DNA from: Terriglobia bacterium
GTDB lineage: Bacteria > Acidobacteriota > Terriglobia > 20CM-2-55-15
Direction: 5' to 3'
Assembly: GCA_963664115.2 (NCBI GenBank)
Contig: CAXWPJ010000009.1
Coordinates: forward strand, 64,001 to 128,000
Length of the DNA: 64,000 bases
Shown: positions 1-64,000 of the stretch, piece after piece
Numbering within the stretch: the first letter of the stretch is position 1
Layout of the letters: every line of letters begins with the position of its first letter
Program-made: the position numbers and the translations under genes
The notes under the pieces: model-generated
Databases searched by the model: none
What the model was told of the DNA's origin: nothing
What the model saw: the letters and a program-made list of their open reading frames with translations, nothing else

Positions 1-44
1 CATAGTTTTTAGAGTTAGAAGTCGCTAGAAAATGGGATGGTCGA

Positions 45-335
45 TTAAACCTGAGCGCGCATGATCTCCTGGTATGCCTGGACGATCTTGTTGCGGACCT
101 GCATCATGACCTGGAACGACAGGTCAGCCTTTTCGAGAGCGATCATGACCGAATGCAGGTCAGCTTCGTTGTTCAGAAACTTCTGCATTTCTTCGTTGGA
201 ACCCTTCTCGAGATCGTTGACTTGAGTGACAGCATCTTTGAGGAGTTTCTTAAAGCCTGAATCCGACTTCGCTTGGGTCGGAGCCGGCCCCTGGATGGTT
301 TTTTGCAGGTCGTTATAAAGTGCGAAATCACTCAT
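45..335 (-). CDS. fliE: Flagellar hook-basal body protein FliE
   Basis: C-terminal DLHSVMIALEKADLSFQVMMQVRNKIVQAYQEIMR motif; lies downstream of flgBC. Confidence 0.95.
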   Translation of the reverse strand: MSDFALYNDLQKTIQGPAPTQAKSDSGFKKLLKDAVTQVNDLEKGSNEEMQKFLNNEADLHSVMIALEKADLSFQVMMQVRNKIVQAYQEIMRAQV

Positions 336-763
336 CGGCCAAGATCCAGAGTGCGCTGAATCATGGTCTTAAGAACGCTTATTGCAGCAATATTCGCCTG
401 GTAACTTCGAGCGGCGCCCGCAAGGTTTGCCATTTCCTGCATCGAATTCACATTGGGATAGGAAACATATCCATCCTCATTCGCATCCGGATGCCCCGGT
501 TCATAACTCTCTACGAAGGGCGTGGGATCGTCGATCACCGCAACAACTTCGACGCCACGGGGCGACCAACCGTTAGCCCTCGTCTGTTCCAGAGTCTCGG
601 CAAACCGGGTCGCCTGGAACACGACATCCTGCCTCCGATAAGGACCCCCTTCGGCGGTTCGCGTCGTTCGAGCGTTTGCCAGGTTGCTCGTCGACACCTC
701 GACACGCTGTCGCTGTGCTTTCATTCCGGTTGCGTTGATATCAATAGCCGTAAGTAAACTCAT
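332..763 (-). CDS. flgC: Flagellar basal-body rod protein FlgC
   Basis: SNLANA, GGPYRR, YEPGHPDA...GYVSYPNVN motifs. Confidence 0.97.
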   Translation of the reverse strand: MSLLTAIDINATGMKAQRQRVEVSTSNLANARTTRTAEGGPYRRQDVVFQATRFAETLEQTRANGWSPRGVEVVAVIDDPTPFVESYEPGHPDANEDGYVSYPNVNSMQEMANLAGAARSYQANIAAISVLKTMIQRTLDLGR

Positions 764-1134
764 GCTCCTCCTTCGGAAATGCTGTATCGAAGTGTCCGGA
801 GCTTGTTCTGAAGAAACTGCATCAGGGTAATGAACTCCAAACCGTTCTTCGTGACTTCAATGAGTTCCCGATCCAGATCGACGCTGTTGCCGTTCGGCTT
901 GACATCGGTATCGACTTTGAACGTCTGGATATTGCTGTTTACCGCGAGCGGACTGATATGCCTTCCAGAGGTTCCAACGACAGAGAGCAACTGCATCTGT
1001 TCGTTGAACCTCAGGTCCTGGGCGCGGTAGCCGGGAGTGTCGACATTGGCGATGTTGGCCGAGAGCATTTCCTGCCTTCGGCTCGCGACGGTCAACCGGT
1101 TCTCGACGAAATTCAATAAGCTGCTTTCGATCAT
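760..1134 (-). CDS. flgB: Flagellar basal-body rod protein FlgB
   Basis: RQEMLSANIANVDTPGY and NGNSVDLDRE motifs. Confidence 0.96.
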   Translation of the reverse strand: MIESSLLNFVENRLTVASRRQEMLSANIANVDTPGYRAQDLRFNEQMQLLSVVGTSGRHISPLAVNSNIQTFKVDTDVKPNGNSVDLDRELIEVTKNGLEFITLMQFLQNKLRTLRYSISEGGA

Positions 1135-2444
1135 GCTGTCACTTTCTCAACTCGATAATCTCGTAACTTGTTTCGCAATGTACGCAGCGAAATTCCCAGC
1201 ATCTTGGCGGCGTGTGTCCGGTTGCCGCTGGTCTCTTCGAGCGTTGCCAGGATCAACTTTCGTTCCATTTCACTGACGGAGTATCCGGCCTGGAGTTCCC
1301 GGTTGTCCGCCGATTCAACTCTCTGGTCAAACAGGTCGGCGGGCGTGATCTTGAGCCGCCCTCGCAGCGCGAAAGCACGGTGGATCACGTTTTGCAGTTC
1401 ACGAACATTCCCGGGCCACCCATAGCTTCCGAGGAGCCGCAACGCTTCCTCTCCGACCTCGATGTTGTCGCCGGCGCCGTACTTGTTGGCAAAATACCGG
1501 GTCAGTATGGGGATGTCGTCCTTACGTTCCCTCAAAGGAGGGATTCGAAGGGGCACGACATTGAGCCGGAAGAACAGGTCCTCGCGGAACTGGCCGCGGC
1601 TGATCAATTTTCGCAAGTCCTTGTTGGTCGTCGCAATCACGCGAATGTTAATAGGAACCGGCATCTTGCCGCCGACCCGGTCGACTTCCTGCTCCTGCAA
1701 CACGCGCAGCAACTTGGCCTGCAAAAGCGGGGCCATCTCGCCGATTTCGTCGAGCAGAATCGTCCCGTTCTGTGCCAACTCAAACTTTCCGGGCTTGAAC
1801 GCGTTCGCTCCGGTGAAAGCGCCCTTCTCGTAGCCGAACAGTTCCGATTCCAGCAAGCTATCGGGCAACGCGGCGCAATTGACAGCGACAAACGGGCCCT
1901 TATTTCGAGGACTGCTATCGTGAACCCAGCGGGCGAGGAGTTCTTTTCCGGTGCCACTCTCCGCCTGCACGAGGACGGTCGCATCAGTCCGGGCTGCCTG
2001 GGTTGCCTGTTCGAGCAGCGCCCGCATTGCCAGATTTTCGGTGACGATCTCATTCGTTGCGGTCGCCCTACGGACGCTTGTCTCCTTGGGCAGCCTCTCA
2101 AGAACGGCATCCAGTGCTTCTTGTGAGAAGGGCTTCACCAGGAAGTCAGTCGCACCGTTGCGGATCGCTTGAACTGCCGTGGGCACGGTTCCATAGGCGG
2201 AAAGCAGGATGACCGGCAAGTTGGGCTCCGTTCGGCGGACATGCTCCAACAGCTCCAGACCGTCCATCGCCGGCATGCGAAGGTCGGTGATGATCGCTCG
2301 GGGACTGAAAGTCTTAAGTTTTGAAACGGCATCGATTCCGTTTGTAGCCGTTTGCACCTTATGGCCTCGGCTCCTCAACGCCGCCTCGAGCGCGGACAAC
2401 ATCTGAATGTCATCATCGACTACTAACAACCGGCTCACACGCAA
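1131..2444 (-). CDS. Sigma54-dependent response regulator (FleR/FlrC-like)
   Basis: REC domain (DLRMP), AAA+ ESGTGKE and GAFTGA, WPGNVREL, Fis HTH ending LGISLRTLRNKL; directly upstream of flgB. Confidence 0.92.
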   Translation of the reverse strand: MRVSRLLVVDDDIQMLSALEAALRSRGHKVQTATNGIDAVSKLKTFSPRAIITDLRMPAMDGLELLEHVRRTEPNLPVILLSAYGTVPTAVQAIRNGATDFLVKPFSQEALDAVLERLPKETSVRRATATNEIVTENLAMRALLEQATQAARTDATVLVQAESGTGKELLARWVHDSSPRNKGPFVAVNCAALPDSLLESELFGYEKGAFTGANAFKPGKFELAQNGTILLDEIGEMAPLLQAKLLRVLQEQEVDRVGGKMPVPINIRVIATTNKDLRKLISRGQFREDLFFRLNVVPLRIPPLRERKDDIPILTRYFANKYGAGDNIEVGEEALRLLGSYGWPGNVRELQNVIHRAFALRGRLKITPADLFDQRVESADNRELQAGYSVSEMERKLILATLEETSGNRTHAAKMLGISLRTLRNKLRDYRVEKVTA

Positions 2445-3295
2445 CCTCCTGCTTGAACAAACACTTCAGTCTTCGAATCCGTCGGGTCCACCTCGCAGGA
2501 AACCGTATCCAGTCGAATTTCGAACCGGGTCCCGGCATCAGACGACTCAACGCAAATGGTGCCGCCATGGCTCTCCACAATCCGCTTCACGATGTGCAGG
2601 CCCAAGCCGCAACCATCTTTGCTGGTGGAAAACATGGGATCGAAGATTCGCGACATGGTCTCGGCATCCATACCGGGGCCGTCATCTTCAACGATTAATC
2701 GAACTTCGTTTTCGAGCGTTTCACCTGTCAGGTGCACAGTCCCGCCAGTCGAAATCTCGCGTAACGCGTTGAGCACCAAATTCAACAGCATCCGATGCAA
2801 GAGCCCGAAATCTCCCACGCCAACACAACCGTCGGATACGCTATAGGAAATTTGAATACCCTTCTGCTCGGCGATCGGACGCAGAAAAGATTGCACACCT
2901 TCGAGCAAATCTCCGATCGCGACCTCTTCCAACTGTGGCTGAATCGGCTGACCAAATTCGAGGATGTTCGTCACCGAGTGATTGAGTAAGCGGACGCTAC
3001 GAACGATCTGGTCGGCGTAAGGGCCATCGATCATGGATGCGTAGAGCTCGATACTACCCAGAGGATTCCGAATCTCGTGGGCCAGTTCCATGGCCATCTC
3101 ACCCATCGCGGCCATACGCTCAAGTTGGATGCGTTGTTCCCGCTCCCGTTCCAACTCGGACGACAGTTCGCCGACGCGATCTTGAAGTTGGCGATAGGAA
3201 CGCTCTAAAGACTCGGAGGTCAGCTGAAACTTAGAGATCAGGCCCTCGAAGCCCTTCAGTTGCGCATCAGACGCTCGACGCTCTAAGTTCGTCAT
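2435..3295 (-). CDS. Cytoplasmic sensor histidine kinase (FleS/FlrB-like)
   Basis: H-box LAHEIRNPL, N-box NLVLNA, DDGPG, GLGL; coiled-coil N-terminus with no TM segment. Confidence 0.9.
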   Translation of the reverse strand: MTNLERRASDAQLKGFEGLISKFQLTSESLERSYRQLQDRVGELSSELEREREQRIQLERMAAMGEMAMELAHEIRNPLGSIELYASMIDGPYADQIVRSVRLLNHSVTNILEFGQPIQPQLEEVAIGDLLEGVQSFLRPIAEQKGIQISYSVSDGCVGVGDFGLLHRMLLNLVLNALREISTGGTVHLTGETLENEVRLIVEDDGPGMDAETMSRIFDPMFSTSKDGCGLGLHIVKRIVESHGGTICVESSDAGTRFEIRLDTVSCEVDPTDSKTEVFVQAGGCV

Positions 3296-3307
3296 GCGGT
3301 CGAATCA

Positions 3308-3323
3308 TGCAGATTGCGTGCCA
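3308..3323 (-). promoter_or_regulatory. Sigma54 (-24/-12) promoter of the kinase-regulator-flgBC-fliE operon
   Basis: Minus strand reads TGGCACGCAATCTGCA = GG-N10-GC, close to the TGGCAC-N5-TTGC consensus, just upstream of the ATG at 3295. Confidence 0.8.
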
Positions 3324-3447
3324 AGAGCCGGATCGGATCCCGGGGCAGAGATCCGATGCCGTCCCTCGCCTAAGCAGGTCATATGGTTGGCGGCAGAATT
3401 TTCCTAGTGGTGGGCAATCTCGATACCCCCGTCAGGAGAGACCGGAC

Positions 3448-3529
3448 GTCAGAGATCTGACATAGCCGGGGAAGGAATGTGACAACAATTTGACAAGCCA
3501 AAAAACCGACAGTGCGTCAAATGTCTAAC
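3448..3529. promoter_or_regulatory. Array of FleQ-box-like enhancer sites
   Basis: 14-bp GTCA-N6-TGAC-like sites: GTCAGAGATCTGAC (3448-3461), GACAACAATTTGAC (3481-3494), GCCAAAAAACCGAC (3497-3510), GTCAAATGTCTAAC (3516-3529), about 125-205 bp upstream of the sigma54 promoter. Confidence 0.55.
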
Positions 3530-4074
3530 GGTGTCAACGGGTTGTCGCGCTTGTCAAGATTGGCAACCAGACTGCTCAATAAAGATTCGATCGCATCCAG
3601 TCGGGAGTCGACGGAGCGAGTCTGCTCTGAGAGCAGGGACAGTTTTCGATTCAACCTCTGATTTTCGGCAGCGAGGCGTTGATGCTCGATAATTCGATTG
3701 ACGACAATCTCGATCTCGAGGAGCTCAAACGGCTTGGCAAGGTAATCGAAAGCGCCGCAACGAATGGACTCGATTGCGGTTTTCAAGGACGAATAACCCG
3801 TCATGACGACAACGTGAACCAGGGGATTGTGACTACGGGCGGCGCTCAACACGTCCATGCCATCAACCCCTGGCATCACGAGATCGGTGAGAACGATGTC
3901 GAACTGTTCCTTTTCGGAGGACAACATTGCGACGGCGTCGGCACCGGAGCGAAGCGAAACGACGTTGAAGCCCCGCCGTTCGAAGTAGTCGTCCAGAATC
4001 ATCCGGAGATCGCTATCGTCATCGACGATCATCATTCGGGTGTTGGCAGCCGAGAATTCGTTTACGGAATGCAT
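3517..4074 (-). CDS. Response regulator: REC domain plus coiled-coil tail, no recognisable output domain
   Basis: IVDDD, TDLVMPGVDG, MTGY, YLAKPF; start placed at ATG 4074 (ORF extends to 4137). Confidence 0.85.
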   Translation of the reverse strand: MHSVNEFSAANTRMMIVDDDSDLRMILDDYFERRGFNVVSLRSGADAVAMLSSEKEQFDIVLTDLVMPGVDGMDVLSAARSHNPLVHVVVMTGYSSLKTAIESIRCGAFDYLAKPFELLEIEIVVNRIIEHQRLAAENQRLNRKLSLLSEQTRSVDSRLDAIESLLSSLVANLDKRDNPLTPLDI

Positions 4075-4164
4075 ACATCTCTTTCTTTCGGCATTTCGAG
4101 TTGAAACTTTAAGTCCAGGGCCATTATAATGAGCCAATTATTTGACGCAGGAGGCGAAACAGCA

Positions 4165-5568
4165 ATGGAAGCATTACAGAATCAGATACTTGTGGTGGAT
4201 GACGAAGCGGAGCTTCGGCAGGCCATCGTCGAAATATTGACTCACGATGGCTTTGACGTCGACTCTGCCGGGTCGGCGGAGGAAGCCAGCGAGAAGATTT
4301 CCCAAACGCCTTACGACGTTCTGGTCACCGACCTGATGTTGCCGGGCAAGAACGGCGTGGAGCTTCTCGAAGAGACACTGGCCAAATATCCTGAGACCGT
4401 GGGCATTGTCATTACGGGTCACGCTTCGATCAACACCGCCGTGGAGGCGATACAGAAAGGAGCCTACGACTACCTGACCAAACCGTTCAAGCTCATCGAA
4501 CTACCGCCTCGCGTCCGTAAGGGCCTCAATCAGAGGAATTTACGCTTCGAGAACCAGTATCTCCGCACCCAGCTCGAGGACCGGTACTCCTTTGACAACA
4601 TTGTCGGCTCTGGTCGTTCCATGAAGCAGATTTTCGAACTGGTTGGTACGGTTGCCGCTCTGAACACGACGGTTCTCATACAGGGTGAAACGGGAACGGG
4701 GAAAGAACTCATAGCGAAGGCCATTCACTTCAACAGCCCTCGCCGGAACCATAAGCTGGTCAGCATCAATTGCGGTGCCATTCCCGAGCACCTATTGGAA
4801 ACGGAGTTGTTCGGCCACGTTAAAGGTGCCTTTACCGGAGCGATTCAGAACCGTGTCGGCCGGTTTGAGCAGGCCGATGGCGGCACACTGTTCCTGGACG
4901 AAATCGGCAACATGCCCCAAACATTACAGGTAAAGCTGTTGCGCGTGCTTCAGGAACGCGAATTCGAACGTGTCGGTGGTAACTCGACCGTAAAGATCGA
5001 CGTGCGCATCGTTACGGCGACCAGCGCTAACCTTGTGGAAATGGTCCGCGAAGGTACCTTCAGAGAAGACCTCTACTACCGCTTGAACGTCATACCGGTG
5101 AATCTACCTCCGTTGCGGGACCGCAGAGAAGACATCCCGATCCTGCTGCAGCGCTTCGTACGACAGTTCACCGAAACACACGGACTCGAAGCGAAGACCG
5201 TAGCCCCGGAAGTCGTCAAAGCACTGATGAACTACAATTGGCCCGGCAACATCCGGCAGCTGGAGAACATCATTGAACGGATGGTGGCACTGACCAGTGG
5301 ACGTACGACCATCGTTGGGGAAGATCTGCCACCAGAAATTCTGAACCGCTCCGATGCCCATCTACCGCCGGTCATCGAAATTCCCGACGAAGGCATCAAT
5401 TTCCAGAGTGTCGTTTCCGGGATGGAACGGGAATTGATTCTCCAGAGCCTCCGCAAGAGCGGCGGCAACAAGAAACTGGCCGCGCAATTGTTGAACCTCA
5501 AGCGGACGACTCTGATCGAGAAGATCAAGAGAATCGGGCTGGACCGGAAAGTCGCTGTCCCCGCATAA
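4165..5568 (+). CDS. Sigma54-dependent NtrC-family response regulator (candidate FleQ/FlrA-like flagellar master regulator)
   Basis: [28 protein letters not shown] ending [12 protein letters not shown]; AGGAGG RBS before ATG 4165. Confidence 0.9.
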
Positions 5569-5580
5569 GAGGGAAAACTC

Positions 5581-5660
5581 ACCGCAAAGGCGCAAAGACG
5601 CAAAGAATCTCGACGATCGGAGATAATTGATTTTTCTTTGCGCCTTCGCGTCTTTGCGGT
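5581..5660. repeat. Inverted-repeat element built from 8-nt CGCAAAG(G/A) units
   Basis: ACCGCAAAGGCGCAAAGACGCAAAG (5581-5605) and its inverted copy CTTTGCGCCTTCGCGTCTTTGCGGT (5636-5660), 22/25 identical. Confidence 0.85.
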
Positions 5661-5688
5661 TAAGAACTCGTTTCTCCGCCCTCCCCCT

Positions 5689-5716
5689 TAAGGTTTAGTC
5701 GAAAAACACCCGATAC
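5689..5716 (+). promoter_or_regulatory. Putative sigma28 (FliA) promoter of the HD-GYP gene
   Basis: TAAG-N16-CCCGATAC, same spacing as the flagellin promoter; ends 7 nt before the ATG. Confidence 0.55.
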
Positions 5717-5723
5717 AGCCGAT

Positions 5724-7262
5724 ATGGAGCGCATACTCATTATCCATAGTAGGCAATCCGCGTCGGGGACCCTAGCTGAACTTTTAGAGACAAAAGGATA
5801 CAGGGTAGAAGAAGCGAACGACGTACCTGGGCTCTTGAAGGACGGGCAACCCTACGATCTGGTCTTCTGCCAGGCGGGCCCGGACCCGGAGGACGGTCTT
5901 GAATGGGTCCGTAAGATCGGCCAGACAGATCCAGAACTCCTGACGATCCTCGTCGCCGACGCGTCGGATCCGTCGATCGCGTTGGACGGGATTCGGGCCG
6001 GTGCCTTCGATTTCCTCCCCGCACCGGTGAGGGTGCAGGGGCTCGAAGCCGTGTTAGCCAGGGCTCGGAATCAGCATAGGATCGCCAAAGAGAACGAAAG
6101 ACACCGGCGACAGCTTGAAAAAACGGTTATCGATCGAGATTCCGAGCTGTCGATCATCCGTAAAACGCTGACAGAGTTGCATGGACTCGGTTTGCCGAGC
6201 CCCGCGGACGATCCCGAATCCCATCTGAAAGGTTTCGCGGATTTCGCGTTGCACGACTTCGATTTCGATACATTCGGTGTCTGCGTCCTTGAAAACGGCA
6301 GCTTCAAAAAACTGATCTTCATGGACCGGTTCGGCCGTCACCCGGATCCCTTCGTTCTCGAACCCACGTCCGATTTGTACCGTGCGGTCCTCGAGAAAAG
6401 CCCGGATCTGGAAGAACCACCTCACGGATGGTACCTGCAGAAGAAGAATCGCTGGGGCGCGTGCTGGCTCTTGGAACACCCGGCACTTGTGGGCTTCATA
6501 TACGCGGGTTCCGACCATCATGACCGGGGGGCCAAAGCAGCCAGAGACCTCAGTCACGATGCGTTCCGCTTCTTCAGGAACAGAATCGATACCTTCCTTC
6601 GGGAACATTACCTGGTACAGACATTCAAGCAACAGCAGCGTCGGATGTTCGTGGCCTCGGTCCAGTCACACGCCCGGTCGATTGAAGCCAAGGACATCTA
6701 TACCGCGGGCCACTGCGACCGTGTGGAACGCTACTCCGAACTATTGGCCCGGCAAGCGGGTGGATTCAGTGAGGAATGGATCTTCAACTTGCGTATCGGC
6801 GCGATCCTTCACGACATCGGGAAGATCGGAGTCCCGACGGCCCTACTGTGCAAGCCCGGCATGTTGAGCGTGGAAGAACAACAGCAGGTTCAGTCTCACC
6901 CTGTCATCGGCGGCCGGATTGTTCGCGCAATGGAAGAATTCAAACTGGAATCGTCCGTCCGCCACCATCACGAGTGCTTTGACGGCAAGGGCTATCCCGA
7001 CGGTTTGAAGGGTGAGGCCATTCCGATCGAAGCCCGGCTGATACTTGCAGCCGATACCTTTGACGCCATGACCAGCAATCGGCCCTACCGGCGCGCCCTA
7101 TCCACAGATCGGGCCATCGACGAACTGAAGAAGTTTTCGGGTAAGCAATTCGATCCGGAAGTCGTCCGATGGATGGTTCAGGCTGCGCCGTCGCTGGAAG
7201 AAGCGCGCCAGAACTCAAGCAAAACCGTAAACCCGTTGAAAGAGATGGCAGAAGCGGTTTAG
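5724..7262 (+). CDS. HD-GYP cyclic di-GMP phosphodiesterase with degenerate N-terminal REC domain
   Basis: TAGHCDRV, LHDIGKIG, HHECFDGKGYP, ADTFDAMTSNRPYR motifs. Confidence 0.92.
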   Translation: MERILIIHSRQSASGTLAELLETKGYRVEEANDVPGLLKDGQPYDLVFCQAGPDPEDGLEWVRKIGQTDPELLTILVADASDPSIALDGIRAGAFDFLPAPVRVQGLEAVLARARNQHRIAKENERHRRQLEKTVIDRDSELSIIRKTLTELHGLGLPSPADDPESHLKGFADFALHDFDFDTFGVCVLENGSFKKLIFMDRFGRHPDPFVLEPTSDLYRAVLEKSPDLEEPPHGWYLQKKNRWGACWLLEHPALVGFIYAGSDHHDRGAKAARDLSHDAFRFFRNRIDTFLREHYLVQTFKQQQRRMFVASVQSHARSIEAKDIYTAGHCDRVERYSELLARQAGGFSEEWIFNLRIGAILHDIGKIGVPTALLCKPGMLSVEEQQQVQSHPVIGGRIVRAMEEFKLESSVRHHHECFDGKGYPDGLKGEAIPIEARLILAADTFDAMTSNRPYRRALSTDRAIDELKKFSGKQFDPEVVRWMVQAAPSLEEARQNSSKTVNPLKEMAEAV

Positions 7263-7328
7263 GGGACGGACACTTCATGAAACCTGGCACTCGCAAGCAC
7301 AGGACTTCGCCAGAAGTGTCCGTCCCCT
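7261..7328. repeat. REP/MITE-like element, GGGGACGGACACT family, copy 1
   Basis: Perfect 16-bp inverted repeat AGGGGACGGACACTTC (7261-7276) / GAAGTGTCCGTCCCCT (7313-7328). Confidence 0.85.
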
Positions 7329-7341
7329 GAAATCTACTATT

Positions 7342-8325
7342 TCACTCGTCTGCACCCGAAGGACGCGACATGTAATAACCGCCGCGATGGCGCACGGTCG
7401 CGCCGGGGCGGTCCAGATCCACCTGAATGTCCCGCCAATCCTGGTTGATTAAACTCCTCGGGTAGTAACTCAGCGTGTACTGCTGGTGCAACTCCTCGAG
7501 GAGAATCTCGGCCAGGCTTCTCAAGGCGTAACGTCGTCCCGTATACAGACGGAACGCCCGGCCACCGGTGACATCGGTGAGCAGGGCCAGCATGTAGTGA
7601 TACACGTGATATCGGGTCCGGCGCATCACCTCGGGGTCGCTGTCATCATCATCAATCCCGATCGCATAGACCAGAACCTGATTGCGCTTCAGCATCTCGT
7701 CGATGTCGTCGGGCCGGAGCTTGCTGCGCGTATCGAAACCGTCGGTGATCAACAGCAGGATCTTCTTGTCGTGCTGAGACGAATCCATCATTTCCAACGC
7801 CAGACCAATCGCATCGAAGGCTGCCGTCTCACCGCCGGAACGCACACCCCTGAAAATCTCGGGCAGTTCCGGTCCAACCGTCGTGAACTCGGTCAGCACC
7901 TTGCTATTGTTTGAGAAGGAGATGACAAAGACTTCATCCGCCGGAGACAGGGCCATCGCGAGTTCCCGCGCAACCTGCAGCGATTGCTGCAACTTGTGCC
8001 GCATGCTGCCACTGGTGTCGACGAGAATCCCCATGCTGACCGGCACTTGCTGATCGTGGGAAAAGAACGAGACTTCCTGCCGGACACCGTCCTCGAAGAC
8101 AGTAAAATCGTCAGCAGTCAAGCCTTCGACGTAGCGGCCTTGCCCATCCAGGACGGTCGCCACAACATTGACCAACTCCACTTCGACCGCAAGCTGAAAC
8201 TGCGCGGCCTCCGCCTCTCCATCCGCGGCTTGCCCGTTACCCTGCTGCGGGGTCTCGGCCAGTAATGCTCCTCCCCACAACATGAACGCAAGCGCCGCCA
8301 CCACTCGAAAATATTTTCTAGTCAT
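7342..8325 (-). CDS. Exported VWA-domain protein (acidobacterial type)
   Basis: Signal peptide, VELVNVVATV...GLTADDFTVFEDG, MIDAS DTSGS, ITDGFD, QYTLSYYP; start placed at ATG 8325. Confidence 0.9.
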   Translation of the reverse strand: MTRKYFRVVAALAFMLWGGALLAETPQQGNGQAADGEAEAAQFQLAVEVELVNVVATVLDGQGRYVEGLTADDFTVFEDGVRQEVSFFSHDQQVPVSMGILVDTSGSMRHKLQQSLQVARELAMALSPADEVFVISFSNNSKVLTEFTTVGPELPEIFRGVRSGGETAAFDAIGLALEMMDSSQHDKKILLLITDGFDTRSKLRPDDIDEMLKRNQVLVYAIGIDDDDSDPEVMRRTRYHVYHYMLALLTDVTGGRAFRLYTGRRYALRSLAEILLEELHQQYTLSYYPRSLINQDWRDIQVDLDRPGATVRHRGGYYMSRPSGADE

Positions 8326-8381
8326 GATGGCTGATAGTTTTAGGCCAATCACCGGAACCACGTCAACAAAAATCTGCCCAA

Positions 8382-8412
8382 AGGGACGAACATTTATGAA
8401 GTGTCCGTCCCT
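8382..8412. repeat. REP/MITE-like element, GGGGACGGACACT family, compact degenerate copy
   Basis: AGGGACGAACATTT-ATG-AAGTGTCCGTCCCT; the right arm matches the 7261 element. Confidence 0.7.
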
Positions 8413-8803
8413 AGACGACGCGACTAGGCAACGCGGAAGGGTGGGTCGTCCACATCGTGGGGCAGCGAACTCAGTTCCAAAATCCGGATTTGAACAACCC
8501 GACGTAACAGCTTCGTCTGTCGCTTCAAACACTTAGTTTTAAGCTGTTTATGCCTTTCGCGGTCCGCAACGCGGCGCTTGAATAGCGGCTGTCTTCATCG
8601 ACGGACGGTTGAAACACGGGTAAGTGAAACCGTCCGGAACTTCGACTCCAACGAAACGAGGAAGGCCGCTACGGCGCAACTCATCTGGAAGAACCGTACA
8701 AAGTCGTCGATCATTTTGAAACGGAGTTGTCGGTAGCTGAATGTGTCTAGATTGAACGGGGTCTGCACGGACTTGGTTTCAGGGTCGGAACCGAAGCGAA
8801 GAA

Positions 8804-8832
8804 AAAGCGGCGGGGCCAAGCCCCGCCGCTTT
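8804..8832 (-). terminator. Rho-independent terminator of flagellin
   Basis: Hairpin AAAGCGGCGGGGC-CAA-GCCCCGCCGCTTT ending in a T-run on the minus strand. Confidence 0.85.
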
Positions 8833-8864
8833 CATACTATCCTCCATCTGGCGTCTGATCCGGA

Positions 8865-9692
8865 CTAACGGAGCAGCTGCAGGACGGACTGAGACGAGGA
8901 GTTCGCCTGAGACAGCGCGGCCAAACCGCTCTGGGTCAGGATGTTGAACTTCGTCAGGGCTGCCGCTTCTTCGGCAATGTTGGCATCGCGGATTCGGGAT
9001 TCCGAAGCCCGGACACTCACCGACATCGTCTGCGCCTGAGAAATGGCGAAACTCAAGCGGTTCATCGCCGCACCAGCTCGACCCTGGGTCGTACCGAGCG
9101 TTCCGATAGCGGTCTGGATGCTCGAGATAGCCGTGGCTGCGTTGGCCTGGCTGGTGATGTTCTGCGTGCTGACTCCCAAACCCTGGGCGTCGGCAGCCGT
9201 GGTCAGAGCAAACGACACGTAGGTAACGCTGGCGGACGTGCTGGTCTGGGTGTTACCCACGAAAACCGATCGTGCGTTCAGGTTCGCATTGCCGGTTTCG
9301 ATGCCGGCAGCCTGCGCGTTTCGGGTGATTTCCGAAAGGACCGACTGGAACTCCGAGTCCAGAGTCGTTCGGGAACCGGTGAAGGTGTCCGAAGCCGCCT
9401 GGCTGGCGAGAGTCAGAGCGCGATCCAGCAACGAGGAAATGTTGTTCATCGCGCCATCTTCGATCTGCAGTTTGCTGATCGCGTCGTTGGCGCTCCGGAT
9501 ACCGATTGTCAGACCGGTGTTGTCCAACTTATGACGATTGGCAACGGCCAGTCCTGCGGCGTCGTCGGCCGCACTGTTGATACGCAGCCCTGACGTCAGT
9601 CGCGCCAGAGTCCGCTGTAAACCTGATTGTGTCCCTTCCAATGTGGCCTGGGCGTTAATCGACGATAGATTCGTAACTACTGAAAAACTCAT
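8865..9692 (-). CDS. fliC: Flagellin (short, about 275 aa)
   Basis: RLTSGLRINSAADDAAGLA and ASESRIRDANIAEE motifs; AAGGAGG RBS before ATG 9692. Confidence 0.96.
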   Translation of the reverse strand: MSFSVVTNLSSINAQATLEGTQSGLQRTLARLTSGLRINSAADDAAGLAVANRHKLDNTGLTIGIRSANDAISKLQIEDGAMNNISSLLDRALTLASQAASDTFTGSRTTLDSEFQSVLSEITRNAQAAGIETGNANLNARSVFVGNTQTSTSASVTYVSFALTTAADAQGLGVSTQNITSQANAATAISSIQTAIGTLGTTQGRAGAAMNRLSFAISQAQTMSVSVRASESRIRDANIAEEAAALTKFNILTQSGLAALSQANSSSQSVLQLLR

Positions 9693-9787
9693 GGGATCCT
9701 CCTTGAACGTTAATAAGGTTGATCGTCCTTGATCCCGACTGGGTTCTGTAGCCCCGTCCAAACATCCGTGTTGTTAGTGTGCTTTCT

Positions 9788-9816
9788 ATATCGGAAGAGG
9801 GATCGGAAATATTTAG
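9788..9816 (-). promoter_or_regulatory. Sigma28 (FliA) promoter of flagellin
   Basis: Minus strand CTAAA-N16-TCCGATAT, about 95 nt upstream of the start. Confidence 0.7.
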
Positions 9817-9929
9817 GAAAAACCGCGAAATTATCAAAAACACGGTTTCGAGAGCTGCGGACCGCAGAGAGTGGAGCGTAAGACTAATAACTAAAGGGGT
9901 TTAGCTTGAAAAAAGAAGACTCCATCGAT

Positions 9930-10340
9930 TCAGTGGTCTTCGCGAGCGGCGTTTCTGTTCCAGTCAGGAATATAAACAACGAGGTTACGACTGCCATTTG
10001 CGACGCTCTGACAAGCCAGCCGGCTGTCCGGCGTCAGTCCCGGAGCAAACGAGAGCTGATCCTCTTCCTCGTCGCTCATTTCCGATAGCGTCTCCCCGCC
10101 TTCCTGGACAACACAGTGACATGTGGAACAGGCACATACGCCTCCACACGCATGGTCGAGATCTATCCCATGAGCCAGCGCAACATCGAGAATGCTACCG
10201 GGCAGGCCGGTATCCCCGTAGGGCAGGCGATCCGGATCCACGTCGACGGTCACGTTCATCGGCAGAAATGTAATGGTGAACTTTTCTGTTGGGGCCTCAA
10301 CCGCCGCCAACTCGTCAAAATAGGGATTGCGTCCGCCCAT
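9930..10340 (-). CDS. fdx: [2Fe-2S] ferredoxin (adrenodoxin/ISC type)
   Basis: HACGGVCACSTCH ... SRLACQ. Confidence 0.9.
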   Translation of the reverse strand: MGGRNPYFDELAAVEAPTEKFTITFLPMNVTVDVDPDRLPYGDTGLPGSILDVALAHGIDLDHACGGVCACSTCHCVVQEGGETLSEMSDEEEDQLSFAPGLTPDSRLACQSVANGSRNLVVYIPDWNRNAAREDH

Positions 10341-10507
10341 ATCAAGATCAATGTTAACACGCGGGAAGGGGATAGACCTGTCGACGCGGTGGGGTCGTGG
10401 GCGGGGGAGGGACCGCTCTAACTACGGGTTGAAGTCCTTGAGCCGGGGAGGTTGAACGCCTGGGGACAGGACTGTCTGTCCCCAAGTGTCCAAGGCGTAC
10501 ACGCGAG

Positions 10508-11026
10508 CTATTGGAGCGCTCGCAGTTCGTTCATGATGATGCCCATCGGAGCCCGTTCCGAGGCGCTCATGCCTATAAACTGCCATCGGATCGTGCCTTC
10601 GCGATCGATAATGAAAGCCGATGGCCGCGCAATACCCTCCTGCGGATGGAGCACATCATAGGCGTTAATGTAAGTCCGCAAAGAGTCGGACAGAACGGGA
10701 TACCGCAAACCCAAGTCCAAAACGGTCTGACGCGCCGTCATCTGAGGGTCCGCACTGAGGGCGATGAGCTCGGCATCGAGCTCCTGAATCTGTTCGTAAT
10801 ACGTTTGCAGCTCGCCGAGCTGCGCTAGGCAAAACGGTCAGGTGTGCATCCGGTAAAATATGACCAAGACATTCTTGTCACCTTCAAAGTACTCCAGGTT
10901 GACAGAAACACCCTGCACGGCCATACCGGTAATATTCGGGGCTTCACGATCCTGCGCCACCGCCGGGATCGCGACCAGCACCAAAAGACAGGCAATTGCC
11001 AAATATCGAGTCCATTTCATAATCAT
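10508..11026 (-). CDS. Exported peroxiredoxin-like (AhpC/TSA redoxin) selenoprotein, UPFC motif
   Basis: ORFs 10838-11026 and 10508-10741 share a frame; reading through TGA 10838-10840 gives FYRMHT-U-PFCLAQLGELQ...RPSAFIIDREGTIRW; signal peptide; SECIS-like hairpin follows. Confidence 0.9.
10802..10836 (-). promoter_or_regulatory. Bacterial SECIS element candidate
   Basis: mRNA stem GCAGCTC-GGC-GAGCTGC (10823-10807), loop starting with G 21 nt after the UGA; lower pairing CGTTT/AAACG. Confidence 0.75.
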
Positions 11027-11697
11027 TCTTCGGCTCCCCCTTCCGAGATCATCGGTACAAATCGTACCGGAATGCCGTCTTGAATGTCCATCCCCAAGGT
11101 CCCGATTCGGGTCACCCGACAGAGAACCTGTTTACCGGCGTCCTTAGCAAGGGGAAGAACCATGACGCCGTCCGGAGAAAGCTGCTCGACCAATCGCGGT
11201 GGGACCCGCCCGGCGCAAGCGGTCACGATAATACGGTCGAAGGGTGCAAATTCGGACCAGCCCTCCCAACCGTTCCCATGGCGAAACCGAAGGTTGCGGT
11301 AACCCCGCCCCCCAAGGCATCGACGCGCATTGTCGAGCAGGGCCACGCGCGCCTCAACCGTAAAGACTTCCCGAACAATCTCAGCAAGAACGGCGGCCTG
11401 ATAACCCGAGCCAGTCCCGATTTCAAGAACCCGCAATTCCGCCCGAAGACCAAGCATCTCTGTCATCAACGCCACGATGTAGGGTTGCGATATTGTCTGT
11501 TCTTCACCGATGGGTAACGGGGAGTCGGCGTAAGCTTCGTCCATATGTTCGGTCCCTACAAAGGCGTGCCGTGGAACCCGGCGCATTGCGGCAAGCACCA
11601 GAGGGTCCCGGATGCTCCGCACCTCGAGTTGCGAGGTGACCATGCGTTGGCGGCGTTCACGGTGTTGGCGGGCGTCTTCGAATTGTTCCGTAGTCAA
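11023..11697 (-). CDS. pcm: Protein-L-isoaspartate O-methyltransferase
   Basis: VPRHAFV, QTISQPYIVA, VLEIGTGSGYQAA, APFDRIIVTA, VRFVPM. Confidence 0.96.
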   Translation of the reverse strand: MTTEQFEDARQHRERRQRMVTSQLEVRSIRDPLVLAAMRRVPRHAFVGTEHMDEAYADSPLPIGEEQTISQPYIVALMTEMLGLRAELRVLEIGTGSGYQAAVLAEIVREVFTVEARVALLDNARRCLGGRGYRNLRFRHGNGWEGWSEFAPFDRIIVTACAGRVPPRLVEQLSPDGVMVLPLAKDAGKQVLCRVTRIGTLGMDIQDGIPVRFVPMISEGGAEE

Positions 11698-12449
11698 GGT
11701 TGGATACCAATAACGGAAAACATCCGGCCCTCTCCGGCGCCATCACGCCGGTAGGAGTGAAACATGTCCCCTCGACAGCGCGTACACAGGGTCGACGCCT
11801 GGATCATATGGGCCCTCACGCCGGCGTCGAGCAGTTGCCGGCGGTTGGCTTCTCCCAGATCGAGGTGGGGCTTCGCCCATTCGGGCTTGCGTCGAAAGAT
11901 GTCCGGATTCGCAAACCGGTCGAAAACCTCCTCCCCGACTTCCATACAACAAACGCCAATATGGGGTCCCATGGCCACCGCAAGATCCCCAGCCGATACG
12001 CCGAATTCCGAAACGATGGCATCCACGAGCTTGGGAACCACGCCCTCGGACGTACCGCGCCATCCCGCATGCGCCATCGCCACGACGCGGGCACTGTCAT
12101 CTGCGATCAAAACAGGAACGCAGTCTGCCGTGCGGACTTCCAGGGCCAGTCCGGTCAAACCGGTATACGCCGCGTCGCCCTCCGGCGCAGCGTTTGCAAA
12201 TTCGTTGCCCTCAACGTGAAGAACCACGTTGGAATGGACCTGGCTCAGGCGACCCACAGGCCATCCGGCCAACCCGAGAGCGACCAGAAATCCATCCCGC
12301 TCGCCCTCTACCCGGGGCTTGCCTCCCCCAGTCGCAGGATCTGGGGACCCCTCACGCCGCGTAGAAAATCCATGGACCACTCCGGAAATCCTTTCAAGTA
12401 TGGGCGCCTTGAAAAAAGTCACATCGGAGCTGTGGTGGGCTTGTAACAT
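11694..12449 (-). CDS. pgeF: YfiH/PgeF family protein (purine nucleoside phosphorylase/laccase-like)
   Basis: HGFSTR, QVHSN, TADCVPV, HAGWRG, CT...HSYRRDG. Confidence 0.93.
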   Translation of the reverse strand: MLQAHHSSDVTFFKAPILERISGVVHGFSTRREGSPDPATGGGKPRVEGERDGFLVALGLAGWPVGRLSQVHSNVVLHVEGNEFANAAPEGDAAYTGLTGLALEVRTADCVPVLIADDSARVVAMAHAGWRGTSEGVVPKLVDAIVSEFGVSAGDLAVAMGPHIGVCCMEVGEEVFDRFANPDIFRRKPEWAKPHLDLGEANRRQLLDAGVRAHMIQASTLCTRCRGDMFHSYRRDGAGEGRMFSVIGIQP

Positions 12450-12531
12450 AGAGCGGTTTTAAGTGATGCGTCTCCGGAACCGGCTTGTCACTTATCACAT
12501 ACAACCGGGCCAAACAGTAAGGAAACCCCAG

Positions 12532-12933
12532 TTGATTGTTGGCATAGGCATCGACGTCATAGAAAACGAGAGGATCGCCGGGTCCCTTGAACGCTTCCCC
12601 GAGCGCTTTGTTTCCCGAATCTACACGGACCGGGAAAAGGAATACTGCCAGGGATGCGCACGTCCGGCGATTCACTACGCCGCACGGTTTGCCGCCAAGG
12701 AAGCAGCGTTCAAGGCTCTCGGAACCGGATGGGCCAAGGGTGTCCACTGGAAAGATGTCGAAGTCGAACGCCTGCCCTCCGGTCAACCCATACTGCATCT
12801 CTATGGTGGGGCACTGGAACGCGCGACTTCACTGGGCGCGGCTCGGTTCTTCGTCTCGCTCACGCACGATCAGACGATCTCGGCCGCGGTCGTCATCATG
12901 GAATCTTTCGAGACGCAAATGGCCCAACTCTGA
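12532..12933 (+). CDS. acpS: Holo-[acyl-carrier-protein] synthase
   Basis: GIGIDVIE, AARFAAKEAAFKALGTG, VSLTHD; TTG start at 12532 after AAGGA. Confidence 0.95.
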   Translation: MIVGIGIDVIENERIAGSLERFPERFVSRIYTDREKEYCQGCARPAIHYAARFAAKEAAFKALGTGWAKGVHWKDVEVERLPSGQPILHLYGGALERATSLGAARFFVSLTHDQTISAAVVIMESFETQMAQL

Positions 12934-13185
12934 TTCGCAAATATCGGTCATCAATCACGTAATTGATGTTCGAGATTAGATGGCCCAAGCCCATCAGCAT
13001 GAGCAAAATGGTTAAGACATTGCCATGACTTCAATCATTTCTCACCTGGTGTAACTGGCGACCAACGGATCGACAACAAGCCTGAGGCTGTGGTTACTGA
13101 TTTCGATGTCCGTGAAATCCATTCTAACGTCCGACAAATCATCTCGTCGAAAGCTGATGTTCGGCAAAGTCCAATTTCGGAGCAC

Positions 13186-13446
13186 ATGATGCTTTTTTAC
13201 ATCATCCTGGTGGGATCAATCATCGGGCTCACGCCCTCGGGTCAAAGCAAGCGCAAGCGGTTCGTCTATGTACCCATCGGTGTCGTTGGTGCATTTGTTG
13301 GAGCATTACTGAGTTTCGGTGATGCACCATTTCTGATAAATCACCCATATCTAAATCCTTGGACACTGGCCATAATTTTCTCCACGCTGCTTGTAACCAT
13401 CGCATGGGCTCTGGAGAAGACGTATTTCAGCCTCATGCTGAAATGA
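13186..13446 (+). CDS. Small membrane protein (GlsB/YeaQ/YmgE-like)
   Basis: GGAG RBS, three hydrophobic segments, IGVVGAFVGALL motif. Confidence 0.55.
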   Translation: MMLFYIILVGSIIGLTPSGQSKRKRFVYVPIGVVGAFVGALLSFGDAPFLINHPYLNPWTLAIIFSTLLVTIAWALEKTYFSLMLK

Positions 13447-13864
13447 CTGCATGCTTGCCACTTTTTTCCGCACTGGCTTGAAGAACTGAACGATAGGCTG
13501 GGGGAGCGGTGAACGGAGCCCCAAGTCATGTATCTGGACTCCTTCTGTCAATTAGGCGCAGCTCTCCGCTCTGCTTTCTCCGGCAAAATATATTCAGCAG
13601 GACTGACTGGAAGTTACGAGGTTGGAGAACGAGTGTAACGTATGCGACGCACGCCATCGATCAGCTTCCGAACGACCTGGAATTCTCGCCGCCGAGACGC
13701 GCGGGCGGATCGGGATTGTGGTGGGTGCGGAGGGTGCATTCGAGGGGCAATGCCGCCTCCCCGCGTCGAGAGCTCTTAGTTCGCCTGGTCTTCACCGACG
13801 CCAGGCCCAATGGCCCTGGCGTCTGCTGACAATATCGCCCGTCCGTACTTAGGGACGGCGCCGA

Positions 13865-14707
13865 CTAAGTAGGCCGATGCGCCCGGAGAAAGGAGCGTAC
13901 CTGGCGCACTGCCACGGGAATCCGCTCCGGAGGCTCCTTCCACGGGAACATGCTCACTTCGGCGTTCGGTGCGAGCATCGCGGCCTCCATGGCGATGGCG
14001 TACACATGCGCCGGAGTGTCATCCGGCATGATCAGCACGGGCGTCTGGCAATTGCGCACGAAATCTCGATCCACGGTGATGACGAAGTCGATGTTGCGGT
14101 ACATGTTGGTCAGGAATTGGTCGATCATCTCCATCGAGATGTCGGGCCGGCGCTCGGCCAACTCAGGGCCCCAACCACCCATGTTGTTGTTGTAGAAGCG
14201 GTCGGGCTCCTCCGCGTTGAAACCACTGGGCTGCGACAGCACGGCGGCGGCGACACGATCCGGAGCCCGCTTGAGCAGGTTCCAGACGAAGGGGCCGCCG
14301 ACGCAGAAACCCATCACCATGAACTTGTCGATCCCCAGGTGATCCATCAAACCGAGGTGGTCATCGGTATACGAATCCCACGGCCGGTCGATCTCGAGCG
14401 GACCCGAAGACTGGCCGCGATTGGAGTTGCGCAGATCCGACGCGATGCAGCGGAACTCTCCCCTGAACTCTTCGATCGCGTTAAAGGGGCGGGCCAAGCC
14501 GGATATCGAGGAGTTCAATCCCCCGCCGGCGATGAGCAATAACGGGAAGCCGGAACCGAACTCCTCATAGTGAATGCGAACGGGGCCTCTTTCGTAGAAA
14601 GAGCCAGTGCCTTCCTGCCCAGTCTGCTGGGCGAACACGCGCGGCGCTGCGGCCATCGCCGTCACTGCAGCTCCTGCTTTCAGTATTTTGCGTCTGATCG
14701 GATCCAT
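13865..14707 (-). CDS. Tat-exported alpha/beta-fold hydrolase
   Basis: IRRKILK twin-arginine signal with VFA cleavage site; nucleophile elbow GFCVGG (Cys); AAGGAGG RBS. Confidence 0.88.
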   Translation of the reverse strand: MDPIRRKILKAGAAVTAMAAAPRVFAQQTGQEGTGSFYERGPVRIHYEEFGSGFPLLLIAGGGLNSSISGLARPFNAIEEFRGEFRCIASDLRNSNRGQSSGPLEIDRPWDSYTDDHLGLMDHLGIDKFMVMGFCVGGPFVWNLLKRAPDRVAAAVLSQPSGFNAEEPDRFYNNNMGGWGPELAERRPDISMEMIDQFLTNMYRNIDFVITVDRDFVRNCQTPVLIMPDDTPAHVYAIAMEAAMLAPNAEVSMFPWKEPPERIPVAVRQVRSFLRAHRPT

Positions 14708-15036
14708 AGTCGGGTCCTCCTTGATCATTATTGCGACCGGGGTGTACGACTCAAAGCGCCCGAGCGCTGTCCTTTTGAGCCTCGAAATATATCATGGTCT
14801 TTCGGGAAGAGCGGTCCAAATTGTGAGAAACCGAGCGCCCAAAAATCAACAGCGTCCAAAACTGGCTTGAAGAACTGAAGGTGCGAGTGCCGGTGCCGTA
14901 AAGTGATGCATGGATCCGCTGAAATCAGCCAACTCGTCGGAAGTTGAAAATTTTAGCAAACGGAGGCCAGCAGCCCGTACAGCCCGTAACCAGTTGATTC
15001 AGTAACACTGAATCGCTTGAATCTAATGATCGTTAA

Positions 15037-16392
15037 TCAGACGATCGCGGCTGCGGTCGTCATCATGGAATCCTGGGCCTCGAGGCCGGGGCCCTGAACT
15101 CCGGAAATCGGGATTCGGTGCCAACGATTTGCCGCCAGGGCCTCCGGCACACGGACCTTGATGAAGTTGTCGCTGATTGCGGACCGCCAACCGGATTCGG
15201 CAGCCTCATCCAAGACCAGCACCCAGATGTCCCGACCCACGAACCGGCGTCGAAAGGCCTCGTTCTTTCGGCCGATCAATTCTCGAAGTTGCTGTCCCCG
15301 GAACCGGGTGACGTGCGCAGGAACGGGGTTCGGATATGCTGCAGCGGCTGTACCCGGGCGTGGAGAATAAGGGAAGACGTGCAGGTAGGTGAGCGCTGAA
15401 TCTTCGATCAGGCGATACGTCATTTGAAAATCGTCGTCGGTTTCACCCGGAAATCCAACCATGACATCAGCCCCGATTGCCGCATCGGGTGCCGCGCTGC
15501 GAATGCCCTCGACCAGCGCCGCATACGCCGGAGCCCGGTAGGGGCGACGCATTGCTTCAAGAACACGCGAAGATCCGCTTTGCATCGGCACATGTAGATG
15601 CGTGGCAACTCTCGAATCGTTTGCGACCCGATCAATTATTTCGGGGGTGACTTCCAACGGTTCGATCGAACTCAGCCTCAATCGTTCCAGAGCCGGAACT
15701 TCGTCGAGGGTCCTGCTCACCAACTCTGTCAGGGAACATCGGGATTCGATGTCACGACCGTAGGAACCCAGGTGAATGCCCGAAAAGACCACTTCTCGAA
15801 AGCCACGCTCCACAAGATCGCGAACCTGTGCCACGACACTGTCGGGCCCGAGGCTCCGGCCCGGCCCCCGGACCGTCGGAATAATGCAGAAGGCACACGT
15901 CGCGTTACACCCGTCCTGAACCTTTACGGTCGCGCGGGTGCGCCCGCCCGACCCCTGATAGGCAGGTTCCGACAGTCTGCGCTGGGGAAAAATCTCGCTG
16001 CAGAATATTTCGGCGCGACCGTCGTCAGTGGAAGCTTCCAGGCGTCCCCGGGCCAAGGCTCCGACCATTCCTTTATGGGAGTTGCCCACAACGTAGCGCA
16101 CCTGAGGCATCGCGGCCAATTCTTCGGGACGCCTTTGCGCGTAACAGCCGGTCACAATGATCTCGGTCTCGGGATTCCGGCGCGCAACCCGGCGGATCAG
16201 GCGGCGGACATCGCGGTCGGCCTCCTCGGTGACGGTGCACGAGTTGATGATCAGTACATCGGCCTGGAAGGGGGAGTCGGCCAGAGCGGCGCTGCCGGCA
16301 CTGGCGGAAAGTTCGGCCTGAATCGCGCCACCCTCGGACTGGGATGTCCGGCAGCCGAAGTTCACGATGTGGAACTTCTTCTCCGGCATCAC
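15037..16392 (-). CDS. mtaB: tRNA threonylcarbamoyladenosine methylthiotransferase
   Basis: INSCTVT, VTGCYAQ, radical [27 protein letters not shown]. Confidence 0.93.
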
Positions 16393-16895
16393 TCTCCGTT
16401 CAACTGCTCCTGAAGTCGAGCGTTCTTCTCGCCAACACCCCGAGCAAGCTTATCCTTGTGCTCCGCCATGCGATCAGCGAGCGCCGGGTCGGCGGTCGAA
16501 AGGATCTGCACGGCGAACAGCGCCGCGTTTGTAGCGCCTGCCGCTCCGATCGCCATCGTTGCCACCGGAACGCCCGGAGGCATTTGAACCGTAGCCAACA
16601 GCGAGTCGAATCCCTTAAGCGGCGAGCTGTCGATGGGCACTCCGATCACGGGCAGGGTCGTTTCTGCGGCAATGACCCCGGCGAGGTGAGCGGCACTGCC
16701 GGCTCCGGCAATAATGACCCGAAGCCCCCGGTCACTCGCAGTCCGGGCATACTCCCCGGCCCGGTCGGGTGAACGGTGGGCACTGACCACCTCAACCTCC
16801 GCAGTGACACCGAAGTCTTTCAGCACCTTCAGCGCAGATTTCATCACAGGGAGATCCGAGTCGCTTCCCATAAGAACGCCCACAAGAGGTTTCAT
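16389..16895 (-). CDS. purE: N5-CAIR mutase
   Basis: [34 protein letters not shown]. Confidence 0.97.
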
Positions 16896-18157
16896 CTCTG
16901 CTTATCCAGTCCCTTCTTTCCAATATCGCGCCGGTAGTCTTTGCCTTCGAAGTCTACCATTTCAGCAACAAAGTAGGCTTTCTCCAGTGCCTCCTCTAGC
17001 GTCAATCCCACGGCGGTGACGTTCAACACACGCCCTCCAGAGGTGTAAACATGACCGTCTTCCCTTACGGTGCCGGCATGATAGACGGTGACGTCGCCGA
17101 TGCGGGAAGCTTCGTTCAGGCCGAAAATTTCTTTTCCCTTTTCGATCTTTCCCGGATAGGTCCCCGATACCAGCACAACGGTCGCTGAGACAAGCGGACT
17201 CCACTTCAGTTCGACCTCTCCCAGGCTGTGGTCCCGGATGGCGATCAGCACATCGACAAGATCGGTTTCCATCCTGGGCAGGATCACCTGTGTCTCGGGA
17301 TCTCCAAGACGAACGTTGTACTCCACGAGCTTCGGTCCGTTGTCGGTCAACATCAGACCGGCATACAGGACTCCGGAATACGTTTGGGTAGCCTCCAACG
17401 TCGGACGAATCATGCGATCGATCACATCCTGGCGCACAGCGTCCGACAGCATCGTATCGAGGGAATATGCACCCATGCCGCCCGTATTGGGGCCGGTGTC
17501 GCCCGCAAAGCGCCGCTTGTGGTCCTGGGATGGAACCATCTCTTGAAAATCACGGCCGTCAGCAAAAACGTGAAATGAAACCTCCTCGCCTTCGAGAAAT
17601 TCTTCGATGATCAGACGGGATCCCGCCTCACCCAGCGTGCGGGACTCCATAAGGTCCTGCACGGTCCGAGTGGCCTGTTGGGGGGACTCGGCAATTACGA
17701 CACCTTTACCCGCAGCCAGACCGTCCGCCTTGATAACGGTCGGGTAGTCCACTCCCTCCAGCGCCCGGTAGGCCTCCTCGGCCGTGGCACACTCGGTGTA
17801 GGCGGCGGTGGGTATGGCGTGCTCGGAGCACAGTCGCTTGGTAAAGGCTTTGCTTGATTCCAGTTGTGCCAGTTCTGCGCTGGGCCCGATAACGGGGAGA
17901 TCACGCTTTTGAAACTCGTCCACGACCCCGAGGCTCAGGGGTACTTCGGGGCCGATGACGGTCAAATCGATCGCGTGGCTTTCAGCAAAAGCAGCAAGTC
18001 CCTCAACGGAATCGGCCGGGACCGCCGCCGTTTCAGCCTGTTGGGCGATTCCGCCGTTTCCAGGTGCGGCATAGACCTTCGAGACCCTCGGACCCTCCGC
18101 CAAAGCGTGCACGATGGCATGCTCGCGCCCGCCAGACCCGACGACGAACATCTTCAC
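16892..18157 (-). CDS. purD: Phosphoribosylamine--glycine ligase
   Basis: [24 protein letters not shown]...[16 protein letters not shown]. Confidence 0.97.
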
Positions 18158-18999
18158 TTTTCGGGAACCTCGATTTCGGAGAGAGTCACGAGTGCTTCGT
18201 TGAGCCGGCCGGATCTATACCCTTCCACGTCGAGCGTGACGAAGCGGAAGCCGATCGCCTTGAACCGGTCCGCTAAGGCCTGAAACATATCCAGGCACAG
18301 CGCCTTTTCGAGTTCGTCGGGCGCAATTTCGATTCGAGCGATCTCATCGTGATGGCGCACGCGGCTTTGTCGGAATCCGAGCGACCTCAGAACGGCCTCC
18401 CCGTCTTCAATCATCCTGAGTTTCTTTTCGGTCACAGGAGAGCCGTAGGGTATCCGCGAGGACAGACAGGCCGAAGCCGGCAGATCCCAGGTGGGTAAAC
18501 CTCGATCTTTCGACAACATCCGGATCTCTCTTTTGCTCAACCCAGCTTCGATCAGCGGACTGCGCACGTCCAATTTTTCCGCCGCTTCCCTGCCAGGGCG
18601 AGTGTCGCCGGTGTCGTCGACGTTGTTTCCGTCGCTCACGCAGAAGAACCCCCCCCGCGCTGCCATCGCTCGCAATTTCGTATACAACTCGTGCTTGCAA
18701 AAATAACAGCGGTTGGTGGGATTCTCCGCATACTTGGGATCTTCCAGCTCGTCAGTCTGGATGAACTCGTGAGGCATGCCATAGCGGCCCACTATTTCGA
18801 GAACCATCTCCTTCTGATAGGCGGGATAGCTGGGACTTTCCGCGGTTACGGCAAGCGCTTTCTCGCCGAGCTCCTCGTGGGCCACCAGGGCCAGGTATGC
18901 GCTGTCCACACCACCACTGAAAGCGATCAGGCAAGAGCCCATGTCGTTGAGAATCGCTCTGAGCAGCGCTTCTTTTTCCTTGGCTTTCGAACCCGCCAC
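18154..18999 (-). CDS. larE: ATP-dependent sacrificial sulfur transferase LarE family
   Basis: PP-loop AFSGGVDS, NRCYFCK, ACLSSRIPYG, RVRHH, GYRSG. Confidence 0.92.
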   Translation of the reverse strand: MAGSKAKEKEALLRAILNDMGSCLIAFSGGVDSAYLALVAHEELGEKALAVTAESPSYPAYQKEMVLEIVGRYGMPHEFIQTDELEDPKYAENPTNRCYFCKHELYTKLRAMAARGGFFCVSDGNNVDDTGDTRPGREAAEKLDVRSPLIEAGLSKREIRMLSKDRGLPTWDLPASACLSSRIPYGSPVTEKKLRMIEDGEAVLRSLGFRQSRVRHHDEIARIEIAPDELEKALCLDMFQALADRFKAIGFRFVTLDVEGYRSGRLNEALVTLSEIEVPEK

Positions 19000-19293
19000 A
19001 AGACTCCTTCAGCCTGGGAAGCTCCGTGGAGTTATAAAGTCAGGAGTTGATCGTCAGAAGCAACTTCGGGTGACTCTGCTGCTCATCAGCGCACGACCAT
19101 TAACGCGCAACCTTCAATTGCTCCCGCAAATCGACCCCGTCTCTCACAGAAACTGCCATTGTAACAGCGTTTCGTATCCTCCTGCCGCCTCGCCGCAAAC
19201 CCAATCTGCATAAGGGTTTGCCCTTTTAAACCCTTGACAATACAGGGGCCACCTCTCAGACTTTTCGAATAGGCATCCGAGACAATCAAGAGC

Positions 19294-19821
19294 ATGCAGG
19301 CCACACTCCTACTGAACGCCTCCTACGAACCGCTCCGAATTATTTCGTGGAGAAAGGCATTGACGCTGCTGTTTGCGGGAAAAGTAGAGGTGATCGACGA
19401 GTACGATCACGAGGTCCACAGCGTCACATTTTCGATTAAACTTCCGTCCATCTGCAAGCTGGTCAAGTACGTGCGGGTGAAGAATCGGAACCGCGTTAAG
19501 TTTTCGAGGGCAAATATATACGCGAGGGATGACTACAAGTGCCAGTACTGCGGCAAGCGCTGTCCCACAGAAGACCTGACCTTCGACCACGTCATTCCTG
19601 TTGCACGGGATGGGAAGAAGAACTGGGAAAACATCGTGACCGCATGCTTCAGGTGCAACCACAAAAAGGGCGGACGGACCCCCGCCCAGGCTCGTATGGC
19701 ACTGATTCGCCGCCCGACCGAACCCCGCTGGCTGCCCGCTTACCACATTACGTTCAGGATCAAGTCGCCACCCGAAGCCTGGCGGGACTACCTTTACTGG
19801 AACGTGGAGCTGGATATTTAG
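19294..19821 (+). CDS. HNH endonuclease family protein
   Basis: LLLNASYEPL, RDDYKCQYCG, TFDHVIP, WENIVTACFRCNHKKG; TTGACA-17-CAGACT promoter-like motif at 19234-19262. Confidence 0.92.
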   Translation: MQATLLLNASYEPLRIISWRKALTLLFAGKVEVIDEYDHEVHSVTFSIKLPSICKLVKYVRVKNRNRVKFSRANIYARDDYKCQYCGKRCPTEDLTFDHVIPVARDGKKNWENIVTACFRCNHKKGGRTPAQARMALIRRPTEPRWLPAYHITFRIKSPPEAWRDYLYWNVELDI

Positions 19822-19826
19822 AAATA

Positions 19827-19900
19827 TGAAAAATGGGGTCAGAGCCCTATGTCCCGAATTAGTGGGAAATGGGGACATAGGGCTCTGACCCCATTTTTCA
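19827..19900. repeat. REP/MITE-like element, GGGGTCAGAGCCCTAT family, copy 1
   Basis: Perfect 29-bp inverted repeat TGAAAAATGGGGTCAGAGCCCTATGTCCC with a 16-nt spacer. Confidence 0.9.
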
Positions 19901-19964
19901 ATCCGGCAAGGCAAGGTATCATGGTAGGTGTGGCCCGGTTTCGATACCATCAGCTTCACTAAAG

Positions 19965-20417
19965 ATGTCGCTTTCAGACACCATCCAGTCCGATCTGGTC
20001 GCCGCGATGCGCAGCAAGGAGTCCCTGCGTCTGGGAACGCTCCGCATGATAAAGACAGCCATCAAGAACAAAGAGATCGAAAAGCGCGAGGCACTCTCCG
20101 ATGGAGAAATTCACTCCGTTCTTCAGACGCTGGTGAAGCAACGGCGCGATTCCGCTGAACAGTTCAGAAAAGGGGATCGTGAGGAGATGGCCGAAAACGA
20201 AGAGACCGAGATCGGATTCATAGAAATGTATCTTCCTGCCGCCGCGACCGAAGTAGAAATCCGGACGGCTATCGCCGCTGCGATCGAAGAAACCGGCGCC
20301 GAAAGTCCCAGAGATATCGGGAAGGTCATGAAAGCGACGAAGGATCACCTGGCTGGAAAGACAGTCGACGGGAAATTTGTCAGCATGCGGGTGAAAGAAG
20401 CCCTACAGTCAGCATGA
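19965..20417 (+). CDS. yqeY: GatB/YqeY domain protein
   Basis: AMRSKE...LRMIK, KQRRDSAEQF, YLP, DIGKVM. Confidence 0.92.
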   Translation: MSLSDTIQSDLVAAMRSKESLRLGTLRMIKTAIKNKEIEKREALSDGEIHSVLQTLVKQRRDSAEQFRKGDREEMAENEETEIGFIEMYLPAAATEVEIRTAIAAAIEETGAESPRDIGKVMKATKDHLAGKTVDGKFVSMRVKEALQSA

Positions 20418-21205
20418 TGGAACACGGACCGGAATTCGACTCCCCTGAAAATCTCCACTCGACGGAATCGGACTCCGGTGACGACATTGCCGCGCGCGCG
20501 CCCGAACCACACACGAGGAAGAGTCAGATTCGGGAATGGATCGAAAGCCTGGCTTTCACGGTGTTGTTCGTCCTGATATTCACGCGGTTTGTTGCCCAGG
20601 CAACTCAGGTTCCGACCGAATCGATGAAGCCCACCATCATGGTGGGCGATCACTTCTTCCTCGACAAACTCGCGTTCCCGGCCAACTATCCCTCGCCGAT
20701 TCGCCCGTATCTACCCGAACGATTTCTGGAGCGCGGCGACATTGTGGCCTTTCGCGCTCCAGCCCAGGGAAACATACCGTTCGTAAAGCGATTAATTGGA
20801 ACGCCGGGCGACGTGATTGAGATCCGCGACAAGCGTGTGTGGATCAACGGGGCCGAAAGCGAGGAACCATACAAAATCCACGTCGACGGAAACGTCTATG
20901 AAGATCATCCGTGGACGCCCCAGGACTATGTAATCCGTGACAACTACGGACCGGTAACCCTACCGGAGGACGCATACTTCGTCATGGGAGACAATCGCGA
21001 CAACAGTAACGATAGTCGTTACTGGGGCTTCATCGGCCGTGAGGACATCATCGGCAAACCCATGTTTATTTACTGGTCCTACGCCAGCGACGCCTATGTG
21101 CCGGGACGACGCACGCTCGGAGAACGCGTCGCAAACTACGCTTCCATCATCGGCCATTTCTTTACACGGACCCGATGGTTTCGTATGGGCATGACGATTG
21201 AGTGA
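20414..21205 (+). CDS. lepB: Signal peptidase I
   Basis: VPTESMKPT (catalytic Ser), FVKRLIG (Lys), MGDNRDNSNDSRYWG. Confidence 0.96.
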   Translation: MMEHGPEFDSPENLHSTESDSGDDIAARAPEPHTRKSQIREWIESLAFTVLFVLIFTRFVAQATQVPTESMKPTIMVGDHFFLDKLAFPANYPSPIRPYLPERFLERGDIVAFRAPAQGNIPFVKRLIGTPGDVIEIRDKRVWINGAESEEPYKIHVDGNVYEDHPWTPQDYVIRDNYGPVTLPEDAYFVMGDNRDNSNDSRYWGFIGREDIIGKPMFIYWSYASDAYVPGRRTLGERVANYASIIGHFFTRTRWFRMGMTIE

Positions 21206-21248
21206 AGAGAGCCACAAATCTTTGAAGCACCAATCCACCACTCATACG

Positions 21249-22121
21249 ATGCAGGTGAGGAAAGCCGTCTTGCCGGCCGCCGGACTCGGCACTCGATTTC
21301 TGCCCGCCACAAAGGCCCAACCCAAAGAAATGCTGCCGCTTGTGGACAAGCCTCTCATCCAGTACGTGATCGAGGAAGCCGTGGGGTCGGGAATCCAGAA
21401 CGTCACGATAGTAACGGGCCGCGGCAAGAACGCCATCGAAGATCATTTCGACGTCTCGTACGAACTGGAAAGTGTTCTCGCTGAACGCGGCAAGGATCAG
21501 GAACTGGAAGAGATACGCCGAATTTCGAACATGCTCGACGTGTCGTACGTGCGCCAGAAACAAGCTCTTGGGCTCGGACACGCTATCAAAATGGCACGGG
21601 ACGTGATTGGCCAAGAACCTTTTGCCGTAATGCTCGGCGACGACATTATCGACGCCGAAGTGCCCTGCTTGAAACAGATGATGTCGCTGTTTGAAAAACT
21701 ACAGTCGTCGATCATCGCAACCTGCGCCGTTCCCGAAACCGAAGTATCGCACTACGGCATCATCCGAGGCTACTCCCTTGATGGCTATGACGGGCGTGTC
21801 TACAGGATCGAAGACGTCGTCGAGAAACCATCCCGTGACGAGGCGCCATCGAACCTGGCGATCATCGGCCGCTATATCCTGACACCAGAAATATTTGATG
21901 CGATCGAAAATACAAGTGCCGGTTCGGGTGGAGAAATCCAGATCACGGATGCCATCCGGCTCCTGCTGGAGCAACAGCCGGTCTATGCGTATATGTTCGA
22001 AGGCAAGCGATACGATGCGGGAGACAAGTTGGGCTTTCTGAAAGCGACCGTCGAGTTCGCGCTGAAGAGAGACGATCTCGGCGGCGATTTCCGTGAATAT
22101 CTTCGGTCTTTAGAGCTGTAG
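21249..22121 (+). CDS. galU: UTP--glucose-1-phosphate uridylyltransferase
   Basis: KAVLPAAGLGTRFLPATKAQPKEMLP, VEKP, GEIQITDA; start could alternatively be 21198. Confidence 0.96.
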   Translation: MQVRKAVLPAAGLGTRFLPATKAQPKEMLPLVDKPLIQYVIEEAVGSGIQNVTIVTGRGKNAIEDHFDVSYELESVLAERGKDQELEEIRRISNMLDVSYVRQKQALGLGHAIKMARDVIGQEPFAVMLGDDIIDAEVPCLKQMMSLFEKLQSSIIATCAVPETEVSHYGIIRGYSLDGYDGRVYRIEDVVEKPSRDEAPSNLAIIGRYILTPEIFDAIENTSAGSGGEIQITDAIRLLLEQQPVYAYMFEGKRYDAGDKLGFLKATVEFALKRDDLGGDFREYLRSLEL

Positions 22122-22174
22122 TGCCCCTCGCAGAAATCTGTAAAGTGAAGCCAGGCGGACGAGAGTCGGAGTGG

Positions 22175-22203
22175 TGCCCCGGTTTCGAAAAACCGGGGCA
22201 TTT
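22175..22203 (+). terminator. Rho-independent terminator after galU
   Basis: TGCCCCGGTTT-CGAA-AAACCGGGGCA followed by TTT. Confidence 0.75.
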
Positions 22204-22430
22204 ACTTCGTGGGGGGAAGTCCGTATCGAAGAATTAATATATATGCGGGACTGCTCTTAAGAATAAACAGTGGTTCGTAATGGGTAGGTTTTTCATGGTG
22301 GGTTCAACATTCATTAGTTCTCCGGCGCCCGGATGCTAATTTCAACGCACGCCAAACATTCCATTCTAGCGGGTCCTCCCGGTTAATAGCAACCTTCGCA
22401 CCACTCTACATCTAGACTATGTCGTAGTTT

Positions 22431-23228
22431 ATGTCGTCAGGAATCCTCTATATTATTGCCACCCCGATCGGGAATCTGGACGATTTCAGTAAGCGGGCAG
22501 CCGCTCTGTTGCAGGATGTTGACGTCATTATTTGTGAAGACACGCGTCATACTCGGGGTTTGCTCCAGCGCTACGATATTCGCCGACCGCTTGAGGCGTA
22601 CCACGACTTTAATGAGACTCCAAAGGCCGAGGCCTTAGTCGAACGGCTCAGGTCCGGACAGAACTTCGCTCTGGTTTCTGACGCAGGCACTCCCACTGTT
22701 TCCGATCCCGGATACAGACTCGTTCGCCTCTGCCGCCAGCAGCACATTCCCGTGATCCCGATACCCGGAACTTCCGCCACCATCGCGGCGCTCTCAGTAT
22801 CGGGACTGCCGACCGACGAATTCTGGTTCGCCGGTTTTCTTCCGTCCAGGAAAGCAGCCAGACGTCGCAGGATAGAGTCTCTCAAGGCTGTGGCCTGTAC
22901 GCTCATTTTTTACGAAGCTCCGCGGCGCATCCGTTCCGCGTTGCAGGATATGCAGGAAATTCTCGGCGACCGTGAAGTCTTCGTGGGGCGGGAAATGACC
23001 AAGTTGCATGAAGAGTATGTATTCGGAAAGATCAGCGAGGTCGCCGACCAGATCGCAGAACGGGGAGAGGCCGTTATCGTTCTCCAGGGAGCCGAGCCAA
23101 CGGAATCGGCCCCCGACGCGGTCGATCTCGAAGCGACTTCCCGGAAAGAGTTGCTGAAGATTGCCGCCCGACGCCTGGGTGTAAGCCGGAAGCAGCTGTA
23201 CGAAGCCCTCTACCGGAAAGAAGAATAG
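22431..23228 (+). CDS. rsmI: 16S rRNA (C1402-2'-O)-methyltransferase
   Basis: ATPIGNL, CEDTR, SDAGTPTVSDPG, FYEAPRR, REMTKLHEE. Confidence 0.96.
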   Translation: MSSGILYIIATPIGNLDDFSKRAAALLQDVDVIICEDTRHTRGLLQRYDIRRPLEAYHDFNETPKAEALVERLRSGQNFALVSDAGTPTVSDPGYRLVRLCRQQHIPVIPIPGTSATIAALSVSGLPTDEFWFAGFLPSRKAARRRRIESLKAVACTLIFYEAPRRIRSALQDMQEILGDREVFVGREMTKLHEEYVFGKISEVADQIAERGEAVIVLQGAEPTESAPDAVDLEATSRKELLKIAARRLGVSRKQLYEALYRKEE

Positions 23229-23324
23229 CGATTCATCGACGACTCCGGTGAGGGCCAGTTCCCGGGAGCCGGGACTTTAATTGACCACAACCCCTTTATT
23301 ATTTATTATTTAGCTAGCATTCTC

Positions 23325-25220
23325 ATGTCCCATTTCTATCGAACTCTCGCGATGCAATCCGACACCAGTCAGCGTCCATTGAATCCTTCAATCGCAAGCC
23401 TCGGGCTGTTTCTATGGGTCGTCATGTTTCCGGCATCCGCCCCGGCCCAGCAAGTGGACTATGAGATCGCCTTCCCGAACGCAGCGCATCACGAGGCGGA
23501 GGTTCAAGTCACATTCCGCGGCGTGCCGGCCGGCGAAGCGCTGGAAGTGCGAATGAGCCGAACATCTCCGGGACGTTACGCACTGCACGAATTTGCTAAG
23601 AACGTCTACAACGTAGAAGCGTTCGACGGTCAGAACAATCCGATAGCCTTCACACGGCCCGATCCGCATCAGTGGGATGTCGCGGACCACGATGGAACCG
23701 TGCGCATCAGCTATACCCTCTTCGGTAACCGTGCCGATGGCACCTACGCCGGGATTGACGAAACTCACGCCCACCTCAACATCCCGGCGACGTTCATGTG
23801 GGCGCGCGGCTTCGAGGAGGCCCCAATTCGCATTCGGTTTGAGAAAGTGCGTCCGGATTGGGAGATCGCCACACAACTGTTCCCTACGTCCGACGACGCT
23901 GTATTTACGGCGCCGGACCTTCCTTATTTTCTGGACAGCCCAAGCGAATTGAGCGCACACGTAGTGCGCGAATGGACGGTTGCCTCGAATGGCGACACCA
24001 CCACGATTCGCCTCGCTGTGCATCATGCAGGCACGGGAAACGAGGTTGACGACTACGCTGAGTTAGCAGAGAAGGTGGTCGCGGAACAGATTGCCGTTTA
24101 TGGCGAGCTGCCGCGGTATGAAACCGGCGCGTACACATTCATCGCCGACTACCTGCCATACGTCAGTCGGGACGGAATGGAGCACCGCAACTCCACTATT
24201 CTCACGAGCAGAAATCCCCTCTCCACAGGCGCACGTGCCAATCTGGGCACGCTGTCGCACGAGTTTTTCCATAGCTGGAACGTCGAACGCATCCGACCAC
24301 AGACGCTGGAGCCTTTCGACCTGGAGGCGGCCAACATGTCGGGTGAATTGTGGTTTGCCGAAGGCTTCACCAGTTACTACGCTCCACTATTCATACGCCG
24401 TGCCGGCATCGCGAACGACGAAGATTACGCAAGCAGCCTCTCCCGGGTGATCGACACGGTGATCAATGCACCGGGACGGGGGTTCTTCTCACCTGTAGAG
24501 ATGAGCATGCAGGCGCCCTTCGTTGATGCGGCCGTCTCCATCGACCCTCAAAACAGCGACAACACATTCCTTTCCTACTACGACTGGGGCAGTGTCATCG
24601 GACTGGGCCTCGATTTGACTCTGCGTACACGCTTTCAAACGACGCTTGATGACTACATGCGGGCCGTGTGATTCGCTCACGGTCAAACCGAACGGCCCTA
24701 CACGCAGGCCGATCTCGAACGCGTCCTCGGCGAAACTGTCGGCGATGCCGGATTCGCTGCGGACTTCTTCCGCCGCTATATTGATGGAACCGAAGTGATG
24801 GACTACGCGGCTCTGCTCGCCAATGGCGGCTATCTTCTCCGTCGGACCAATCCCGGCAATACCTGGCTCGGCGCCAACGTCATCAACCAGACAGGAAACA
24901 CAATCATCGGTGTGCCCCCCATCCTCGGCAGTCCGCTTTATGAAGCCGGCCTCGGAGCGGGAGCGGTCCTGCTGGAAGTGGACGGCAGCCCGATTTCGGG
25001 TGCTGCGTACTTTGAGGGCGTGATTCGCTCACATCGGGTCGGAGATCGTTTGTCGCTGGTCTACGAATTCCGTGGAGAGCGAAAACAAACGGTCCTGGTG
25101 CTCAGCGAAGATCCCGCCCTGGAAGTGCTCACCTATGAAAGAGCCAATCTCGGGGTGACCCCTGCTATGCGTGATTTTCGGGAAAGCTGGCTCGGTTCTA
25201 AGGCAATCGGGCCTAATTGA
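23325..25220 (+). pseudogene. Exported M61 glycyl aminopeptidase with PDZ domain, interrupted by an in-frame TGA at 24669-24671
   Basis: GMEHRNS, SHEFFHSWN, LWFAEGFTSYY; frame continues through DDYMRAV*FAHG...DFFRRYIDG into the PDZ-like ORF 24795-25220. Confidence 0.85.
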
Positions 25221-25302
25221 GGGTTTCTCGTGATTCGTTAACGGAATTACGTTGGCGGCTGGCCCACTCGGACTCGTGAGCTGTCACTTTTAGGTCCTTT
25301 GT

Positions 25303-25351
25303 TTCGTAAACCTTTACGAAGCTTGACCGAGATCCTGACTCGACATACCAT
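25303..25351 (+). promoter_or_regulatory. Sigma70-type promoter with adjacent palindromic operator
   Basis: TTCGTAAA-CC-TTTACGAA (25303-25320) followed by TTGACC-17-TACCAT (25323-25351). Confidence 0.55.
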
Positions 25352-25401
25352 TTACAAATAGAACAAAAATTGGGGGTTTCACCTTGATCTGGAGGAGTTC
25401 G

Positions 25402-26577
25402 ATGGGTACGTCACGCACGGCGGCCGCCTTAACGGTCCTACTCACTCTGCTCGGAGCCGGGACAACGCTGGCGACGGTTGCCAACGCGCAGCTCATACAG
25501 GGAGGATCCGAGGACCAGTCGCCACCGCCGGGAGTCGAGGCTCTGCCGGTGGACATGTGGACCACCGAGAACTTCTATTTCGATGAGGAATACTGGACAG
25601 ACCCGCGTTACGCCCGATGCAATACACCGCGCCAGCTGACCGACATGTGGCGGGCCGGCCGCGTCGGAGGGTGGGGTGACTGCGATCTCGACCGGGACAT
25701 AGCCGACGTTGTCAGCCCTTACGACTACCTGAGCGCCGAAGAACATTACACTGCCTTGCAGGCCGAAGCAGAAGCGGGGGGCGGTCCCACGATACATACG
25801 CGGGAAACCCTGCCAAACTGGGACGGGAACTACCGCCGTGGAGCACAAGCTGAACAGTGAGTATACGGTCGGAACCTCCAGACCGCCACGATGCTTTCGC
25901 TTCTGACTCCCGAGTATCAGGAACGCATGGCTCAAGAGACCTATCACGAAGCCGTGAGTAATTCACCCCAGTGGATGGCCGCGTTCTGCTATCCCGAAGG
26001 ACTCTGGCGCTGGTGGTCTCAGGCCGCCGTTGGTGGGGGTTATGAGGTCTTGATGACTCCGGCTCAGATCCAGTTCTTAAGCGGCACCGCAGACAACTTC
26101 CTGCGCAAGGTTCTCATCGGCCGCGAGCACGTGCAGGCCGGGGTTCCGCAATGGTATGGCGAAACCGTTGGATTCTGGAACGGGGACACGCTCATAGCCT
26201 GGACGGCCAACGTCCAGGGTTGGAAGCTGTCACATTCCATGCCGGAGTACAGCAATGAGTTTGAAGTTATCGAAGTCTTCAGGCCAAATCCGGATGGGAG
26301 CGGATTGATCGTTGAAGCGACATTCTACGATCCTGATGCTTTCGCTCAACCGCTGCATACGGTCACTCCATGGAATAAACGTTTCGAGGCTGACGACCCC
26401 GACAATCGGTACACATTCAAACAGTGCCGGACCCAGAGTACGATCATCAATGGAGCCGACGGACGGCCGACCCAGCTCATCTTTACTGACGAAGGATATG
26501 TGGATTACTTTGGCCGGCCATGGGCGCAGAATTGGGAGAGGCACTTTGAACAAGGCTGGGAGAAACCAACGGATTGA
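25402..26577 (+). pseudogene. Exported hypothetical protein (paralog of 27283-28482), interrupted by an in-frame TGA at 25858-25860
   Basis: GGAGGAG RBS, signal peptide; [15 protein letters not shown] aligns with [16 protein letters not shown] of the paralog; both halves are collinear with it. Confidence 0.85.
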
Positions 26578-26616
26578 CAAAGACGAGCTTGGATATAGAT
26601 ATGAAGGAGAGCAGCT

Positions 26617-27081
26617 ATGAATAATTTATCAGCAAAGACCTGGGTGGTCGCAGCAATTGTCGGCGTCATTTCCATAGGCGTCATGACCACGCCGGCCCTG
26701 TCGCACCACTCTTTCGCGATGTATGACCAGACAATAGAAAAAACCGTCACGGGCAAACTGACGCGGTACGTCCCTGGATCCAACCACGCACAGCTCATCT
26801 TCGCGTTGTTGAATCCCGATGGCAGCGCCGTCATGGAGAATGGCCGCGCTGTTCAATGGGGTGTGGAAACGAGCTCGGCGGCGGCGCTGGCGCGTTCCGG
26901 TGTCACCGTAGATAGTTTTCCTTTGGGCACCATCATTACGGTCACCCTGCACCCACTCAGAGATGGCCGCACCTTCGGAGCCATGACCAACACAGCCGGA
27001 CGGCTCATCGCTTGCGGCATGACCATGCCTGAGGGTGGTTGTACCGTCGAAACAGGCCAAGTCTTTTTGGGTGGAGATTGA
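26617..27081 (+). CDS. DUF6152-like exported protein
   Basis: Signal peptide ending ALS, then HHSFAMYD; NHAQL, WGVE, HPLRDG; AAGGAG RBS. Confidence 0.75.
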   Translation: MNNLSAKTWVVAAIVGVISIGVMTTPALSHHSFAMYDQTIEKTVTGKLTRYVPGSNHAQLIFALLNPDGSAVMENGRAVQWGVETSSAAALARSGVTVDSFPLGTIITVTLHPLRDGRTFGAMTNTAGRLIACGMTMPEGGCTVETGQVFLGGD

Positions 27082-27282
27082 TCCGTTCCAGCGTCACTTT
27101 TTGCCTGATTGGACACGGGTGAGGCTGAACCCATTCCGCATTTTTCTTCCAGGAAGACGCCGCGGCGGCGCGCTGCGGGAAGGGGCGCAGTCCCGCGATC
27201 CCCGCGACGTCGCCATCCGATATTCAATCGACATCGAACTCCGGTAACAACTGGCTTTAAGATATTGAGGGAGGAACTTCAA

Positions 27283-28482
27283 ATGGGTATGTCACACAGG
27301 ACAATATCCTCGATCGCAGTGCTCATGTTGCTTGCCCTTGTGGCAGCAGGAATATTTCTGACTCCCGCCGAAGCGCAGCGCGGACGCGGAGGCTTTGGAC
27401 GCGGCGCAGGCCCTGCAGTCGATCCCGGACCACCCGCAGGCATGGAACCACTTCCGGTCGACTTGTTTACGACCGAGAATTTCTATTTCGACAGAGAGTA
27501 CTGGACGGACCCACGGTATACGCGCTGTAACACGCCGCGCCAGTTGACAGACATGTGGCGGGCCGGCAGGGAAGGCCATTGGGGCGATTGCGCTCTGGAC
27601 CGTAACATCGCCGACATTGTGAGCCCACACGACTATCAGACGGGGGAGGAGCATTACCGTGCCCTGTTGGCGGAGGCCGCCGCCGCAGGCGGCCCAACGG
27701 AATACACGCGCGAAACTCTGCCGAACTGGGACGGTTGGTACGATAGAGGGGCTCGCGACGAACAGTGGATCTGGGGCCGGAACCTGCAGACCGCCACGAT
27801 GATATCCCTGCTGACTCCTGAATACGCCAAGAGGATGACGCAGCAGAACTACCACGAGGGAGTGAGCAATTCTCCACAGTGGATGGCTTCGTTCTGCTAT
27901 CCCGAGGGTTTCATGCGTTGGTGGGCGCAAGCCTCACTCGGTGGTCCCATCGAGGTCATGGTGACGCCGGATAGGGTTCAGTTTCTAAGTGGTCAGGCGG
28001 ACAATTTTCTCCGGAGAGTGCTGATCGGCCAAGATCATGTGCAACAGGTTCCCCAGTGGTTCGGTGAAACAGTCGGGTTCTGGAACGGCGACACTTTGGT
28101 CGCCTGGACGGCCAACGTCCAGGGATGGACCATTTCGCATTCGATGTTCGAATACAGCGGTGAGCTCGAGGCCGTGGAAGTGATCCGACCCAACCCCGAC
28201 GGAACGGGACTCCTAGTAGAAGCGACCTTTTACGATCCGGAGGCTTTTCGGCAGCCCCTTCATACGGTAACGCCATGGATCCTCCGGTCCCGCCTCGACG
28301 ATCCCGAAACGAGATACGAGTTCAATCAGTGTCGGGTCCAGAGCACGATTGTCAATGGTCCTGACGGTCGACCCACCCAGCTCATTTTCATCGATGACGG
28401 TTATGTCGATTACTTCGGTCGACCCTGGGCCCAGAACTGGGAAGAGCATTTCGAACAAGGCTGGGAGCGTCCCACCGATTGA
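27283..28482 (+). CDS. Exported Trp/Cys-rich hypothetical protein (DUF6152-associated type)
   Basis: GGAGG RBS, AEA signal-peptide cleavage, [30 protein letters not shown]; intact paralog of 25402-26577. Confidence 0.85.
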
Positions 28483-28521
28483 AGACGCGCCTCTCCCTCG
28501 GACTGACGCAAGGAAACGGGT

Positions 28522-28737
28522 ATGCGCTATATCGAGTTCAAAGAGGCCATCGGTGAGGCGCTCCGCCGAAATACCGACGGTCTGACTTGGGCCGAGTTGC
28601 GAGAACGCCTGGAACGGCAATACAAACGTCCGTGTCCGACCTGGACCCGGAATCTCGAGCGTGAGATCGGCCTGTCCCGCAAAAAAGGGTCAGGCCGCGC
28701 GCTCGTATGGCGCGTGCCTGGCTCACACCCTGCCTGA
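28522..28737 (+). CDS. Small hypothetical protein, possible winged-helix fold
   Basis: AAGGA RBS; GLTWAELRERL...PCPTW...LEREIGL...LVW pattern; fills the gap between convergent genes. Confidence 0.6.
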   Translation: MRYIEFKEAIGEALRRNTDGLTWAELRERLERQYKRPCPTWTRNLEREIGLSRKKGSGRALVWRVPGSHPA

Positions 28738-28766
28738 TATCCCCATTCCAGAGGAACGTCAAGCGG

Positions 28767-29660
28767 CTACTGCCCGAGGTAGTATTCGCCGGTCGTGTCG
28801 TCCGCGTAGGGATTCCGGAAAGTCTGATACAGCTCCTTTACGGCGGATTCAGGGTCGCAGTCCCAGGTTCCGATCATATCCTGGTCGGTTCGTTCCAGTG
28901 TGCCAACAAAGGTGAACGGCTCTTTCAGAAAGAGAGGATCTTTCACGGTGATGGACAGTTCCATCGTGTCGTTGTCGATGAGTTGGTAACGCTCTACCCA
29001 TGTGGCCATATGCGACCGGGCCACGTGCGAATGGTCATCGTAACCATCGGGATCCCAAGTGAAGTTAGTGGTTTCGACAACCAGCGTGTTTCCGTCCATC
29101 CAGCCGACGGGATGGCCGTGAGAATAAGAGAGCGCTGCAGGCGGGTGCTGCCGACCGTCCATCCACACCTCGCGGATCCAGTTGGACTGTTCGAAGTGCA
29201 TCACGAAGGCATCCGGCCTTTTGGAAAAACCGCGCAGGTAGCCTTCGGTCAACTGGGTTCCCAGGCTCGCCATCTGACAGGTCCATCGCGGAGACACCGC
29301 ATCATCCCCGTTTATAAACTCCATCCAGGCGCGACCTCTCCCGTTCAGGAACTGTTCCAATTGATCGATCGGCCACTGGCACAGTGGCGCCGGGTTTTCG
29401 ACCGTTCCTCCCTGACCCAATCCTGCGACCAAAGGGTTTCCATAGGAATCGGTTCCGGAGCCACAACTCTGACGGGGAGTCCGCCAGTCCCAGGTTCCAA
29501 TGAAGTTGTTCGGCACCTCAGAGATCGTGGGCACGCGAGTCAGATCAAACACTTGTGCTGAGGCGTCCTGGGAGCCAACGATCATGCAGATAAGGACCGC
29601 AAGGCAAATCACAGCCGCTCGGGATGCCCTTCGGTATAGATCTCTTCTAGTACTCTCCAT
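28767..29660 (-). CDS. Exported hypothetical protein, distant relative of the 25402/27283 pair
   Basis: AAGGAG RBS, ASA signal peptide, REVWMDGRQHP, GHPVGWMDGNTLVVETTNF, DPLFLKEP, WDC. Confidence 0.82.
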   Translation of the reverse strand: MESTRRDLYRRASRAAVICLAVLICMIVGSQDASAQVFDLTRVPTISEVPNNFIGTWDWRTPRQSCGSGTDSYGNPLVAGLGQGGTVENPAPLCQWPIDQLEQFLNGRGRAWMEFINGDDAVSPRWTCQMASLGTQLTEGYLRGFSKRPDAFVMHFEQSNWIREVWMDGRQHPPAALSYSHGHPVGWMDGNTLVVETTNFTWDPDGYDDHSHVARSHMATWVERYQLIDNDTMELSITVKDPLFLKEPFTFVGTLERTDQDMIGTWDCDPESAVKELYQTFRNPYADDTTGEYYLGQ

Positions 29661-29814
29661 TGTTATCTACTCCTTACTCAGGCTAGGGAAACGGGTCGGT
29701 ATGCGTGTGGCAGGCCGAGTGGCGATCGCCTCTGTCCTCTGGCCCGACGAAGCCGTTTATATCAGTCCAATTTCTGGGTTTCAATGCAAGCTGACACACA
29801 CCCGGATCATCGTC

Positions 29815-30369
29815 CTAGCGCACTCCCTCATCGCCCGTAGGCACACTGGCCGGCGGCACAACGCCGTTCATCCGGGCGTAAACCACCATTTGCCCATAAT
29901 GATTGAAGCTGTGGTAAGCAATTCCTGCTGCGACGTCCACACGCGGACTTGGACCAAAGACCGAGCCCACCGGTTCCATGTGGTTTTCCATGGTCAACGA
30001 CGCCATTGCCCTCCGGGCATAGGCAAGCGAGCCCTTGAGAAACGCGATGACCTCATCCTTGGACTGAACGTTGTCGGGACCATTATTATGGGTTCCGGGT
30101 CCGTGCGGTGATTCCTCTTCCATCACAAGTGCAGCCGTCATGTAGATCATCGTTGCGAGGTGCCGCACCTGCTCACCGAAAGTTCGGACACCTTCGAACT
30201 CGCCGTCCGTCGGCAAAAACTCATAGCGATCGGCAGGCATCGCCTCGGCCAGGGACAGCACGTCGTTTTCGACGAGCGTCACCTGGTGCGCGTACATCTC
30301 GGCGACGGGGTCCTGGGCCATGAGGGTCCCCGTACCCAGCAACATCACAACCACGATTCGCATCATCAC
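29815..30369 (-). CDS. Exported DinB family protein
   Basis: AEAMPADRY, RTFGEQVRH, HSFNHYGQMVVYARMNGVVPP (His triad). Confidence 0.87.
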   Translation of the reverse strand: MMMRIVVVMLLGTGTLMAQDPVAEMYAHQVTLVENDVLSLAEAMPADRYEFLPTDGEFEGVRTFGEQVRHLATMIYMTAALVMEEESPHGPGTHNNGPDNVQSKDEVIAFLKGSLAYARRAMASLTMENHMEPVGSVFGPSPRVDVAAGIAYHSFNHYGQMVVYARMNGVVPPASVPTGDEGVR

Positions 30370-30455
30370 TCTGACTACCTCAAGTTATTTTTGACTTTCA
30401 GATGAAGTCCAGGGACATACCCGTGGACAGCTTGTTGGAACACTTGGATCGAATA

Positions 30456-31814
30456 TCAATCCCCCATTTCCCGGGCTTCCATGACCGCCGCCTCGCCCGA
30501 ATTTGCCGCAGCCCGCCGACTAAAGAAACCAGACACCAGCCAGGCCAGGCCTGCAAGGACCAGGGCAAATATCAGCCAACCCACGGCCATGGTTAGGAGC
30601 GACGCGCTCAACGAAGGCCATGGGTACTGACGGAGCACTTCCGCTCGATCAACCATCCAGTGCCACGCCGTATGGGCGACCAGCACAGAAAGGACGATTG
30701 TACCGATGCGCTCGGCGACCCCATAGCGGAACAGCAATCCCAAAGCCGGTATGACCAGCGCAAGGACGAAAAGTTGCCCGAGTTCCACTCCGATATTGAA
30801 CGCTACCAGCGAGCCGAGCAGGTGCGAACCCGCGAACTGGAGAGTCTCGCGCAGGGCGAACGAGAATCCGAAGCCGTGGACGAGTCCGAACCCGAGCGTA
30901 ATCATCCACCGGCGCTCCACGTTCGTGGAGACAACGTTCTCGATCGCCATATACACAATGGACATCGCGATTAAGGTTTCCACCAGCGGTGGGAACCATA
31001 GCGAGGTGGGCGCCAGACCGTAAGCGGACGCGATGAGCGTAATCGAGTGAGCGAAGGTGAAGGACGTCACGACCATGACGAGCGAACGCCACCGACGGAG
31101 CGGGATTACCAGACACAACAGGAACAGCAGATGGTCGATCCCGTCCAGGATGTGGAAGAATCCAAACTCTATGAACCGCGCCGCAGCCTGGTACCAGCGT
31201 GGATCGAGCCTCACGATACCGGGATCGCCCAGAACCTCGAAAGCGCGCACCGTGCCGTCGGGAAGTACGAAGCGAATGACGGTAAGCACCCGCAGTCCCA
31301 GCCTCTCCAATCCAGGCCTTACGGAAAACTCCGACTGATCCGATCGAATCGGGTATTCGAGCGCCACATCCAACATACCCTGTTGCCAGTAGAGATCGAT
31401 GTTTTCAGCCAATTGGCCTCTCGTGATGTGCTCTCGAGCCTGTTCGTAGGACGCAAACGAGGCATCTGAGGGCAGCGATACACGTACAGCCGCGATCCCG
31501 GGGATGGGAAGGCGCCGGTCGTCTTCGTAGATCTCAATATCGTTCGCAATCCATAGTGTTGCCGCATCCCGCAGTACGTTTTCAATTCGGGCGAGGTCCA
31601 GATAGCCGGGTCCACGCGTCGGCCACGTCATGTCGGCCATGGCCTCCATCGGGACCCGTATCAAGACGTGCAACTGCTGAGCTTCCGGCCGGATCCATGC
31701 CTGAACCGTAACGTCGCTGGGAATCTCGTGAGCGGCCGATTCCAGAGGCAGCAACGTGAAAATCAGGACCACCAGATGAGGGATCAGCCCGCCTTTTTTA
31801 AATCGAAAAATCAT
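30456..31814 (-). CDS. HupE/UreJ family membrane protein with N-terminal extracytoplasmic domain
   Basis: SAA|HEIP, GFFHILDGIDHLLF, FTFAHSITL, FGLVHGFGF, FNIGVELGQ. Confidence 0.88.
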   Translation of the reverse strand: MIFRFKKGGLIPHLVVLIFTLLPLESAAHEIPSDVTVQAWIRPEAQQLHVLIRVPMEAMADMTWPTRGPGYLDLARIENVLRDAATLWIANDIEIYEDDRRLPIPGIAAVRVSLPSDASFASYEQAREHITRGQLAENIDLYWQQGMLDVALEYPIRSDQSEFSVRPGLERLGLRVLTVIRFVLPDGTVRAFEVLGDPGIVRLDPRWYQAAARFIEFGFFHILDGIDHLLFLLCLVIPLRRWRSLVMVVTSFTFAHSITLIASAYGLAPTSLWFPPLVETLIAMSIVYMAIENVVSTNVERRWMITLGFGLVHGFGFSFALRETLQFAGSHLLGSLVAFNIGVELGQLFVLALVIPALGLLFRYGVAERIGTIVLSVLVAHTAWHWMVDRAEVLRQYPWPSLSASLLTMAVGWLIFALVLAGLAWLVSGFFSRRAAANSGEAAVMEAREMGD

Positions 31815-32069
31815 AAGTTCTTAAGGGATGGACTCTTGATTCGGTATTACTTATCGCATATTAACCGCTTCCGGTCCCCAGAACGAGTCGTCCGTCCTAC
31901 TGGCGAGGGTAATGAGACTGGCATCAACCTGACAAGCGAAAAGCACTGAACGCTGACTGGATCAAAGGCCTGTGTCCCCAGTACAGCATTCCAGAAGGAC
32001 ACTTACCTTCGCAGTCATCGATTCCGACAATTATGAACAGTGTCGTGATCGTCCGGAAATCACGGCGAA

Positions 32070-32078
32070 TGATATAAT
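32070..32078 (+). promoter_or_regulatory. Extended -10 promoter of the kinase-phosphatase-NTT operon
   Basis: TGaTATAAT, 38 nt upstream of ATG 32117. Confidence 0.6.
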
Positions 32079-32116
32079 GGTTGAAAACCCCTAACAGTTC
32101 CTGCCAGGAGACGAAT

Positions 32117-32968
32117 ATGCAGAAGTCGAGAGCTGTTTGCTTCAGTCTTGCCGCTTTCCTTTGTGTTTTGGTGACGGTCCCGATTGCGTGGGGCCAGAAC
32201 GTAGCACCCGGCCCAGAGGAATGGACAGACGCCGAAAGGGAAGTTTTCCTGCAGACGGCCGAAATCCTTTCGGTCGAAGACATCGGAATCGGCATCACTC
32301 GCGCCCAACGTGCGACGCTCAGCGACGGCAGCGTCACACACGACGCTCAGATCCAGGCGATCGACGTGTTCCGGCGCGGCATAACGCAACTGCAGGGCAC
32401 CGTGGTAGTCAACTTCAAGGACAGTTACAAGTTCAACATCGCCGGATACCGTCTGGACCGCTTGCTGGATCTCAACATGGTCCCTGTCTACGTGGAACGA
32501 ACGGTGCGGCGCAGCAGATGCTCCGTATCGTGGTGGGTGGACGACGTTCAAATGATGGAACTGGATCGTTTCAACAACGGGATCGATCCTCCCGATATCG
32601 AGGCCTGGAACGATCAGATGAGCAGTGCTCGGATTTTCACGAAACTAATTTACAACACCGACCCTAATCTCGGAAATTTTCTGATCACCAGCGACTGGGA
32701 ACTCCACCTGATCGACTTCACACGCGCTTTCCGGGTGTTTGATCGCCTTCGAGAACCTGAAAACGTCACACCACGCATTGAGCGGCGCTTCTATGAGGGC
32801 CTTCGTGCCTTGAACAAAGAGCGGCTGGAGGAGGTCATGGACGGAATGCTTACCGGCAGTGAGATGGACGGCGTTCTCCATCGACGGGACCTCATTCTGG
32901 AGATACTGGACGCCCAGATCGCAGAGAGGGGCGAATCCGCGGTTGTTTACGACGTGCCGGGGCAATGA
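32117..32968 (+). CDS. Exported atypical kinase-fold protein (FAM20/Four-jointed/PI4K-II-like)
   Basis: CAGGAG RBS; signal peptide ending AWG; IAGYRLDRLLDLNMVPVYVER, SVSWW, catalytic-loop-like YNTDPNLGNFL (DxxxxN), metal-binding LIDF. Confidence 0.75.
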   Translation: MQKSRAVCFSLAAFLCVLVTVPIAWGQNVAPGPEEWTDAEREVFLQTAEILSVEDIGIGITRAQRATLSDGSVTHDAQIQAIDVFRRGITQLQGTVVVNFKDSYKFNIAGYRLDRLLDLNMVPVYVERTVRRSRCSVSWWVDDVQMMELDRFNNGIDPPDIEAWNDQMSSARIFTKLIYNTDPNLGNFLITSDWELHLIDFTRAFRVFDRLREPENVTPRIERRFYEGLRALNKERLEEVMDGMLTGSEMDGVLHRRDLILEILDAQIAERGESAVVYDVPGQ

Positions 32969-32974
32969 TTCACT

Positions 32975-34291
32975 TTGAGAGAGCGACCTGTGTATCGCGT
33001 TAAATCAAAGTTCGGAATCGGAACGCTGTTGCTGGCCATAGCTCTGATGTGGGCTCCGGTTCCCCTCCTGCGGAGCCAGGACGGGGAACGCATCCTGGCA
33101 ATGGCCGACATCCATGGCAACTTTGAGGCGGCCGCATCCCTGCTGCAGCGTAATGGCGTGATCGATGACGCATTGAACTGGGTCGGTGACAAGACCACGT
33201 TCGTACAGACCGGAGACTTCACCGACCGGGGGCCTGAAGTCCGGCGGCTGATGGATTTCCTGATCTCTCTGGATGGTGATGCCCCGGACGACAGTGTGAT
33301 CGTTCTCCTGGGCAATCACGAGAGCCTGAACATCATTGGGGACTTGCGCGACGTGACTGCGGCCGATTACGCAAGCTTCGCCGATTCGGATTCCGAGAGT
33401 CGCCGGCAGGAGGCTTTCCAAGCGTATGTCGATTTTGAGAAGCGACGCTCCGAACGACTCGGGAAGCCTCCAGTGTCGCCAACTCCAGAGATCGAGCGGG
33501 CCTGGATGGACGCGCATCCTCCCGGATTCCTCGAACACCGCGAAGCGTTCGGTCCTGAGGGAAAATACGGTCGATGGATCCGAGAGCTATCCACGGTGGC
33601 GAAGGTGGACGAAACTCTTTTTCTCCATGCCGGAATCCATCCCTCGCTTGCCGAGCTCTCCATCGATGAGATCAATGCCCGGGTCCGCGACGAGATCCGC
33701 GCCTTCGACCAGTCCTTCGAGTACCTGGTCTCCCGGGGGATCGCGCTGTCCTATTTCACCCTTGACGAACTCCTCGAAGCAGCGCGGGAGTCGCTTGATT
33801 TTGCGAATCGAACCAACGACCCGGAAAACCGAGATAGTGAGGCACAACGGGATGTTCAAGTCCTGGAGGGCCTGCTTGGCCTGGGAAGCTGGTTGATGGT
33901 CCACCCTGACGGCGTTCTCTGGTACCGGGGTTATAGCAATTGGTCCGATGAAGAAGGCCCAGCCCAAATCGAACAGTTGCTCGACAGCTACGATGTGGAA
34001 CAAATCGTTGTCGGCCACAGTCCCCAACTGCCCGGGGAGATTCGCGTTCGATTCGATGGACGCCTTTACCTGGCCGATACGGGGATGCTTTCAAGCTACT
34101 ACGCGGGAGGACGCGCTTCGATGTTGGAGATCCGGGATGGCGTCATTCGCGCAATCTATCTGGATGCCGAAGCGCGGCTGATGCAACCGGCATTGTCGCG
34201 GGCAAGGGCTCGGGCCAGCGTGGCCCTCGATCAGCCCAGGCAAATCATCGCGGTCAAGGGCCGGGCCACAGCCACGATTCCGGCCCTCTAA
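32975..34291 (+). CDS. Exported calcineurin-like metallophosphoesterase (Shewanella-like PPP phosphatase type)
   Basis: Signal peptide; DIHG, GDFTDRG, GNHE, HAG, LWYRG, VGHS, DTG motifs. Confidence 0.9.
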   Translation: MRERPVYRVKSKFGIGTLLLAIALMWAPVPLLRSQDGERILAMADIHGNFEAAASLLQRNGVIDDALNWVGDKTTFVQTGDFTDRGPEVRRLMDFLISLDGDAPDDSVIVLLGNHESLNIIGDLRDVTAADYASFADSDSESRRQEAFQAYVDFEKRRSERLGKPPVSPTPEIERAWMDAHPPGFLEHREAFGPEGKYGRWIRELSTVAKVDETLFLHAGIHPSLAELSIDEINARVRDEIRAFDQSFEYLVSRGIALSYFTLDELLEAARESLDFANRTNDPENRDSEAQRDVQVLEGLLGLGSWLMVHPDGVLWYRGYSNWSDEEGPAQIEQLLDSYDVEQIVVGHSPQLPGEIRVRFDGRLYLADTGMLSSYYAGGRASMLEIRDGVIRAIYLDAEARLMQPALSRARARASVALDQPRQIIAVKGRATATIPAL

Positions 34292-34300
34292 CCTTCACTT

Positions 34301-37057
34301 ATGTCCCACTGGATTGAGCGTCTCTTGAGCCTGCGGCGGGGAGAGCTCGGGGGTGGACTCCTCTTCTTCGCGTACTACTTCCTGATCATATCCTCTTATG
34401 TCGTCGGTCAGGTCGCTCGGGACGCCTTGTTTCTTGATCGCTTCGCTGCCGATCAGCTTCCGTACGCCGACATCGCGATAGCTGCGATGGTGGGTCTCGT
34501 TGTGGCCGGCTATATCCGGGCCGGCCGCCGGGTCGACCTTCGAGAGCTGCTGGTCGGTAGCCTTGCACTCTTTGCGGCTATTGCCTTCTTTTTCTGGTGG
34601 GCGATCCGCACGGTTCAATGGGCCTGGCTGATTCCAGCCCTCTACGTTTGGATCGGAATCTTTGGCGTTCTGGCCATCGCGCAGGTCTGGACCTTAGCGA
34701 ACTTCATGCTAACCACACGCGAAGCCAAACGGGTGTTTGGACTCGTCGGGGCAGGTGGAATTCTGGGCGGTATCTTCGGAGGCTTCCTATCCAATGCCAT
34801 TGCACGCAGCTTAGGGACCGAGAGTCTCCTGCTCCTGGTCGCAGCGTTCCCCGCGGTCTGCGTGATGCTTGTGATTCAGATTTGGCGTCAAGAATCCAAG
34901 GATACTGACCTTGTCGTTAACGACTCCAGCATGACGAGTTTAGAGAGTTCCTGGAGTCTGCTAGGCAGTTTGCAAATCATCCGTTCTTCTTCCCACCTGA
35001 AATCCATTGCAGCGCTGATTTGCATCACCTCCGTCGTCACCACGGCAGCAGGCTGGCAGTTCAAGGCAATCGCTAAGGCGTCCATCGTCGAAACCGACGC
35101 ACTGGCAGCCTTTCTGGGCTCGTTTCAGGGATACGCTGGCATTCTGGCCCTCTTGGCGCAATTGTTGTTGACCACCAGGGTGCTGCAGCGCTTCGGCGTC
35201 GGCGCGGTATTGTTCGCTCTCCCCGTCGCTCTCGTCCTGGGCACCGCCGGAGTTCTCGTTTTCGGGAGCCTATCGGCCGTGATTCTTCTCAAGGGAAGCG
35301 ATAAGGTGTTGCGTTATTCCCTCGACAACTCCGCGCTTCAACTGCTCTACCTCCCGGTGCCGACCGGTATCAAAGTCCAGGTCAAATCTTTCATCGACAC
35401 CGTCATCTGGCGACTTGGAGATGGAATGGCGGGAGTCACGCTGCTCGTCTTCGTGACGTATCTTCAGTTCACGCCTCGACAGGTGGGTTGGATTAACCTG
35501 ATGGCTATCGTTCTGTGGCTCTTTTTTGCAGACCGGGCACGGCAACAGTATCTGGCAACTCTTGGCGAGCGGGTACAGGAACACCGGATCGATACGGAAA
35601 GCACGTCGGTTCCGGTTCTTGATCGATCGACGAGCTCTGTTCTGGCGACGAAGCTCGACTCGGGCAACGCGGAGGAAATCTTATACGGACTGCGCCTGTT
35701 CGAAGTCGGGTACCACCAGACCGCCCACCCGTCGATCGTGGGCCTCATACACCATGACTCGGCCGAGGTCCGGGCGAGAGCTGTAGCAATTCTCAACGCT
35801 GTCGGTAACGCTTCGGTGAAGGACGAGATCGAAGCGCTTCTTGAAGATAACGCTCTAAGCGTGCGTACCGAAGCTCTGTTGTACTTGACACAACACACCG
35901 ACGTCGATCCCTTAGCCCGCATCCGTGAGCTGGGAGACTTTCCGGACTCCACCATCCGGTCCGCTATCGTCGCTTTCCTGAGTCGGCCTGGAAGTGCCCA
36001 GAACCTGGACGGCGCAAGGCTCATGTTGGACATGATGCTGGACGAGAAGGGATCGTCCGGACGCGGGACCCGTCTGGAAGCCGCCCGGTTGATCGGCCTC
36101 CTCCCTGCTGAGTTCGAAAACCAGGTATCGAGGCTCCTCGCAGATTCCGATCCGAAAATCGCAGGCTACGGCATATCCGCTGCCGGAAGCCTCCGTCGTC
36201 AGAAATTCGTTCATGCCTTACTGGAGCGGCTGGGCGATCCCGACAACGGTCAGGCCTCGGCCAGCGCACTTGAGAACTTTGGGGATAGAATCGTGGGGAC
36301 GCTCGGCGATTATCTCAGAGATTCCGAGGTTTCCATCGCCATCCGCCTTGAAATCCCAACGGTGTTGACCAGGATCGACACACTGGGGGTGCCGGACGCG
36401 TTGATTGAAAGTCTCCTCGAAGGAAACACGACTCTGCGCCACCGTATCCTTGCAGCGATAAACAAATATCAACAATCGCACCCGGACGTCCGTATCGATC
36501 CGCAATGGATAGAAACCGTTCTGGCTGCTGAGATCCTCGGCCATTACCGCTCATACCAGGCTTTGGGATTACTCGGGAGTGCCTTGAAGGGGAACGACCC
36601 TTCACTGGCCGCACTCGAAGAATCCATAGCTCACGAGCGGGAGCGAATCTTCCGCCTGCTGGGAGTTCTCTTCCCTGAACACGACATGCATGCGGCCTAC
36701 TTGGGAATTACCGCACACAACTCCCGGGTTCGCGACAACACGCTGGAGTTCCTCGACAGCATGCTCCGCCCTGAACTGCGTTCTCTAGTCATCCCGTTGA
36801 TCGACGACGGCGTTACCGTCAACGAAAGAGTTAGCCTGGCCAATGATGTCGTGGGAACCGGCGTGGAAACAGAAGAAGAAGCGGTCGAGATGCTCATCCA
36901 CAGCGGGGATCCCTGGTTGAAGTCGTGCGCAGCTTACGCCATCGGTGCTTTGGGGCTGAAGTCGCTCGAAAGCGAACTGGACGCATGGCAAGACGACCCG
37001 GACCCCCTCCTGTCAGAAACTGTCCGTCAGGCAAAACTGCGCCTGGCTAAAATCTAA
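34301..37057 (+). CDS. NTT/TLC-family (Npt1/Npt2, ATP/ADP translocase-like) nucleotide transporter fused to HEAT repeats
   Basis: About 12 TM segments with RDALFL, QVWTLAN..REAKRVFGLVGAGGILGG, LRYSLDNSALQLLYLPVP..KSFID..RLGD; C-terminal HEAT-like helical repeats. Confidence 0.85.
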   Translation: MSHWIERLLSLRRGELGGGLLFFAYYFLIISSYVVGQVARDALFLDRFAADQLPYADIAIAAMVGLVVAGYIRAGRRVDLRELLVGSLALFAAIAFFFWWAIRTVQWAWLIPALYVWIGIFGVLAIAQVWTLANFMLTTREAKRVFGLVGAGGILGGIFGGFLSNAIARSLGTESLLLLVAAFPAVCVMLVIQIWRQESKDTDLVVNDSSMTSLESSWSLLGSLQIIRSSSHLKSIAALICITSVVTTAAGWQFKAIAKASIVETDALAAFLGSFQGYAGILALLAQLLLTTRVLQRFGVGAVLFALPVALVLGTAGVLVFGSLSAVILLKGSDKVLRYSLDNSALQLLYLPVPTGIKVQVKSFIDTVIWRLGDGMAGVTLLVFVTYLQFTPRQVGWINLMAIVLWLFFADRARQQYLATLGERVQEHRIDTESTSVPVLDRSTSSVLATKLDSGNAEEILYGLRLFEVGYHQTAHPSIVGLIHHDSAEVRARAVAILNAVGNASVKDEIEALLEDNALSVRTEALLYLTQHTDVDPLARIRELGDFPDSTIRSAIVAFLSRPGSAQNLDGARLMLDMMLDEKGSSGRGTRLEAARLIGLLPAEFENQVSRLLADSDPKIAGYGISAAGSLRRQKFVHALLERLGDPDNGQASASALENFGDRIVGTLGDYLRDSEVSIAIRLEIPTVLTRIDTLGVPDALIESLLEGNTTLRHRILAAINKYQQSHPDVRIDPQWIETVLAAEILGHYRSYQALGLLGSALKGNDPSLAALEESIAHERERIFRLLGVLFPEHDMHAAYLGITAHNSRVRDNTLEFLDSMLRPELRSLVIPLIDDGVTVNERVSLANDVVGTGVETEEEAVEMLIHSGDPWLKSCAAYAIGALGLKSLESELDAWQDDPDPLLSETVRQAKLRLAKI

Positions 37058-37151
37058 ATCGGCGTGTACCAGAAAAGTATCAACGGGTAGGCAAGTGGAG
37101 CCTGAACCCCGCGTTGGGGAATTCGTCCGAGCCCCGCCGTGCTGCGCTCGA

Positions 37152-38228
37152 CTAAAGTCGCTCTTCCCGCCAGAGGCCCAGGGCCTTTTGCGCTGCGCGA
37201 TCTGAAAAACTGAACAGCACCGCACCTTTTTCGCTTTGATGGGAGACCGGATGCCATGGCGGGACTACAAACACGTCGCGTTCTTTCCACTCAATGGTCA
37301 TGTTGCCAATCTGGCTTCGCCCGCTGCCTTCGGTGGGACTGAACACTGTCCCATCCGTAGAACGATACAGCTTCCCGTTAAACCCCGGCGGTAGTAACTG
37401 CATAAAACCCGCGATCGACGGCAGCGGGTATCCGCCTGTGAGCGGATTGACGAACTGCAGCTTGACGCCATGACAGTCATCGACAGGGCCGTTCTTGTAC
37501 AGCTGTTCGACGACTTCCCGGCTTCGCGAATACGGGTAGTTGAAGATCGGCGATGCCATCGTGGAGGGCTGGTGTTCGACGGGAAGCAAATTGTTTCCAT
37601 ACCGCATCCCGGCATCTTCTTCTTTCTTGGTCACCGGATAAGTGGGTTCCGGCCACTCTTCGGTAAAGGTGACGCCCATCATGTCGATGAACGGGTTATC
37701 CAGGCCGTCCATCCAGATTGTAGGCTCGTTCCCGAGATTCCCGTGGTCGTGAAAAGTCCATGAAGGCGTTAAGACGAAATCACCCGGTTGCATCATGGAT
37801 CGCTCACCGTCGACCGAGGTATAGCCACCCCCGTCCCCCTCCAACATGAACCGGAAGGCCGAGGCCGTGTGGCGATGCGCCGGGGCAACCTCCTGCGGCA
37901 TCACCAACTGGACTGCCGCAAACAGGCTCTGTGTGATCCAGGACTCGCCCCGAAGTCCGGGGTTTTCCAGTATCAACACCCGGCGTTCCGCCTGATCGGG
38001 TGTGATCAAATCCGCGGCCTCCATGAGCATTGGACGGATTTCATCGTAGCGCCAAATCGCCGGTACGCAGCGTGGTATCGGTTCCGCTGTTGCGAGATCC
38101 CCGAAGACCTCCCACAATGGCGCGAGGTTCAGCGCGTCCAGCTGATCATGGAATGCCTTCAGCTCCTCGGTCAGCTCCGGCTTTTGAAAGCTAAAGGCTT
38201 GCCCTTTTTTTTTATTCGCTTCCTTCAC
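37152..38228 (-). CDS. gtdA: Gentisate 1,2-dioxygenase (bicupin)
   Basis: LAPLW, AERRVLILENPG, APAHRH, TPSWTFHDHGN, WMDGLD, FSFSDR. Confidence 0.9.
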   Translation of the reverse strand: MKEANKKKGQAFSFQKPELTEELKAFHDQLDALNLAPLWEVFGDLATAEPIPRCVPAIWRYDEIRPMLMEAADLITPDQAERRVLILENPGLRGESWITQSLFAAVQLVMPQEVAPAHRHTASAFRFMLEGDGGGYTSVDGERSMMQPGDFVLTPSWTFHDHGNLGNEPTIWMDGLDNPFIDMMGVTFTEEWPEPTYPVTKKEEDAGMRYGNNLLPVEHQPSTMASPIFNYPYSRSREVVEQLYKNGPVDDCHGVKLQFVNPLTGGYPLPSIAGFMQLLPPGFNGKLYRSTDGTVFSPTEGSGRSQIGNMTIEWKERDVFVVPPWHPVSHQSEKGAVLFSFSDRAAQKALGLWREERL

Positions 38229-38731
38229 GTCTCACGCTCCTCGGGCAAGTATACAGTTGCCTGATGCCCGTTTCTGTTCGATCAACCGGCCGGTACCTGA
38301 TCTCCCGTCGCTCCAATGCTCAGGATCGTCGCGACGATCGTGGCTTCCAAAAAAGTTTGGCTGAGACCCTCGACCGTGAAGCCTGCCACTAGGCGGATTG
38401 AAGCAGTCCGGCGAATCGGGAGTTGGAGACTCGTGGTAAATTTGCGTTCAACCGTCTTTTCGAGAAGACCTTTCCTGTCTACAACCAGCGAACAAACCGC
38501 GGCTTCCACCGGGGGGGACCCGAACCAAAACCCGATCGCGAAGTCACCGCTTTCCCCTAGAAGGCAAGGTCGTTTCCCATTAGAATGCACCCCCATGCCC
38601 TTCTCCCAGGATTCGAAGCGCACTCGTTCCGTTTGTCATGTTCTTCAGCGCCAAGTCTTTTCTACTTTCGCTTATGCGCGGTTCCGTTCTTTGGACAGAG
38701 CCCATCTTCGACGAAAGGCATAAAGGTGCAC

Positions 38732-39841
38732 GTGAACACTAAATTGAGCAAAACAAAGTTTATTTCGATCGCTGCTTCCTTTGCGTTATTTATGGCTGGG
38801 GTGGGTGTCGTGAACCCGGTACGGGCCCAGGCCCAGAACGTCCCCCGGTATGCGGTCGATCCGTTCTGGCCCAAACTGCCTCTGCCCGACCGATGGATCA
38901 CGGGCGGTCTGGGCGGAATGTGCATCGACGGCCGCGATCATTTGTACATCCTCAATCGGGGGAACGTAGACCCCGAAGATCTGGATGGAGCCAGCATGGC
39001 GCCTTCGGTGATCGAGTTCGATCCCGATGGAAATGTCGTCCGCTCTTGGGGAGACCCCTCCATGTTGGGAGACCGACTGCATGATTGCCATGTCGACCAA
39101 GACCAGAACGTGTGGATCATCGCTTCCGCAACAGGCATCGCACAGAAGTACTCCAGCGATGGCAGCGAGCTCCTGCTCCAAATCGGGGAGGCGGGCGTTT
39201 ATGACTCCTCGGACGGGACCCGAGAAGGCCAGGCCCTGAATTCAAACCGTGCCCAGTTCTTTCTGCCCGCCAGCATCGATTTGGACGCCGCAACCGGCGA
39301 CATCTATATCGCCGATGGCGAGCTACCCGGAGGAAACCAGCGAATTGCCGTACTCGACCGCAACGGGCGGTTTCTCCGCCAGTGGCCGCTCCACCGCAGC
39401 GATGCCGATGGCAACATCGTCCCCTTACCTCACTGTCTTCGCTTAAGCGACGACGGCCTTGTGTACGTCTGTGACCGGGAGGCGGATCGGATCCAGGTAT
39501 TCGATCAAATGGGGAACTTCATCCGGAACATCGACGTGCCCTGGCAACCCTATACATCGCCCGCGGGCCGTCTGAGCGGGATGCGTGGCACTGCCGTCGT
39601 CCTGGCTTTCTCCCACGATCCAGGTCAGCGCCTCATGTTCGTCGCGAATCAGCTTAGTTCGGAAATCGATATCCTGGATCGCCAGACCGGACAGGTCCTG
39701 TCGAGTTTCGGTGGAGGTCCCGGACGCTATCCGGGGCAGTTCACGCTACCGCACGGCATCGCGGTCGATTCAGCGGGCAATGTATACGTTGCCGAACAGG
39801 AAGGACGACGCATTCAGAAGTTCAGAATCGTAAATCCTTAG
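38732..39841 (+). CDS. Exported NHL-repeat beta-propeller (PAL-like)
   Basis: Signal peptide, VDPFWPK, IYIADG, PHC, VYVCDR..RIQVF, PHGIAVDSAGNVYVAE; start uncertain. Confidence 0.82.
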   Translation: MNTKLSKTKFISIAASFALFMAGVGVVNPVRAQAQNVPRYAVDPFWPKLPLPDRWITGGLGGMCIDGRDHLYILNRGNVDPEDLDGASMAPSVIEFDPDGNVVRSWGDPSMLGDRLHDCHVDQDQNVWIIASATGIAQKYSSDGSELLLQIGEAGVYDSSDGTREGQALNSNRAQFFLPASIDLDAATGDIYIADGELPGGNQRIAVLDRNGRFLRQWPLHRSDADGNIVPLPHCLRLSDDGLVYVCDREADRIQVFDQMGNFIRNIDVPWQPYTSPAGRLSGMRGTAVVLAFSHDPGQRLMFVANQLSSEIDILDRQTGQVLSSFGGGPGRYPGQFTLPHGIAVDSAGNVYVAEQEGRRIQKFRIVNP

Positions 39842-40015
39842 GAATGCTGAAAGGAGCAGCGGAGGTCAGCCGGAACTTCGCTGATGTCTCTCACAACCCG
39901 TTCTGGTGATTACTATCGGACGGGCACACCCCGGGGCAAACTGCCGGGTCATGACCCCGTACCAGGCCAGCAGGCCAGTCGGGTGTCCGAAAAACTAAGG
40001 TTCAGAGGATCAAAG

Positions 40016-40462
40016 ATGGTCATCTACGGTGTCGCATTGTTGGCCAGCTGTCTGTTGGCGGGCATGCTTGCAGGAGAAGTATTGGGAGTGCTGCTCGGAG
40101 TCAGCGCCAATGTCGGTGGTGTCGGCATTGCGATGCTCTTGCTGGTTCTTGCTTGCAGCTCGACGCGATTGAAATCCCTTGTTGATGGAGCGTCCGGCAC
40201 CGGAATCAAATTCTGGAGCGCCATGTATATCCCGATCGTCGTCGCCATGGCCGCCAGTCAGAACGTTGCGGCAGCGGCAGCCGGAGGATTGCTGGCCCTG
40301 GTTGCCGGGAGCGGTGCAGTCGTCGTTAGTTTCGCTCTGGTGCCCGTGCTCAGCAGAATAGGTTCGAGCGGCGGGACTGGCGGCCGAAGTGGCGGCGATG
40401 CTGTCGAAGAAAATCAACAAGGCTCTACGGATAAGCCCGAATCAGAGACCGGAGCCCCATGA
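40016..40462 (+). CDS. madL: Malonate transporter subunit MadL
   Basis: MVIYGVALL, ANVGGVGIAM, FWSAMYIPIVVAMAA.QNV. Confidence 0.93.
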   Translation: MVIYGVALLASCLLAGMLAGEVLGVLLGVSANVGGVGIAMLLLVLACSSTRLKSLVDGASGTGIKFWSAMYIPIVVAMAASQNVAAAAAGGLLALVAGSGAVVVSFALVPVLSRIGSSGGTGGRSGGDAVEENQQGSTDKPESETGAP

Positions 40463-41220
40463 TGGAATTGTTGCTAAAGGTCGCTGACAGAAACTATCTC
40501 GTGGTTGCCTTCGCCGTGGTAGGCGCGACGGTGTGGATATCGTATCTCATATCCGACAGGCTAACGCGCGGTCGCATCCACGGTTCGGCCATAGCCATCG
40601 TTGCGGGCCTGATCGCTGCTTATTGGGGCGGCACACTGACCGGTGGTCAGATCGGGGTGGCCAACATCCCTTTATTGGCCGGCATCGGTGTCATGGGCGG
40701 CGGCATGCTGAGAGATTTCGCCATAGTGGCTACTGCTTTTGGTGTCCGTTTGAGTGAACTCAAGAAAGCGGGACTTGCCGGCGTGATTTCAATTGTTGCG
40801 GGTGTCGTGGTTTCATTTGTAGTGGGGGCGATCGTTGCGGTTGCGTTTGGCTATAGCGATGCCATCAGCATCACGACTATCGGCGCGGGAGCGGTGACCT
40901 ATATTGTGGGTCCGGTAACAGGTGACGCTATTGGAGCTGACAATGCAGTCATCGCACTGAGCGTTGCGGCCGGACTGGTTAAATCGATACTGGTCATGGT
41001 CGGAACACCGATGGTCGCACCGTTTATCGGTCTCAATAATCCCCAATCAGCCATGGTTTTTGGCGGGCTCATGGGCACGACCAGTGGTGTCGCCGGTGGT
41101 TTGGCGGCGACCGATCCCAAGCTGGTGCCCTATGGTGCGATGACCGCTACTTTCTATACGGGCTTTGGTGCCCTGATGGCTCCATCGGTCTTGTACTTCA
41201 TCGTCAGAGCTCTCACCTGA
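40459..41220 (+). CDS. madM: Malonate transporter subunit MadM
   Basis: GRIHGSAIAI, MGGGMLRDFAIVAT, GTTSGV, KLVPYGAMTATFYTG. Confidence 0.94.
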   Translation: MMELLLKVADRNYLVVAFAVVGATVWISYLISDRLTRGRIHGSAIAIVAGLIAAYWGGTLTGGQIGVANIPLLAGIGVMGGGMLRDFAIVATAFGVRLSELKKAGLAGVISIVAGVVVSFVVGAIVAVAFGYSDAISITTIGAGAVTYIVGPVTGDAIGADNAVIALSVAAGLVKSILVMVGTPMVAPFIGLNNPQSAMVFGGLMGTTSGVAGGLAATDPKLVPYGAMTATFYTGFGALMAPSVLYFIVRALT

Positions 41221-41268
41221 TCGACCGCGACAGAATCCTTAAATAAGACGTTGCCGCAAAGGCCATCC

Positions 41269-42795
41269 ATGAACGATCCGTCAATCGAAACTCAAGGCTT
41301 CTTTCCCAGGCTGAGCGACACAAACACCAAAGTCGCACTGGCCTTTGCCCAAGGCAGCTGTACATACGCCGAGCTGAATCGACGTGTCCATGAGTTTGCC
41401 TGTGGATTGTTAGGGGATGGGATGGATCTGTCCCAACAGCGGATCGCTTTTATCATGCCGGCGAGCCTCGATTATGTGACCACCTTGCTCGGCATTTGGA
41501 GAGCCGGGGGCATCGCGGTGCCTTTGAACGTAAGCGCCACAATCCCTGAGCTGGACCACGCGCTGTCCTCGGCCGGTGTAAGCCGTCTGATCGCAGACTC
41601 AGAATATCAAATGAAACTTGAAGGACTCTGTTCTTCGATCGACCTAAAAATGTCTACGGTAGAAGAAGTATTACAAGACGAACTCCGACCACTGCCGACC
41701 ATCAGTGATGGCCGTCGGGCGATGATTTTATTTACCAGTGGAACCACGAACAAACCGAAAGGAGTGATCAGCACACACAGCAACATCCGTTCACAGATCA
41801 GCACGCTTATCGAGGCTTGGGCCTGGGAGGAAGACGACACGATTCCACTGTTCTTACCCCTCCACCATATCCATGGAATTATCAATATATTGTGTTGTGG
41901 ATTGTGGTCGGGCGCCTCGGTTCATCTCTTCCCGAAATTCGAGTTGCCGACCATTCTTGCCCAGGTGGCCCGCCGTGAGTATTCCGTTTTCATGGCGGTG
42001 CCCACTATCTATATCAAATTGATCCAATACCTTGACACCGTGTCCGAACAGGATAGAAGCAAGATCTGCGCTGGATTTAAGGCCATGCGACTCAACGTTT
42101 CAGGTTCGGCAGCGTGCCCGGTCAATCTTTTCAATAAATGGTTGGAGCTTACCGGTCAAACCTTATTGGAACGCTATGGAATGACGGAAATCGGCATGGG
42201 GCTTTCGAATCCGTATACAGGAGAACGCCGGGCAGGGGCAGTAGGCGTTCCCTTGCCGGGTGTGGAGGCGGCGCTGTTTGATGAGGACAACAAGCTCGTA
42301 GTTGAGGAAAATGTTCCCGGTGAAATCAGAATAAAGGGACCCAATGTCTTTCTCGAATACTGGAATGATGCCAAAGCGACCAGAGAAAGTTTTCATGACG
42401 GTTGGTTCTGTACCGGCGATATTGCGGTTTTGGAGGCAGGCTACTACCGGATTATGGGTCGATCTTCGGTCGACATCATCAAGTCTGGTGGTTATAAATT
42501 GTCCGCCCTGGAAATCGAAGGGGCCCTCCTCAACCATGAAAATATCAGCGAATGTGCAGTCATCGGCGTGGCAGATGAGACCTGGGGAGAAGCGGTTACG
42601 GCCTTCGTTGTTCTGAAGCCGGATACCACGCTGAGTCTCGGGGAATTGAAAGCCTGGTGTAAAGGGCGCACATCCGGGTACAAGATCCCCAAAACCTTGA
42701 GGATAGTAGATGCGCTCCCACGAAACGCCATGGGCAAGGTTGCAAAACCCACGCTTAAGGAATGGGTGCGGGCCGACCCCGCAGCGGATCGATGA
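41269..42795 (+). CDS. matB: Acyl-CoA synthetase, likely malonyl-CoA synthetase (MatB/ACSF3-like)
   Basis: FTSGTTNKPKG, LPLHHIHG, ERYGMTEIGM, IIKSGGYKLSALEIE, PRNAMGKV; follows madLM. Confidence 0.8.
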   Translation: MNDPSIETQGFFPRLSDTNTKVALAFAQGSCTYAELNRRVHEFACGLLGDGMDLSQQRIAFIMPASLDYVTTLLGIWRAGGIAVPLNVSATIPELDHALSSAGVSRLIADSEYQMKLEGLCSSIDLKMSTVEEVLQDELRPLPTISDGRRAMILFTSGTTNKPKGVISTHSNIRSQISTLIEAWAWEEDDTIPLFLPLHHIHGIINILCCGLWSGASVHLFPKFELPTILAQVARREYSVFMAVPTIYIKLIQYLDTVSEQDRSKICAGFKAMRLNVSGSAACPVNLFNKWLELTGQTLLERYGMTEIGMGLSNPYTGERRAGAVGVPLPGVEAALFDEDNKLVVEENVPGEIRIKGPNVFLEYWNDAKATRESFHDGWFCTGDIAVLEAGYYRIMGRSSVDIIKSGGYKLSALEIEGALLNHENISECAVIGVADETWGEAVTAFVVLKPDTTLSLGELKAWCKGRTSGYKIPKTLRIVDALPRNAMGKVAKPTLKEWVRADPAADR

Positions 42796-42916
42796 TTCGC
42801 TGCTGTCGGGGCATTAATCTTGGGCCCGTTGCCGAAGACGGTTATACTGGCGCCGTTCAGAACCACATCCGAATCCTGTGTTTCAACTACTTGCTCCTTA
42901 TGGGAGGACCCACGTC

Positions 42917-44104
42917 ATGCAGAAACCGAAATCTTATGTCGCGCTGGCCTGTCTCGCAGTTCTGGTAACGCTCGGCTGTGGGGCCGGGACCGCGGTCGAG
43001 AGTGCCGCTCCGGACGAGGTGGCCACCGGACCTCAGGCACCGATGTTCGAGGTCGATCCGCTGTGGCCGAAGCCCCTGCCCAACCACTGGATCCTGGGCT
43101 CAACGATAGGCGTCTCAGTAGACTCGCGAGATCACATCTGGGTTATTCACCGGCAAACCACCCTCAATCCGATCACGGAGAGCGGAGCCGCAGCTGATCC
43201 TCCGATCAGCGTGTGCTGCATCCCCGCCCCGAACGTTCTGGAGTTTGATCAGGAAGGGAACCTGGTGAGTTCATGGGGCGGCCCGGGCGAAGGATACGAG
43301 TGGCCCTCGTCCAATCATGGAATTACGGTTGACTACATGGATAACGTTTGGATTGGTGGCAACGGGGAAACCGATGCACATATCTTAAAGTTCGCGCGCG
43401 ATGGAACCTTCCTGATGCAGATTGGCCGCGCCGGCATGAACGGCGGCAGCAACGATCTGGAAAACTTCGGGCGCGTGGCCAAGATTTCCGTCGACCCAAA
43501 CACGAACGAAGCCTATATCGCCGATGGCTATCTCAACAAACGCGTCGCCGTGATCGATGCGAGCACGGGAGAGTTCAAGCGTTACTGGGGCGCCTACGGC
43601 AACATGCCCGACGATACTGATCTCGGACCATACGACCCGGACGCGGAGCCCGCCCAGCAGTTCCGCAATCCTGTCCATTGCGCCGAGATCTCGAATGACA
43701 ACTTCGTTTATGTGTGCGACCGCGTGAACAATCGCATTCAACAATTCCAGACCGATGGCACGTTCGTCGCCGAAGTGATGATCGCGCCGCAAACGCTGGG
43801 CGCGGGTTCGGTATGGGATCTCACGTTTTCGAGAGATCCCGAACAGACCTATATCTATCTCGCCGATGGCGTCAATGAGAAGGTATACATCATTCAACGT
43901 GACACCCTGGAAGTCCTGACCAGCTTTGGCGATGGCGGACGCTATCCGGGCCAGTTCTTCGGCGTCCACAGCATCGCGACCGACTCGTCCGGTAACATTT
44001 ATACGACAGAGACCTACGAAGGAAAGCGTCTACAGAAATTCGTAAACATGGGTCTCGGTCCCGTCACCGAGCAGGATCAGGGCGTGGTCTGGCCCGACAA
44101 TTAA
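42917..44104 (+). CDS. NHL-repeat lipoprotein (PAL-like beta-propeller)
   Basis: GGAGG RBS, lipobox TLG-C, VDPLWPKPLP, AYIADGY, PVHC, YVCDRVNNRIQ. Confidence 0.85.
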   Translation: MQKPKSYVALACLAVLVTLGCGAGTAVESAAPDEVATGPQAPMFEVDPLWPKPLPNHWILGSTIGVSVDSRDHIWVIHRQTTLNPITESGAAADPPISVCCIPAPNVLEFDQEGNLVSSWGGPGEGYEWPSSNHGITVDYMDNVWIGGNGETDAHILKFARDGTFLMQIGRAGMNGGSNDLENFGRVAKISVDPNTNEAYIADGYLNKRVAVIDASTGEFKRYWGAYGNMPDDTDLGPYDPDAEPAQQFRNPVHCAEISNDNFVYVCDRVNNRIQQFQTDGTFVAEVMIAPQTLGAGSVWDLTFSRDPEQTYIYLADGVNEKVYIIQRDTLEVLTSFGDGGRYPGQFFGVHSIATDSSGNIYTTETYEGKRLQKFVNMGLGPVTEQDQGVVWPDN

Positions 44105-44106
44105 GA

Positions 44107-44146
44107 CAGAAGGGGCGGTGATTCGCTTGTATTACCGCTCCTTCTG
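44107..44146 (+). terminator. Stem-loop after the NHL lipoprotein gene
   Basis: CAGAAGGGGCGGTGAT...ATTACCGCTCCTTCTG; no clear U-tract. Confidence 0.45.
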
Positions 44147-44237
44147 ATCCTCGCAGTTGCGACGGCACTCTCAGTGGCCGCGTCCCGCGCCCATAGACCA
44201 TGGACCCCGCAGCCAAACTCTCCGCTGATTTCCCTGT

Positions 44238-46301
44238 ATGAGCTGGTTTGAACACGCATCGATCGATTACGCCTCTTTGTCCAAAGCGAGATCGGCTGAA
44301 ATCAAGGTACAACTGAGCCGTCTCGGGGAGTCTGGCGATCTGGCCCATAGGTGGTCTAGAGTTTCAAAACAGATACTACAACCGTCCGACCCATTTGAGA
44401 TTCACAGAGATCTGTTTCGCGAAAACTACCGGGAGTGGAGCCCGGGTCGCGGCCCGGAACCCGCCGTTCTTCCCGAACAGGCCAAGATATCAGCGTCGAA
44501 CCTCGGAATGTGGTTGACGGAATTCGGCTTTGGGCGGTATTCGGAGCTTCACGATTTCAGTGTAAATCAACGAGAAGAGTTTACAAAAAGGGCGGTAGAT
44601 AGACTCAACATTCGGTTTCAAAAGGAATTTGATCAGGTATTGGATCTCACACAAGGAGTGGAGCGGCCCTCTTGGTTCAAGGGAGCCAAGATGAATATTG
44701 TTGACAGCATTTTTGATGTCGGACTCGAAACTGAGTCAGAACGAACCGCAATCGTATTTCAACGCGAAGGCAGTGAAGGAAACACGCCCGTTGAACGCTG
44801 GTCGCTGGGACAACTCAAGGCCTTGTCGGGTCGTGTGGCCAACGGATTGACGAAGATGGGTCTTGGGCCCGGCGATCGTGTGGCCATCGATATGCCCATG
44901 ACAGCGGATTGTGTGGCCATTTATTTGGGCATCGTTCGAGCCGGCATGTGTGTGGTCTCTGTTGCCGACAGTTTTGCGGCTGAAGAAATAGCGACACGAC
45001 TTCGAATATCAGGGGCAAAAGCGATCTTCACTCAAGACGTAATCTTGCGTGGCGGAAAGATTGTCCCTTTATATAAAAAGGTGGTCAACGCCAAAGCGCC
45101 GACGGCCATAGTTCTTCCGGCCCTGAAGTCATCGCAGACCAGACTCCGTGAAGAAGATATGACTTTCGATCTTTTTCTTTCCGCCGATCAGGAATTCGAA
45201 ACCGCCGGCCGGGAACCGGGGAACGCGATCAACATTCTGTTTTCCTCCGGTACAACGGGTGACCCCAAGGCGATACCCTGGGATCACACGACCGCTTTTC
45301 GCTGCGCATTGGACGGGTTTGTTCACCAGAACATACAACCGGGAGACGTTGTGGCCTGGCCGACGAACGTGGGCTGGATGATGGGGCCGTGGCTGATATT
45401 TGCCGCCCTGATAAACGAAGGCTGCATTGCCCTTTATGAAGGCATGCCTCACACGCGCCGCTTCGGCATGTTTGTCGAGAACTCGAGGGTAAATCTGTTG
45501 GGTGTAGTGCCCAGTCTGGTTAAAGTGTGGAAAAACAGTGAGTGCATGACGGGGCTGGATTGGAGCGCTATCAAAGCATTCAGTTCAACGGGAGAATCTT
45601 CAAACCGTGAGGAAATGCTATTCCTGATGTCGTTGGCCGGTTATAAACCCGTTATCGAATATTGCGGGGGGACCGAAATCGGTGGGAGTTATGTATCTTC
45701 AACAGTCATTCAACCCAACTGCCCCTCTTACTTCTCAGCAAAATCAATCGGCATGGATTTCAGAATTCTGAACGAAGGCGGCCAGAATTCCCATACGGGC
45801 GAGGTCTATCTGGTTCCACCTGCGATCGGACTATCGACTCAACTCTTGAACAAGGATCATCATGATGTCTACTTCAAAGACTGCCCAACCGGAAGCGACG
45901 GGGAAGTGCTCCGCCGTCACGGAGATGAAATGCAGGTTTTGCACGGTGAGTATTTTAGGGCGCTGGGCAGAGCCGATGACACGATGAACCTTGGAGGAAT
46001 CAAAATAAGCTCGGTGGAACTCGAAAGCGTCATGAACCGCGTCGAAGGCGTTGCTGAAACAGCCGCAATCGCGGTAACCCCCAAATCGGGGGGAACAAGC
46101 CAACTCGTAGCTTATGCAGTAACCGAACTCGGCAGATGGAGTGATGGGGGCGAGTTAAAGACAGCACTCCAAGACCAGATCCGTCAACACCTGAATCCTC
46201 TTTTTAAAATCACTGCTGTAGTTGTCGTAGATGAACTCCCGAGAACAGCCTCGAACAAAGTAATGAGGCGGGTCTTGAGAGCCGAATGTGAGGCTCAGTA
46301 A
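44238..46301 (+). CDS. AMP-binding acyl-CoA ligase (acetate-CoA ligase-like, AAE17/18 type)
   Basis: FSSGTTGDPKAIPW, WPTNVGWMMGPW, YCGGTEIG, GRADDTMNLGGIK, PRTASNKVMRR. Confidence 0.88.
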   Translation: MSWFEHASIDYASLSKARSAEIKVQLSRLGESGDLAHRWSRVSKQILQPSDPFEIHRDLFRENYREWSPGRGPEPAVLPEQAKISASNLGMWLTEFGFGRYSELHDFSVNQREEFTKRAVDRLNIRFQKEFDQVLDLTQGVERPSWFKGAKMNIVDSIFDVGLETESERTAIVFQREGSEGNTPVERWSLGQLKALSGRVANGLTKMGLGPGDRVAIDMPMTADCVAIYLGIVRAGMCVVSVADSFAAEEIATRLRISGAKAIFTQDVILRGGKIVPLYKKVVNAKAPTAIVLPALKSSQTRLREEDMTFDLFLSADQEFETAGREPGNAINILFSSGTTGDPKAIPWDHTTAFRCALDGFVHQNIQPGDVVAWPTNVGWMMGPWLIFAALINEGCIALYEGMPHTRRFGMFVENSRVNLLGVVPSLVKVWKNSECMTGLDWSAIKAFSSTGESSNREEMLFLMSLAGYKPVIEYCGGTEIGGSYVSSTVIQPNCPSYFSAKSIGMDFRILNEGGQNSHTGEVYLVPPAIGLSTQLLNKDHHDVYFKDCPTGSDGEVLRRHGDEMQVLHGEYFRALGRADDTMNLGGIKISSVELESVMNRVEGVAETAAIAVTPKSGGTSQLVAYAVTELGRWSDGGELKTALQDQIRQHLNPLFKITAVVVVDELPRTASNKVMRRVLRAECEAQ

Positions 46302-46327
46302 ATGATCAGAAAGCCCCGTGAACAATC

Positions 46328-46714
46328 TCAGAGAAGCGAATCATCGATAGGATTTGAAGCGGGAACGCTTCGACGTGGGCTCTTTTCCGCCGGGACTTTG
46401 GTCTTCGGATCCAGGTACTGACGCAGCCTGACCTTAGACCCATCGAAGTAAGTGGCGATGAGTCCGTTCAACGCGTCAGCCCGTGCCTCCCCCTCCGTAA
46501 AGGTCGGCTCGTAGACGTGGGCACGCGATTTCTTGGCCCGACGCAGGGCTCCCTTCTTGAACAGACGGTCCATCACGGTCATGACTGTCGTGTAGGCGAG
46601 CTTGCGCTCTGGGAGAAGGTCGGCCTGCACCTCGCGGACAACCCCCGAGCGACGCCGCCATAGGGATTTCATGATCGCCAGTTCCAGGGGTGTCAGGTTG
46701 GTAGGAACACTCAC
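46328..46714 (-). CDS. BlaI/MecI/CopY family transcriptional regulator
   Basis: LELAIMKSLW, LAYTTVMTVMDRLFKKG, RAHVY, FDGS. Confidence 0.92.
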   Translation of the reverse strand: MSVPTNLTPLELAIMKSLWRRRSGVVREVQADLLPERKLAYTTVMTVMDRLFKKGALRRAKKSRAHVYEPTFTEGEARADALNGLIATYFDGSKVRLRQYLDPKTKVPAEKSPRRSVPASNPIDDSLL

Positions 46715-46980
46715 AGATCGATCTCTCTCTTCAGGTCTTCCAGAACCTCGATCAGCTCTCGTGCTTCGGCTTTGCCAGGAGACCGGGCGGGAATAGACCG
46801 GACTCGAAACTTCAGCACCCGACGGGGCAGGAGCACCGACACGACATCGTCAACATGCAGGTCTCGCCCGGCGCGGGCGACATGACCGCTGACCCGGACA
46901 TGCCCCGCGTCGCAGGTCGCTTTAGCCATGGAACGCCGCGGAATGACACGACACCATTTAAGAAACTGATCCAGACGCAA
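46711..46980 (-). CDS. S4-domain RNA-binding protein (Hsp15/RqcP-like)
   Basis: LRLDQFLKWCRVIPRRSMAKATCDAGHVRVSG. Confidence 0.85.
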   Translation of the reverse strand: MRLDQFLKWCRVIPRRSMAKATCDAGHVRVSGHVARAGRDLHVDDVVSVLLPRRVLKFRVRSIPARSPGKAEARELIEVLEDLKREIDL

Positions 46981-47011
46981 TAGGTGTACCGGGGAGAACA
47001 AAAACCGTGGA

Positions 47012-47078
47012 AGGGGACGGACACTTCAGCCGCAATACATTCGTCAGGCCACAATGTCGCATGCAGTGTCCGTCCCCT
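47012..47078. repeat. REP/MITE-like element, GGGGACGGACACT family, copy 3
   Basis: AGGGGACGGACACT (47012-47025) / AGTGTCCGTCCCCT (47065-47078). Confidence 0.85.
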
Positions 47079-48066
47079 ATGGCACGGACCCTGCATCCGT
47101 ATAGCCGTCTAAGACCGACACGAAACCCGTGGTTCGCAATTCGGTCAGATATTCTCGAATCTTGCCCTGGAGCTGCTCGCTAAAAATTAAACCTTCGATC
47201 TCCTGGCGCGCCAGCTCGAAAGCCAGGATCCCACCAACGTGACGATCGAGAAGGCTCAAAATGACGAGTTCGCCCTCAAGTTCGGCCACCTCGCTTACGT
47301 CCCCGCGCCCGAGTTGGCTGATGATTTCTTCGTAATCCTCCCTCAGGGCCCCGGTGGCGAAATACCCGAGATCACCCCTGTTCGTCCTTGAGGGCGCCTC
47401 GGAAACCTCAGCCGCCACAACACCGAATTCCTCTCCCTCGTCCTCGATGCGTACACGGGCCTCTTCGGCTCGATTCCGGGCATCTTCAGTCTGTTCGAGT
47501 GTCAGGCCGGCGGTTGTTATTACGATTTCCTGAATCCGGCTTCCCTCAGGCCGGTCAAAGTCTTCCGTGTTCGCATCGTAGTACGTCCGCAGCACCTCGG
47601 TGGTGAGGACGATCTTCGGATAAACCTCTCGCTGGAGGACCTGCTGGGTCACGTACTGCGTCCGAATCGTATCCTTGAAGAATTCGATGTCGGTCCCCTG
47701 CGCAGCAATCGCGGCTTCGAGATCTTCGAGCGCGTCGAAGTCAAATTCCTGACGCATCTGCTCCATCGTTCGGATCACTTCCAGGTCGGTACGAATTCCC
47801 AACTCTTCACCTTTCTGGAGAAGCAGGCTGCGATCGATCAGATCTCTCAGCGCAGTCGGTTCGGCTTCAACAATAGCGTTTTCAAGCTCTGCGCCCTGAA
47901 GCTGCTCGGCCAACTCTTCGCGCAACAACGTCCTCTGCTCCTCAAGCTCCGATCGCAGGATCACGTCGGTGTTGACCCGGACCACGATCTCGTCGATCGT
48001 TCTTTGGGCGAAACACGTCCCGGCCAACATAATAATTCCAAATACTGATAGCGCTATTCGACTCAT
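47077..48066 (-). CDS. SurA/PrsA-like parvulin peptidyl-prolyl isomerase
   Basis: Signal peptide, IDEIVVRVNTDVILRSE, FGVVAAEVSE..RGDLGYF. Confidence 0.87.
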   Translation of the reverse strand: MSRIALSVFGIIMLAGTCFAQRTIDEIVVRVNTDVILRSELEEQRTLLREELAEQLQGAELENAIVEAEPTALRDLIDRSLLLQKGEELGIRTDLEVIRTMEQMRQEFDFDALEDLEAAIAAQGTDIEFFKDTIRTQYVTQQVLQREVYPKIVLTTEVLRTYYDANTEDFDRPEGSRIQEIVITTAGLTLEQTEDARNRAEEARVRIEDEGEEFGVVAAEVSEAPSRTNRGDLGYFATGALREDYEEIISQLGRGDVSEVAELEGELVILSLLDRHVGGILAFELARQEIEGLIFSEQLQGKIREYLTELRTTGFVSVLDGYTDAGSVP

Positions 48067-48109
48067 AAAGTTCCTCTGGGAAAGTAGGGATCAACAGCTT
48101 AAGGATATA

Positions 48110-51100
48110 TCAAGAAAGTTCCGCGAGCACACTTTGTATCCGTTCGAAAACACTTCGTCCCGGGCCCGGACTCTTGATTCGAAGGGTCGCCGGAGGCGTG
48201 AAGATGACGTCCGGACTTCCCTCAACGAGTTGGACGATCCGCTCCGGGTCGATGTGAGCCTTTTGATCAAACACAATATTGATGACATCCCGTTTGCGTT
48301 CGATGGTGTGGACGCTGAGCGAACGACCTTCAAGTCTCAAGCGGGCGTACTCGAGTAGATTCTCAACCGCAGGAGGGAGCGGTCCAAAACGGTCTTCCAG
48401 ATCCCGGTACTGGAGGTCGATGGCTTCTTCCGTGCGGGCCGACGCGATGCTCTTGTAGACGCGCAGACGAAACATTTCGTCGGAAACGAAACTCTCCGGT
48501 ATCTTCAAATCCGCGCCCAGCCGAATTGTCGTTTCGACTTCCGGTCCGACCTCGCCCGTCCGCAGTTCTTCCATCGCCCGTTCCAGCATCTGGCAATATA
48601 AGTCGAAACCGATCGCCTCGATATGCCCGTGCTGCTGACCGCCGAGAAGATTACCGGCGCCACGGAGTTCGAGATCCAAGGCCGCAACGCGGAAACCAGA
48701 CCCCAGCTCGCTGAACTCACGGATAGCGGCAAGGCGTCGCCGGGCGATCGGCGTGAGAATCTTGTCGGAAGGAATCAAAAGATACGCGTAAGCGCGTCTA
48801 TTGGACCGGCCGACACGCCCTCGGAGTTGATAGAGCTGCGCCAGACCGTATCGGTCAGCCCGATTGACAATCAAAGTGTTTGCCAGCGGGATGTCCAACC
48901 CGTTCTCGATAATCGTTGTCGCGACGAGGACATCAAACTCATGATGCATGAATTGCAGCATGACACGTTCCAGCTCTTTCTCACCCATCTGACCATGCCC
49001 AACGCCTATACGCGCCTGAGGGCATATGCGCCGGATAAAATCCGCCATTGAATAGATCGACTCCACACGGTTGTGGACCAAATAGACCTGCCCACCGCGA
49101 TCCAGTTCGAAATTGATCGCACTTTCGATCACCGGAGTGTTGAATTTAAGAACAGTCGTATTGATGGCCAGCCGGCCCCGGGGCGGTGTTTCAATAACTG
49201 ACATGTCCCGCAATCCGGTAAGAGCCATGTGGAGTGTTCTGGGGATCGGCGTCGCCGTCATCGTGAGGACATCGACTTGTTTCTTGAGCTGCTTCAACCG
49301 TTCTTTGTGGGCGACGCCGAAGCGTTGTTCTTCGTCGACGATCAGCAGTCCAAGATCGTGGAAATGGACGTCCTTTGAAAGGATTCGATGGGTCCCGATC
49401 AGAACGTCCACCTTCCCGAATCCTGTCTCAGTGATTAGCTGTTTCTGCTGCTTCGGCGAAACGAACCGGCTGAGCATGGAGATCGTCACTGGAAAAGCGG
49501 CGAATCGTTCCTTAAAGGTCTCGAAGTGCTGGAAGGCGAGCACGGTCGTCGGAGCCAGAACTGCAACCTGTTTGCCGTCGGCGACCGCCTTGAAGATGGC
49601 CCGCATCGCCACTTCCGTTTTTCCGTAACCAACGTCACCGCAAACCAGGCGATCCATCGGGATCTGCAATTCCATATCGCCCTTGATGTCCCGAATCGCC
49701 GTCTGCTGATCCGGCGTTTCTTCGTATTGGAACGCGTCCTCGAATTCCTTCTGCCACTCCGTGTCGGGGGAAAACGCATGTCCCAGGGCCACTTTCCGTT
49801 CGGCATAGAGTGCGAGGAGCTCCTGAGCCATGTCGCGGATGGCTTTGCGGACTCGCGTCTTCCTTTGGATCCAGCTTGTCCCGCCCAATCGGTCGAGCTT
49901 GGGGTGGCTGCCCTCGGTGGCCGAGTACCTCTGAACCAGATCCAGTCTTTCCAGTGGAACGTACAAGCGGGCGTCGTCGTGATAGGTCAGAACCATGCAC
50001 TCCTGCCCGTGGATGGTTTCCAGTCCACCGTAGTTACCGACACCATGGTCGACGTGAACGACGTAGTGTCCCGGCTTGAGGTCCTGCAGGTCAGAAACAA
50101 AGGCCGACGCCTTGGACTTGGAGCGGGCCGACGGCGTGAAATGCTCCGTTTCGTCAAGAACATCCGTTTCAGCAAAGACTTCCAAGTTGGCGTCGGGCAG
50201 TCTGAAACCGCCCGAGATTCGCCCGACGACAACGACAGGGGCATTCCCATCTGAGGATGATTTCAGCGGTACCTCTCCGAACTCGGCGCGAATCGGCAAC
50301 TCGTACTCGTGAAGAATGTCCCTCAGGCGCTCGGCCATGCCGAGCGTACTGCCCATCAGCAGAACCTGACGCCCGGCTTCGAACGAATCCCGTATCGCTT
50401 CCACCAACTCGCGCATTCGCCCGTGGAACCGCCGGGCGGGCTGGCCTACGACGATGAAGTTCGAACCGCTCTCACCCAGCTCCTCCAGTTTCAGCCAGGG
50501 ATACTGTTCCAACGACCCGGCCAGTTCATCCGGAGAAAGGAAAGCCTCTTCCGGTGGGAGCGCCAGTCCGCCGACGGATTCGGTTTGCTCATACCGATGC
50601 TGCAAGGTGTGGAAGTATTCCGAGTACCCTTCATTCAGGAGCTCCGGTTCATCGAGGACGAAAACCGCTTCGTCGAGATAGTCGACCAGCGTCGCGCTCA
50701 AGGGCTGTGAAGCCGGGATTAGGAACTGGGAGCCGGGAAAGGGTTCGCCGTCGTCGGCAAAGACCAACTTTTCGTTCAGATCATCGTGGTAGCGTTCGTT
50801 CTCCCAACGGCGCCGCGCCTTGCCAGCCCAATCCCGGAACATCTCACGCGTTACGAACTGCTCCTGCATGGGAAGGATGTCGATTCGGCGGAGTGGATTT
50901 GTAGATCTCTGATCGTCGGGATCAAACTCCCGGAGCGATTCCACAGTGTCCCCAAAGAACTCGATCCGGACAGGGTTCGGCATCAACGGTGAAAACACAT
51001 CGACAATGCCGCCGCGCTTAGAGAACTCACCCACCGAACTCACGGGTTCCTGGGCCAGGTAGCCGGCCGTCGACAGGTGATCGAGCATCAGTTCCTGAGA

Positions 51101-51595
51101 TACTTCATCGCCCAGCGAAATGTGGAGGCCATAGGAATCGAAGCGGGCCGGACGTGGCAGTCGCGTCCCCAGCGCCCGGACACTCGTCGCTACGATGTCG
51201 GTTTCCCCTGAACGAAGCCGCCAGAGCGTCCGGGCCCGGGCCTGGCCGATATCGGCATGAGGCGAAAGCCCCGAGTAAGGATCGGTATCCCAGGCCGGAA
51301 AACTGGAGACGGAATCCGCCGGACGTTCATTGAGTTCGGAATGGAAATATCCGATATCAGACGAAAAACTCTCGGTCGACGTATCGTTAGCCGTCACCAG
51401 CACGATCGTGCGTCTCAAACCTTGCCACAGGGCGGCGAGAAAGAGGCTTTTCGCGGATCCGGTGCCGAGACCGGCGATCGTCACCGGCACCTGTTTCTTT
51501 AAGGTTTCGGCCGCGATCAGACGAATGTCAGCGAGGTCAAGAATTCTGGACAGAGATTCCCGGAGCTTGTTTCGCGGATCGTTCTGGGGGGACAC
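48110..51595 (-). CDS. mfd: Transcription-repair coupling factor
   Basis: VVHVDHGVG, DRLVCGDVGYGKTEV, DEEQRFGV, TATPIPRTL, QLRGRVGR; start placed at GTG 51595. Confidence 0.97.
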   Translation of the reverse strand: MSPQNDPRNKLRESLSRILDLADIRLIAAETLKKQVPVTIAGLGTGSAKSLFLAALWQGLRRTIVLVTANDTSTESFSSDIGYFHSELNERPADSVSSFPAWDTDPYSGLSPHADIGQARARTLWRLRSGETDIVATSVRALGTRLPRPARFDSYGLHISLGDEVSQELMLDHLSTAGYLAQEPVSSVGEFSKRGGIVDVFSPLMPNPVRIEFFGDTVESLREFDPDDQRSTNPLRRIDILPMQEQFVTREMFRDWAGKARRRWENERYHDDLNEKLVFADDGEPFPGSQFLIPASQPLSATLVDYLDEAVFVLDEPELLNEGYSEYFHTLQHRYEQTESVGGLALPPEEAFLSPDELAGSLEQYPWLKLEELGESGSNFIVVGQPARRFHGRMRELVEAIRDSFEAGRQVLLMGSTLGMAERLRDILHEYELPIRAEFGEVPLKSSSDGNAPVVVVGRISGGFRLPDANLEVFAETDVLDETEHFTPSARSKSKASAFVSDLQDLKPGHYVVHVDHGVGNYGGLETIHGQECMVLTYHDDARLYVPLERLDLVQRYSATEGSHPKLDRLGGTSWIQRKTRVRKAIRDMAQELLALYAERKVALGHAFSPDTEWQKEFEDAFQYEETPDQQTAIRDIKGDMELQIPMDRLVCGDVGYGKTEVAMRAIFKAVADGKQVAVLAPTTVLAFQHFETFKERFAAFPVTISMLSRFVSPKQQKQLITETGFGKVDVLIGTHRILSKDVHFHDLGLLIVDEEQRFGVAHKERLKQLKKQVDVLTMTATPIPRTLHMALTGLRDMSVIETPPRGRLAINTTVLKFNTPVIESAINFELDRGGQVYLVHNRVESIYSMADFIRRICPQARIGVGHGQMGEKELERVMLQFMHHEFDVLVATTIIENGLDIPLANTLIVNRADRYGLAQLYQLRGRVGRSNRRAYAYLLIPSDKILTPIARRRLAAIREFSELGSGFRVAALDLELRGAGNLLGGQQHGHIEAIGFDLYCQMLERAMEELRTGEVGPEVETTIRLGADLKIPESFVSDEMFRLRVYKSIASARTEEAIDLQYRDLEDRFGPLPPAVENLLEYARLRLEGRSLSVHTIERKRDVINIVFDQKAHIDPERIVQLVEGSPDVIFTPPATLRIKSPGPGRSVFERIQSVLAELS

Positions 51596-51596
51596 T

Positions 51597-52085
51597 TCAG
51601 ATCTTTCCCAGACGGGAGAGGACGCGCTCGATAACACCTGTGCTCGATTGACCGGCGATCAAACCCACCGCGACGACTTCGCCACCCCACGCCTCCACTT
51701 CTTCCTGTCCGACAATGCCCTTGTCCGCCCAGTCGGAGCCTTTGACAAGTACGTCGGGATGGATCTTGAGGATCGTCTCCAAGGGAGTGTCTTCGTCGAA
51801 GACGCATACAAAATCGACGGGCTCCATCGCGATCAATACTTCGGCCCGCTCGGACTGATCAAAGATAGGACGCCCTGGCCCCTTGAATCGCCGGACGGAC
51901 TGATCGCTGTTGATGGCAACCACCAGGACATCTCCGTGCTCCCGGGCCGCCCGAAACAGTTCGATATGCCCCTTGTGGAGTATGTCGAAGCAACCGTTGG
52001 TAAACACGATCCGCTTCCCCCCGGCCTTCAAATCACGAACGGTCCCGGCAAGAGAGTCGATGGCTTCTATATTGTAGGTGGACAT
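51597..52085 (-). CDS. rfaE2: D-glycero-beta-D-manno-heptose 1-phosphate adenylyltransferase
   Basis: FTNGCFDILHKGH, NSDQSVRRFKGPGRP, PDVLVKGSD, SSTG. Confidence 0.93.
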   Translation of the reverse strand: MSTYNIEAIDSLAGTVRDLKAGGKRIVFTNGCFDILHKGHIELFRAAREHGDVLVVAINSDQSVRRFKGPGRPIFDQSERAEVLIAMEPVDFVCVFDEDTPLETILKIHPDVLVKGSDWADKGIVGQEEVEAWGGEVVAVGLIAGQSSTGVIERVLSRLGKI

Positions 52086-52155
52086 GCCCTTGTGGGGTTT
52101 CCAGAAGCTTCAGCCGTCTGGCGTTGCGGTCTTAAATTAGTATAGCATCGCCCTT

Positions 52156-53574
52156 GTGCGTCTCCGACTGACTGCCATAGCGGTATGTTCCGGCGCTTTT
52201 CTCCTCGGATGGATGGGTCTTCGGTCTGCCACACCGGAATTCGAAAGAGGAGTCCTGCCGCTCGACCCCGCAACGCCCTACATACGCTTTACTCCCGACT
52301 CTTCACCAAGCGCAACCGCTCTCCTCGTTCACGGCCTGAACTCCAACAAAGAATTCATGCAGACGTTCGCGATGGCATTGGCCGATGCCGGCGTTGAAAC
52401 CTATGCGATCGACCTTCCCGGTCACGGAGACTCGTCCGCACCGTTCAACTATTCTGACAGCCGTCGAGTGGTCGATACCTTGCTCGATTCGATGGAGCCC
52501 GGACCCGGCAATCTCATTGTCGTCGGTCACTCGATGGGGGGCGCCCTCCTGACGGATCTGGCACCCGCGCGGGGGTTTCGAACGATGCTCCTTCTGTCGC
52601 CGGCGCCCATCCCCTTAACCGAATTCTCGACTGAACGGTTTCTCATTGTGACCGGTGCGTTGGAGGCCCCGCGCATCAACCAGTTCATCCCCAGTCTGAT
52701 CGACGCCGCTGCTGGTGAGATCTTGTGGTGGAAGTTTCCTGACGCTGCGCATTCTACCGCCCTCTTCGATCCCGACAAAATCCGGCGAATGGTGGAGTGG
52801 GTCATCGACAGCAACGCAAGCGAGGAAAGCGAGAACAGCGCGGCGCGACTCGGGACTCTCGCCCGCTACGGATGGTTGATGCTGATGGCTCTGGCTGGAA
52901 TCGCCGGCGCGGTGCCACTGATGTGGAGACCCCGCACAATCCCCGGCGAAACACCACCTTCCGTTTCCCTGACACACGCGCTGGTCGCTTACATCGCAGC
53001 TTCGGGCGGCGGCGTCCTGTTGCTAAGGTTAATCAACCCGATGGGGTGGCTGAGTGTCTTTCGAGCGGACTATCTGATCGGTTTCATTCTGGTGGTGGGA
53101 CTGTTGCTGTGGCGAGGGCGCGGCTTCTCTGCCACCGGAGGGGGCCTCGCGATCGCTTTGATTGGCGCGGTCTACGTGATCGCCATTCTGGTAGTGGGCG
53201 TGGCGGGCAATCTCGTTCACCTGGTTCCATCGGGCATCCAGTGGTTCTGGTTCCCGACCCTGACAGTGGCCGGTCTGCCACTATTCCTTCATGACGAGCA
53301 GACGCTTCGGCCCGTCGGACTCGCATGGAAACGCTGGGGTATGTTCCTGCTGACCCGGGTCATCCTGTGGGCGGCGGTCGTGACCGGGGTGTTGCTCCTG
53401 AACACAGAAAACACCTTTCTCGTTTTGATCATGCACCTGGTTGTAGTGTTCTGGGTGCTGCTCTGGTGGATGACCGGGTTCATCGCCCGCAGGACAGGGG
53501 AGGCTGGGGCCGCGGCGCTTTTCGCCGCCGTCGTCCATGCCTGGGCCCTAGCCGCGCTGTTAGTCCGGGTTTGA
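52156..53574 (+). CDS. Alpha/beta hydrolase with multi-pass membrane C-terminal domain
   Basis: LVHG, DLPGHG, GHSMGG nucleophile elbow; about 7-8 C-terminal TM segments. Confidence 0.85.
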   Translation: MRLRLTAIAVCSGAFLLGWMGLRSATPEFERGVLPLDPATPYIRFTPDSSPSATALLVHGLNSNKEFMQTFAMALADAGVETYAIDLPGHGDSSAPFNYSDSRRVVDTLLDSMEPGPGNLIVVGHSMGGALLTDLAPARGFRTMLLLSPAPIPLTEFSTERFLIVTGALEAPRINQFIPSLIDAAAGEILWWKFPDAAHSTALFDPDKIRRMVEWVIDSNASEESENSAARLGTLARYGWLMLMALAGIAGAVPLMWRPRTIPGETPPSVSLTHALVAYIAASGGGVLLLRLINPMGWLSVFRADYLIGFILVVGLLLWRGRGFSATGGGLAIALIGAVYVIAILVVGVAGNLVHLVPSGIQWFWFPTLTVAGLPLFLHDEQTLRPVGLAWKRWGMFLLTRVILWAAVVTGVLLLNTENTFLVLIMHLVVVFWVLLWWMTGFIARRTGEAGAAALFAAVVHAWALAALLVRV

Positions 53575-53661
53575 AATGGGGGTCAGAGCCCTATATCCCC
53601 ATTTTAATTACACGAATAACTGTAGGACTAAATAGGGGATATAGGGCTCTGACCCCTATTT
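53574..53661. repeat. REP/MITE-like element, GGGGTCAGAGCCCTAT family, copy 2
   Basis: Perfect 22-bp inverted repeat GGGGTCAGAGCCCTATATCCCC (53579-53600) / 53635-53656, filling the gap between convergent genes. Confidence 0.9.
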
Positions 53662-54877
53662 AATTTATTTCCACCAGTCCTATGCGGTTCGAACTGGTTT
53701 GATGAATAAGCAGGTTGCCGGCCTCGGTCACCCAAAAATTCCGGACGATGCCGACACCGGAGGGGATAGCCCAGCTTTGGAACTGTTCCGTCTCCGGCTC
53801 GAATCGCACGAGCGCATCCGGCCTCATCCCCGACTCGTTGTACCAGATGACGTCGTCGACTACGGCGAAAGCATAGGGATGGGAGTCCGGTCCACTCGGT
53901 GATGGCCACTCCCGGATCTCGCCCGTCTCCGGGTTGAGCCTTCCAATACGCCCCATAGTCGAGTTCCCGTACCAGACCATGCCATCACTGGTGATGCCGA
54001 GCCGGCGAACGCGCGAGGCTTCGTTCGGCACCTCGTAATAGCGGACCGCCATCGTCTCCGGATTGAGGGCCCCGATCTTGTTGGTGCCGTTGTATGCGAT
54101 CCAGACGGTACCGTCAGGAGCCACCTGGAGACCGTATGGCCTCTGCTCCGTCTGTATCTCGGTAATCTCACCAGTCTCCGGGCTGAGGCGCCCAAGCATA
54201 TTGGCGGCCTGGGAGGTGAAGAAGAGCCTGCCGTTGGGATGGAAGGTGGCGCTATGGGGATCACGGGCCTCGGTCTCGTATTCGGTGATCTCGCCTGTCC
54301 TGGGATCAAGCTTGCCAACTGTGGCGTTGCTGTTTCCCGTGTACCAGATGTTACCGTCCGCGTCGGGAACGATGGTGTGCGGCCGGGCATCGGGCGGAAG
54401 GAGAAACTCTTCCATCTCTCCCGTCTCCGGATCGAGCCGCCCAGCGAGGCTGGCCCACATCCCCGTCCACCAGATCGAGCCGTCCGGCGCCTCGACCACA
54501 TCACGCGAGCGCTGGCCGAGGGTCGGCACCATCCATTCCGTAATCTCGATCGATGCGTCACCCGGGACCAGGGTGGGACGCCGCCCCGCCTGCTCGGGGA
54601 AGTGCTCGGCCAGATACTGGGACACGGTGTTGGCCTGGGCGTCGGGCATCGACACCATGGTGGCTACGAGCATGTTCCAGTCGTCCTTGTCATATCCCGC
54701 CGAGTTGGTGATCTGGTTGAGTCCGTGGCACTGGGTACACTGGCTCTGAATAAGTCCTTGACCGGCGCCTGCCGGCAACTGAATTGGCTGACCTCCTCGC
54801 TGCGCTTCGGCCGGGACAGCTACAAGCAAACAGAAGAACACCGCGATGGTCAGGACTCGGAACACAATGCTTCGCAT
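53660..54877 (-). CDS. Exported c-type cytochrome fused to a Vgb (virginiamycin B lyase)-like beta-propeller
   Basis: AEA signal peptide, CTQCH heme motif, repeats of DG.IW.T...GRLDPETGE. Confidence 0.85.
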   Translation of the reverse strand: MRSIVFRVLTIAVFFCLLVAVPAEAQRGGQPIQLPAGAGQGLIQSQCTQCHGLNQITNSAGYDKDDWNMLVATMVSMPDAQANTVSQYLAEHFPEQAGRRPTLVPGDASIEITEWMVPTLGQRSRDVVEAPDGSIWWTGMWASLAGRLDPETGEMEEFLLPPDARPHTIVPDADGNIWYTGNSNATVGKLDPRTGEITEYETEARDPHSATFHPNGRLFFTSQAANMLGRLSPETGEITEIQTEQRPYGLQVAPDGTVWIAYNGTNKIGALNPETMAVRYYEVPNEASRVRRLGITSDGMVWYGNSTMGRIGRLNPETGEIREWPSPSGPDSHPYAFAVVDDVIWYNESGMRPDALVRFEPETEQFQSWAIPSGVGIVRNFWVTEAGNLLIHQTSSNRIGLVEIN

Positions 54878-55582
54878 AAGGCTTACCTCGATCCTCAAAA
54901 GATTCGCGTCCCTATCGCGACCATTGACGGATCGCTGCGGGCCATTCCCCGACAGATACAAGACGCATTGGGTACTGCTAGTATAGGCCGATACTACACT
55001 TCGCTACCGACACGAGCAAGTTCTTCCCGCCGCATCTGCACTCGACCTAAGGTATCGGGGCCATCACTTCAAACAATCGACGACGCCCTTCTCAGCAGTT
55101 ACAGATGTTGATGAACTCACTGGGGATCACGGCCGACCGATCGACTTTGACGGCGCACCCCCCTCGGAAGCGCCGGCCGACAGCAAATCTCCAACCAAGA
55201 CAGCAGCCCGATATCCAGGCCTGCACGGCTTCGGATCGCTATTTCCCGAAGAGGCTCTAAGAAGTGTATGTGTTGGGGTTCGAAGAGCTTCCACGCTATG
55301 CTGATTTTCGTCGCCGTTTCACCTCCCACTTTCGGGAAATAGGACTTGTGAGGAATGCCGGCCAACGGAGTCAACTGTCGCTTCCGCGCAATGCTTCGTG
55401 TCTTGCGATCAGACGCCGGGGCACTGCCATTGCTCATGCACATTGACTGCCTGATGTCCAGGCTGTAAAGTCCAGGCACTTAAGGATTCCATAACTCCAT
55501 AACGTCGACCGTGATGGCGTTACCGAACAAGAGTCGGAATTGAGCACCCTCGCTGGGGCACTGCCTACTGAGACTGCAGCCA

Positions 55583-58500
55583 ATGAGCAAACCTTCAAGA
55601 CGCAGGTTGGCCGACAGGCTCCTCGTTTTAGCCGTCCTGACTTGCGTTCTGGTCTCTTTCAACCTGACATCCGCGGCAAATCCCTCTGCTGTTCAAGAGC
55701 CCTCCGGCGGAGCAGACCCCAACCGTCTGTGGGCAATCGTCATCGGCGTCTCGAATTATACTCATGCCGAACCTCTACTTTATGCGGCGTCCGATGCGGC
55801 GGCCTTCGGGGAGTTTCTGAAAAGTCCGCGGGGCGGAGGCATCCCTGAGGATCACATTTTCGTCTTGCTCGAAGACGAGGCAACGCGGTTTGGCGTCCTG
55901 GTGGCACTGGAGGAACTGCAGGGCAAGGTTCAACGGGGAGACACGGTGTATGTATACATCGCTGGACACGGTTTCATCAAAAACCGGGTGGGCTATTTCA
56001 TCCCCAGTGATGGCGCTTTGAACCTACCTGCCGCTACCGCAATCAACTTCTCGCATCTCAAAGATATGGTCGAATCCGGCCTGGCCCACGCAAACACACG
56101 CATCCTGGTGACCGACATGTGCAACGCGGGGCGTATCGGGCCGGATCAGTCGGAGCTGGGGGCAGGAATACAGAACCTCATCAACGCAAACCTTCTCGAC
56201 CTCAACGCGGGTGAGGGGACATTTCTGAACCTTCTGGCCAGTCGCCCGACGGAGGCGTCGTGGGAAAGCGACGAACTGCAACAGGGTGTATTTACCTACA
56301 CGCTCCTCGAAGCCTTGAACGGAAGGGGTAGCCCGGAGGGCCAGACCGTCGCTTCGGCAAGCGACGTCGTGAACTACGTTCGTACCGAAGTCGCCAGCTA
56401 TACGGCAAGCCAACAGAATCCGATGGCCAACGAGGGCTTCGATCCTCAGTTGCCACTCGCTTATCTGGATCTTCCCGGACCGGATGTTTCGGCCACGGAT
56501 CCACGGACGAGCCTCGTCATCGTCAACGCGGGACAGTTCGGTTATGACCGTGTTGCGTGGCAAGAGTCTCTGACCCAAGCCCAAGCAATGTTACTGCTCC
56601 CCGAGGGTCAGGAGAGCATCGAAATTGCCCCCCTGGAGACGGGCGAACTCGAATTGGTATTTCGCGGTTCCGAGGATCAGGAACGCACTGTAAGGGTAGA
56701 ACTTGAATCGGGAGAGAATACACTGACACTCGACGCCGCTCGGTTCGATTTCCAGCCGGCGGGTCCGGTTCAGTTTGCGGCACTGACTCCATCCCCTCCA
56801 CCCCCGGCGCAGCTTGCCGTTCCGGTTGGGACGTCGATGTTGTTCCTGAGGCTGGAGGCAGACACCGAAATTTATGTCGACGATCAGTTTTTCGGGAGCA
56901 GTGGTGCGAATGAACGACTTGTCGAACTCCGCGGTCTTGCACCCGGTATCCGAAACCTCCAGCTTCTCGAAGGAGCCGACCGGGAATATCGCTTCCGCCT
57001 GGAACTGTTTTCCGGACCGCACGCTCTGGATCTGTCGAGTGGTGAATTACGCTTCCTCGCAGCAAGACCCCCGGCCCCGTCTCCGGACAATGTCCCGCCG
57101 ACTCTTCCCGTCGGGTCCGTTCAAACTTATCAGGATTTTGAGCGCGCGTTGTGGGCCAGCGACCTGATCGAACCGGACGGACAATCCGCCTGGGACTACT
57201 ACAACCAGATCTCCAATCTGGTTTCGGCGGACATCGCCAACGACATGCGAGTCCGCTTGGTTGTTGCCCTGGGAGATCAAGCGCAACAAACGATTTTGAA
57301 GTATCGGAAAGGCGGTGATATCCGATGGAGCGCCGATATCTTTGAAGATGCATCTGTGTTGACCCAACGCGTACTCGATCTTTTTCCGACAACACCGGAG
57401 CTGGAATCTCAACGCCAGTTCTTCGATGGCCGCGCACTTGTGGAAAACGGCCAGTACGTGGAGGCGGTCCAAACGCTCCAAGAGGCGATCGATCTGGACC
57501 CCGAAGCAAGTCACGCCCATAACGCAATCGGGCTCTCATTCTGGCAGCAGGGACTGCTCGACAGAGCGATCCCCTCTCTCCAACAGGCGATCGCCCTGAC
57601 TCCGGAATGGAACTATCCCCGATATACACTGTCGTTGGTCTACCTCGAACAACGCCTCTACGACCAGGCCGAACAGGGATTCCAGGCTGCACTCGCCAAC
57701 GATGCTGAGGACAGTGCGGCGTACCACGGTTTGGGCCAGATCTACCTGTTAGAGGGTCGAAACGACGAAGCTGAAACTCAACTCCAACAGGCAGTCCTTT
57801 TCAACCCCGGGAACGCATACGCCCATCATACCTACGGACAATTTCAGCAGCGGCTGGGCGTGCTCGACCAAGCAGAAGAGATGTTTCGGCTTGCGATCCG
57901 AATCGAGCCAGAAGAGCCGGCTTTTCGCGCCAGCCTGGGTGCATTGCTTGCCGATAACGGCTTGGTGGCCGAGGCCGAGGCCGTTTTTGCCGAGGTTGCA
58001 GCGACAGATCCGAACAGCATCCCGGTCGTACAGGCATACCGAGGTTTCTTAGAGTCGGAAAACAGACTGGATGAAGTTGAGGACTTGCTCGAACGGGCGA
58101 TCGAGCGGTCTCCCGAAGATCCCAACCTCCATGTCCTCTATGGAGGATTTCTTCGAGAGCAGGGACGGCCGGACGATGCCGAGGAAGAATATGAAGAGGC
58201 CATCGAGTTAGATGGTACCAATGCCTTCGCGCACCATGATCTGGCGACCTTGGAGTTGGAACGTCAGAATCTCGATGACGCCGAACGAGAGCTCCAGCTT
58301 GCGGTTGAGGCTGACCCTCGATTCCCTGCGCCCCGGCGCCTCTTGGGCCAGATCCGATCCGCGCAGGGTCGATTCGAGGATGCTCTTAGGGAATACGAAA
58401 TCGCCCTTGAGTTTTCAGTTGAGCCGGAACAGCGACAGGAGTTCGAGAGTGCAGTTGCCGAAACCCGCACATTGGTGGTTGCCGCCATGCTCGACAACGG

Positions 58501-59413
58501 CGGGGAAGCTTTTAACGACGAGCGCTATGGAGACGCATGGGAAGTTTATCTCGATGCTGCGACGGTGTCTCCTGAAGATGTTGATGTGAGGAACGCGATT
58601 TTGAGGTTCCAGTATGAGCGCCCTCTGGAGGGTGAAACCGGCGCGCTGCCCGTATCAGAGTTGGCGTCGGTCCTCAATACGGAGTTTTGGCGGCAGCAAA
58701 CCGCGGCTGAAAGTTTGTGGAGAGATGGCCGAAGCGATGAAGCGCTCGCGATGTTCCGGGCAGCCTTGATTGACCTGGATTCCGATGAGAGAATCCGGAT
58801 CGCAGGAACGCAATTTAATCTGCGCAACGACGCGTACGGCATCCACGAGATCGTCTACCGCTGGGCTATGAGGATGATCGGTGAGCGTGACTACGCGGGA
58901 GCCGAAGAACTTATGGCCCGTGCCCGCGAGCTCAACCTTTACGCTCCGGTTCCCGGCTTCTCTCCACTTACGATCGATAGTTTGATGTATCCCGAGGACG
59001 CTGTTGACCCCCAGGTGTTTGCAGATTTCGAGATCGCGCATCATCCCGATGAACGGGCCCACGAAATCTATGCAATTCTGATCGCCGTGGCCGGATCGAG
59101 CGATGAGGTTCCGACATATCTCGAGACCTTTGAAGGGCGCGGTCCCAACATCAGAATCCGAATGTCCGTAGCCGAGGCCTTAAGTCGGGAGTCCATGTTC
59201 GAAGAAGCGGTGCCTGTGCTCGAGCCCATCGTCTCAAACGAGGGACAGGTCCTCGAGAGGGAGTCACTCCCGTCAGTCTACGTGTTGTTGGCCGCATTGG
59301 AATGCTCCGCCGGTGACTGCCGAGCAGCTCTCGAAACACTGGAGGCGGGGCAAGGGCTGTTTCCCGACAGCGAATTGATCCGGGATGCAATCGGACGGAT
59401 AAGACAGCCTTGA
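55583..59413 (+). CDS. Exported caspase-family (peptidase C14) protein with C-terminal TPR array
   Basis: Signal peptide; WAIVIGVSNY, L.YAASDA, catalytic IAGHG and TDMCNAG, GVFTYTLLEAL, QNP; about 10 or more TPR motifs. Confidence 0.9.
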   Translation: MSKPSRRRLADRLLVLAVLTCVLVSFNLTSAANPSAVQEPSGGADPNRLWAIVIGVSNYTHAEPLLYAASDAAAFGEFLKSPRGGGIPEDHIFVLLEDEATRFGVLVALEELQGKVQRGDTVYVYIAGHGFIKNRVGYFIPSDGALNLPAATAINFSHLKDMVESGLAHANTRILVTDMCNAGRIGPDQSELGAGIQNLINANLLDLNAGEGTFLNLLASRPTEASWESDELQQGVFTYTLLEALNGRGSPEGQTVASASDVVNYVRTEVASYTASQQNPMANEGFDPQLPLAYLDLPGPDVSATDPRTSLVIVNAGQFGYDRVAWQESLTQAQAMLLLPEGQESIEIAPLETGELELVFRGSEDQERTVRVELESGENTLTLDAARFDFQPAGPVQFAALTPSPPPPAQLAVPVGTSMLFLRLEADTEIYVDDQFFGSSGANERLVELRGLAPGIRNLQLLEGADREYRFRLELFSGPHALDLSSGELRFLAARPPAPSPDNVPPTLPVGSVQTYQDFERALWASDLIEPDGQSAWDYYNQISNLVSADIANDMRVRLVVALGDQAQQTILKYRKGGDIRWSADIFEDASVLTQRVLDLFPTTPELESQRQFFDGRALVENGQYVEAVQTLQEAIDLDPEASHAHNAIGLSFWQQGLLDRAIPSLQQAIALTPEWNYPRYTLSLVYLEQRLYDQAEQGFQAALANDAEDSAAYHGLGQIYLLEGRNDEAETQLQQAVLFNPGNAYAHHTYGQFQQRLGVLDQAEEMFRLAIRIEPEEPAFRASLGALLADNGLVAEAEAVFAEVAATDPNSIPVVQAYRGFLESENRLDEVEDLLERAIERSPEDPNLHVLYGGFLREQGRPDDAEEEYEEAIELDGTNAFAHHDLATLELERQNLDDAERELQLAVEADPRFPAPRRLLGQIRSAQGRFEDALREYEIALEFSVEPEQRQEFESAVAETRTLVVAAMLDNGGEAFNDERYGDAWEVYLDAATVSPEDVDVRNAILRFQYERPLEGETGALPVSELASVLNTEFWRQQTAAESLWRDGRSDEALAMFRAALIDLDSDERIRIAGTQFNLRNDAYGIHEIVYRWAMRMIGERDYAGAEELMARARELNLYAPVPGFSPLTIDSLMYPEDAVDPQVFADFEIAHHPDERAHEIYAILIAVAGSSDEVPTYLETFEGRGPNIRIRMSVAEALSRESMFEEAVPVLEPIVSNEGQVLERESLPSVYVLLAALECSAGDCRAALETLEAGQGLFPDSELIRDAIGRIRQP

Positions 59414-59452
59414 TGATTCTGGCCAGACGGCGCCATCGACGACCCTAGCTAA

Positions 59453-62400
59453 ATGGCAATACTGCTTCTTCTAATTGGAATTCCATTGTCGAACATTGCC
59501 GATACGCTCACGGGCGAGGCCCGCGGCACGGTTCTTGACATCGTCAGCCAGAATCCCATCGAAGACACAACCATGACGCTGACCAACGTCGACCGGGGAT
59601 GGTCGAGACAGGTTCCAAGTGACGCGACCGGAAATTACGTTTTTATTCAACTTGAGCCCGGCAACTATGGGGTTACAGCCGAGAAGGAAGGCTATTACAC
59701 GAGCGAACGTACCGACGTTCTGGTCCGACTCAATCAACCCAAGGTTGTGATTCCACCGTTCGAGCTTCGCAGCCTCGTTGCCACACCGACGCAACAAATC
59801 ACGGTTCAGGGAGAGCAGGCGCGTGTGGCGCTCATTGATCTCACCGCTCCAGGGCCATCTCCAGCGATTCTGGCTTTCATTAACGAGCCGGGCTTCACCT
59901 CTCTGGCCTCCACACTCGACTGGACTCTCCGGTACAACTTTGACAGCCAGATGCTCGATCTTCTTCCCTTGAGGGGCAGTAGAAGTTTCGACCAACTGTC
60001 CCTGCTTTCGCCAGGGGTGTTCAGGGTACCATTTTCGGGCGGATCGGGACCTGCCGTAGGAAATGGCGTCGGTTCGACAGGCCAGTTCTCTGTGAATGGA
60101 ATGCGCAGTCGAAGCAATAACTTCACCGTCGACGGGTCGGACAACAACGATGCAGACATCGGAGTACGCCGGCAAGGTTTCGTAGCCATGGTGCCGCAGA
60201 CCGTCGAGAGCGTCCAGGAATTTCAGATCGTCACTGCAGGTTTTCCCGCCGAATCTGGCAGAAACACGGGCTCCATGGTGAATGCTGTGTCACGCTCGGG
60301 CCAACAAGACGTTCATGGCAGCGTCTATGGTTTCTTTACAGATGACAGGCTCGCAACGCGGGACTACTTCGACCACTCCTTCGAAGACACCGTCAACCCT
60401 TCGAACCTGAGTGGAGGCAGCTACAGCGGGCAAGACTTCGATCATTATCAACTGGGCGGTGTCGTTGGCGGCCCCATCCTTCCCGACCGCTTGTACTATT
60501 TCGTCTCCGCAGAAAAACAGAGGAGCCGTGGCGCGGCGCTCGGGCACTTTATCGTCCCGACTGTTGAAGAACGAGGGCTGAGGACCATGAACGGAGTCAC
60601 TCCGATCGAAGAACTCGGTCAATTTCTTGAAACACGAGGCATTCCCTATTCTGATCAGGCAGGAAAAGGTGTCTTCTCTTTGTACCCACTTCCGAACGAC
60701 TCCTCGGGTCCATTTGGCGCGAACAACTATGCGTCAAGCCGTCTCTACAGGGGAGATGGCGTGGTCCTGTCGGGCCGGGTCGACTGGTACCTTTCCTCCG
60801 CTCACAGTTTCACGGGAAGATACAACTTCACCGATGACGATTCTGTCATTCCGTTCACCGGTAACGCGATCAACTCCTCTCTGGGAACAGCGACACGAAC
60901 TCAAAATGTGTCGTTGTTCTTTAACACTTCGACCGGGAACTTCGGGAACATGGTCCGATTCTCTTACGGGAGAACACACTTGGAATTCCCTGCTGATGAG
61001 GGCGATCCTCTTCTCTTCGGCTCTCTCCCGTCCGCCGATTGGCCTGCAGAATTCAGCAACAGCATCGATACCGGCTATGGGCGATTCGGGCCCTTCGGGG
61101 CCACAGGTCCCATCGGCCAGCTTCAAGTTCTGCCCTACAGTATGGTCGGCATCGACGTGTTCAACTTTCCACAGGGTCGCGTTGACAATACATTCCAGAT
61201 CAGCGACTTCGTGACTTTGACCGGTGAGCGACATACGACGAAGTTTGGCTTCGACATCCGGCGGTCCCAGTTGAATAGTTTCAGCGACCGCAACAGCAGG
61301 CCGCTGGTTGTTTTCGGTAGTGGCACTGTTTCCTCCGGTTGCATGGCCAACCCCTTGTGCCCGTTCGCCACGCCGGACGGACGACTCGAGGGAACGGATC
61401 TTGCCGCGCTCGGAGCTCCTGCCGGTTTCCTCCAGACGATCAGTACGAATCCCGCAGCCGATACGACCATTGGTCTTCGCTATTCTCAGTTCGATTTCTT
61501 CTTACAGACAGACCTAAGACTCCGCTCCAACCTGAACTTGAACATCGGCGCCCGCTACGAATTGCAAACGGTCCCTCGTGAGGTGAATTCGCGAATCGAA
61601 GATACCTTTGGCGTTCGCCCCGACCAATTCAGCCACCTCGAACCGACGGGCAGTGCCCGGGATCGCTTGATCATACGAGCCGGAAATGCCGCGTTCGATC
61701 AGGCCGTGGTAGCGCTCGGGAATTTCACGGCAGGACGAGAAAAGATATATGACTCCAACGTGAGCAATATTGGGCCCCGCATCGGTTTCGCGTGGGATCC
61801 AGTGGGCGACGGTCGAGCGGTCGTTCGCGGTGGCTACAGTCTGCAATTCGACGCAAATCTCGGCGCGTTTACGAGCCAGTCCAGAAACGTGTTTCCTACG
61901 TTTGCGCCACTGAACCTTGATCTGAATTTCCGTCCGCCTAACGGTCAATTCCTGAACAGCCCGGCGTTCTTTTCGTTTCTACCGACTGACGAACCACTCA
62001 TCACGCCGGGGACATTGAATGCCTACAATCTGACCGGCGACTCGTTTGCGACAGGATTAGGAACACTCTTCTTGCAGGCGCCACCGATTCCCGGCGCTAG
62101 CTTGAGTAGCAACGGCTTGGCATTCCGTTTGCCGGAACGCGATCTGGAATCTAGTTACGCACAGCATTTTGTCGTTTCAGCTGAGACACAGTTCGGCCAG
62201 CACTGGCTGGTAACCCTGAGCTACGTTGGAACAAAAGGACATAATCTAGCGCGCTTCACGAGTCCAAACGGAGGACTCATTTCAACACCTGTCCTCTTAA
62301 TCTTCTCCAAGGCTGCCTTTGACGATATTGGATTTGCCGCCTACAGTCGGGAGCACGCTTGGAGGACGCGCGGTTCCGGGACTCGGGGCTTTCGATATCC

Positions 62401-63113
62401 TCGAAAATTCAGCCACTTCCAACTACCATTCGCTTCAATTATCAGCTGAAAAGAGATTGAGCCGGGGATTTCAATTCCGCTCAAGCTGGACCTGGTCACA
62501 CACCATCGACGACATCTCGGACCCCTTCAACGGTCGCGGCTTCTTCTATCTGCCGCAGGACATTTCAGACGTTGGCGCTGAGCGCGCGTCTGCGAGTTTC
62601 GACGTGCGACATCGCCTGAGTGGATTCCTGGTTTGGGAACTACCTGGAACCGGACGATTGTTGGGGAATTGGAAAGTGGCTGCGGTCGCGGAACTTCAGG
62701 GCGGGCAACCTTTCACTGTAAATACGTCTATAGACCGAAACCACGATGGAAACCTGACGGACCGACTGGACCAAACCGCAGGATTGACGGTCAATCCAGA
62801 AAGCGAAGAAGCAATCAAACTCGATCCAGCAGTCCAGACACTCGATCTGATCGCGAAATCCGGAGAGGCTGGGCGGGTCGGTAGAAACAGTTTTCGGGGC
62901 GATGGGCTGGCGACGCTCGACACTGCGGTGTCACGAAGTTTCTCCCTGGGAGAATCTCGCTCACTCGATCTGCGTGTTGAAATCTTCAACGTCTTCAACA
63001 ACACCGCTTTTGGAACGCCGATCCGGATTCTCGAGTCTCCGGGCTTCGGGCGGGCATTCGACACGCAAACCGATGCTAGAAGGATGAGACTCGCGTTGAA
63101 ATTGAAGTTCTGA
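59453..63113 (+). pseudogene. Oar-like TonB-dependent receptor with N-terminal carboxypeptidase-regulatory-like domain, frameshifted at or shortly after 62300
   Basis: LPLRGSRSF, FSVNGMRSRSNNFTVDGSDNN, ESVQEFQI, GPRIGFAWD; ORF 62319-63113 (+1 frame) supplies SNYHSLQ...EIFNVFN...ALKLKF with terminal Phe. Confidence 0.85.
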
Positions 63114-63129
63114 TTCTGCGGAGGTCACC

Positions 63130-64000
63130 ATGTATTCGACACGCACAGTTTTGCTACTTTTGCTGGTCGGCGGCCTAATGACTCTGCCTGTAAAGGCACA
63201 GGGTGGCCCGCCTTTGGGGATGGTTCTGGAGGCAAGCGGTACGGTTGAAATTGAACGCGACGGGGTCCGCGACGGAGGGCGTCTGGCTGATCTTCTTTAT
63301 GCCGGCGACCGTGTCATCACCGGAACTGGGCAGATCTCATTCGTCTTTTGCCCAACCGAAAGCCGTATCAGTCTGGTCGAGAATGCAAGTATCGAGTTGA
63401 CTGAAACGGGGATAACGTCCCTTGACGGACCAGAACCGACATCGAATCCTGTTCCTTGCGTTTTACCCCAGGTGTCTCTTGGCGCCGAAAGCATGGAACG
63501 CGTTGGAGCCTTGCGTGGAAGGGGATATCCGGCCATCGAACTCTATCTGGGCGGACAGATCAGTCAAATCCGGCCATCGTTCCGCTGGGGAGCCCTCGAA
63601 GGAGTCGATTCCTATCATGTCTCGCTGACGACAGAAGACGGAGCTTTCGTTTGGGAGACCGATACCAGCGATAGTTCGGCAGTGTATCCCGAGTCAATGT
63701 CAGCGCTTGAGGACGGTCAGATCTATCGGTGGGAGGTCACCGCTCGTTCGGGAAATGACATTGTGGGTCAGCAGGCAGCAAACTTGACGGTTATGGGCAA
63801 CGCGTCGTTCGAGGAAGCAGAATTTGATGAAGCCCTCGTTCGCGCTGTTGCCCTTGAGAATGCCGGGTTTTATTCCGAGGCCGCGGCTGTTTATCGTCAA
63901 TTCCGTGAGAGCGAAGGTGACCGTATTGGTCGCCGTCTGGCCTGGCTCTATTGGAATTCAGGCCTGATCGCAGCGGCGAACGCGGAACTGGATCGCCTGC
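63130..64000 (+). CDS. Exported hypothetical protein (FecR-like N-terminus, DUF928-like C-terminal part), truncated by the window end
   Basis: Not in the ORF track because it has no stop; GGAGG RBS, ATG 63130, signal MYSTRTVLLLLLVGGLMTLPVKA, open to the end; RPSFRW, LEDGQIYRWEV, LENAGFYSEA. Confidence 0.8.
   Translation, partial: MYSTRTVLLLLLVGGLMTLPVKAQGGPPLGMVLEASGTVEIERDGVRDGGRLADLLYAGDRVITGTGQISFVFCPTESRISLVENASIELTETGITSLDGPEPTSNPVPCVLPQVSLGAESMERVGALRGRGYPAIELYLGGQISQIRPSFRWGALEGVDSYHVSLTTEDGAFVWETDTSDSSAVYPESMSALEDGQIYRWEVTARSGNDIVGQQAANLTVMGNASFEEAEFDEALVRAVALENAGFYSEAAAVYRQFRESEGDRIGRRLAWLYWNSGLIAAANAELDRL

Follow-up and report, generated by a model that had tools for sequence, protein, structure and literature searches.

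CotH is a bacterial kinase-fold protein that acts outside the cytoplasm, at the spore coat. How ATP passes through the inner membrane of bacteria into the periplasm is described as unclear in a 2020 review, because E. coli is without an ATP/ADP translocase (PMC7432876). Characterised carriers of the NTT family serve uptake in parasites and plastids, substrates vary among its members (NAD, purine nucleotides), and the NTT-HEAT and NTT-HEAT-cNBD fusions that are widespread in free-living bacteria have been left without a function (PMC5381601). Shewanella-like (Shelph) PPP phosphatases are recognised by the motifs GDxHG, GDxxDRG, GNHE, H(A/G)G with an insert, and D(S/T)G (PMC535813). No published description of a kinase-phosphatase-NTT trio was found in the open-licence literature, and no link between CotH and the carrier was found in print.

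The window analysed here (the whole 64 kb stretch of DNA) carries three genes on the + strand in the order kinase-like protein, phosphatase, carrier, with intergenic gaps of 6 and 9 nt. The features of the unit are as follows:

32070..32078, + strand: extended -10 promoter-like element TGATATAAT, a perfect TGnTATAAT match; candidate
32117..32968, + strand: gene 1, Fam20/PI4K-II-fold kinase-like protein, 283 aa, ATG start (from fold and motifs)
32117..32194, + strand: predicted signal peptide of gene 1, ~26 aa, one hydrophobic segment at residues 6-24 (heuristic)
32975..34291, + strand: gene 2, Shewanella-like (Shelph) PPP metallophosphatase, 438 aa, TTG start, start codon uncertain (from Pfam, motifs and nearest structure)
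32975..33076, + strand: predicted signal peptide of gene 2, ~34 aa from the TTG, hydrophobic segment at residues 14-32 (heuristic)
34301..37057, + strand: gene 3, 918 aa
34301..35590, + strand: NTT/TLC-family MFS carrier domain of gene 3 (from Pfam TLC and fold)
35591..37057, + strand: C-terminal HEAT-repeat region of gene 3, predicted cytoplasmic (from Pfam HEAT_2)

Layout of the three-gene unit

The sequence-only reading of the window had described three tightly spaced genes behind one extended -10 promoter. The spacing was confirmed, and TGATATAAT proved to be the sole perfect TGnTATAAT on both strands of the window, with promoter activity as a candidate property. The element is retained in two of the three same-genus relatives examined (L001, and L113 as TGATACAAT) and absent in L109. 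A sigma-70 scan in which a -35 box was required returned no sites, and no terminator was found after gene 3. The neighbours of the unit are a HupE/UreJ gene that points away from it and a gentisate dioxygenase gene that converges on it.

Genes 1 and 2 share one reading frame and are separated by a single TGA; contigs of runs X2 (possibly the source sample) and X5 span this junction with 0 differences. In G001 the TGA is read as TGG, which yields a kinase-phosphatase of 724 aa; because this is a lone case against G000, G002 and G003, read-through is not regarded as the usual condition. RNA library run X19 has two contigs (164 and 222 nt) in genes 1 and 2, 99+% alike; they do not show transcription and were not used as evidence.

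The encoded proteins and their described relatives

The AF2 model of gene 1 (pLDDT 91.4, low at the N-terminus) had Fam20C as its best Foldseek match (E 1.5e-9, TMq 0.64), and structure comparison (VIA) gave Z-scores of 20.5, 20.0 and 19.1 to three Fam20 structures (the highest to Hydra Fam20; rmsd 3.4, 242 aligned), 17.6 to PI4KII and 11.5 to CotH. In the PDB, a profile of the kinase family matched nothing but Fam20 proteins (6/6 matches); the single-sequence search of gene 1 against the PDB gave nothing better than E 0.36. The family is large, with 1,292 clusters at 50% identity (E up to 1e-30). Gene 1 had no match to Pfam Fam20C (PF06702) above the cut-off, which one two-domain relative clears (29.4 bits, cut-off 26.8), and no match to Pfam CotH (PF08757) was found in gene 1 or elsewhere in the G000 genome.

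Gene 1 contains AGYRLDRLL, DPNLGN and LIDF, and its residues D102, D182, N187 and D200 are invariant in all 112 kinase sequences. Mapping via 5xom identifies D182 as the catalytic Asp, N187 and D200 as metal ligands, and D102 as the acid that corresponds to Glu306 of Fam20C and Asp152 of Hydra Fam20. The β3 Lys (Lys133 of Hydra Fam20, which ion-pairs with the Glu306-type acid) is absent, with Q80 in its position (Gln in 106/112), as is the αC Glu, with N107 instead (Asn in 111/112). Lys/Glu-type relatives keep both residues, and in G007 and G017 a kinase of that type sits in the same operon slot. The Gln/Asn-type kinase is predicted to be catalytically active; POMK has activity although it lacks the β3 Lys (PMC5142810), and β2 Arg65 possibly stands in for the missing Lys, as in POMK.

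Compared with the Fam20 kinases (Fam20B, Fam20C; PMC5865150), gene 1 is alike in fold, catalytic Asp, metal ligands, Glu306-type acid and predicted non-cytoplasmic work, but it is bacterial, has a domain of ~250 aa at 15-21% identity without the β3 Lys and αC Glu, and belongs to a type that is co-encoded or fused with a phosphatase. CotH kinases, known also from the CotH-DUF4956-polyphosphate-polymerase gene set (10.1101/768473), are likewise bacterial kinase-fold proteins, though more distant in fold.

Gene 2 matched Pfam Metallophos (PF00149, E 4.6e-13), and its nearest solved structure was the Shewanella phosphatase 1v73 (E 2.5e-25), followed by 2zbm and 2z72. Its motifs ADIHG, GDFTDRG, GNHE, HAG, GHS and ADTG agree with the Shelph set, the first motif being ADIHG and the last ADTG. 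Gene 2 thus shares with Shelphs (PMC535813) the PPP motifs, the insert between GNHE and HAG, the DTG motif and the nearest structure, but has a much longer insert and is associated with a kinase gene and a carrier gene. A plasmid search returned 3 partial phosphatase matches only.

Signal peptides were called by hydropathy and motif only. By this heuristic, signal-peptide-like ends were present in 84/93 stand-alone kinases, 24/25 stand-alone phosphatases and 66/69 fusions, compared with 0/63 cytoplasmic controls and 1/74 fusion linkers, and both enzymes are predicted to be exported by the Sec route.

Gene 3 exceeded the Pfam cut-offs for TLC (E 3.9e-13, 49.5 bits, cut-off 21) and HEAT_2 (E 3.8e-16, 59.6 bits, cut-off 27.7), and scored 40.3 bits against TIGR00769 (cut-off 387.2). 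The AF2 model of the carrier (pLDDT 92.7) returned CpNTT1/AtNTT1 structures as the top five Foldseek hits (TMq up to 0.83), and profile homology to ATP/ADP translocases was clear (E 7e-43). The HEAT region is predicted to be cytoplasmic, with the topology taken from the MFS fold. By profile alignment rather than structure superposition, AtNTT1 residues K155, E245, E385 and K527 correspond to D57, G119, G251 and D374, so that 0/4 are kept, which is a warning against ATP/ADP movement by the carrier. In AtNTT1, K527E is reported to abolish ATP binding and E245K nearly to abolish exchange (PMC3306366). A residue comparison revealed no difference between linked and unlinked NTTs.

The plastid and parasite translocases AtNTT1, CpNTT1 and Tlc1 are thus the nearest solved folds and clear profile homologues, but gene 3 differs from them in these canonical residues, in its HEAT tail and in the outward direction proposed below. 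With the NTT-HEAT proteins of PMC5381601 it shares the architecture and a free-living host; that paper ties only cNBD genes to them and mentions no kinase, whereas gene 3 has enzyme partners that are predicted to be exported and is followed in the window by no cNBD gene, the next gene being on the opposite strand. The NTT gene is interrupted in assemblies G003, G007 and G013.

At the level of the single proteins, the earlier proposals held: the three motifs (AGYRLDRLL, DxxxxN, LIDF) and a kinase fold for gene 1, a full PPP-type metallophosphatase motif set for gene 2, signal-peptide-like ends on both by the heuristic, conserved in homologues and not in controls, and an NTT/TLC-family transporter with HEAT repeats for gene 3.

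Association in other genomes and enzyme fusions

The phylum sample comprised 80 genomes besides G000, 18 with the kinase and 62 without. Trees were built by FastTree, and at most 22 NTT candidates were scored per genome. The kinase is confined to NTT-bearing genomes of this sample: NTT is present in 18/18 genomes with the kinase and 11/62 without, in counts where kin are not independent and where some of the loci behind the NTT profile are themselves kinase-linked. Counted by family, the figures are 12/12 and 9/32. The trio lies within ~5 kb in 6/18 kinase genomes, from six families and in several gene orders, against 0.31 expected (0 of 2,000,000 simulations reached 6); in the other 12/18 the genes are unlinked. 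Among 31 genomes of relatives, 9 carry the kinase, all 9 with NTT and 6 with the trio intact. The picture is similar for Pfam CotH kinases, with NTT in 9/10 CotH genomes sampled. Among 29 other NTT genomes, 4 carry none of three exported kinase-like families, and 3 genomes carry such a family without a detected NTT.

Across 78 kinase loci, NTT was found within 5.5 kb in 10, the phosphatase within 1.5 kb in 11, and both in 2. The linked NTTs belong to both the NTT-HEAT and the single-domain (HEAT-less) clades. Many NTT-HEAT genes instead adjoin cNBD, histidine-kinase and response-regulator genes, and Hanks-kinase genes too.

The two enzymes are also fused: at least 29 of the best 150 kinase cluster representatives are phosphatase-kinase fusions (48 longest scanned), and in metagenomes NTT lies within 1 kb of 14/80 fusion loci, in three orientations. 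NTT adjoins 14/34 fusions with intact catalytic residues and 0/34 degenerate ones, a contrast that counts as about one event because most degenerate fusions fall in a single clade (27 rows). Conservation of the three-gene linkage, which the sequence-only reading had set as a check, is thus seen in different gene orders, in fused form and at the genome level.

Two further candidates were set aside. Hanks-kinase/Fam20-like fusions may be joined gene calls, the interdomain segment being weakly hydrophobic in 5/6 and absent in 1. A 'FYDDDP' family next to NTT genes has kinase-like motifs; as a kinase relative it reached 2.5% in profile comparison, with sub-threshold Pfam HipA in 2/7, and is kept as a lead.

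A candidate periplasmic phosphorylation module and its alternatives

On balance, and with modest confidence, we favour export: ATP or a related nucleotide would leave through the carrier and supply a writer/eraser pair in the periplasm. The NTT-HEAT carrier would send out ATP (or a related nucleoside triphosphate) and take back the spent diphosphate, the exported kinase would write phosphates on envelope targets, the exported phosphatase would erase them, and the HEAT region would regulate the carrier from the cytoplasm. We infer both the substrate and the direction of the carrier; outward running would be expected because an exchange carrier follows gradients, and here ATP would be high in the cytoplasm and consumed in the periplasm. 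Envelope proteins are the most likely targets because the nearest studied relative of the phosphatase is a protein phosphatase, with glycans or lipids as alternatives. The sequence-only reading had likewise proposed an ATP-fuelled periplasmic pair: the kinase fold, the signal-peptide-like ends and the linkage speak for it, and the loss of the four AtNTT1 residues and of the β3 Lys and αC Glu against it.

The carrier might instead work inward, importing periplasmic nucleotides that the phosphatase trims or releases, with kinase ATP arriving by other routes and only ADP or AMP recovered by the carrier. The uptake role of characterised NTTs (PMC5381601) would fit, as would the specificity of bacterial PPP enzymes, which is not predictable from sequence (PMC535813), and the presence of some periplasmic ATP in E. 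coli without any translocase, noted in the 2020 review (PMC7432876). Such salvage leaves unexplained both the confinement of the kinase to NTT-bearing genomes and the adjacency of NTT to fusions with intact catalytic residues, and we consider it unlikely.

We judge it improbable, too, that gene 1 is a nucleotide-binding pseudokinase or non-kinase transferase and the NTT-HEAT protein a sensor-carrier that signals nucleotide in the periplasm to partners in the cytoplasm. The joint replacement of the β3 Lys and αC Glu, the lost canonical carrier residues and the regulatory neighbours of many NTT-HEAT genes point that way, but the catalytic Asp, the two metal-binding residues and the Glu306 equivalent are invariant, Lys/Glu-type kinases hold the same slot elsewhere, POMK works without its β3 Lys, and NTTs without HEAT repeats are linked as well.

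Quite doubtful is a different donor: the carrier would move phosphate, a dinucleotide or an NTP other than ATP, or the exported kinases would use polyphosphate. The varied substrates of NTTs are compatible with this, and fusions without an NTT neighbour often adjoin a CotH-like gene and DUF4956, the latter known from CotH/polyphosphate-polymerase gene sets (10.1101/768473). These DUF4956 neighbours, however, go with the degenerate-kinase clade and not with the kinase type of the window, no polyphosphate-polymerase gene was recognised adjoining the trio (by inspection without a dedicated scan), and the carrier is closest in fold to ATP/ADP translocases.

That carrier and enzymes merely share large envelope-rich genomes, meeting by chance or through one inherited old cluster, is very improbable: 68/78 kinase loci have no NTT within 5.5 kb and related genomes are not independent, but the linkage takes several gene orders, involves both NTT clades and occurs on a gammaproteobacterial-type contig, the co-occurrence survives a size filter (genomes of at least 4 Mb: NTT in 16/16 with the kinase and 6/24 without), and within-family contrasts are seen in f9, f16, f25 and f41.

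If the carrier exports no nucleotide, what is new is the association of genes whose families are known. As proposed, the module offers one testable answer to the questions of the periplasmic ATP route and of NTT-HEAT function, with a named carrier, consumer and eraser that could all be expressed in E. coli. If true, reversible phosphorylation would reach the periplasm in many Acidobacteriota and in some bacteria, at least, outside that phylum. More tentatively, and rather less probably than not, NTT carriers of free-living bacteria may be dedicated to exporting ATP for a periplasmic kinome that takes in Fam20-like and CotH-type enzymes and other exported kinase-like families, with Shelphs as erasers. 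This would be a bacterial counterpart of phosphorylation in the Golgi lumen, and bacterial Fam20-like enzymes of this kind could be the source of animal secretory kinases.

Locus layout and the carrier

The three tightly spaced genes read from the sequence alone were confirmed, with matching coordinates and gaps of 6 and 9 nt. The trio's neighbours are a HupE/UreJ gene that diverges from it and a gentisate dioxygenase gene that converges on it.

Features of the trio (window positions)
32070: extended -10 element TGATATAAT, the single perfect extended -10 in the window
32117-32968: gene 1, kinase-like
32975-34291: gene 2, phosphatase, 6 nt after gene 1
34301-37057: gene 3, NTT-HEAT carrier, 9 nt after gene 2

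The extended -10 is kept in two of the three same-genus relatives examined. The source genome (97% complete) holds one kinase and one phosphatase of these types; its second NTT (G000:C12:482212-483510, locus L127) is single-domain, has no kinase nearby and neighbours a CBS-domain-like and a permease-like gene (labels by eye). The window also contains paralogous, probably exported proteins with a common C-terminal region (25891-29660; ORFs 25891-26577, 27109-28482 and 28767-29660) accompanied by a small partner ORF (26617-27081), and paralogous NHL-repeat beta-propeller genes (38585-39841 and 42878-44104) that enclose a malonate-transporter-like pair and an acyl-CoA ligase-like gene (labels by eye).

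Gene 3 matched Pfam TLC and HEAT, as the sequence-only reading of an NTT/TLC-family transporter with HEAT repeats had anticipated; its five best fold matches were AtNTT1 and CpNTT1 structures, and we assign it by sequence to the NTT carrier family. A single offset (84) matched AtNTT1 K155, E245, E385 and K527 with residues of the expected kind in chain 9j3j, and at these positions gene 3 carries D57, G119, G251 and D374. Over 84 NTT domains the K527 column holds Asp in 40, Arg in 17 and Lys in 16, and R144 (83/84) and R371 (74/84) are conserved. In AtNTT1, K527E abolishes ATP binding and E245K barely exchanges (PMC3306366). Three of the four sites are likewise variable in some microsporidian NTTs, which nevertheless retain K527 (PMC10654386). 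Because the canonical residues are absent, gene 3 is described here as an NTT-family carrier that does not qualify by its residues as a canonical ATP/ADP translocase.

Kinase-like and phosphatase products

A predicted model of gene 1 (pLDDT 91.4; 112 sequences) was searched with Foldseek, and the best matches were Fam20 structures (E 1.5e-9). Z-scores were 20.5, 20.0 and 19.1 against three Fam20 structures, 17.6 against PI4K-II and 11.5 against CotH, and the six PDB sequences matched by the family profile were all Fam20. The proposed comparison with FAM20C, CotH and PI4K thus upheld the FAM20/PI4K-type kinase fold, with Fam20 ahead of both others. Residues were mapped through Hydra Fam20: D102 corresponds to the Asp152/Glu306 acid, and the catalytic Asp and the metal ligands are matched by D182, N187 and D200. 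All four are invariant (112/112 sequences). The Lys133 position is Q80 in gene 1 (Gln in 106/112) and the αC Glu position is N107 (Asn in 111/112), with the roles of the Hydra residues taken from PMC5865150; their loss is a real departure from Fam20. POMK is active despite such a loss, via a β2 lysine (PMC5142810), and gene 1 has R65 in β2, kept in 104/112. This Gln/Asn type accounts for 77 of the best 150 cluster representatives, the rest being mostly Lys or Arg with Glu or Asp; relatives G007 and G017 carry a Lys/Glu kinase in the equivalent operon slot. Six proteins (P0124-P0126, P0206, P0216 and P0241) join a Hanks-type kinase to a Fam20-like domain through a weakly hydrophobic segment.

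Gene 2 shows the PPP motifs together with the insert typical of Shelph phosphatases (definitions from PMC535813, which warns that phosphatase specificity is not predictable), and the solved structure closest to it is that of the Shewanella phosphatase 1v73. Export was scored heuristically as mean hydropathy of at least 2.0 over 11 residues ahead of the conserved domain. Such a stretch was present in 84/93 stand-alone kinases, 24/25 phosphatases and 66/69 phosphatase-kinase fusions, and in 0/63 cytoplasmic controls (response regulators, cNBD, Hanks kinases). Since the linker inside fusions scored in just 1/74, both fusion domains are predicted to lie on the same, outer side.

Linkage among relatives, across the phylum and in fusions

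Among 31 relatives, nine encode the kinase and all nine also encode an NTT (15/31 overall). G000 (the source genome), G001, G002, G003, G007 and G017 keep the trio intact; the kinase lies directly upstream of an NTT in G012 and at a second G017 locus, kinase and NTT are unlinked in G013 and G030, and three relatives' assemblies show a broken NTT gene (error or decay). In 80 further genomes drawn evenly from the phylum, an NTT occurred in 18/18 kinase genomes versus 11/62 others (10/61 on excluding the unpublished G076, scored NTT-positive and kinase-negative), in 16/16 versus 6/24 among genomes of at least 4 Mb, and in 12/12 versus 9/32 by family; these association tests overstate the link, since related genomes do not count as independent and linked loci were among the seeds of the NTT profile. 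Further kinase genomes reached via loci had an NTT in 4/4.

All three functions fell within about 5 kb in 6/18 kinase genomes, from six families, versus 0.31 expected from hand-collapsed copy counts; in these six the functions are carried by separate genes or by phosphatase-kinase fusions, arranged co-directionally or divergently. The suggested neighbourhood check therefore bears out the trio in six relatives and in these six phylum genomes, but not at 68 of the best 78 kinase loci (of 266 confirmed): an NTT lay within 5.5 kb at only 10, and 56 had none of the scored partners nearby. The carrier need not adjoin the kinase, which fits a shared supply and weakens the operon argument. At L212 (G073:C23:41353-48862), a phosphatase gene and then five tandem kinase genes diverge from an NTT-HEAT gene.

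A search for longer proteins returned 15 phosphatase-kinase fusions in 22 matches, and fusions make up 29 of the best 150 cluster representatives. Separately, in same-genus G001 (L001:8001-10175) TGG stands in place of the stop between kinase and phosphatase, so that a single frame of 724 aa runs through both and has a signal-like segment inside it; this may be a fusion or an assembly error. Among the best 80 of at least 553 metagenome fusion loci, a single-domain NTT lay within 1 kb at 14 (10 convergent, 3 downstream, 1 upstream), and at 10/34 of the loci with 1.5 kb on both sides. Linked NTTs spread over several clades of a FastTree tree. One NTT-linked contig encodes an RpoA with that of E. 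coli among its best PDB matches, so the kinase-NTT link probably reaches into Gammaproteobacteria. In 68 of the 80 loci the kinase domain was of scorable length: an NTT was adjacent in 14/34 fusions with intact catalytic residues versus 0/34 degenerate ones, a contrast that counts as about one event because the degenerate fusions are largely one clade, and 21/34 degenerate fusions adjoin a CotH-like exported gene. In a clade of phosphatase-kinase fusions within L171-L208 (e.g. L185, L181), whose kinase half has lost catalytic residues, the neighbours are DUF4956 and a CotH-like gene for an exported product, and purine-catabolism-like genes are often near.

Pfam CotH occurred in 10/80 phylum genomes, nine of them with an NTT. 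An exported FYDDDP family, which matched no Pfam family, occurred in 15 of 80-81, with an NTT in 13/15, and adjoins the NTT in several loci. Its members (L044:4962-6587, L052, L128, L219, L220, L231, L237) have kinase-like motifs and an Omp85 gene alongside, often with an NTT gene. Pooling Fam20-like, CotH and FYDDDP, the three exported families compared, all of them kinase-like, an NTT was present in 25/28 positive versus 4/52 other genomes.

Alternatives and a possible outward supply

Within the mainly open-licence literature searched, no description of a carrier-kinase-phosphatase link was found; proteins of this kind may appear in the supplements of PMC5381601 and PMC9758233. Salvage by the carrier is an unlikely explanation of the trio. 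A conserved block of kinase, opposite-strand histidine kinase, NTT-HEAT, cNBD, histidine kinase and response regulator (L028, L037-L039, L041, L044) suggests that the carrier is tied to signalling. As an account of the trio, a signalling or pseudokinase module is as unlikely as salvage. Another donor seems less probable again. Chance we regard as very improbable.

Exported kinase-fold enzymes require a phosphoryl donor. A carrier of a nucleotide-exchange family is the one partner common to every sampled genome with an exported kinase, and exchange carriers run along gradients. Outward supply has been proposed, not demonstrated, for an endosymbiont NTT (PMC7969357). We lean towards a carrier that would export ATP or NTP for the writer/eraser pair.
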